The notes under the pieces were generated by a model. The model was not told the DNA's origin. It saw only the letters and a program-made list of their open reading frames with translations, and made no database searches. Source: Candidatus Methanophagaceae archaeon (lineage in GTDB: Archaea; Halobacteriota; Syntropharchaeia; Alkanophagales; Methanospirareceae). Taken from it: DNA of 35,468 nt. The position numbers and the translations under genes were made by a program. Position 1 is the stretch's first letter. Every line of letters begins with the position of its first letter. Where the stretch lies: contig QENJ01000220.1 of NCBI GenBank assembly GCA_013374505.1, positions 1 to 35,468 of the forward strand, in the 5' to 3' direction. Below are positions 1 to 35,468 of the stretch, piece by piece.

Positions 1-1119
1 TTTCAAGCTGAAGACAATAAAAACGTATCTCTCGTAGGGTCCACAGAAGTCCCGATACCTGCGCTAAACGCAGGGCGCGAGAAGAAAGTAACAATCACCG
101 TTCAAGTAGACGAAGGTATCCCGAATGGGGTTTATGCCATACCTGTCAAATATTCATGGAATGAATATTATTTTCATCCAGAACGTGGTTATTTTATAAC
201 CATACCGAATAATTTCTTTTATCATCCGGATGTGGGTGGGTTTCATGGTAACCCCGTGACCTCGGACATCGCTTTCACAGTAAGAGGCAGTCCAATACTA
301 ACTCTTGTTGATGTACATACAGAGCCTGAGTACATAAGACCTGGGTCTAAGGGTGTTAAGATAGCTATGACAATAACAAATACCGGCGAAGCGACAGCAA
401 AAGAAGTCGAGGCGAAATTGGCTTGCAATGATGGTATGACACCTTCCAAGTCGGGTGCTACTCATGTATACGTAGGAGGAATTAACGCGGGCTATGGAAT
501 CTCAGCACCGTTTTATGTTAATATTGCAGCAGATGTGGCAGCAGGGGTTTATAACCTTCCATTGGTGATCACGTATAAAGATACGGGGAACCGGGAATAC
601 GTATTGAACAAGAGTATGGAATTAGTGGTGGAAGGCAAGCCGGAGCTTGATATTTATTCGTATTATACCGATCCCACGAACCTAAGCGCGGGCGACTCTG
701 CTGTGCTGCACGTAAGTGTACGGAACGTAGGATCAGAGCAAGCAGAATCGGTTAGCGTTCGTGTAACGGAAGCCGCCGATACACCTTTCAATTTCAGTAC
801 GAAAAGCGATTATGTGGGTAATTTGAAGGTAAATGCCGCTGGCAATGCAGTAATGAAGTTCACTGTAGATGCAAACGCAACGAATAATGTGTATCCACAG
901 GGTTTAGACCTAATATGCCGGGGGGACCCTGGCTCTGGTAATTACACCTTCAACGACAAAATCCAGTTGGAGGTGTTTTCGGTTATGTCGAATACGTCAA
1001 ACCTGTCGGTTACACCAGAAGCGCCTTCTCCTACAGCCCTTGGATTTGATGCTTCACTCACCTTCATTGCTCTCTTCGTAATTTCGGTATTTCTATTGTG
1101 CCGAAAAAGGGGGAAGTAG
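1..1119 (+). CDS. COG1361-like S-layer/cell-surface protein with Ig-like (CARDB-type) domains and a PGF-CTERM-like anchor; 5'-truncated by the window edge
   Basis: Frame 1 is open from base 1 (FQAEDNKNVSLVGSTEV...) through the tracked 232..1119 ORF. It has repeated 'ITNTGEATAKEV' / 'VRNVGSEQAESV' beta-sandwich motifs and a C-terminal S/T/P linker + LGF + TM helix + RKRGK. Confidence 0.75.
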   Translation, partial: FQAEDNKNVSLVGSTEVPIPALNAGREKKVTITVQVDEGIPNGVYAIPVKYSWNEYYFHPERGYFITIPNNFFYHPDVGGFHGNPVTSDIAFTVRGSPILTLVDVHTEPEYIRPGSKGVKIAMTITNTGEATAKEVEAKLACNDGMTPSKSGATHVYVGGINAGYGISAPFYVNIAADVAAGVYNLPLVITYKDTGNREYVLNKSMELVVEGKPELDIYSYYTDPTNLSAGDSAVLHVSVRNVGSEQAESVSVRVTEAADTPFNFSTKSDYVGNLKVNAAGNAVMKFTVDANATNNVYPQGLDLICRGDPGSGNYTFNDKIQLEVFSVMSNTSNLSVTPEAPSPTALGFDASLTFIALFVISVFLLCRKRGK

Positions 1120-1149
1120 AAGGGGATTTACAGATGATCACACAGACTT

Positions 1150-1854
1150 TTACACAAACTTTCCCGCAAAGAATGTTTGTGACAATCCCGTGATAAAGAA
1201 CATGGTGCCCAGGACGACCATAAAAATAGCAATTACGACCATCGCGAGCTCATATCTCCTACCGACAAAAAGCTTTCTCCCTCGTGAAAAAGAATAAGAT
1301 ACGAAGGAATACCAGACGAAATCCGAAAGGAAATGCCCTATTGTAACTAAGAGTATTCCAGTCAGGGCAAGCCACTCAAATCCCGTTAATAAAATTGGGT
1401 ATCCTATTGCTATCCACCAGGGTATAAAAGAAGGATTAAAAGCAGTGAGTAAGAAACCACCAAAAATCGAACTGTTATACTTATTATACTTCACGCCACT
1501 CATTTCAGTGCCTATCATTTCACCTTTTGAAGTCCGTGATTCCACTGCTTTTGCCTCTTTAACAATGCACGCGGACATCAGTATGAGCGCAATCCCGCCT
1601 ATTAGATATATCCCGGATTCGATTTGACTGAAATAGTTTTTCAATTCAAGCCCTAAAAGTACAAGTGCTGATATTAGCAAACATTCAACGGAAACGTGCC
1701 CTATCATAGTAAGTGGTCCGGCTAATGGCCCTTTCTTCAATGTATCGGAGATCACAAAAGCAAAAAGTGGTCCGGGTATCAAAGCTCCGCTCAAACCGGT
1801 TAGAAACCCCAGTCCTACCAGGAATGCACCGCTGACGAATGATGAAGGGTCCAT
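1150..1854 (-). CDS. LysE family translocator (amino-acid exporter-like)
   Basis: Hydrophobic multi-TM protein with N-terminal 'LSGALIPGPL' and 'NPSFIPWW' motifs typical of LysE/RhtB. Confidence 0.85.
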   Translation of the reverse strand: MDPSSFVSGAFLVGLGFLTGLSGALIPGPLFAFVISDTLKKGPLAGPLTMIGHVSVECLLISALVLLGLELKNYFSQIESGIYLIGGIALILMSACIVKEAKAVESRTSKGEMIGTEMSGVKYNKYNSSIFGGFLLTAFNPSFIPWWIAIGYPILLTGFEWLALTGILLVTIGHFLSDFVWYSFVSYSFSRGRKLFVGRRYELAMVVIAIFMVVLGTMFFITGLSQTFFAGKFV

Positions 1855-1955
1855 CTATTTTAAACCAAAGCTCCTCACTTAATAACTGTGAAGCTTATAT
1901 CTATTCATCCGTATATTCATTAATAATAAGATGGAAAAAGGGCTTAACCTGACGG

Positions 1956-2027
1956 GGGCTCGTAGCTCAGTGGAAGAGTGCCTCCTTCGCGAGGAGGAAG
2001 CCACGGGTTCAAATCCCGTCGAGTCCA
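1956..2027 (+). tRNA. tRNA-Ala (anticodon CGC), no intron, CCA not encoded
   Basis: Acceptor stem GGGCTCG/CGAGTCC with the G3:U70 Ala identity pair and discriminator A. Anticodon arm CCTCC-TTCGCGA-GGAGG (CGC at 1988-1990). T-loop GGTTCAAATCC. Confidence 0.97.
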
Positions 2028-2053
2028 TAATATACGTATAAAAGGTGATGTAA

Positions 2054-2839
2054 ATGCAAATGATGCCACAGATGGGATATGATAGAGCGATAACGGTGTT
2101 CAGTCCGGATGGAAGGTTATTTCAGGTAGAATACGCACGTGAAGCAGTGAAGAGAGGAACCACGGCCATTGGAATAAAGGCAAAGGATGGTGTTGTGTTA
2201 TTAGTGGACAAAAGATTAACGTCTCGGCTGTTAGAAGGCGGTTCGGTAGAAAAGATATTTCGGATTGATGACCATATAGGAGCAGCAACTTCGGGTTTGG
2301 TCGCGGACGCAAGGGTACTCATAGATAAAGGCCGGGTAGAAGCGCAAGTAAACAAGATCATCTATGACGAGGAGATAGACGTGCAAACTCTGGCGAAAAA
2401 GATATGTGATTTTAAGCAGGCATATACACAAATTGGTGGACTCCGACCTTTTGGCACGGCGTTGTTGATAGGTGGCGTCTATAACGGGGGCAATTATCTC
2501 CTTGAGACGGACCCAAGTGGGGCTTTGCTTGAATATAAAGCGACTGCGATCGGTTCCGGACGGACAATCGTGACAGAGATGTTTGAGGAGATGTATGAAG
2601 AGGACATCACGCTCGAAGAAGCACTCTTGCTCGGTTTGGAAGCTTTGTATAGGGTAACAGAGGGTAATATAGATGTATCAACGGTGGATGCAGGCCTCGC
2701 GGAGTCAGAGAAGAAACAATTCCGGATTTTGAGTGCAGACGAGTTAGAGCCGTATATACTTAAAGTGAAGAAGAGGAATGAGAAGGTAGTTAAGGAAAAG
2801 AGTAAAGAAGATAAAGAAGAAGAAGAGAAGGAGAACTAA
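2054..2839 (+). CDS. psmA: 20S proteasome alpha subunit
   Basis: N-terminal '[21 protein letters not shown]' signature and 'RPFG' motif; GGTGA RBS upstream. Confidence 0.98.
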
Positions 2840-2845
2840 GGGCTA

Positions 2846-3538
2846 ATGGTCAGTTTGGACAAGGCGGTGATAGCGAGGTATAAGCACGGTAAGAAGATTT
2901 TTGAAGTACTTGTAGATCCGGAAAAGGTAGATGCCGTCAAAACGGGTGACGGTGTAGATATGGCCGATGTATTGGCTGCCGAAGAGATATTTGAAGATGT
3001 CTCAAAAGGTGATAAAGCAACAGAAGGCGATTTGATGACTGTATTTTCTACCACCGATGTAGAGGAAATAGCGAGTAGGATAATAAAAGAGGGCGAGGTG
3101 CAACTGACCACCGAGCAAAGACGGAAAAGAGTGGAGGAGAAGAGGAAAATGGTGATAAATCAAATCGCACAAATCGCCATAAATCCTAAGACTGATACTC
3201 CACACCCACCCGCAAGAATAGAGATAGCGATGAAAGAGGCTAAGGTGCATATTGATCCTTTCAAGACGGTAGATGTGCTGGTAAGCGAGACGGTGAAGGC
3301 TATACGGCCAATAATACCCATAAAAATAGAGGAGACACAGATAGCAATAAAGATACCGGCTGCGTATACGGGACATGTATACGATCTAAAGAAGAAGTAC
3401 AAGGTGACGAAAGAGGACTGGCAGGGAGATGGGTCCTACATAGCGTTGTTAGAATTCCCTGCGGGTATGAGAGAGGACGTGTTCTCGTTTTTGAACATGA
3501 TGACGAAAGGTGAAGTTGAGACGAGGATTGTGAAGTAA
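2846..3538 (+). CDS. Ribosome assembly factor SBDS/Sdo1
   Basis: 'AVIARYKHGKKIFEVLVDP', 'GEVQLTTEQRR' and 'INPKTDTPHPPARIE' motifs; conserved position after psmA. Confidence 0.96.
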   Translation: MVSLDKAVIARYKHGKKIFEVLVDPEKVDAVKTGDGVDMADVLAAEEIFEDVSKGDKATEGDLMTVFSTTDVEEIASRIIKEGEVQLTTEQRRKRVEEKRKMVINQIAQIAINPKTDTPHPPARIEIAMKEAKVHIDPFKTVDVLVSETVKAIRPIIPIKIEETQIAIKIPAAYTGHVYDLKKKYKVTKEDWQGDGSYIALLEFPAGMREDVFSFLNMMTKGEVETRIVK

Positions 3539-3542
3539 GATA

Positions 3543-4214
3543 ATGTATAAAATAGTAATCCCTGGTGATCTTGTTTCTGATGATGCAAAACGAGCAGGAG
3601 AAGGAACGTACGTTGAAGACGGTAAAGTCTATGCTACGACCTATGGTGTAGTAGATGATAAGGGCGAGATAAGGGTAGTGGCGTTTAGCGGGAAGTATCT
3701 ACCGACAAGGGGCGATGTGGTGATAGGCAAGGTAGTTGAGATTTCGTTCCCATACTGGATCGTGGACATTGCCTCGCCTTACGAAGCGCGAATACACATG
3801 TCGGAAATTTCGACACGGGGTGGAAAGAGAATTGAGTTTGGGGACATGAATGCGATTCTAGATTTGGATGATTTAGTCGCGGTGAAAGTATTAAACGTGG
3901 ATGCGCTGATGAGAATAGACTTGGGCTTGAAGGAAGATTTACATATAGGGCGGGGTAACGGGCGGTTAATAGAGGTACCACCCACTAAAGTGCCCCGTAT
4001 TATAGGACGGAAAGGTTCGATGATAAGGATGTTAAAAGACAAATGTAACTGTTTTATCTTTGTCGCAAAGAACGGTCGCATTTGGATAAAGGGAAAGACA
4101 AAGGATATAAAGCTCGCATCTGAAGTGATATTAATGATTACAAAGGAAGCGCATACATCCGGTTTAACGGACCGCGTGGCAGAATTCTTGAATTCCGTCA
4201 AGACAGAGAGGTAA
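3543..4214 (+). CDS. rrp4: Exosome RNA-binding cap protein Rrp4 (S1+KH)
   Basis: 'IVIPGD', 'YLPTRGDVVIG' and KH motif 'VPRIIGRKGSMI'; synteny. Confidence 0.95.
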   Translation: MYKIVIPGDLVSDDAKRAGEGTYVEDGKVYATTYGVVDDKGEIRVVAFSGKYLPTRGDVVIGKVVEISFPYWIVDIASPYEARIHMSEISTRGGKRIEFGDMNAILDLDDLVAVKVLNVDALMRIDLGLKEDLHIGRGNGRLIEVPPTKVPRIIGRKGSMIRMLKDKCNCFIFVAKNGRIWIKGKTKDIKLASEVILMITKEAHTSGLTDRVAEFLNSVKTER

Positions 4215-4238
4215 AAGGGAGATAGGATAAAGAGTAAA

Positions 4239-4988
4239 ATGAAAAAAGAAGGAGAGATCGAGTTCATAAAAGACGGAAAGAGAGTAGATGGTAGAAGGTT
4301 TGATGAACTCAGGAATATAAAGATAGAGGTAGGGGTCCTAAAGAGGGCAGATGGGTCTTGTTATTTCGAGTTAGGTGATAACAAGGTACTAGCTGCTGTA
4401 TATGGGCCAAGAGAGATGCACCCAAGACACGCTCAGGATGCAAAGATGGCTGTGGTCAAATTCCGGTACAACATGGCACCTTTTTCGGTTGATGACCGGA
4501 AGAGACCGGGACCTGATAGAAGAAGCGTGGAGATTTCAAAAGTAAGTAGAGAAGCATTAGATCCCGTTATTCTAAGGGAATATTATCCGAAGGCTGCGAT
4601 AGAAGTTTATGTAGAGATACTTCAGTCGGATGCCGGCACGAGAACAGCGGGGATAAATGCTGCTTCCGTTGCCCTAGCCGATGCGGGGGTACCAATGAGA
4701 GACCTGGTTTCTTCTGTTGCTGTGGGCAAAGTAGGCGGAGAAATAGTCCTAGATTTGAACGCGGTGGAGGATAATTATGGTGAAGCAGACATGCCGATTG
4801 CGATGATCGCAAGGAGAAATACGATCACCGCGCTGCAAATGGATGGGAATCTGACAAAAGACGAGTTTGAAAAAGGACTGAAGCTTGCAATGAAAGCTTG
4901 TCAGCAGATATATGAATTGCAACGCGCGGCGTTAATAGGGCGCTACAATAAGGACGAGAGTGCGAAGTCTAAGGATAGAGGTACGTAG
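4239..4988 (+). CDS. rrp41: Exosome exonuclease Rrp41 (RNase PH domain)
   Basis: '[11 protein letters not shown]', '[24 protein letters not shown]', 'DAGTRTAG', 'DNYGEADMP'. Confidence 0.97.
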
Positions 4989-5006
4989 GAACAAGGAGAA
5001 ATAGAG

Positions 5007-5792
5007 ATGGGACTTGAAATTATGGATGATGTAAGGAAAGATTTTGTTCGTAACATGCTAAGCGAGGGTGATAGAGAAGATGGTAGAGGTTTCCGCGAAT
5101 ACCGGGAAATAAGTCTAAAACGGGATATAATAAATAAGGCGGAAGGTTCAGCATGTGTGAAACTAGGGGATACAGAGGTTTTAGTAGGCGCGAAACTCGA
5201 AGTTGGCTCTCCTTTCCCAGATTCTCCGACAGAAGGCGTATTAATAACGAATGCAGAGCTTGTTCCGTTGGCGTCTCCCGAGTTTGAGTCGGGGCCACCA
5301 AATGAAAAAAGTATACAATTAGCGCGAGTAGTGGACCGAGGAATCCGTGGTGCAGGGGTTATAGACTTGGAAAAATTGTGCATAGAAGAGGGGGAGAAGG
5401 TGTGGATACTATTTTTAGATATACATGTATTGGACAACAATGGTAATCTGATAGATGCGGCTGCATTAGGCGCTATTGCTGCGCTTCAGAATATCCGTGT
5501 ACCGAATGAAAGATATGGCTTAACAGGTGATGAAACACTCCAAGTGCATGATACTCCCGTGGATGTAACGATGGTAGAAATAGACGGGACTATAGTGGTA
5601 GACCCGACTTGTAATGAAGAAAACGCTGCTACAAACAGGTTGACAGTAATTTCCAATGCTGATGGTTCTTTGTCAGGGCTACAAAAGACAGGGAGTAACG
5701 GGATGAAGGAAGAAACGATAGTGGAGATGGTGGAGCTAGGAATAGAAAAGGCGGGGGAGATAAGAGAAAAGTTCCTTAAGGTACCTTCCTAA
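5007..5792 (+). CDS. rrp42: Exosome complex protein Rrp42
   Basis: 'REDGRGFREYR', 'PLASPEFESGPP', 'LARVVDRGIR'; follows rrp41. Confidence 0.96.
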   Translation: MGLEIMDDVRKDFVRNMLSEGDREDGRGFREYREISLKRDIINKAEGSACVKLGDTEVLVGAKLEVGSPFPDSPTEGVLITNAELVPLASPEFESGPPNEKSIQLARVVDRGIRGAGVIDLEKLCIEEGEKVWILFLDIHVLDNNGNLIDAAALGAIAALQNIRVPNERYGLTGDETLQVHDTPVDVTMVEIDGTIVVDPTCNEENAATNRLTVISNADGSLSGLQKTGSNGMKEETIVEMVELGIEKAGEIREKFLKVPS

Positions 5793-5868
5793 GACTTTCC
5801 TGAGATGAAAATACCGAAAGTTTAATTAATCGGGAACTATATTATTAGTAATAGGGTGATAGTAGCGG

Positions 5869-6378
5869 ATGTTAGAGCCAGATAATTTCGTGGTGAGGGA
5901 ATATTTCAGGAAGAGAATAGGGGATGAAGGATTGAAGATAATGATGACCGTCCCCGAGGGTGAGATAACGGATGAGGAGATCGCAAAGCTGAGCGATACG
6001 AAACTCACAGCGGTAAGGAAAACGTTATATAGGTTATACGAGAATCGGATAGCGGAGTACAGGACTGAGCGAGATGATAACAGTGGCTGGATTACCTATC
6101 TGTGGCGGTTTAATTACACTAACGTGAAGAAGATAATGGAAGATGAAGCGGATGGTAAACTAGCGGAGCTAAACGGGCAGCTTGAAGAGGAACAGAAAGG
6201 TGTGTTTTATCAGTGTGGGTGCCAACGTGTTTTATTTGAAGAGGCAGCGGCTGATAACTTCTTGTGTGCCGAATGTGGCGCGAATTTTGAGTATGTTGCT
6301 AATGATGATTTAATAAATTCGTTAGAGGGGCAGATAGCGAAGCTAGAGAAGTGGAAAGAGAAGATAAAGAACGAATAA
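5869..6378 (+). CDS. tfe: Transcription factor E (TFE alpha)
   Basis: Winged helix 'TDEEIA...VRKTLYRLYE...SGWITYLW' plus Zn ribbon (CGC...CAECG). Confidence 0.93.
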   Translation: MLEPDNFVVREYFRKRIGDEGLKIMMTVPEGEITDEEIAKLSDTKLTAVRKTLYRLYENRIAEYRTERDDNSGWITYLWRFNYTNVKKIMEDEADGKLAELNGQLEEEQKGVFYQCGCQRVLFEEAAADNFLCAECGANFEYVANDDLINSLEGQIAKLEKWKEKIKNE

Positions 6379-6887
6379 ACAAAGAGTGCACAATGTTGAT
6401 GAGAGGTGCGGGATGTAAAGCCTCGGTAATTAAACATTGTGTGGCGGTTGCAGAACTTGCGCTGGAACTCGCTGTTAATCGAAATCGTATTGAGGATTCT
6501 GATAAAGTAGATGAGCAACTGGTTTATACGGGTGCGTTGCTACATGATTTAGGTAGAGCTCGCACACATGGTGTGGATCACGGCGTTGTGGGTGGCGAAA
6601 TGGCAAAAGAGTTAGGGCTACCGGAAAATGTGGTGAGGATATTAGAAAGGCATGTAGGTGCGGGGATAACGGCGGATGAAGCGAAGACACTGGGGCTACC
6701 CGCGAAGGATTTCATGCCAGAGACGATGGAAGAGAAGATAGTAGCAGATGCCGATAACTTGATTAGTAGAGCGAGAAGAACGAGTATAGAAGAAGCAATA
6801 GCGGACTTGAAGAGGAAGTTAGGAACAACGCACCCAACAATAACCCGGGCAATGGCGCTACATGAGGAAGTGATGGGCAACGAGTAA
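6351..6887 (+). CDS. HD-domain (HDIG-type, TIGR00295-like) phosphohydrolase
   Basis: 'VIKHC', 'GALLHDLGR', 'ERHVGAG', 'EEKIVADADNL'. Commonly adjacent to tfe. Start uncertain (GTG overlapping tfe, or a later ATG). Confidence 0.85.
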   Translation: MEREDKERINKECTMLMRGAGCKASVIKHCVAVAELALELAVNRNRIEDSDKVDEQLVYTGALLHDLGRARTHGVDHGVVGGEMAKELGLPENVVRILERHVGAGITADEAKTLGLPAKDFMPETMEEKIVADADNLISRARRTSIEEAIADLKRKLGTTHPTITRAMALHEEVMGNE

Positions 6888-6953
6888 CACCGAATTCAAA
6901 ACAACCCTTTCTCTTAGGATTTTGATATTGTTTAGGATTTGGTGCTTCAATCT

Positions 6954-7307
6954 TTATCGGTTCAATGCACTTTCTCTTAGCTTATCTTTCAACTCTAACT
7001 TGGTTATCCTCACATTAGATGGATGTATGGGTCATGGCACCTCGGATAAGTCAGACCTCGCAACGACAACTCCTTCCACTGTTATCTTCCCCCGCTTCAG
7101 GTCTATGGTTCTTACTTTTCCTGTCGTTCCTTTATCGTCCCCTCTCATTACCTTTACTGTATCCCCTTTTCGCAGCGGGAAGCCCCTCTTCTCATATTTA
7201 CCCTGCAGTTCGTCAGAAAGCAGTGCACCCATGAACTTGTGTCGCACGTGCAAAGGTGCGTTATACCTTGCTTTTCTCTGTTTCCGTGGCTGTTTAGATT
7301 TTTCCAT
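6954..7307 (-). pseudogene. rpl24p: 50S ribosomal protein L24p (uL24) with an in-frame TGA at 7032-7034
   Basis: '[17 protein letters not shown]...[10 protein letters not shown]' is followed by EVP*PIHPSNVRITKLELKDKLRESALNR-TAA in the same frame. The post-stop segment is the conserved uL24 C-terminus. GAGGTGA RBS upstream. Confidence 0.88.
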
Positions 7308-7410
7308 TCTCTTTCATCACCTCAAACCTGTTCGGTTATTTTATTTCACTAATGTTGTTTATTAACCTTTTCAGATATAAAATAAACGTGGCTGAGTTTA
7401 TGAATTTGTT

Positions 7411-8667
7411 ATGCTCGAATATGATGTCGTGGTGGTGGGTGCAGGACCTTCGGGCTGCATGGCCGCGAAATATGTATCGAAAGCGGGAGCTTCTACGTTA
7501 ATTGTGGAGAAGAGTGCAGAACTAGGTGAACCCATACAATGTGCGGGGCTTATAAGTAAAAGAGCGCTAGAAGAGAGCGAACTGAAAGATGTAAAACCAT
7601 TCATAAACAACGAGATAAAAGGTGCTATTGTTCGTTCGCATTCCTATGAATTGAGGATAGAAGTACCATCGCCGGAGAAGAGTGCATTTGCCATAAGGCG
7701 AAACGTGTTTGACAAGGCATTGGCAAAAGCGGCGCAGGAAGAAGGTGCGGACATAATTCTTGGGGGCAAGTTAAAGAATATAATAAAGGGATGCGGAGGG
7801 GAAAAGCAAACATTATTAGTAGATACTGTGGATGGCAAAGAGGAACTAAAAGCAACCGTGGTCATTGGCGCTGACGGCGTTAGGAGCAGTGTGGCAAAGC
7901 TGGCTGCGATGACAGTCACAAGAAACTACTTGAACTGCGTGCAAGTGGAGGGCGAATATGATGCGGACGAAGCATTTGCAGAGATTTTTGTGGGTAGAAC
8001 AATAGCGCCGGGTTTCTTTGCATGGACTATCCCACTTGTAGCGGAAAAGGTTGCTCGGATCGGTCTGTGTACAGATAAAAGGTGTTCACCGCATTCAAGT
8101 CCAATGCCGTTTTTAAAACGGTTTTTGGCGGAGCATCCAGAAATTAAAGGCACACATTCAGGTTTCATGGGTGGCGCAATCCCCATACCCGCAAGTGCAG
8201 GACTGCAAAGGCGAATGCAAGGTCAGAGTACAGTGAAAATAAATGACGGCAACGGCATTATGCTGGTGGGAGATGTCGCGGCACAGGTTAAGCCGATCAC
8301 GGGCGGGGGCATATTTTATGGCTTGAAATGTGGTAAGATCGCGGGGGCAATAGCGGCAGAAGCGTGTTTGAAGAATGACATGGGTGTGCTGCGCGAGTAT
8401 GAAACTAAGTGGCGGGCGGAGATCGGGGCAGAGATAGCGTTTGGGTTGAAGGTGCATAAATTGCGATGTATACTTAACGATGGAGACTTCGATACGATAT
8501 GCCGGGTACTATCTCAGGAGGATATGTTGCAGCGAATAACGAAACATGGCGATATGGACTATCAAGCATTGGCATTCCGTGAATTTGTAAAAAATCCTGT
8601 ACTTTTCAAATTAACAGCAAGGAATATCATAAAATATTTATATGCTAAGCGAAGATTAGATATTTAA
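7411..8667 (+). CDS. Geranylgeranyl reductase-family FAD oxidoreductase (paralog 1)
   Basis: GAGPSG dinucleotide motif, 'PIQCAG', 'IGADG', 'FFAWTIP', '[17 protein letters not shown]'. Confidence 0.88.
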
Positions 8668-8684
8668 GAAAAGGGACGTATAAA

Positions 8685-9149
8685 ATGGCAAGGATGTATG
8701 CAAGGCGGAGAGGTAAGTCTGGGTCTAAGAAGTCGCTTAGTCGCAGGACGGAGGCACCGGAATGGCTGGATTTGTCGGCGGAGGAAGTAGAGACGAAGGT
8801 AGTTACGTTGTATAACCAAGGACTTTCAACAAGCGAGATAGGTATAGAGCTTAGGGATAGCTATGGCATGCCGTGTGTTGCACATGTCACGGGAAAAAAG
8901 ATGACGGGTATTTTAAAGGAACAGAATATTGCACCCGAGATACCAGAAGACCTACAGAATTTGATGCGAAAAGCGCTTCGTGTCAGGAAGCACATAGAGG
9001 TGAATAAGAAAGACGTCCATAATAAAAGAGCACTACAGTTAACGGAATCTAAGATAAGACGGCTTGTAAAGTATTATAGGCGTGAAAAAGTTTTAGCTAT
9101 GGATTGGCGCTACAAGCCAGAAATTGCTGAATTTGTTCTTAGGCGGTGA
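8685..9149 (+). CDS. rps15: 30S ribosomal protein S15 (uS15, S13e-like)
   Basis: '[14 protein letters not shown]', 'IPEDLQNL', '[15 protein letters not shown]'. Confidence 0.97.
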
Positions 9150-9158
9150 TATTGAAAC

Positions 9159-9386
9159 ATGAAAGGATATGGGGAGATATTGGTAGGACTTCTGTTAGTC
9201 GTTTTGGGCGTAGCAGGGATATGGTATTTCCGTGTAGATGTGTTGACTATTATCAAAGGAGTAATCGGCATAATCGTGTTGTTAGTGGGTGCGGTGTTTT
9301 TGATGATTGGCGTGAGTGACGTGAGAGAGAAAGGAGAAGAAGAGTTGACAATGGACACAGAAGACATAAAGGGAGAGGGTGAATAG
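9159..9386 (+). CDS. Small two-TM membrane protein with acidic tail
   Basis: Two hydrophobic helices, tightly packed between rps15 and rps17e; GGTGA upstream. Confidence 0.7.
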   Translation: MKGYGEILVGLLLVVLGVAGIWYFRVDVLTIIKGVIGIIVLLVGAVFLMIGVSDVREKGEEELTMDTEDIKGEGE

Positions 9387-9582
9387 TGTGGGCGCGATTA
9401 AACCGAGATATATAAAGAAATTGGCAAAGCAACTGATACGGGAAGTGGATGAGTTCACTGATGACTTTGACGCAAATAAGAAGATGGTGGAAGAGTACAC
9501 GAATATAAGGAGTAAAGGCGTACGAAACAGAGTAGCAGGATATATAGCACGCAAAAAGAAGGGTAGTAGTGAAGAGGATTGA
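9379..9582 (+). CDS. rps17e: 30S ribosomal protein S17e
   Basis: 'GAIKPRYIK', 'FTDDFDANK', 'SKGVRNRVAGYI'; the start may be the GTG a few codons in. Confidence 0.95.
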   Translation: MNSVGAIKPRYIKKLAKQLIREVDEFTDDFDANKKMVEEYTNIRSKGVRNRVAGYIARKKKGSSEED

Positions 9583-9583
9583 A

Positions 9584-10471
9584 ATGCTGAATATACAGGG
9601 GACGTGTCCTGCACTTATAACGCCTTTTACCAAGGATGACGAAGTAGATGTGGAAGGTTTGAGGCGATTAGTGGATTATACGGTAGAGGGTGGAGTAGCA
9701 GGGATAGTTCCGTGTGGTACGACTGGCGAGTCGGCAACACTTTCTAATGAAGAACATAAGCGTGTGGTAAATGTGGTTGTGGACTGCTCAAAGGTGCCGG
9801 TAATAGCGGGTACGGGCTCGAATAATACCTCGGAGGCAGTAGAGCTCACGAAACATGCGGAAGATGCAGGAGTTGACGGTTGCCTCTTGATTACGCCTTA
9901 TTACAATAAACCGAACGTGAGTGGGCTGAAGGCGCATTTCAGGCGGATTGGTGAATCGGTGGAGTTGCCGCTGATTTTGTATAATATCGCTTCGCGGACG
10001 GGTTTGAATATGACTGCGGATACGATGGTAGAGCTTGCGGCTGAGGTCACAAATATAAAAGGTGTGAAAGAAGCTTCGGGCGATTTGAAACAGGTGGGCG
10101 CGGTTATAAAATTGGCTAAGGAACGTGATTTGGAGTTCACGGTGATCGCAGGTGATGATTTTCTTACGCTGCCTATAATGAGCTTGGGTGGAACGGGTGT
10201 GATTTCGGTGGCTGCGAATATTGTACCGAAGCCGATGAGTGATATGGTGGCTGCGATGTCGAAAGGCGAAGTTGAGAAGGCGCTGGAGATACATCTGCGG
10301 TTGTTTCCGCTGTTTGAGGCGATGTTTCTGGAGACGAATCCGATACCTGTGAAGAAAGCAGCGGAGATTATGGGGCTGGCGTCTGGAGATGTCCGGCTGC
10401 CGTTGGGTGCTTTGAGTGCTGCTAACGAAGAGAAGTTGAGGCGGGTACTGGAAGGGCAGGGGCTGGTGTAG
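9584..10471 (+). CDS. dapA: 4-hydroxy-tetrahydrodipicolinate synthase
   Basis: 'ALITPF', 'GTTGESATL', 'PYYNKP', catalytic 'GVKEAS', 'ETNPIPVK'. ATG at 9584 is preferred over the tracked 9569. Confidence 0.96.
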   Translation: MLNIQGTCPALITPFTKDDEVDVEGLRRLVDYTVEGGVAGIVPCGTTGESATLSNEEHKRVVNVVVDCSKVPVIAGTGSNNTSEAVELTKHAEDAGVDGCLLITPYYNKPNVSGLKAHFRRIGESVELPLILYNIASRTGLNMTADTMVELAAEVTNIKGVKEASGDLKQVGAVIKLAKERDLEFTVIAGDDFLTLPIMSLGGTGVISVAANIVPKPMSDMVAAMSKGEVEKALEIHLRLFPLFEAMFLETNPIPVKKAAEIMGLASGDVRLPLGALSAANEEKLRRVLEGQGLV

Positions 10472-10571
10472 TAAGGTAAATTAAATGTTTGTTTGAGAGA
10501 TTTAATATAAGATTAAAAGTCCGTTGATATGTAAGGTGTGGGCAGGGATGAGAAAGAACTTTCAAAAGGGG

Positions 10572-10630
10572 TATATGCGCATTGCGGATATAAAACCAAT
10601 TTGGGATGACATACGCATTACGGATATACC
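10572..10630. repeat. Two imperfect ~20-bp direct repeats, the first near-palindromic
   Basis: ATATGCGCATTGCGGATATA (10573-10592) and ACATACGCATTACGGATATA (10609-10628), 36 bp apart. Confidence 0.55.
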
Positions 10631-10704
10631 TACGTTAAGTGAACTAACTTTCCGGGGCTAAAAACGAAGAGGGCTGTTTTCTTCCCAAAGAATTATAGCT
10701 TACT

Positions 10705-12067
10705 TGGTAAGGTTCATAACATCGCTGACACGCAACACATTCAGAACTTGCACACGAACTCTTTTACAGTTTCATCACTTTTGTACTCATAAATCTTGAT
10801 AATCCCCGCCTTTTCCGCCTTCTGCCCCCGATAGTAGATCATCAATTGTTCCTGCTTCGTGTGAATGGTCGCCCAAACATATTCATAAGCCAACGATTTA
10901 TTGACCTCAAAATCTTCATTCAAGACATTGATAGTCCCGTCTTCCTTCACGTCCCTTATAAAGTGGACCTTTCCCTCAGTAATCGGCAGATTAATACCAT
11001 CAATCGTAAAATCCACAGGAATTTTGCGATGGCGTATAGACACCAGATTAGCATTCCGGTATTTCCAGTCCTGGCGATTGCTATGCCGTGTCAGGAAGAT
11101 TTTTGCTTCTCTTCGGAGGTGCTCTAGATCCGAGAATCGCTCTCGTGCCCACAATTTCTCTTCGAACTCGCCATTAAAGTCCTCTATCGTACCGTTCATC
11201 CACGGCTTCCTTGGTGCGATAAACACAGGTTCAACGCCAAAACAGAGGCATAGTCTAACAACGCGGCTGAAGTGTCTTGCGTGTCTCAAATCCCCAATGA
11301 AATATGCCCCATTATCCATCTGAATATATTTCGGAATCGCATTATTAGTCCAACAATCAAGTAGGAACTCGATCACTGTATCCATACTCCGGCCTGCGTA
11401 TTGCTGGATATATGCCTTGTTACCGAACGACATCAATCAAGTTCCGGGACGATATAGCACCATAACCTTTGATGTTTCTCGGTCCGATAAAGTCTATTTG
11501 ATGGACCTCATTGACTTTAGTCGGATTCAAAAGAGTGTACCGTTTCTTGGATTTGCACCGGACATATCGCTTTCTCTTTTGGATGAGCAGTTTATTCCTC
11601 TTGATTATGCGTTTAATTGTTGACAAACTTGGTGTATCACCTTCTGAGGATCCAAGCTCGTGCATTCGGAGTTGTATTTCTTCGGCTCCGATACAGCGAT
11701 ACTTTGTATCTTCGTTTTCTCCGTCCATCAATGACTTTCGCGCCTTCACCACAAGAGTTTCTAGCTCTTGATTAGTTTTCCGTTGCACTGTTTTCGGCGC
11801 ACGGGACTCTTCCCTGAACCATTCACTCCTATCACTTTTCTTGAAGTTACTGTGTCTTTCAATCCATTTGTACAACCACGTTCTTGACCTATCAATACTT
11901 CCACAAATTTGGGCTGCTCGTTCGCCTCTAAGGTATCGATTAACTGGATCGATACGCACCTGTTCCTCTTTCGTGTAGTTTGTTTTTGCCATAACGCATC
12001 ATCAGATGCACTATGGCTTTTTTATGCAGAAATTACCTAATTGTAAGCGATGTGTTGAGCCTTTCCA
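10705..12067 (-). mobile_element. IS481-like insertion sequence (~1.36 kb) with a frameshifted transposase
   Basis: 26-bp imperfect TIRs at 10705-10730 (TGGTAAGGTTCATAACATCGCTGACA) and 12042-12067, 21/26 matching. ACT flanks both ends (possible 3-bp TSD). HTH + DDE transposase inside. Confidence 0.85.
10741..11992 (-). pseudogene. DDE (rve) transposase split by a 1-nt insertion near 11425
   Basis: ORF 11420..11992 (HTH, 'HQIDF') joins ORF 10741..11436 ('QMDNG', 'PWMNGTIEDFNG') if one base is removed at GTC GTT C GGT AAC. No slippery motif is visible. Confidence 0.82.
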
Positions 12068-12137
12068 ACTACGTAACTACTCCAACAGATTGGATCTATG
12101 TAGGCCCTTGATAGGTGATAAAAACTGGGTGATAGAA

Positions 12138-12314
12138 ATGAAAAACACAAAGAAAAGTTTGTGGGGTGAAGGCAGTTTGATGGTAGGGGCATCATCATCC
12201 GCCGTGAGTATTGCTATCAACCCCACAGGCATTTTTTATTTTATTGCATTTGTGGTTTTACTCCTGATTGTGATTTTGATCTGGAGATATTGGAGGAAGA
12301 ACACCATTAAGTAA
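12138..12314 (+). CDS. Small membrane protein (58 aa)
   Basis: ATG at 12138 preceded by GGTGA; hydrophobic helix followed by WRYWRK. The longer tracked ORF starts inside the IS end. Confidence 0.5.
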   Translation: MKNTKKSLWGEGSLMVGASSSAVSIAINPTGIFYFIAFVVLLLIVILIWRYWRKNTIK

Positions 12315-12440
12315 AAGCAAAATATCTGGTGTAAAATTATTATGCAAATGAAGATATGGTGACTTTTGAGTAAATGTTTGCGAACTGGAATCTGAGAGTC
12401 CCATAGCGGCTTTTTAGACTGGTATTGCATTCATTTATAT

Positions 12441-13525
12441 TGTACTATAACAAGTACTTTTTCAGCATATAATCAACAGCAATACCTGAAACATATTCCC
12501 AATATTTCCATCGTTTAATGAAGGCACCTTTATGCCAAACTTTGAGTCCTCTCAATGTATCTCTGACTTCCACGGTTTCACCAGCCATTTTTTCACTCAC
12601 GTGATACCTTTTCCCCTCAAATTTAACTTTGCCGTTTTCTTTTACTATTCTTTCCGCTTTTTCAAAAAACTGATAATTATCATAGAAACATTTCCGGTCC
12701 TGACTGTGAGCTCTTTCCTTCTTTCCATTTCCCTTTGGATTCTCTACCTCTATTGGGACATCCACGATGCTGAGCATCTGAAGTAACCGAGAGACAACTC
12801 CATTATCGTACTCGCCACCGTTGTCGTGATGGAATAATTCGGGTTTGCGGTGCAACCTGAAAGCTCGAAGGATGGTTAATACAACGAAATAGGAAAGCTT
12901 CTTCGGGAATACGCAAAGAGCCATGTAGCCTCTTGAATAGTCGTCTTCAACATAGATTTGGCATATTAGCGACCCGTTTCCGAGCGTAACCTCCCTGGTA
13001 TCTGCGTGATACATGACGTGTGGCCTGGGTTTTTCATAAAAAATCACTTTCTCGACAATTTCAGAAGATTTATACCGCTCAGGATCGAGAACACGCAAAA
13101 AGCTCATTGTAGGGACGTGAACAGCAAATTCATACGACAGAAGTAAAGACAAATTCCATGAACCAATCCCAGGCTACTGCTGTTTGCTTCTTTAATTGCC
13201 TCTATTCGCCCAGAATCACCATTTGGGGTTCTCTGAGGATTTGTCAACGGGTTCGTGTAGACCATGGATATTCCCCACACCTTCGCGACTCCTCAAATCC
13301 CTGTTTTTGGACTTGAATTTTTATCCTCTTTTTCTCCGTTGTTTTTTTTGAACGCCGCCCGGTATCTTTTTATCTGATGTCGCTGTAATATCCGTTCAAT
13401 TGTTCTGACAGTCTTGTCAAATCCATACAGCTCTGTAACTATGTTCCAAATATCATTTGCGTCCAATTCCTTATTATCTGTAGCTATCTGTACTATTTTT
13501 GTCTCAATATCCTCTGGTGTTTTTA
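12441..13525 (-). mobile_element. Decayed IS481-like element: one TGTA end, 5'-truncated, internally deleted/frameshifted transposase
   Basis: ORF 12445..13152 has the DDE motifs HADT / HDNGGEY / NGKKER. An upstream out-of-frame piece reads KTPEDIETKIVQIA...VRTIERILQRH. The stop abuts TACA at 12441-12444. No matching second TIR was found. Confidence 0.75.
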
Positions 13526-13570
13526 TATATATTCACAAGTCCATTATAAATTAAGATCGAGAGATAAAAA

Positions 13571-15247
13571 ATGGATCCATATTACCTGACACTAGTGCTG
13601 TACCTAATCCTGATTTACTGGTTTATTGTGGTAGTTCTCGACAGAAAGGGCATTTTAGAGCGATATAATATCTCTGCCTACGGCCCCATTCTGATGATAA
13701 GGACGCTAAGAGGTCAGGATTTTCTGGACAGTATGGCAAAAGGCGAACAAAGGAAAAGATTCTGGCGTATTTATGCCAATATCGGTACTGTCTTAGTACT
13801 TATAGCCATGGTGTTCATGGTAGTCCTCGTGGTGTCTAGCGTGTACTTAACGTTTTTGATGCAACCTGAACCAACGGAGTTGAACGAACCACGTAATTTG
13901 CTGCTTATACCAGTATTAAATGAGTTTATACCTATGTGTGCCTGGATCGGGTTTGTAGTTGCGTTAGTTGTGCATGAGTTTTCGCATGCTATTTTGAGTG
14001 TCGTAGAGCGGATAAAAATAAAGTCAATGGGGCTTTTAGTCCTGGTGGTGCCGATAGGTGCATTCGCAGAGCCAGATAGCGAACAACTATTTGGTAAAAA
14101 AGAAGAAAAAGGAAAGAATAAAGCGGAATACCCGTTAGAGCCCGATAAAGATACGGAAGACGGGAAAAGTAAGAAAATAGCAACGTCTCGTGAACGAACA
14201 CGCATACTTTCCGCAGGTGTAACGAGCAATTTCTGCGTGGCGTTAATTGCATTTGTCCTATTCTTTGGGATTTTATTTTCCATTCAGCCCGTCAGTGACA
14301 CGGTACTTTATGTTTATGATGTTGCCGAAGGCAGTCAAGCGGAAAAATATGGTATCGCACCGGAAACGTTCATCACAAAAATTGACGGTTCAAAGACTAT
14401 GGGCGTAGAAGGAATGAACCTTGTGCTGAAAGAACGGCGTGAGACTTCGCTCACGGTACTGGACAAAACGAGCAAAGAGAGAGAGATACTCGTAATTGAT
14501 GGCACTGAACGAGAAGGGGTGGCAATAGTAAGGGTGGAAGGGGGCACACCTGCTGCTAAAGCTGGTATGAATGATGGTATGTTCATAATAAGGATGGACA
14601 ACAGGAGCATAACCGGGCATAACGATTTCCATGAGTTCATGAATCATACTTTACCCGGGCAGGAAATAGAAGTGCAAACCGGGGAAGAAACGTTTATTGT
14701 AAATCTGGCGAAATCACCGTATTACGCTAATAGGGGCTATTTGGGCATTGGCATCGCCAATAACCCCTTGGGTATGACCGTGGTGGATTTTTCCATAACC
14801 GGTTACCTGCACTATCTGCGTGGTGTATCCCATTCTCTTCTGGTTCTTTCACCCCGCGGGTGGCTGATGTTGACAATCATGCCTTTTGGGACGCTCGATC
14901 AGGGTGGATTCAGCACTTTTAATCCGCTACTATCGCATTTTTATGAGCCCGTAGGTATGGCATCTTTATTCGGCGAAAGTATCTTCTTCATTGCCGACAT
15001 CCTGTTCTGGATCGGCTGGATTAATTTCTATGTGGGGTTATTTAACTGTCTGCCTGCTATTCCGCTGGATGGTGGCTATGTATTTCGCGAGATGCTGAAT
15101 TCTGTGCTGGGGGTAGGCATAAAGGATAAGAAGAAGAAAGAGAAAGTTTCAATGGCTATCGTTAGTATTGTGGCAGTCCTCATCCTTATAGCCATCGTTT
15201 TCATGATTGTGAGTCCTTACGTATTCAGATTTTTTGCTGCTGGATGA
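13571..15247 (+). CDS. Site-2 protease (peptidase M50) with PDZ domains
   Basis: HEFSH zinc motif, 'FNCLPAIPLDGG', and two PDZ-like segments (VAEGSQAE, VEGGTPAAKAG). Confidence 0.93.
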   Translation: MDPYYLTLVLYLILIYWFIVVVLDRKGILERYNISAYGPILMIRTLRGQDFLDSMAKGEQRKRFWRIYANIGTVLVLIAMVFMVVLVVSSVYLTFLMQPEPTELNEPRNLLLIPVLNEFIPMCAWIGFVVALVVHEFSHAILSVVERIKIKSMGLLVLVVPIGAFAEPDSEQLFGKKEEKGKNKAEYPLEPDKDTEDGKSKKIATSRERTRILSAGVTSNFCVALIAFVLFFGILFSIQPVSDTVLYVYDVAEGSQAEKYGIAPETFITKIDGSKTMGVEGMNLVLKERRETSLTVLDKTSKEREILVIDGTEREGVAIVRVEGGTPAAKAGMNDGMFIIRMDNRSITGHNDFHEFMNHTLPGQEIEVQTGEETFIVNLAKSPYYANRGYLGIGIANNPLGMTVVDFSITGYLHYLRGVSHSLLVLSPRGWLMLTIMPFGTLDQGGFSTFNPLLSHFYEPVGMASLFGESIFFIADILFWIGWINFYVGLFNCLPAIPLDGGYVFREMLNSVLGVGIKDKKKKEKVSMAIVSIVAVLILIAIVFMIVSPYVFRFFAAG

Positions 15248-15308
15248 CTCTACTGCGTGTGCATAAAGAAGGTTTTATTTGAAATGCTATATTACATATC
15301 GTAACACA

Positions 15309-16115
15309 ATGCAAAACCTAAAAGAAGGCGAACTTGTGCATCTGATAGATAAAAGAGGCAGAAGGTACCAGCTTTTATTAAAAGCAGGGTCTTCTTTCTC
15401 GTCCACTCATGGCGCTATTTCGCATGATGATATAATCGGCCTGGAAGACGGTAGTGTCATAAGGTCATCGCTCAGAGACTCTATTTTTGTTGTACGACCA
15501 ACGTTAGCGGAATACATAACTAAGATGCGAAAAGGCGCGCAGATAATATACCCAAAAGACATCGCAGTCATTTTAATGCTTGCGGACATATTTCCGGGTG
15601 CAAAAGTGTTAGAAGCGGGTACAGGATCTGGAGCTCTTACGACGGCTTTACTCCGTGCGGTGGGCAAAGACGGAATAGTAGTATCATATGAAAAGAACAC
15701 CGAATTTCAGGCGGTTGCACAGAAAAACATAGATACTTTCTTCGGTAAGGTAGAGCGTACGGACTGTTCGGGGGAGCTGATACTAAAGGAGCAGGATGTG
15801 TACCAGGGCATAGAAGAGAAAGAATTGGACCGCATACTATTGGACCTTTCAGAGCCCTGGCGAGTACTGGAACACGCAGAAGAATCGTTGTTAAACGGTG
15901 GGATCCTCCTTTGCTACAATCCCACGGTACTGCAAATATACAAGCTATCGCGAAGGTTGGAATTGCGATACGGTAGAAGCTTTCGTACGATGGGTATTTA
16001 TGAAGTTGGTCTGCGTGAATGGGAGATAAAAGATCGAAGCATGCGTCCCGAGCATAAAATGATAGCACATACGGGGTTTATTTTTGTAGCAAGAAAATGT
16101 ACCGCGCGTGGATAG
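15309..16115 (+). CDS. trmI: tRNA (adenine-N1)-methyltransferase TrmI/GCD14
   Basis: 'AQIIYPKD', 'VLEAGTGSGALT', 'LDLSEPW', 'RPEHKMIAHTGF'; ATG at 15309 preferred. Confidence 0.93.
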   Translation: MQNLKEGELVHLIDKRGRRYQLLLKAGSSFSSTHGAISHDDIIGLEDGSVIRSSLRDSIFVVRPTLAEYITKMRKGAQIIYPKDIAVILMLADIFPGAKVLEAGTGSGALTTALLRAVGKDGIVVSYEKNTEFQAVAQKNIDTFFGKVERTDCSGELILKEQDVYQGIEEKELDRILLDLSEPWRVLEHAEESLLNGGILLCYNPTVLQIYKLSRRLELRYGRSFRTMGIYEVGLREWEIKDRSMRPEHKMIAHTGFIFVARKCTARG

Positions 16116-16280
16116 TATTTATGCCCCAGTATATGCGGGTCCACTTATAACGCTGGATATTGTCATGAAGCTTTTTTTATTGTGTCGTTATACCTACTTT
16201 ATTTAAACGAAAAAGCGTATTGATATATTACTCATATGACAAAAATGTTAGGTCTGTCACGTTAAAGGGGTGAGTGAAAG

Positions 16281-19130
16281 GTGAAAGCAGGTACGAAGAA
16301 GATATGGACTTTAACAACGGGGTTGCTCATTCTGATGAGTGTGTTTGCAGTGTGCATAGCGGTGTCTGTATTTGCACAGCCGACACAGTTTCTAAGCTCT
16401 GCGGAACTGTCACAGTTCTTCGATACAGGAAAACCAGCTAATCCTTACCCTAGCATCTCGGGCATACACAACGGAACTTTAACGCCGAAAGTGACAATAC
16501 ATAATGTATCCAAGCTTTACACGTATCCCTGCCCTGGAACCGGTGGGCATACCGAGCACGTTGCATTTTATGATTCGACAACTGACGCCCTGATAACGGA
16601 AGGGTATTGGAATGGCTACACAGATGACGATCGGCACAATGTCTCTTTCTCTGCTTTCACAATGTATGCGGGTATTACTTACAAATTCAGCATACGCACA
16701 GGCTCATATCCGCAGATAATTCATAATCAAACGTTTACAAATGATTATGGCACAATCAACTGCACAGAGTTCATTGATGCAAACGGGCGTTCGCATAACA
16801 ATTGGATACCTGCGCTTCGTCTGTCTGGCAATTTTGTACTCGCAGAAACGGGCTATTGTAATCCAAAGACCGCGTTCACGTCGCACTACAATCCCGTGAA
16901 CATCACGGTAAATCCCTGCGTGCCTCGGTACCAATTACCATTGAACGAGACAGAACTCACGAATTTTGAAACTATAACGTCTCTTGTATTGAGTCAGCAG
17001 GAAAGCGAACTGCTAAAGACGAACGGTTTCGTTATACTGGATTACGGGACGGAAACAGATATTGTAGATCCGTATGAACACATGAAGGAACGTGACATTC
17101 CTATATTCGTTACTGCGGATACATTACTCCATCTTTACCATATCCAGTTCAATGAGATACTCAAAGGAATTGAGGAGCGAGAATTCTTTGATGCACTCGT
17201 GGATATGAGTAATGCAATGCTCGAACGGTCTAAGACAGATTATGAAACTTTTGATGACCCGGCGATGAAGGAAGCGGCGAGAAGAAATGTCGCTTATTTC
17301 TCGGTTGCCTTGACGCTGTTGCAAACGCCGACCGAGGGTTATGATGCAGAAGCGGAGAAGAAGGCGATCGAAGAGTGGAATAAAGAGAACCCGTGGGATA
17401 CGAAAACATTTGTGCCTATAAAAAAAGTGGACTTCTCTACCCCGGATTACGTGAAAATGGACGTAAATGAAGAGTTGGAAAATATAGGGGACCACCAGGG
17501 TTTTTTACCAAGCTACATATTCAACTCTGACCCAAATAGAGGTTGTGATGATAAATGCTGTTACTGTGAGGATTATTCGCAATACGTGCCAAGAGGGCAT
17601 TACACACGAAGCGAGATGCTGAAGCGATATTTCAAAGCGATGATGTGGTATGGCAGGATGGCGTTTCTTTTGAAAGGTGGGGACGTTAGTGAGTGCGGTG
17701 GCGGAGAAGCTCCACTATTAACAGAAGAAGACGCAAAAATTGCTACTATTCAAGCAACTTTGATTTCTTCCGAATTACCCGCGGTCGAAGTAGGTGATAC
17801 GACCACGCAGGAACTATGGACACGGATGTATTCGGTAACCGCCTTTTTTGTTGGTAGTGCAGATGATTTGACGCCGTATGATTACCAAAACGCTATCGGC
17901 GAAGTGTTTGGTTCCGACTTTGATGTTACGGCGTTAGCGGATGATGAGAACTTACTGAATCTAAAAGCGGAACTGGCAAAATTGCCAAGTCCCGAGATAT
18001 ATGGTGGTTCGGGCGTTTGCGTGGTATATCCGCCGATAACGCGCGAAAAACTGCAAGGCTGTCTAGCGAAAACCAAAGGTTTAAGGTTTATGGGGCAGCG
18101 GTTCATTCCCGATTCTTATATGCTCCAGCAATTGGTTTCTCCTGCGGTTGGGCTATATGCAGGAACGAACTGCGAAGATGCTTTTACGTGCTGTTACTCA
18201 GATGTAGGACCCGCAAGATGTTTTCCACGCGGTCTGGATGTGATGACGGTCTTAGGCTCGGAAAGGGCGGAAGCGATCTTGAAAGAAGAAGGCGATACCG
18301 AATACGCAGGTATGAATACCAGTTACCAGCAACAATTGTATTCGTTAGAACATGAATTCGACCAGTTTAACGTTTCTGATTGGAATAGAAACCTGTACTG
18401 GTCGTGGCTGTACACGTTGAAAACGCTCCTTAAAGATTACCCCGCGGGATATCCAACTTTTATGCAGACCGAAGCATGGCAAAATAAGGAGTTGCAGACG
18501 GCTCTCGCTTCCTGGACGGAATTACGGCATGATACGATACTTTATGCCAAGCAGAGTTATACTAATCGAGTATCGGAGCCACTACCACTACCGGTCCATG
18601 AGGTAGTAGGCTACGTGGAACCAGTACCAGAATTTTACGCTCGGTTATTGTCATTAACGGAAATGACAGAAAACGGACTGGAAGACTTGGATGCCCTGAA
18701 TGAAACAGAGAAAGCAAGGCTACAAAGTTTAGAAGGCATTCTTGAGCGGTTGATCACAATATCGGTGGATGAACTTGAGAACAAGGAGTTGAGCGAAGCC
18801 GATTACGAGTTCATATCGGATTTTGGCGAGAATATGGATTCTACTATTGAAGGCGTGAGTAAAGAAGGCAAAGAAACCACGATTGTTGCGGATGTGCATA
18901 CTGATTGTAATACCGGAAAGGTTCTGGAAGAAGGAGTCGGATACGTGAAACTGATTTTAGTTGCCTACAAGGTTCCGGACGGCAGCATAATAGTGGGTGC
19001 GGGTCCGGTATTCAGCTATTACGAGTTCAAACACCCTATGGGGGACCGGTTGACCGATGAGGCGTGGAAGGAGATGCTACAAAATAATCCGCCGGAAGAG
19101 CCTGAATGGGTTAAAGGGTTTAAGGCTTGA
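16281..19130 (+). CDS. Secreted DUF3160-family protein with an N-terminal ANME-type extracellular domain
   Basis: Signal peptide, then 'FDTGKPANPYPSISG...WIPA' module, then DUF3160-like 'EDYSQYVPRGHYT', 'YFKAMMWYGR', 'SWTELRHDTILYAKQSY', 'GPVFSYYEF...RLTDEAW'. Confidence 0.85.
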   Translation: MKAGTKKIWTLTTGLLILMSVFAVCIAVSVFAQPTQFLSSAELSQFFDTGKPANPYPSISGIHNGTLTPKVTIHNVSKLYTYPCPGTGGHTEHVAFYDSTTDALITEGYWNGYTDDDRHNVSFSAFTMYAGITYKFSIRTGSYPQIIHNQTFTNDYGTINCTEFIDANGRSHNNWIPALRLSGNFVLAETGYCNPKTAFTSHYNPVNITVNPCVPRYQLPLNETELTNFETITSLVLSQQESELLKTNGFVILDYGTETDIVDPYEHMKERDIPIFVTADTLLHLYHIQFNEILKGIEEREFFDALVDMSNAMLERSKTDYETFDDPAMKEAARRNVAYFSVALTLLQTPTEGYDAEAEKKAIEEWNKENPWDTKTFVPIKKVDFSTPDYVKMDVNEELENIGDHQGFLPSYIFNSDPNRGCDDKCCYCEDYSQYVPRGHYTRSEMLKRYFKAMMWYGRMAFLLKGGDVSECGGGEAPLLTEEDAKIATIQATLISSELPAVEVGDTTTQELWTRMYSVTAFFVGSADDLTPYDYQNAIGEVFGSDFDVTALADDENLLNLKAELAKLPSPEIYGGSGVCVVYPPITREKLQGCLAKTKGLRFMGQRFIPDSYMLQQLVSPAVGLYAGTNCEDAFTCCYSDVGPARCFPRGLDVMTVLGSERAEAILKEEGDTEYAGMNTSYQQQLYSLEHEFDQFNVSDWNRNLYWSWLYTLKTLLKDYPAGYPTFMQTEAWQNKELQTALASWTELRHDTILYAKQSYTNRVSEPLPLPVHEVVGYVEPVPEFYARLLSLTEMTENGLEDLDALNETEKARLQSLEGILERLITISVDELENKELSEADYEFISDFGENMDSTIEGVSKEGKETTIVADVHTDCNTGKVLEEGVGYVKLILVAYKVPDGSIIVGAGPVFSYYEFKHPMGDRLTDEAWKEMLQNNPPEEPEWVKGFKA

Positions 19131-19142
19131 ATTATTATTCTT

Positions 19143-19958
19143 TTAGCCATACATGTATTGAGATGCGTCAGCCCCGATTCCATCACCGCGATAGACAGCA
19201 GCTTCCTCCTTTTGGCGTTGTAATCGTTCTTCCACACCTTCTGCACTTTCTGTAAGCATCTTTTCTATCTTTTCCGTCTCTATCATTAGCCCTGACATTT
19301 TCTTAAAAGCTCTGAGTGCTCCGGCACATGCTCTCAAATCCTCCGGATATTTGCCCACGCCGAGAATAGAGTAGCTTTCAATGCCCAGTTTAGCAGCAAA
19401 ACCCGGTAGAAGACCGGTTTTACGAATTATGGAATACCTACCTATGTTCTTCCGTGTCATCTTTTCTGTTCCCGACGAAACTTCCTTATCCGAGCCTTCA
19501 AAGAATCCGACATACGCTTCTATTCCGGGCTCTAAATCACGAAAAGGTTCTTGAAAGGGCATGATAACACCCACAGTATATAACTCTTTGACATTGAGCA
19601 CTTTTGCGATGCGAGCTATGGTCTATGCATGTTTATACGCCGCTTTTGGTATATATTCGGTCTCGGGATATTTGCCTACATAACAAAACAACTGCATTTC
19701 CTCGCTGTACCAAATCTCGTCATGCGGGATTTCAAATTCGTCCGCACGCGCTTCCGCCATAGGCGGGAAGTTATAAGAATACAAATCCAATATCTCCTCA
19801 GAATCAGTTAAAAGCTCCTTCAGATGGTAAGGTATGATATTTCCCAGCGGAGGAAACCCTGCAATTAAGATATTATCGTTTTTCTTTGCCTTCTTTTTAA
19901 ACTTCTCCTCGTCCACGTTCCAGTAAATCGAGATCTCGTCTATTTCAAAACGTTCCAT
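19143..19958 (-). pseudogene. PAC2-family proteasome chaperone/activator (PbaA/PbaB-like) with an in-frame TAG at 19623-19625
   Basis: The two tracked ORFs share one frame, joined by TAG-TIARIAK-V. PAC2-like 'ILIAGFP', 'LYSYNFPP', 'LNVKELYTVG', 'TGLLPGFA' and C-terminal HbYX-like MYG. Confidence 0.75.
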
Positions 19959-20032
19959 TTTTACGCATCATTAAATTAGCAAGAGGATAATAGAATAAAT
20001 AGAACATATACATAACTATTAAGGGTTGACAA

Positions 20033-21214
20033 ATGAGAGAGGATAGACATGACGTTGTAGTGGTAGGGGCAGGACCCGCAGGTAGTGTAACTGCGAGAGT
20101 TCTCGCAGAGCGTGGATTAGACGTCCTTTTGATAGATAGGAATCTGGAGATCGGCGTGCCGGTAAAATGTGCGGAAGGTGTGAGTAAAGAGATAAAAGAC
20201 CTTGTTACGCTCGATGAGAAATGGATATGTGCAGAGGCAAAAGGAGCGCACATATACAGTCCCGATGGCACGAAAGTGGTGATGGGCGAAGATAACATGG
20301 ATGAAGTGGGCTATGTGCTCGAGCGTAGATTATTTGACAAGTTCCTTGCAAGCGAAGCTGCAAGAGCCGGCGCAGAGTTGCGTATAAAAACAGAAGCTTA
20401 TGACGTCATCAAAGGAGACGGCTATGTGAAAGGCGTCTATGTTCGCGGTATGGATGGCAATACACGCATACATGCACAGATCGTGGTGGGTGCGGACGGT
20501 GTGGAATCGCGGGTGGGCAGATGGGCAGGCATGGACACGCGGCTGTCGCCTTCTGAAGTAACTACCTGTGCTGAGTACCTGATGTGTGGTATCGAGTTTG
20601 ACCGGGAACATTCAGAATTTTTCGTGGGCAGTAATATAGCACCAAAAGGCTATGCCTGGGTATTTCCAAAAGGCGGAGATTGCGCGAATGTGGGTCTCGG
20701 GATATGCGGAGATGTCAGTGGTGAAAACCATCGTGCAATTGATTATTTGAATGCTTTCGTACGTGACAAGTTCCCGAAAGGCAAAATAGTGGCTGAGATG
20801 TACGGTGCGGCACCGCTTAGTGGCCCGTTAAAAGAAAACGTGGCGGACGGGCTTGTTTTAGTAGGTGATGCGGCAAGACAGATAAATCCCATTACCGGTG
20901 GCGGTATTACGTATGCAATGCACGCAGGTGAAATAGCAGGCGATGTAATAGCAAAGGCGGTACAGGAAAAGGATTGTTCAAAGAAGAGGTTGAAGGAATA
21001 CGAGAGTAGATGTAAAGCAAAATTTGGTAAAAGGCTGGATGCCGGTTTGAAAACAAAGGAGTTCTTCTTCAGGATCTCGGACGACGACCTTAATACACTT
21101 GGTCATTCAGTAGAAGGCATAAAAATAGCGGAGATTAATCCTAGAGCACTACTGATGGAATTGATAAAGAAGAATCCAAAGATGCTGCTAGGATTGGCGC
21201 GGCAGTTGCTATAA
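20033..21214 (+). CDS. Digeranylgeranylglycerophospholipid reductase (GGR, paralog 2)
   Basis: GAGPAG, 'PVKCAEG', canonical 'GYAWVFP', 'VGDAARQINPITGGGI'. Confidence 0.92.
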   Translation: MREDRHDVVVVGAGPAGSVTARVLAERGLDVLLIDRNLEIGVPVKCAEGVSKEIKDLVTLDEKWICAEAKGAHIYSPDGTKVVMGEDNMDEVGYVLERRLFDKFLASEAARAGAELRIKTEAYDVIKGDGYVKGVYVRGMDGNTRIHAQIVVGADGVESRVGRWAGMDTRLSPSEVTTCAEYLMCGIEFDREHSEFFVGSNIAPKGYAWVFPKGGDCANVGLGICGDVSGENHRAIDYLNAFVRDKFPKGKIVAEMYGAAPLSGPLKENVADGLVLVGDAARQINPITGGGITYAMHAGEIAGDVIAKAVQEKDCSKKRLKEYESRCKAKFGKRLDAGLKTKEFFFRISDDDLNTLGHSVEGIKIAEINPRALLMELIKKNPKMLLGLARQLL

Positions 21215-21495
21215 CACTTTTTATTGCGACTCTTCGCCTGATCTTTATTTATCTTTTAGGCATACCGCTTGTGGCTCATCGAAATCAAAATGTCACACGT
21301 ATTGAACTTTTTTAAAAGGCAATCGAAATATTTATTGGGAACGTGTGCAAGAAGTTATTAGGCTATGGTAAAACTTAAAACACTGTTCCTCAAATATCTA
21401 TATTATGTTCTCAGTCGTGGTTGTGTCTTAGCACTGATGAAAGACGACCACATGCAGGACTAAAATAGTACAAATGCGGGGTGATTGACTAATAA

Positions 21496-22293
21496 ATGTG
21501 TGAAAAGCGAACGGGATTGGTAATCGGTATAACACTAGTATTGTTAACAGCGGTATTTGGAACGTTTGCCGCACTTACATTATCACTGCCTACCGCAACT
21601 AACTTCGGCGTGGGCGATACAAGCGGATACAAGAATACTCACGTATTGATACCCGTAAACATTACCAATGTGCAGAATGGACCTGTGCCATGTATAAAAT
21701 TTGATGTGTTATACGATAACCGTGTCCTAAACGTCACGGATGTCCAGCGCGGTACACTAACGTCAGACTGGGCTATTCCTGCATATTTTAACCATGATTG
21801 GGGCACCAGGGTCGCAATAGTGTATAATTCCGTAGATGCAGATTCAATACAGAACGGTTCGACTGGCTCTGTCGTACTGCTTAACTTCAGCGTTATTGGA
21901 GTATCAAGTGACACGAGCTGGATGGACTTCGCTAATATACAACTGGCGGAAGGCTATCCGAACTATCAAATAGGAACCGCGCCAGTAAATAACGGTACGT
22001 TTAGTTTACTAACACAAAGTGGCACAATAGAGGGGCAGGTAACGGACGTCAAGGGTACAGGGTTAAGAACCGTAACTGTTACGCTAACCACACGTGATTC
22101 TGGTGTAGTTGTGGAAACTACAACCACAGATAAAAAGGGTTATTTCGGCCTTACAAACGTTGCGCCGGGTGATTACTACTTGAACTGCTCAAAGCTAAAT
22201 TTTTGTGATGTTTCAGTGATGCTGACGCTACAGCCAGGCGAAACAAAAACGGAAAACATCATCCTTCAGAAGAAAGGCAAACCTACACGCTAA
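21496..22293 (+). CDS. Secreted protein: cohesin-like domain + carboxypeptidase-regulatory-like Ig domain
   Basis: N-terminal signal/TM; 'VLIPVNITNV...FDVLYDNRVLNVTDVQRG...LLNFSV' cohesin pattern; 'GTIEGQVTD...TTTDKKGYF...PGDY' pattern. Confidence 0.75.
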   Translation: MCEKRTGLVIGITLVLLTAVFGTFAALTLSLPTATNFGVGDTSGYKNTHVLIPVNITNVQNGPVPCIKFDVLYDNRVLNVTDVQRGTLTSDWAIPAYFNHDWGTRVAIVYNSVDADSIQNGSTGSVVLLNFSVIGVSSDTSWMDFANIQLAEGYPNYQIGTAPVNNGTFSLLTQSGTIEGQVTDVKGTGLRTVTVTLTTRDSGVVVETTTTDKKGYFGLTNVAPGDYYLNCSKLNFCDVSVMLTLQPGETKTENIILQKKGKPTR

Positions 22294-22690
22294 TGGTGCT
22301 CAGGTAATACATCGCCATGTATTTACGATTCTTTCTGTGTATCCTTTGCTCTTTGCACACACAATTAAACTTGTAAACGCCCTCCGCCACCTTTCTACTC
22401 CTAGTACAACCACAGTTTTTGTTATCTGTCCTAAGCTTTTGGAACCTTCGTAGTGATCACGACTGAACAGCGTAAATCTTATCGTATGGTGCATCCACTT
22501 TAGACCCGTCAAAACCGGTAATCATACCCGTGATAAACAGTTATCTGTCCGAGTTGTTACCCACCTTTTCTACTCTTCCTGGTTCATTCATATTGCCTAT
22601 TTATAGTTCCATATGCTATCATGAACCAGTTTTTAAAACGAATAATGTGTTTACTTTTATACTACAAATCTAAAATATCATACATACATT

Positions 22691-23659
22691 ATGACAAAAA
22701 GAGGCGTTCAATATTTCACGCTTTCGGAGATAGAACCCCGCATTTGGTTCATGCTGACCGGATGTGACTTCAGTTGCAGAGGTTGTTTCCGCCCCGCACG
22801 CGATGGTGGGGGAACCATGCTCAGCGCGGAAGAGACGCTGGTGCGTGCAGAACAGGCTTGCCTCATGCACTATGGACAGCTACCCCCCAAAGCGATGATC
22901 ACGGGTGGAGAACCTACCTTGGACCGGGAATATCTAATTGCACTCGTTAAAGGTTTGAAGGCGAAAGGCTTTAAAGAGATTATATTGATGTCCAATGGCT
23001 ACGAGATAGGGCTGGAAGAGACTTATGCTTCTGAGTTAGTAGATGCCGGCTTAACCGAGGCACACATAGACGTAAAAGCGTTCTCTGAAGACATCCATAT
23101 ATGGTACACCGGGAAATCAAATAGACCGGTATTGAATGCGGTGAAACTGCTAAATGAGACCGGGATAGAACTGCTTATTCAGACAGTTTACATGCCCGGT
23201 AGCGTGGACGCAGAGGAGATAGAGCGAATAGCTAAGTTCCTTTCGACAGTAAATAAAGCCATAAAACATCGGATAAACCCGTTTACACCGACTTTCGCGT
23301 TTGAAGAGGTCACGAGGCGTCCAACAATAGAAGAGATAGAGCATGCTTACAAACTCGCGGTCAAGCACCTTCCTAATGTTATAATAAGCCAGAGTTGTTA
23401 TCGTGAATATCCTACACCACCGACACAAGAAACCTGGATAACCGTTTATCCTGACCTCACATCCAAGCGCAGAAGCATAAAGGATCAGGAAGAGGATAGG
23501 ATCGCGTGGCTCAGTAAATCAAGAGCGGTACCAGAGGAAGAGATACTGCAAGCGCTTAATCGTGCTGACCCGGCATACTTACTGGAGCTGGGACAGGTAA
23601 TAATGAAAAATACGCCTTTGTATCCGGCTCCAAGCACAGTACAAAAAGACGGTGAATGA
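22691..23659 (+). CDS. Radical SAM protein (PFL-activase-like)
   Basis: CDFSCRGC motif, 'TGGEPTL', 'SNGY', 'IDVKAF'. Confidence 0.9.
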   Translation: MTKRGVQYFTLSEIEPRIWFMLTGCDFSCRGCFRPARDGGGTMLSAEETLVRAEQACLMHYGQLPPKAMITGGEPTLDREYLIALVKGLKAKGFKEIILMSNGYEIGLEETYASELVDAGLTEAHIDVKAFSEDIHIWYTGKSNRPVLNAVKLLNETGIELLIQTVYMPGSVDAEEIERIAKFLSTVNKAIKHRINPFTPTFAFEEVTRRPTIEEIEHAYKLAVKHLPNVIISQSCYREYPTPPTQETWITVYPDLTSKRRSIKDQEEDRIAWLSKSRAVPEEEILQALNRADPAYLLELGQVIMKNTPLYPAPSTVQKDGE

Positions 23660-23730
23660 GGTTTGTTAAATCAACCGGTACTACTTCGGTACTAGATCAA
23701 GATCCCGGATCGTGCGGGTAATATGTGTCT

Positions 23731-24096
23731 TCAAATTTGATATTCGTCCCCTATCTTCTTTATTAGCCTCCGGGCTAAGTCATTAATAAAAATAGTGACA
23801 TTACCATTATGTGCAATTTCGATAAGAGTTGGAATGGCTTTTGGGCCTATTTGAACGATAACATCCGATACCAAATCCGCTCTTCTATCTATTTGGTCAT
23901 CCGTACTTGATGAAACTGCTATATAGCATTCAACGGTATATAATAGCGGATTTATCGCTGCAGTACCGTTATCTAATATTTTTGCCACTTTTTCCGCTTT
24001 TTTATTCTTATTTCTGATGCCTAACGTTATTGCCACTGCAAAAATATCATCAAATTCGGGCTGCTCTTCTGGCGATATGCCCCAACCGCCTGTCAT
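23731..24096 (-). CDS. Hypothetical helical (HEAT-like) protein
   Basis: 121-aa ATG ORF filling the intergenic space; 'IVQIGPKAIPTLIE' resembles a HEAT/PBS repeat. Confidence 0.5.
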   Translation of the reverse strand: MTGGWGISPEEQPEFDDIFAVAITLGIRNKNKKAEKVAKILDNGTAAINPLLYTVECYIAVSSSTDDQIDRRADLVSDVIVQIGPKAIPTLIEIAHNGNVTIFINDLARRLIKKIGDEYQI

Positions 24097-24142
24097 AGTT
24101 TTAATTTAAGAATATCATCATTAAAAAAGACATTTTATTTGT

Positions 24143-25753
24143 ATGCAAGAGGGGAAAGAGAATTCCACGGGATTTGTAAAAAACATCTGGAATAAGCTGC
24201 AAGATTGGTGGATGAGTTTTGAATACAAACATCTGTGGATTGCACGGCTCATTGTGTATTTCACGTATCTTGCTGCAGTAGTTTCGGTTTGCTTTATTCT
24301 ATTCCCGTATTTCAATCTTTATCATACTGAAGCCAATAGTGCCAGATACATGCTCAGCGCATTGGTTCAAAGTCAGGCGGCAATCGTTGCCATTGTCATC
24401 ACACTGACTTTGATTGCGGTTCAACTTACCGCTTCGGCGTATTCGCCACGAGTAATTGACATTTTCAAAAAGAATCCTGATATGTGGATACTTTTGGGTT
24501 GTTACGGTGTATCAATATTCTATGGGTTCATTGTATTGAAATTGGTGGTGGGGAAAGAAGGTGATTTTGTGAGCCGGATTGCCATCTGGTCGTATGGTTC
24601 TGTTTCTATTTCGTTTGAGTTTTGTGTTTCTCTGGCGTATTGGTTTGGAGTATTCACGTTTGTTGTGTTGTTTCCGTATATGTGGAATATTTTTGGTCTT
24701 TTAAAGCCGGGAAATATTATAAAACGATTGGCAACCGAGATTACCAAAGATAAAATTATAAAGAAGGAAGAAGACCCGATTCAGCCTATCGTGGATATTA
24801 TTCATGGTTCAATCATGAAATATGATCTTGAGACAACACGAGTTGGGTTAAAAGCAGTAACTGATCGTGTAATTGGAATTATTGAAACCGAAATTATTGG
24901 TTCAGATGGTGAGAAAGAGATTTCAGAGCGTTTTTGTAGTCATCTAACGCGAGTCGGCAGATTGACTGCAAGCAGAGCGGATGAAGAATCAACCACAGAA
25001 GTTATTAAGAATTTAGAGAACTTTGGGAAAGCAACTGCGGGAAAAGGACTTAAAAAGGCGACAACGCAAGCGGTAATGTCTCTTGAAGTAGTTGGAAAAA
25101 CTGCTGCAGGAAAAGAACTGGAAGATGCGACATGGGAAGCGGTAAAGTTTCTTGGAGAAGTTGGAGTGGCAGCAGCAAAACAAGGTCTTAAAGACGCAAC
25201 AAGCCGGGCAGTATCATCTCTTGAAGGAATTGGGAGATCTGCTGCAGAGAAACGTCTTGATGGTGCGACAAAAATGGCAGCAATAGGTCTTGGAAAGGTT
25301 GGAGAAGCAGCAGCGGAAAAAGGGCTTGGAGACGAAACAAGCCGGGCAGTATCATCTCTTGAAGGAATTGGAAGATCTGCTGCAGAGAAACATCTTGAAG
25401 GTGCGAAAGGGCGAGTAGCAGAATCTCTTGGAATTGTTGGAAATGCAGCAGGAAAACAATGTCTTGAAAGTGCGACACGCCAAGCAGCAACGTCTCTTAT
25501 AGTTGTTGGAATAGCATATGTGAAAAACAGTCTTGAAGATGCGACAAGGCGAGCAGCAAAGTCTCTTGGTCTTGAAAGTGCGACAGAGAAAGCAGCAAGG
25601 TCTCTTGCAGAATTAAAACGTTTAAATGAAGAAATCGTCAAAACTGCGATTAAAACCTACGAATCGATATTTGAAGAAAAAGACCATGACTCCTTCCAAA
25701 AATTCATAAAATTATACAAACAGAAACTCGAAGAACTGCGAGCCGAGAACTGA
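24143..25753 (+). CDS. DUF2254-like membrane protein with a C-terminal array of 23-aa helical repeats
   Basis: TM region with 'SARYMLSALVQSQAAIVAIVITLTLIAVQLTASAYSPRV', then repeats of the type LEDATxxAVxSLxxVGxAAAEKG. Confidence 0.8.
   Translation: MQEGKENSTGFVKNIWNKLQDWWMSFEYKHLWIARLIVYFTYLAAVVSVCFILFPYFNLYHTEANSARYMLSALVQSQAAIVAIVITLTLIAVQLTASAYSPRVIDIFKKNPDMWILLGCYGVSIFYGFIVLKLVVGKEGDFVSRIAIWSYGSVSISFEFCVSLAYWFGVFTFVVLFPYMWNIFGLLKPGNIIKRLATEITKDKIIKKEEDPIQPIVDIIHGSIMKYDLETTRVGLKAVTDRVIGIIETEIIGSDGEKEISERFCSHLTRVGRLTASRADEESTTEVIKNLENFGKATAGKGLKKATTQAVMSLEVVGKTAAGKELEDATWEAVKFLGEVGVAAAKQGLKDATSRAVSSLEGIGRSAAEKRLDGATKMAAIGLGKVGEAAAEKGLGDETSRAVSSLEGIGRSAAEKHLEGAKGRVAESLGIVGNAAGKQCLESATRQAATSLIVVGIAYVKNSLEDATRRAAKSLGLESATEKAARSLAELKRLNEEIVKTAIKTYESIFEEKDHDSFQKFIKLYKQKLEELRAEN
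24979..25615 (+). repeat. In-frame 69-bp tandem repeat array (about 8 full + 2 partial units)
   Basis: 23-aa periodicity; near-identical ~63-bp blocks at 25198-25260 and 25336-25398 (offset 138 = two units). Confidence 0.85.
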
Positions 25754-26081
25754 TGAAAAGATACTTCAAAGGCACACAGCCACATAGAGCAAATAAAAGC
25801 AGAAATCGCTTTTTTACCCGGCCCACCAGAGATAGCTTTAGCAATCGCAAACATTTTCGCATCTTACGAGAAGGTAACAGAACAGCGTAAATTCGTCACG
25901 TATAAGTGCGAAAAAACAGATGGTAAAACTGTTTGCGTAACTTCCACGGGCACCGGCTACCCTTCTGCCGCGATTGTAATAGAAGAGCTTGCGAATTGCG
26001 GCGTTAAGACGTTCATACGAGTGGGCACAACAGGTGCAATTCAAGCGGACATTGAACTTAGGTGACGTGATAATACCATAA
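25753..26081 (+). pseudogene. Uridine/nucleoside phosphorylase 5' remnant (two frameshifts, truncated)
   Basis: ATG overlaps the upstream TGA: MKRYFKGTQPH /shift/ IEQIKAEIAFLPGP...TSTGTGYPSAAIVIEELANCGVKTFIRVGTTGAIQADIEL /shift/ GDVIIP*. Not in the ORF track. Confidence 0.85.
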
Positions 26082-26156
26082 CTATTTAAGTAGCACGTAA
26101 ATGTTTCTTTTATGAAATCATGTATTTTTAAAACAAATAGGAGGTGAAAAAAGAAG

Positions 26157-27673
26157 ATGAAAAGAAAAGTGACCGTGACGGTTTTAGCATTATTCTGTAT
26201 CCTCTTCAAATTAAAGGGTAACCGAGTATTATCTGAAAATCCGCAACTTATAGCCACAAATTTATGCAGATAATACTCCAATTCCGCGCAATATGTGTTA
26301 ATTCCAACCTTAAAAGTAGAGTAAAGTGCTACCTGACCGATAACAGATAAATTTTAGGAATCAAAGCAGGTCAGGACACAGGATTCAGATAATTTGAAGC
26401 CCGCATACGTTTTACCATACTTTTTGAAGAGGATACATTATTCTTGTGCACAGTACTCGCAGTAACTGCTTCAGCACAGGTGACAGATGATCAAGAGCTA
26501 CTGTATTTACTGGGCTCTCGAGCATCGGAGATAGCGATGAAAGACCTACCTTTCGATAAGGACGATCCAAATATTTTGGTAATGTCGAGTGCGAGCTATG
26601 CAATAATTGACGGGCATAATACAGATAGATGTATCGATGGCGTTGCAGATGCAAGTGGTTGTACGGTCGGTAAGGGAAACTTGCTTTTAATACACAGAAG
26701 TAGAGAGAAGCCTCTCTGGTTTGCCTTCTTCAGTAAGAATACGAAAGAGTGCGTGTATCTTCAAGTGAATAATGCGGTGCTCGGTAAGAGTGTTGATGAG
26801 CTCAATGCGCTTGCTGACGAAGAGGTCTTTACAAAGATTACGAAGGCGAATATCGGTGCGGATAAGCTGCTGAGCGAGCCAGAAGCATGGGATGAGAAGA
26901 TGAAGGCAGGGATATTTGGTGGCGGTGCAAAGCCATTTAACAACGAGTTCACGATAATGACGATTGCAAACATCTGGGCAAAAGGCGCACCACCGGAACT
27001 CATTCGTGCAAATCAATTCCATAACCACCTCTGCCCGGGGTCTGCAAGTGGATTTCTCTTCGTCAAATATATAGACAATAATCTGCCATTGGAAAAACCA
27101 AGCCAACGCTACCAGATAATTGCAATTAAGCCCTGGTGCAAGGACGACATCATGCAATGGATATTAGAAGCTACCATAGGAAATAAAAATTACATTGCAA
27201 AGGATCTTACTCCTGAACAGATGAAACAATTGCCAGAAGACGCAAAAGATGTCGCCAATGTCGTAATCAGATGGGATTCTGCTACGGGGACGGGAAAAGG
27301 AATAGTCATAGCATGGGATTGGGATAATGCGTGTCAAATGTGCGGCGGAGTAAGCAAAAAAGACCTCACAGCTTTTGATACACATAGATGGTGGTGGATG
27401 AGGTTGAAGATGAATCAATGGATGTTGGATTACACGGACAGCCCGGAGACACTTATTCACACAGTAAAAGAATTCGATGTCAATAGTCTGGCTGAACTGA
27501 ACTATCTCAAATCTGCTGGCGTAAATCCACTGGTTGAGCTTGGTGTCATGCCAAAATCAGAAACGACACCGACACCCGCAGAAAAAACGCCATCAATCCC
27601 TGGACTTGGTGTCATTGCAGCCATAGCCATAGCAGGTGCGCTTGTGTATGTGGTGAGAAGAAGAAAAGCATAA
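26157..27673 (+). pseudogene. Surface FmdE-family protein with PGF-CTERM-like anchor; signal peptide interrupted by a MITE
   Basis: RBS GGAGGTGA + ATG at 26157. Removing the MITE and one TSD restores MKRKVTVTVLALFLCTVLAVTASAQ in frame with 26444..27673. Contains FHNHLCPG, 'PWCKDD' and C-terminal 'IPGLG'-TM-RRRKA. Confidence 0.85.
26196..26437. mobile_element. 242-bp MITE with TGT...ACA ends (IS481-type)
   Basis: Perfect 15-bp TIRs TGTATCCTCTTCAAA (26196-26210 / 26423-26437) and 6-bp TSD TTATTC (26190-26195 and 26438-26443). No transposase. Confidence 0.93.
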
Positions 27674-27708
27674 TATAACTCACTAAGAAAGTTTAAAAAT
27701 CCGGGTCG

Positions 27709-27756
27709 TGAGGGCGTAAACGTAACATTACCCTCATCCTTCCCTTCCCTTTTTTT
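27709..27756 (+). terminator. Putative terminator (hairpin + pyrimidine tract + T7)
   Basis: TGAGGG...CCCTCA stem followed by TCCTTCCCTTCCCTTTTTTT between convergent genes. Confidence 0.45.
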
Positions 27757-27804
27757 GCAGGAATACTATTACGGGAAAAAATCGGAAAACTTATAAAAGC
27801 CGTC

Positions 27805-28650
27805 TCACAAATAACTCTTGCAAAACTCTACATTCCTTTTCAACTCTTCATAATCCATTTCGTCCTTATTTCTATTTCGCCAGAAAGTCTCTATCAACAG
27901 ATATTTATAACTCGTACTCTTCAAAAGCGCGAATATCTTATCGAACTCCAACTCGCCTTTTCCTATTGATAAATGGTCCTGCTTCTCTGTAAGACAGCAA
28001 TCATGCAAATGCACCGCCAGTATTTTCGCACCACATTTCTCTATCCACTGCTCAATATAATCCATATAGCTACCTTTTTTCTGTCCCACTGTGCTCAACA
28101 GCTCGGATAAAACTGCATGCCCAACATCAAAGGTGAAATACAAATTCGGTGCCGAAATAGCTTCGAGTATCAGGTCAGATTGTTCCAGAGTAACCAGATC
28201 ATTCTCCACCGTTACTACTATACCGGATTTCGCCGCTATTTCTGTTATCGCGTGGCATCTTCCGAGTCCTTTTGTTTTTATCTGCATCCGCACATCCTCT
28301 AGCTTAAACGTGGAAACTTGTGGATGTAAGTGCAAATTGTAATATAACGAAATAGGCTGGAACTCAGCAGAAAAATCCAGGCAACGCTTCAAAACGGTCA
28401 TACTCGCATCTGCCAACTCCTCTCTTGGATGTGCCACTGATATATCAAGCGGAGAATGAAACGCGATTTTCAAGCCTCTGTCTTCTAATAAACTCTTCAG
28501 CTCTTCCCGTTCCGCATGTTTCATACAGTCAGGCAATGGATAGTCTAACGAAAACTCAAAATAATCCAGTTCAAGCTTGTACAGCTCTTCTATTGTCCGC
28601 TTGAATGGGCGGTTGCCGTACCATACCGGTGCGCCTAAGAGAATACTCAT
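27805..28650 (-). CDS. Sugar-phosphate isomerase/epimerase / AP-endonuclease-2 TIM-barrel protein
   Basis: Metal ligands 'VTVEN', 'FDVGHA', 'VHLHD', 'DHLSIGKG', 'LIE'. Confidence 0.88.
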   Translation of the reverse strand: MSILLGAPVWYGNRPFKRTIEELYKLELDYFEFSLDYPLPDCMKHAEREELKSLLEDRGLKIAFHSPLDISVAHPREELADASMTVLKRCLDFSAEFQPISLYYNLHLHPQVSTFKLEDVRMQIKTKGLGRCHAITEIAAKSGIVVTVENDLVTLEQSDLILEAISAPNLYFTFDVGHAVLSELLSTVGQKKGSYMDYIEQWIEKCGAKILAVHLHDCCLTEKQDHLSIGKGELEFDKIFALLKSTSYKYLLIETFWRNRNKDEMDYEELKRNVEFCKSYL

Positions 28651-28734
28651 CTGTTATTACCTCACGATTTGTTTAATGGCCAAATAGGGAATAGAACTTT
28701 CCATTTTTTATTTTTATAATCCCTATTTGCCTTT

Positions 28735-30051
28735 TTATTCCTTCCTTTTAACAAACAACGTTAACCCCTCTCGTGCAACAATTTCCACTTTCTCGCCCTC
28801 TTCTATTTCATCTGCCTGTGTTCGTGCATTCCAGATTTCGCCATGTATCTTTATAGTGCCTTTTTCTTCTGTTATTTCCGTATCGGCCTTCGTTACTTGT
28901 CCGATAAGTTCTTCACCACCCACTTTTATGCTTCGCTTTCTCAGCTTCAATACCGCTCCGAGCGCGAATATAAAAAAAACAGCGGATGCAGCGGCAATAC
29001 CTAATATAGTAAGTAAAAAACCTCTGAACCATTCGGGATCGAAGAGTAAAGGCTCTTTTGGGAGTATCAGAGCGCCTATTATCAGGCATACCACTCCGCC
29101 CACAGTGAGTATCCCAAAAGTCGGTGTAAGTGCCTCAGCTATGAATAAAATAACGGCGATTACTAATAAAAGTACACCAAACATATTCACCCCGAAAAGC
29201 CCCATACCGTATAGCGCTAAAATCAGGCATATCGCACCTATCATCTCCGGTACGTAAGTCCCGGGCGACATGAACCCAAAAATCAGCCCATATATGCCAA
29301 CCATAAAGAGAATAAATGCTATTTGCGGGTTGCCAAGCAGATTTAATACAGAAGACCGCGTACTCTTCTTCTTTATGTATAACGAAGCATCCGCAGTCGC
29401 TAAAGTCTGGTTTTCACCGTTTACTTCTACTGTCATGCCATCCACGGCATTCAAAAGCTCGGTTTCGTCCTCGGCAATGAGGTCAATTATTCCTCTTTCT
29501 AGGGCGGTATTCTCATTCAGCACATCGTTATCGGTGACGAACCGCTTTGCCTGCGTTGCATTCCTACCCCTTGAGGCTGCTATGCTCTCCAGATGCCCGG
29601 CGTAGAACTTTATTGTCTTATTATCCGCAGCCTTTCTGCCTTCTATACCTATCGCAACCGGCATTGCCGCACCTGTTGTCGTTCCGGGAGACATCGCTGC
29701 GATATTACCGGAAACCAGGATAAAAGCACCTGCAGATGCTGCAATCGCGCCTTTTGGCGTTACATACGTGATAACCGGCGTTTGCGAATTCAAAATCGCT
29801 TCCGTTATTTTACGTGTGGAATCCACAATTCCGCCTGGTGTATTTAGTTCGAGCAATACCGCTTCTGCACTCATATCTTCTGCTTCTCTTAAACCTTCCA
29901 CGACCTCTAAAGCTGTGCCTTCTGTAATCGTGCCCTCGATTTTCAGTACGTAAATTACGTTTTTATCGTCTTTGCTCTCGCCGCTAACGTAGGTGACAAA
30001 GGCAAGTAGCACGAGCACGATAAATATACTGCGTAGAAGTTTAGTAGTCAT
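28735..30051 (-). CDS. nfeD: NfeD (long form): ClpP-like serine protease + TM + OB domain
   Basis: 'LNTPGG', 'AASAGAFI', 'GAAMPV', TM bundle, 'IHGEIWNA'. ATG at 30051 preferred over TTG at 30075. Confidence 0.92.
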   Translation of the reverse strand: MTTKLLRSIFIVLVLLAFVTYVSGESKDDKNVIYVLKIEGTITEGTALEVVEGLREAEDMSAEAVLLELNTPGGIVDSTRKITEAILNSQTPVITYVTPKGAIAASAGAFILVSGNIAAMSPGTTTGAAMPVAIGIEGRKAADNKTIKFYAGHLESIAASRGRNATQAKRFVTDNDVLNENTALERGIIDLIAEDETELLNAVDGMTVEVNGENQTLATADASLYIKKKSTRSSVLNLLGNPQIAFILFMVGIYGLIFGFMSPGTYVPEMIGAICLILALYGMGLFGVNMFGVLLLVIAVILFIAEALTPTFGILTVGGVVCLIIGALILPKEPLLFDPEWFRGFLLTILGIAAASAVFFIFALGAVLKLRKRSIKVGGEELIGQVTKADTEITEEKGTIKIHGEIWNARTQADEIEEGEKVEIVAREGLTLFVKRKE

Positions 30052-30131
30052 CGTTGCAGACCTGTTGTGTAACAATAAATAAGTTATATGTCTTTCCGCA
30101 TTAAAATGTATAGCACTGGTAATTGTAATAA

Positions 30132-30509
30132 ATGAAGAGCGGAAAAATGTTTACAGAAGAAGATTTTGCACTCGATACTCTCGTGCAAGGAATGAAAAAA
30201 CCGGAACTGGGCTGTATTGTCTCGTTCATCGGTGTCGTGCGGGATGACGAGGGAACAAAGGGCATGGAAATAGAGATAGACGAGCAAACGGCGAAAACTG
30301 AGCTTGAGCAGCTAAAACGAGAAGCACTGGAGAACTTTGACATAGAATCAGTGGAAATAGTGCACAGAAAAGGTTTTTTAGACGTGAGTGATAGCATCGT
30401 GGCTATTTTAGTGGGTGCGGGACACCGAAAAGAAGCGTTCCGAGCTTGTGAACATCTGATAGACGTATTGAGGCTAAGCGGGTCTATACGGTTGACCGAC
30501 CGGAAATAA
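30132..30509 (+). CDS. moaE: MoaE-like protein (molybdopterin synthase catalytic subunit), divergent C-terminus
   Basis: 'GCIVSFIGVVRD', 'IVHRKG', 'GHRKEAFRAC'. Confidence 0.8.
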   Translation: MKSGKMFTEEDFALDTLVQGMKKPELGCIVSFIGVVRDDEGTKGMEIEIDEQTAKTELEQLKREALENFDIESVEIVHRKGFLDVSDSIVAILVGAGHRKEAFRACEHLIDVLRLSGSIRLTDRK

Positions 30510-30554
30510 TATATATTTGCACAAACAAAGTTATAGCAAGAGTGTGAAATAGAA

Positions 30555-31838
30555 ATGGCAAAAGAAGACAACCATCTATTCTTTGGTGGTGTGGACGTTG
30601 TAGAACTGGCTGAACGATACGGTACGCCGCTCTATGTGACAGATGAGACAATGTTAAGAGCGAATATCAGGAATTATAAACGTACTTTCGGGAAGCCCAA
30701 CACGGACATAGATACCGACATATTCTTTGCGGTAAAAGCAAACGGTAATTTAGCGATTTTGAAGGTGCTGGCACAAGAGGGTATGGGTGCGGATGTGTTT
30801 TCAGCAGGCGAACTCCATCTTACTAAGTTAGCGGGCATACCACGTGAAAAGATTTTGTTCAACGGTAATTCAAAGAGCGAAGACGACTTAAGAACTGCGG
30901 TAGAGTCGGGTGTAAAGATCTCAGTAGATTCGCGTGACGAGCTGAGCGCTTTAGCTGCGGTTACTGACGAGCTGGGCAAAGAAGCGGCGATAGCCATACG
31001 AGTAAATCCTGATGTATCGCCTGCGGTAAATCCCAAAATAGCCACGGGCTTAAAAGAATCGCAATTCGGGGTGCCATACCACGAAATTATATCTGTCTGC
31101 GAAGAAGCAGAGCAGTATAGAAACATTGCTCTTAAAGGCTTGCATTGTCATATCGGCTCGCAAATACTGAAGTTAAACGTATTTGGCGAAGCTGCGGAGA
31201 AGATGATGAACCTCGTTGAGCAATTACATGAACGTGGAATGGAACTCGAATTCGTGGACCTCGGTGGCGGGCTTGGAATCGGTTATAGTGACGAGGATAA
31301 AAAGATAGTGCCTACGCCTGACGACCTCGCAGAAGTAATATTACCTATTCTTACAGATAGGATGAATTCATTGGGGCTAAACCTGAAGCTAATCCTGGAG
31401 CCGGGACGGTCTATTGCCGGCACTACCGCCATACTACTAAGCCATGTGAATGCGGTTAAGCCCGCGCATAAGATTTTCGTGGCGATAGATGCCGGGTTTA
31501 ATTTGTTGATACGACCTGTGATGTACGATGCGTACCATGAAGTGGTGGTAGCGAACAGGCAAAATGAGCGTGCTTCGACTCTATATACCGTTGTTGGTCC
31601 CGTATGCGAATCCGGAGATATAATCGCGAAGGACAGGATGCTGCCGGCAGTAAAACGAGGCGATTTGATTGCAATACAGGATGTCGGTGCTTACGGTTTC
31701 TCGATGAGTTCGCAATATAATGGACGGCCGAGATGTGCCGAGGTGCTTGTAAATGATGGCACGGTGGATTTGATACGGTCGAGAGAGGGCATAGAAGATT
31801 TGTTGAGGACACAAAAGGTTCCGGATAGGTTGATGTGA
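30555..31838 (+). CDS. lysA: Diaminopimelate decarboxylase
   Basis: PLP lysine in 'AVKAN', 'HCHIGSQ', 'LEPGRSI', 'GPVCESGD', 'GAYGFSMSSQYN'. Confidence 0.97.
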   Translation: MAKEDNHLFFGGVDVVELAERYGTPLYVTDETMLRANIRNYKRTFGKPNTDIDTDIFFAVKANGNLAILKVLAQEGMGADVFSAGELHLTKLAGIPREKILFNGNSKSEDDLRTAVESGVKISVDSRDELSALAAVTDELGKEAAIAIRVNPDVSPAVNPKIATGLKESQFGVPYHEIISVCEEAEQYRNIALKGLHCHIGSQILKLNVFGEAAEKMMNLVEQLHERGMELEFVDLGGGLGIGYSDEDKKIVPTPDDLAEVILPILTDRMNSLGLNLKLILEPGRSIAGTTAILLSHVNAVKPAHKIFVAIDAGFNLLIRPVMYDAYHEVVVANRQNERASTLYTVVGPVCESGDIIAKDRMLPAVKRGDLIAIQDVGAYGFSMSSQYNGRPRCAEVLVNDGTVDLIRSREGIEDLLRTQKVPDRLM

Positions 31839-32761
31839 GTGAAAAAGGCATGAAAATCGGGATATTAGGTCCTGCCGGGACGTTTACGGAAACGGCGGCA
31901 GTGCAGTGGCTGAAAGAGTCAGTAAAGAATGATACAGGCGAGATAAACTATTATGACACGATATTTGAGGTAGCGGAAGGACTGTTAAAGAACGAGGTGG
32001 ACTATGGGATTGTACCAATCGAGAATTCTCTGGAAGGTTCTGTGGGTGAGACCTTAGATGTTCTATCAGGCGAAAATGCCGAAGGCGGTATGCAGATAGT
32101 AGGCGAGATATTAGTGCCGATACGGATTTGTTTGATGGCGAAACAAAACCTTTCTTTAAAAAAGAAAGCTTTAGCAAAGAAACATGTTTATTCGTCTCAC
32201 GAAGACGATGCACAGGCTCTTGCCGGAATAAGAACGATAGTTTCTCGCCCGCATGCACTGGCGCAGTGTAAGCGGTTCCTACGGGAACGGTGTAAAGGGC
32301 TGGAACTGAAAGCTGTGGACAGTACGGCGGGTGCTGCGAAATTGGCTTCGCAATCAGAAGAGTTAGCAGCGTTAGCGTCTGAAGAAGCAGCGGACAAATA
32401 CGGGCTTAATATAATCGTGGAAGATGTGCAGGACCGAGATAGTGTTACGAGATTTGTCGTGCTTTCTTCTTCTGGTATAAAAACATATCCTACCGGTAAC
32501 GATAAGACTTCTATATTGCTATACCTGAAGGACAGTCCGGGTGCGTTATACGATACTTTGGGTGAATTTGCACAACGTGAAATAAGCCTCACGAAGATTG
32601 AGTCACGACCGTCAAAGAAGGCTATGGGTGATTATATGTTTCACATCGATTGCGAAGGGCATATAGAGGAGAAGAAGATAAAAGAAGCGTTAGAAGGTGT
32701 TAAAACTAAGGTGGTGATGTTGAAAATGCTGGGTGCTTATCCTGTGGCAAGTAACTATTAA
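31835..32761 (+). CDS. pheA: Prephenate dehydratase with ACT domain
   Basis: 'LGPAGTFTE', 'VPIENSLEGSV', 'TRF', 'LTKIESRP'. Confidence 0.94.
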   Translation: MSEKGMKIGILGPAGTFTETAAVQWLKESVKNDTGEINYYDTIFEVAEGLLKNEVDYGIVPIENSLEGSVGETLDVLSGENAEGGMQIVGEILVPIRICLMAKQNLSLKKKALAKKHVYSSHEDDAQALAGIRTIVSRPHALAQCKRFLRERCKGLELKAVDSTAGAAKLASQSEELAALASEEAADKYGLNIIVEDVQDRDSVTRFVVLSSSGIKTYPTGNDKTSILLYLKDSPGALYDTLGEFAQREISLTKIESRPSKKAMGDYMFHIDCEGHIEEKKIKEALEGVKTKVVMLKMLGAYPVASNY

Positions 32762-32769
32762 GATTGTGG

Positions 32770-32840
32770 TTTCTAAAAAGGTTGCGGGTAAACAGCACAG
32801 GAGTGATTTTAACCATCTGGCGGATCAAACTACGAGGCAC
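32770..32840 (-). ncRNA. 5' fragment (71 nt) of a group II intron-like element
   Basis: 66/71 identical to 34445-34515; begins GTGCC on the minus strand; truncated inside a palindromic repeat. Confidence 0.65.
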
Positions 32841-32871
32841 CGTCCCACTCTGACTAAAATCGGAGGCATCC
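32841..32871 (-). repeat. REP-like / IS200-IS605-end-like hairpin (copy 1)
   Basis: Minus strand GGATGC-CTCCGATTTTAGTCAGAG-TGGGACG directly upstream of GTGCC. Confidence 0.55.
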
Positions 32872-32937
32872 ATGAGAGCAGTTGAATAAACTATAAAGGT
32901 GAACTATATAGAAGGGCAATATTATAGTTGATTAGAT

Positions 32938-33735
32938 ATGGAGTTTAACGAGAGCGATTTGATTAGGGAATATCTAAAATTTTGTGACTTAAGAAATAAA
33001 GCACTTCATACGAAAGAGATGGACTTATCCAACATAGACTGGTTTTATCCAACAAAACTCCTCCCATTAGGCATTTTCATAAAAACAAATCGCGATATTT
33101 CTGTTATCCCTCCAACCTCCTCTTATGTTTTAAGTTATTATAATATCATCACTAAGGGTAAGCAACACGTTTCTCCTAGAAGTAGCTATCATCCTATTGC
33201 AGAAATACCACCCGATGAGCATCAACGAGAAAGAATGCTTGAACCGTTATATGCTTTTGAAAGTGATTATATTGGTGGTCGTAATGCCTTTGCTTATCTT
33301 ATTGGTGAATTAGTTGATAATGTGTACCAACATTCAAGCTTCTCAACCGCGTATATAATGGCTCAGAAATATCCAACAAAGCGATTTATAGAGATCAGTA
33401 TAATGGACAATGGGATTACTATACCAGGATCTTTCAAAGAAGCGGGATTTGAATTTGATGATACCACCGCCCTTTCAGAAGCAATAAAAGGGCAATCTAC
33501 AAAACACGATAAAGAAAGAGGGTTTGGCTTAATATCTTCCATAAACTTACTTACAAAGGGTTTAGATGGAGAATGTTTAATCGTGTCGAGAAAGGGGGGA
33601 TTCACCGCGGAAGGGGAAGGCGAGAAAACTTTTTATAATATGGGTAAATATTATGCACTAAACGGCACATTAATATCTATTAGAGTACCTTATATAACTA
33701 AAACGGTGAATATATATGACTACCTTGAGCAGTGA
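32938..33735 (+). CDS. Stand-alone HATPase_c (GHKL) protein
   Basis: N box 'GELVDNVYQHS', G1 'DNGITIP', G2 'RGFGL'; AT-rich. Confidence 0.85.
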   Translation: MEFNESDLIREYLKFCDLRNKALHTKEMDLSNIDWFYPTKLLPLGIFIKTNRDISVIPPTSSYVLSYYNIITKGKQHVSPRSSYHPIAEIPPDEHQRERMLEPLYAFESDYIGGRNAFAYLIGELVDNVYQHSSFSTAYIMAQKYPTKRFIEISIMDNGITIPGSFKEAGFEFDDTTALSEAIKGQSTKHDKERGFGLISSINLLTKGLDGECLIVSRKGGFTAEGEGEKTFYNMGKYYALNGTLISIRVPYITKTVNIYDYLEQ

Positions 33736-34048
33736 AATAGTATTGCAGCTTGCAGAACACATATCTGAGAATTTAGCTTTTAGAGATAGTGTAGACAATT
33801 TATTTAGTCATATAGCTAGTCTTGAAGAAACTAATATAATAATCGATTTTTTAGGAATCAAATCAATAACCGGCTCATTTGCACATCAATACATAATAAA
33901 CAAAAAAAAGGCTATAAAACATCTCACCGAGAGAAATATGCCCCTTGATGTTAAAAAGATGTTTGAACTAGTAGAACGGCGAAATTTAAAACCTAGAGAA
34001 ATAAGCACTGAACCCATAGAGGTCTTAGATGTCGTTTCCAGTTTTTAA
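33716..34048 (+). CDS. STAS-like (DUF4325-type) protein
   Basis: 'IIIDFLGIKSITGSFAHQ' matches the STAS 'lDfsgv..i.sSf' pattern; overlaps the HATPase gene. Confidence 0.75.
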   Translation: MTTLSSEIVLQLAEHISENLAFRDSVDNLFSHIASLEETNIIIDFLGIKSITGSFAHQYIINKKKAIKHLTERNMPLDVKKMFELVERRNLKPREISTEPIEVLDVVSSF

Positions 34049-34051
34049 GTT

Positions 34052-34515
34052 GCAGAGTAAGAAGAGAGCTTTCAACCTCCGTCCCCTCATCGAACAGCAC
34101 GTACGGATTTCCCGTATGCTGCTCTCCTTTCAAACTTTAGGAAAGTTTGACCAAAAAGTTTCGCAAATACCGACCATAATCGGTCATGCTAACCCTCTAT
34201 GGGGATTCCAGTTTTCACCCCCCGTAGAGGCATCGAACTTCCCCAAGTGGAGGGCGGGTCGTCGTTTAGCACATCCCACCTCGGGTTCGCTTGCGCTTCG
34301 GGCTGAAGACCGCCTCAGGCTCTTCAGAAAACTTTTAGAAAAAGTTTTATCAAAAATGCTTTCGCTATCCCCCTTACGAGGGACACCATGCCACTGTTGG
34401 CTTCTGCATAATCCAAGCCGTAGGCGGATGTTTTTGATTAGCCTTTTCTAAAAAGGTTGCGGGTAAACAGCACAGGAGGGATTTTAACCCTCTGGCTGAT
34501 TAAATTACGAGGCAC
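34052..34515 (-). ncRNA. ORF-less group II intron-like ribozyme (~464 nt, probably degenerate)
   Basis: Domain V GAGCAGCATACGGGAAATCCGTACGTGCTGTTC (34124-34092; AGC triad, AC bulge). Domain VI GAGGGG...CTTCTTACTCTGC with bulged A. 5' GTGCC followed by a GAGGG-TTAAAAT-CCCTC hairpin. No RT ORF. The 5' boundary is inferred from the sister copy. Confidence 0.8.
34130..34458. repeat. Three copies of a ~29-bp palindromic repeat (AAACTTTT-AGA-AAAAGTTT-nATCAAAAA type)
   Basis: 34130-34157, 34328-34356 and an inverted copy at 34431-34458; partial copy at 32770-32783. Confidence 0.75.
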
Positions 34516-34547
34516 GCCGCCACACCCGAATGAATTCGGGTGCATCC
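34516..34547 (-). repeat. REP-like / IS200-IS605-end-like hairpin (copy 2)
   Basis: Minus strand GGATG-CACCCGAA-TTCA-TTCGGGTG-TGGCGGC, a perfect 8-bp stem directly upstream of GTGCC. Confidence 0.65.
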
Positions 34548-34583
34548 GTTGTGCGTACAGGGCTTCACATCCCTTTCTTGTGT

Positions 34584-35468
34584 TCATTTAACATCATTTT
34601 TTAAAAACGTAACATTTCCTCTATTTATTCTATTAACATATAACTCTATCTCCCCACTCAATTCAGATTTTTTTGCATAACCATTTTCAATCTTGATTAA
34701 CGAACCTATACTTAGCCTGTCGACAAGATCAGTATATTCATCCCAAAGTGATACATCAATGCTACCAGTGTCATCTGATATGTAAACATGTGCTATTTTT
34801 CCTCCTTCAAATTCATTTTTAACACCAACCGAATCAACTTTGCAGATAATATTGCAGAGTTTATTTGGCTCAATACCAGCAATTTTTGTAATGCTCTCTT
34901 CTATATCACCATCATACATTGGAATATTCTCGCCAAATTTTGATAAATCTCCCAAAAATAGCGTTTTCCAGTTTATACGACCTGATTCAACAGCCTCTTT
35001 GATTTTTTTCTGAGTAGGATTCAAATAAGCACTCTTTCCTGTTTTAACCTCCATAAAAATTATCGTAATCTGATCATCTGTATTTCTATCTTTAACGTCG
35101 GTATATCTATCAAAAATCACATAATCAATAGGGCTTCCTATGAAACGAGCATCTGCTGGATTGTATTCAAATATTGGCAGAAGAGGGGCCATTTGTTCCC
35201 CAATTCTTCCTTTTAAACTGGCACGACTCGTTTCAAGTGTTTTCTTCTTTATAGCTTTTTCCGCTTCCCTCTTCCAATTTTCAAATCTTGCTTCGTAATC
35301 TCTTTCTATTGATGCCTTAAGTTCTTCTTTTTGCCGATTAAAAAATTCTTTTCCTTTCTCTTCTACCCTTTCGAGAACTTCACCCTTCGAAACTGCTTTA
35401 TATATCAAAAACCCAAGAATAAAACCAAAAATTAGAGCTAATAATATGAAAAATATCATTCCATCCAT
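34584..35468 (-). CDS. Membrane-anchored Holliday-junction-resolvase-like (Endonuc_Holl, PD-(D/E)XK) nuclease fused to an RPA/SSB-type OB fold
   Basis: N-terminal TM + coiled coil; 'SRASLKGRIGEQMAP...ARFIGSPIDYVIF...EVKTG'; C-terminal 'ISDDTGSIDVSLWD...IKIENGY'. The ATG sits at the window edge. Confidence 0.82.
   Translation of the reverse strand: MDGMIFFILLALIFGFILGFLIYKAVSKGEVLERVEEKGKEFFNRQKEELKASIERDYEARFENWKREAEKAIKKKTLETSRASLKGRIGEQMAPLLPIFEYNPADARFIGSPIDYVIFDRYTDVKDRNTDDQITIIFMEVKTGKSAYLNPTQKKIKEAVESGRINWKTLFLGDLSKFGENIPMYDGDIEESITKIAGIEPNKLCNIICKVDSVGVKNEFEGGKIAHVYISDDTGSIDVSLWDEYTDLVDRLSIGSLIKIENGYAKKSELSGEIELYVNRINRGNVTFLKNDVK

Follow-up and report, generated by a model that had tools for sequence, protein, structure and literature searches.

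Full and truncated copies of a group II intron family behind hairpin repeats at a variable-gene locus of an ANME-1 archaeon

Class C group II introns are the textbook example of a retroelement that reads the shape of DNA over its sequence. On the minus strand of the window analysed here, i.e. the whole 35,468-nt stretch of contig QENJ01000220.1 from an ANME-1 genome (G000, 79% complete), a hairpin headed by GGATGC and followed by an intron-like 5' end occurs twice, and the two units enclose a pair of AT-rich genes. The questions raised by such a locus are whether two introns have homed independently behind one kind of structure, and whether introns of this type target, or even move, the genes lying between the hairpins, as was proposed in a first-pass annotation made from the sequence alone. 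The locus probably contains two members, one complete and the other cut short, of a group II intron family that is specific to ANME-1 and resembles the bacterial class C (IIC) introns in its behaviour. The features are collected in Table 1; the coordinates first given for the two units hold on reading of the sequence.

Table 1. Positions of the intron copies, hairpin repeats and neighbouring genes in the window.
Feature	Position	Strand	Basis
pheA (prephenate dehydratase + ACT), conserved anchor	31835..32761	+	Pfam PDT 172.6 bits, ACT 39.6 bits
71-nt 5' stub of sister intron (unit B)	32770..32840	-	66/71 identity to 34515->34445
Hairpin repeat B, decayed	32841..32871	-	nhmmer E 0.23; no stable fold
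HATPase_c-like gene	32938..33735	+	Pfam PF02518 24.6 bits, under 26.4 cut-off
DUF4325 (STAS-like) gene	33716..34048	+	Pfam PF14213 23.0 bits, at cut-off
ORF-less group II intron A	34052..34515	-	RF00029 and alignment with 13 full copies
AT-rich module 3	34130..34168	-	nhmmer E 3.8e-5
AT-rich module 2, C/D-box-like hairpin (UGAU...CUGA)	34324..34364	-	nhmmer E 3.9e-7
AT-rich module 1, about 40 nt, inside intron A	34419..34462	.	nhmmer E 1.8e-7
Hairpin repeat A, 5' part alone (intron 5' exon)	34516..34547	-	nhmmer E 7.2e-9
Nuclease-like gene (Endonuc_Holl + OB fold)	34584..35468	-	Pfam PF10107 124.7 bits, PF01336 35.6 bits

The intron of unit A is complete, measures 464 nt and contains no ORF; its ends were placed by alignment with 13 other full copies. 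The stretch from 34126 to 34052 matches the Rfam model of domains V and VI (RF00029) over positions 1–77 of 77 with 47.8 bits, above the gathering score of 40, which bears out the group II identity first proposed; eight such matches exceed the cut-off in this genome. Read from the sequence, two pairs in domain V differ from those of the family by compensatory changes, so that pairing is kept, and the stem of domain VI is degenerate. Domain V reads GAGAGC..., giving the triad AGC and not CGC, the domain V catalytic triad usual for IIC introns. All copies start with GUGCC(U), in which the fifth base is C, against the GUGYG of group II introns; this 5' boundary lies where the variable bases of the exon give way to the conserved bases of the intron. 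Domains D1–D4 gave no match to the Rfam group-II-D1D4 class models at E<=10, which is weak evidence because these models are bacterial, and covariation in an alignment of 14 full copies found no place for EBS1 in an EBS1/IBS1 pairing.

Intron A also carries three AT-rich modules, the first of which is reversed relative to the other two. Base copies of the intron are without module 1, variants lacking it occur in both DNA and RNA runs (joint 34408/34460), and a variant lacking module 2 occurs in one RNA run. Module 2 aligns weakly with a snoZ39-like Rfam model, under threshold (19 bits, E 1.3). The short introns of a related genome (G007) and of a 52-kb metagenome contig (L232) derive from a deletion between modules 2 and 3. 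The junctions of the window recur in independent public runs: a 1347-nt contig spans 32600–33791, and a 164-nt contig from an RNA library spans 33925–34088 with 0 differences. Among the assembled DNA and RNA contigs, which cannot prove absence, none has ligated exons or an empty site linking 34516/34517 to 34051. Being ORF-less, loaded with three modules of about 40 nt, weakened in domain VI and placed in an assembly that is without a cognate RT, copy A is probably immobile.

Unit B, on the other hand, is an old truncated remnant and not the second intron that it had been taken for. Only the 5' stub of a sister copy is present, which blastn aligns with intron A over 71 bases with 5 mismatches (E 3e-22). 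The stub runs from G 32840 to A 32770, a point within module 1 that lies 8 nt from the stop of pheA, and a stub with an identical end point is found in the genome G005 and in L232. A MAFFT pair alignment shows the sharp drop in identity upstream of GTGCC, where mainly GGATGC (32871->32866 in unit B) and scattered bases remain in common. A palindromic hairpin had been assigned to both units, and this is true of A, with a DNA fold of -10.3 kcal/mol (z -2.63; equalled or bettered by 2 of 200 shuffles), but not of B, with -1.4 kcal/mol (z +1.08; equalled or bettered by 177 of 200 shuffles). Since the ortholog of hairpin B in G005 keeps an 8-bp stem (-5.5 kcal/mol, z -1.98), hairpin B is a decayed member of its family rather than a good palindrome. 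The unit is probably an older insertion beside pheA, in which everything beyond nucleotide 71 and the 3' arm of the repeat were lost before G000 and G005 split.

The hairpin belongs to a repeat of about 50 nt that consists of GGATGC, a covarying stem of 6–8 bp, a TTYA loop and GTGG-N3-GGYTGGGGCTT. In G000, nhmmer finds 39 copies at E<1, of which 31 lie directly 3' of a same-strand ORF, and 192 sites in 79 genomes fit a strict pattern, versus 7 for a reversed control. The stems of 19 registered copies, counted on loop-anchored copies, comprise 132 Watson–Crick, 5 G-T, 1 A-C and 14 other pairs, with two to four Watson–Crick pair types at each position. RNAalifold found no structure in 20 repeats aligned with MAFFT, since gaps shift the stems against one another, and Rfam gave 0 matches on 20 repeats at permissive thresholds. 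In unit A, GGATGC (34547->34542) leads into an 8-bp stem, CACCCGAA/TTCGGGTG (34542->34535 and 34530->34523), which closes a TTCA loop and is followed by the spacer TGGCGGC (34522->34516), after which the intron begins at G 34515; an exact 30-nt copy of this hairpin recurs on contig C44 of the same genome, and unit A is without the 3' arm GGYTGGGGCTT. Elsewhere, the repeats form same-strand arrays spaced by 0.8–2.3 kb (contigs C10, C95 and C5 of G000), with six copies on one contig of G069 (C92), and most of the genes that precede them are orphans or accessory genes, with no Pfam family for 11 of 20 and with TumE, CHAT-TPR and hicAB among the others. These findings support a dispersed, REP-like repeat of gene 3' ends rather than a one-off terminator. 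Hairpin loops are also struck by a MITE of about 335 nt.

The likeness to REP and BIME elements lies in the short palindromes, many per genome, in their 3' extragenic position with a tag beside the stem, and in their being hot spots of rearrangement. The repeat differs from these in having GGATGC and a 3' arm GGYTGGGGCTT, in its uniform orientation to the upstream gene and in its archaeal host; nor did a Y1_Tnp search of G000 find a RAYT for it. No description of the intron family or of the repeat was found in the literature searched on group II introns and ANME-1/Methanophagales. The repeat family is newly described. In ANME-1 it flags where accessory genes end and where genomes have been rearranged, which should help with the binning, assembly and pangenome analysis of ANME-1 MAGs.

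Beyond G000, the intron family is present in 51 of 65 genomes from family f1 and in 0 of 2 from f2, and its 49 exact-motif loci all lie in ANME-1/Methanophagales-type MAGs, except for one MAG labelled Proteobacteria. Most copies are ORF-less or decayed, and an intact RT of the family occurs in only 2 of the 66 genomes searched. A search for an RT or maturase, suggested in the first-pass annotation, succeeded in a relative (G076) and found none cognate to the family in the G000 assembly, which is 79% complete. The G076 member (contig C78), 1953 nt long, codes for a 430-aa RT (RVT_1 153.5 bits, GIIM 53.1 bits, TIGR04416 429 bits) with no endonuclease domain in Pfam. Against PDB, phmmer scores this protein at 273, 237, 237 and 232 bits with IIC RTs, versus 170 with IIB and 157 with IIA; as a control, the RT of an intron of another class in G000 gives a flat series of 74–63 bits. 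The tentative placement in class C rests on the best solved relatives, on size and on behaviour.

A regular-expression search of the 5' exons at the 49 loci gives 15 of GGATGC type, 20 of AAGCCC-hairpin type, 10 others and 4 unanchored; by eye, about 18 belong to the GGATGC family (including 2 split by the MITE and 2 partial), about 26 to an AAGCCC/AAACCC hairpin and 2 to other hairpins, and 3 are without an evident hairpin. A hairpin that ends 7–9 nt before the intron is present at about 46 of the 49 loci, in two main families with different stems, and, in an overlapping sample, at 19 of 20 loci. The homing behind stem-loops proposed for this window extends to the family, and the outcome named in the first-pass annotation as refuting it, unrelated 5' exons in the other copies, did not occur. 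The intron enters after GTGG-N3-4 of the repeat or behind the second hairpin family, so that it behaves like class C introns. Occupied sites have 1–3 nt more between GTGG and GGYTGGGGC than empty ones. On contig C101 of G000, ...GGTAGC is followed by the intron and then by TGGTTGTGACTT, and 3' exons of the type N1-2 + GGYTGGGGCTT occur in 7 of 11 further full copies from relatives. Orientation follows the sense of the upstream ORF (C101, L238 and G004), and the module-bearing intron subfamily is found at unrelated sites, e.g. contig C165 of G004.

According to the accessible text of a 2015 review (PMC4424553), class C introns insert behind stem-loops in the sense of the upstream gene and are listed for bacteria alone. 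The ANME-1 family resembles the bacterial IIC introns (GsI-IIC, Eubacterium rectale) in its entry a few nucleotides 3' of a stem-loop, sense to the upstream gene, in an RT of about 430 aa without endonuclease domain whose closest solved relatives are IIC RTs, and in its compact ribozyme. It differs in its archaeal host, in entering one conserved repeat family at a set point within it, and a second conserved hairpin family, in place of generic terminators, in its AGC triad, its GUGCC 5' end and the lack of an Rfam D1–D4 match, and in the ORF-less or decayed state of most copies. By analogy with the known IIC mechanism, the intron RNP would recognise the stem-loop in single-stranded nucleic acid together with a few bases 3' of it, and would reverse-splice at a fixed 7–9 nt behind the stem. 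The main target in the genus is the repeat 3' of mostly accessory genes, entered in sense orientation between the spacer and GGYTGGGGCTT; in unit A, the intron invaded such a repeat behind the nuclease-like gene.

Other archaeal group II introns, e.g. those of Methanosarcina, are likewise concentrated in Halobacterota/Methanomicrobia and include ORF-less copies beside RT-coding ones, as far as the available part of that literature goes. They reportedly home into intron ORFs (Dai and Zimmerly 2003), and the family described here differs in homing into hairpin repeats. The first-pass annotation held that the arrangement may be undescribed. This has to be narrowed, in that class C introns were already known to target stem-loops and that the archaeal part of a 2022 survey (PMC8919778) includes an 'archaeal-C' IEP clade related to class C; in its accessible text, the survey covers complete genomes only, gives at most 10 introns per archaeal genome and does not mention ANME. 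Among these uncultured methane-oxidising archaea, a related lineage has multiplied, for the most part in ORF-less form, at a repeat that is both well defined and abundant, and the dozens of occupied and empty targets form a natural set for working out the rules of structure-guided homing in an archaeon.

The stop of the nuclease-like gene (34584–34586) lies 36 nt before GGATGC, as first noted, and its start lies at the contig end; its GC content is 0.33–0.36. The protein is found in 0 of 7 genus relatives, with one distant match among 25 relatives, and the ancestral 3' flank of hairpin A is therefore not recoverable by synteny. The enclosed pair, first described as an AT-rich HATPase and STAS pair, is indeed AT-rich (GC 0.32–0.38, versus 0.43–0.50 for pheA and lysA), but Pfam backing for its two names is weak (Table 1). 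Its genes overlap by 20 nt, and the proteins have no PADLOC or NCBIfam family, the sole match being DrmA at 15.6 bits. The pair occurs in 1 of 40 relatives, where the intron is present too, and no intron-free allele of the cassette was found among these 40. It abuts the 3' end of intron A in inverted orientation at a junction exact to the base; the DUF4325 gene, convergent with the intron, stops 3 nt from that end. The pair is probably a foreign accessory module, of which more distant versions carry their own same-strand repeat: in locus L236 (66% amino acid identity) the pair is followed by an intact same-strand repeat, and in L238 (64%) by repeat and intron. pheA is the conserved anchor, with an ortholog in 33 of 41 genomes, G000 among them.

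Close relatives differ in the genes that lie downstream of pheA, a variation that the first-pass annotation had suggested looking for. In G005, pheA, stub B and hairpin B are alike at 94% up to GGATGC, after which a methylase-like gene follows; in G001, hicBA and an intact, unoccupied repeat adjoin pheA. G007 and L232 share with the window the last ~120 nt of the intron and the cassette at 93–94% but differ from it in upstream genes and hairpins. With unit B common to G005 and the block of unit A common to G007 and L232, the two units stand as independent insertions behind different members of one hairpin family. Elsewhere in G000, on C95, a 3.8-kb three-gene block between two repeats is absent from G001, where the joint lies in GGATGGGGCTT, and on C10 the point at which G002 and G005 become homologous again is exactly GTGGCG, followed by TGGTTGGGGC. 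In the three loci from which breakpoints were taken, all picked for holding repeats, homology breaks at GGATGC, inside the stem, in the 3' arm of the repeat or inside the intron; further breakpoints in these loci lie at other places, namely an indel of 331 nt and, at query 335–530, an IS-like repeat. The varying slot genes (hicAB, methylase) and the breaks at repeat or intron therefore support hairpin-delimited variable gene content, with the repeats as the places where neighbouring genes get swapped. Nothing shows that introns moved genes, as had been suggested; the seams fit recombination between repeated sequences. Recombination at the repeated intron and hairpin sequences, as the presumed route, explains the mosaic. 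Flanks would have been exchanged at intron copies, hairpin repeats and AT-rich modules, and the genes would not have been carried by the intron. The base-exact junction between the intron 3' end and the cassette is not predicted by plain recombination and could point to an intron-mediated event.

A reading that gives the introns a larger part is that the repeats are the recombination sites of an integron-like cassette platform, in which introns help to form or move cassettes, as in the Leon-Roy model (an intron behind a gene crossed with an intron inside a repeat). The same-strand arrays (C10, C95 and C5, and the six copies in G069), the coming and going of repeat-bounded blocks with joints within the repeat, the mostly orphan or accessory genes before the repeats, the three different units of upstream gene and hairpin joined to one intron-cassette block and the cassette that abuts the exact intron 3' end all accord with it, and the available text of PMC3001079 proposes a role for IIC-attC introns in cassette formation. 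The likeness to the IIC-attC introns (S.ma.I2 type) lies in the specialisation of a class C type intron on structured, repeated sites that follow cassette-like genes, and in the intron copies at the seams of variable gene blocks. The platform reading is nevertheless unlikely. The integron integrase sought after the first-pass annotation (IntI, TIGR02249) exceeds the cut-off in 0 of 5 hairpin-rich genomes (G000, G004, G007, G016 and G069; 79–93% complete), its best score being 105.5 against 265 bits, and 14 control genomes are alike. By eye on the alignment, the repeat does not have the R''/L''...L'/R' layout of attC, and its 5' flank is not conserved. The introns lie sense to the upstream gene, whereas IIC-attC introns, in the same text of PMC3001079, occupy the bottom strand, opposite to cassette transcription. 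The breakpoints, moreover, are scattered over GGATGC, stem and 3' arm, a spread better explained by recombination at homology or microhomology than by a site-specific enzyme.

A cassette system that needs no integrase is likewise doubtful, and would work as follows in ANME-1. The hairpin would tag the 3' ends of accessory genes, class C type introns would have specialised on this tag, and introns and repeats would serve as portable homology, possibly also as a joining device (by mis-primed or partial reverse splicing at the exact 3' end), for the capture, inversion and exchange of blocks between loci and genomes. The locus offers a concrete test ground for whether introns help to build gene cassettes.

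The first-pass annotation had also likened the hairpins to REP elements or to the ends of IS200/IS605. The REP-like nature of the repeat stands; the hairpins are not IS200/IS605 ends. That the repeat is REP/REPIN-like or derived from IS200/IS605 and was spread by a Y1 (HUH) transposase, with the intron merely exploiting it, is quite improbable. The repeat is indeed short, palindromic, multi-copy and set at gene 3' ends like REPs, fragments of Y1_Tnp lie upstream of hairpin arrays on the same strand in four of six loci (C5, C317, C3 and C28), and the MITE strikes the hairpin loops as well. The co-location may, however, simply reflect accessory islands. In G000, the ends of the Y1 genes carry different hairpins (GGCACTTGTGCTTAAGTAC...), with no inverted GGATGC hairpins at their flanks, and all six Y1_Tnp matches are fragments or interrupted, IS200/IS605-like genes. 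The conserved tag is GGATGC, against the GTAG or CGTC given for REPs in the available portion of that literature.

Compared with the preferred reading of two separate insertions, a single segmental duplication of hairpin and intron 5' end is highly improbable and largely refuted: the 71 nt are 93% identical and module 1 has the same place in both copies, but the hairpin stems and loops differ, identity collapses exactly at the intron boundary, truncated B is common to G005 and L232 while the hairpin and upstream gene of A differ in G007 and L232, and the module-bearing subfamily sits at unrelated sites such as that in G004.

Judged by the 5' exons of its copies, a group II intron family of ANME-1 archaea homes at a fixed distance behind stem-loops, which belong to at least two hairpin families of different sequence. 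Such behaviour matches that of class C (IIC) introns, which insert behind stem-loops according to a 2015 review (PMC4424553). The window is one entire contig (C2) of its source genome (G000), a MAG of 2.57 Mb and 79% completeness. Two units on its minus strand have the same upstream arrangement of GGATGC, a hairpin and then about 7 nt; the first (unit A) ends in intron A and the second (unit B) in a truncated copy, stub B. Domain V/VI of intron A is a full-length match to RF00029 (47.8 bits vs a gathering score of 40). As DNA, hairpin A forms a stable fold (-10.3 kcal/mol, z -2.63); the fold of hairpin B is lost (z +1.08), while its ortholog in the related genome G005 still folds. The window junctions were confirmed by public runs from other studies. 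A single RNA-library contig (run X22, depth 19.4), from a related copy differing at 8 of 53 letters, joins the last base of the intron to the first with two extra letters (34052/34515 in the window); this head-to-tail form does not prove splicing, as either an excised circle or a tandem arrangement could give rise to it.

Features of the window and of related loci in the source genome (G000)
Feature	Location	Strand	Remarks
Intron A	34515->34052	minus	464 nt; ORF-less; starts GTGCC, ends in domain V/VI
Stub B	32840->32770	minus	first 71 nt of intron A, 5 differences; ends 8 nt from pheA stop codon
HATPase-like and DUF4325 gene pair	between units A and B	plus	overlapping; weak HATPase_c and DUF4325 matches; GC 0.32-0.38
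Endonuc_Holl + OB gene	upstream of unit A		AT-rich
tRNA gene	window 1956-2027		Rfam 68 bits
Three AT-rich modules in intron A	34419-34462, 34324-34364, 34130-34168		~40 nt; absent from base copies
Further AT-rich modules	G000:C3:1050-1093, C317:2381-2425, C30:6016-6058		
Second copy of intron family	C101		866 nt; retains first 49 RT codons
Y1 loci near repeat arrays	G000:C5:6211-6522, C317:2421-2561, C3:1073-1234, C28:2981-3309		
C-terminal-domain proteins	G000:C36:2-5062, C28:4640-5275, C40:4390-6648, C101:4494-6674		
MITE-like insert	G000:C95:2815-3185		~335 nt
Indel away from repeats	G000:C10:14980-15311		331 nt

Records with the same intron are titled ANME-1 or Methanophagales. The intron family was found in 51 of 65 further genomes from the same taxonomic family and in neither of the two sister-family genomes; single genomes contain as many as 21 matching segments. 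Eight domain V matches lie above the cut-off in the source genome, where RT fragments of other introns are also present. A 1953-nt member in genome G076 encodes a 430-aa protein with RVT_1 and GIIM domains and without an endonuclease domain. Against solved structures this RT scored best with IIC RTs (273, 237, 237 and 232 bits), vs 170 for a IIB and 157 for a IIA RT; a comparison RT from another intron class in G000, a partial protein as query, gave flat scores of 74-63 bits. A search of 66 genomes at E<=1e-60 gave RT matches in 22, G000 not being among them; in two only (G076 and G066) is the match full-length and stop-free. The intron departs from textbook IIC: the Rfam D1-D4 models gave no match to it, and the domain V triad (AGC) and the fifth intron base (C) are both unlike those of a textbook member.

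On C101 the intron interrupts an otherwise whole copy of a repeat of about 50 nt (GGATGC, stem, TTYA loop, GTGG-N3-GGYTGGGGCTT), giving ...GGTAGC / intron / TGGTTGTGACTT. Among 11 further full copies in relatives, seven have 3' exons of N1-2 plus GGYTGGGGCTT (or GGTCGTGAC, GGTTGGGAC). Three have the other hairpin type before them and another hairpin after them, and one has neither. Forty-nine loci were obtained via an exact 28-nt intron motif. Typed by regular expression, their 5' exons comprised 15 with GGATGC, 20 with the AAGCCC hairpin, 10 others and 4 unanchored; by eye, about 18 belonged to the GGATGC family (two loop-split by a MITE, two partial), about 26 to the AAGCCC/AAACCC family and two to other hairpins, three being without an evident hairpin. 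In a partly shared sample of 20 loci the counts were 13 GGATGC, five AAGCCC/AAACCC, one other hairpin and one without. Over its last two or three bases the exon mostly reads xGC, xGT or xCT. The second target hairpin (TTAATTAAGCCCTTTCAGGGCTTGCGGGGAGC) has 40-50 nt of conserved upstream sequence (L155, L160, L174, L178, L184 and other loci) and therefore belongs to a larger repeated element; it may mark one end of some other mobile element. In occupied repeats, once the intron is removed, GTGG and GGYTGGGGC are 4-6 nt apart, vs mostly 3 nt in empty ones. A MITE-like insert whose ends are inverted repeats (GTGCCAAATGGC...) interrupts one hairpin repeat in its loop, and in other genomes there are introns that have a repeat split in this way as their 5' exon (L117 on G010:C27, L124 on G069:C712, L169 and L179). 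One intron behind a GGATGC hairpin (L194, JADFWK010000058.1) was binned in a Proteobacteria MAG; it is probably a mis-binned ANME-1 contig.

Insertion of IIC introns behind terminators, and of IIC-attC introns into attC sites, is well documented in earlier work (PMC4424553, PMC3001079). Table 2 of the 2015 review lists class C under Eubacteria only (PMC4424553); a 2022 survey of complete genomes describes an archaeal-C IEP (intron-encoded RT/maturase) clade, with no archaeal genome exceeding 10 introns and ANME unmentioned (PMC8919778), and ANME-1 IEPs UA.I6-8 are described as similar to class E (PMC7923331). No account of this intron family, its hairpin target or the repeat was found in the literature searched; the mechanism is therefore rated as known, and the host lineage and the unusually specific target as new.

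The repeat itself is widespread. A search of G000 with nhmmer and a six-copy seed returned 41 matches at E<=10; among the 39 at E<1, 31 lie directly 3' of a same-strand ORF, six behind an opposite-strand ORF and two at contig ends. Same-strand arrays occur on seven contigs (C10, C95, C5, C36, C317, C67 and C28). The strict pattern GGATGC-N24-34-GGYTGGGGC occurs 192 times across 79 genomes belonging to the class, vs seven times for a reversed control, and is found in 41 of the 65 other family genomes, G069 having 40 copies, six of them consecutive on one contig; matches in other families are few, and one such genome has equally many control matches. In 19 loop-anchored copies the stem oppositions are 132 Watson-Crick, five G-T, one A-C and 14 other, and every position shows several Watson-Crick pair types, so that the pairing itself is conserved. 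The repeat's position and orientation, together with more G-T than A-C oppositions (5 vs 1, small numbers), fit an element that may be recognised from its sense strand, in the form either of a transcript 3' end or of single-stranded DNA. Nothing resembling it was found in Rfam, and no integron integrase exceeded the cut-off in five repeat-rich genomes. The ORFs preceding repeats lack a Pfam family in 11 of 20 cases, and the remainder include CHAT-TPR, TumE toxin, a DDE fragment, bPH_2, DUF4202/HD, 2TM and one housekeeping enzyme. A conserved C-terminal domain (...TGSYPQIHH...DWIPAIRLE) is common to a number of large proteins that look secreted; most of these proteins are encoded directly before a hairpin repeat, the C101 one before the intron-bearing repeat. 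An origin of the repeats from Y1 transposases is considered unlikely, as the Y1 fragments have other ends. Four of six Y1 loci have an IS200/IS605-like copy 1-3 kb or less upstream of a gene and GGATGC-hairpin array that shares its strand.

A further small element is the AT-rich module, which is palindromic (GCGAAGCG-TTTTTGATAAAAC-TTTT...AAAAGTTTT), with UGAU...CUGA and a C/D-box or K-turn-like look. Stub B ends inside the first module, and intron A and stub B therefore belong to one module-bearing subfamily. The genome holds 21 matches at E<=0.01 (nhmmer); their positions vary, in both orientations, in intron copies, and they also occur within Y1 transposase coding sequence. The module behaves like a tiny mobile insertion.

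A link between the intron/repeat system and the exchange of gene blocks is suggestive and unproven. At the window's locus, G005 (pheA 95% identical) has pheA, hairpin B and stub B with the same end point; homology to the window ends at GGATGC and is followed by a methylase-like gene oriented as the HATPase-like gene. At the same site the genes next to pheA in G001 are hicB-hicA, with an intact repeat, free of intron, adjoining pheA itself; G002 has a broken half repeat. The HATPase-like gene is present in one of 40 relatives (G007). Against the window, the gene pair and the last ~120 nt of the intron are 93-94% identical both in G007 and in L232, a 52-kb metagenome contig, and the upstream gene and hairpin differ among all three. 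Downstream of the pair, G007 has an intact repeat and then another gene, and L232 has the window's arrangement of hairpin B, stub B and pheA. In both G007 and L232 the intron is without the ribozyme core, through a deletion between modules 2 and 3 that was also seen in a public run. More distant versions of the pair, at 64-66% amino acid identity, have a same-strand repeat downstream of them, intact in locus L236 and intron-bearing in L238. In the window lineage the orientation of the pair is opposite to that of the repeats. The pair adjoins intron A exactly at the intron's final base, with the DUF4325 stop 3 nt away, and the 3' arm of the repeat is absent at this junction. The locus is read here as the product of several rounds of recombination, at intron copies, at repeats and at modules, and the exact junction is the best hint of an intron-mediated joining event.

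Breakpoints elsewhere in the genome were inspected at three loci, picked for their repeats. On C95, a 3.8-kb three-gene block between two repeats is absent from G001, the joint lying within GGATGGGGCTT. On C10, G005 and G002 have other sequence in place of a 670-nt segment, with homology resuming at GTGGCG|TGGTTGGGGC, or 9 nt earlier in G001; at a third C10 repeat the G002 flanks lie on two contigs, each ending in the repeat. Not every seam in these regions lies at a hairpin repeat: another boundary falls at a dispersed IS-like repeat, and a 331-nt stretch of G000 that is distant from any hairpin repeat is missing in G001, G002 and G005, with a partly similar stretch on C124.
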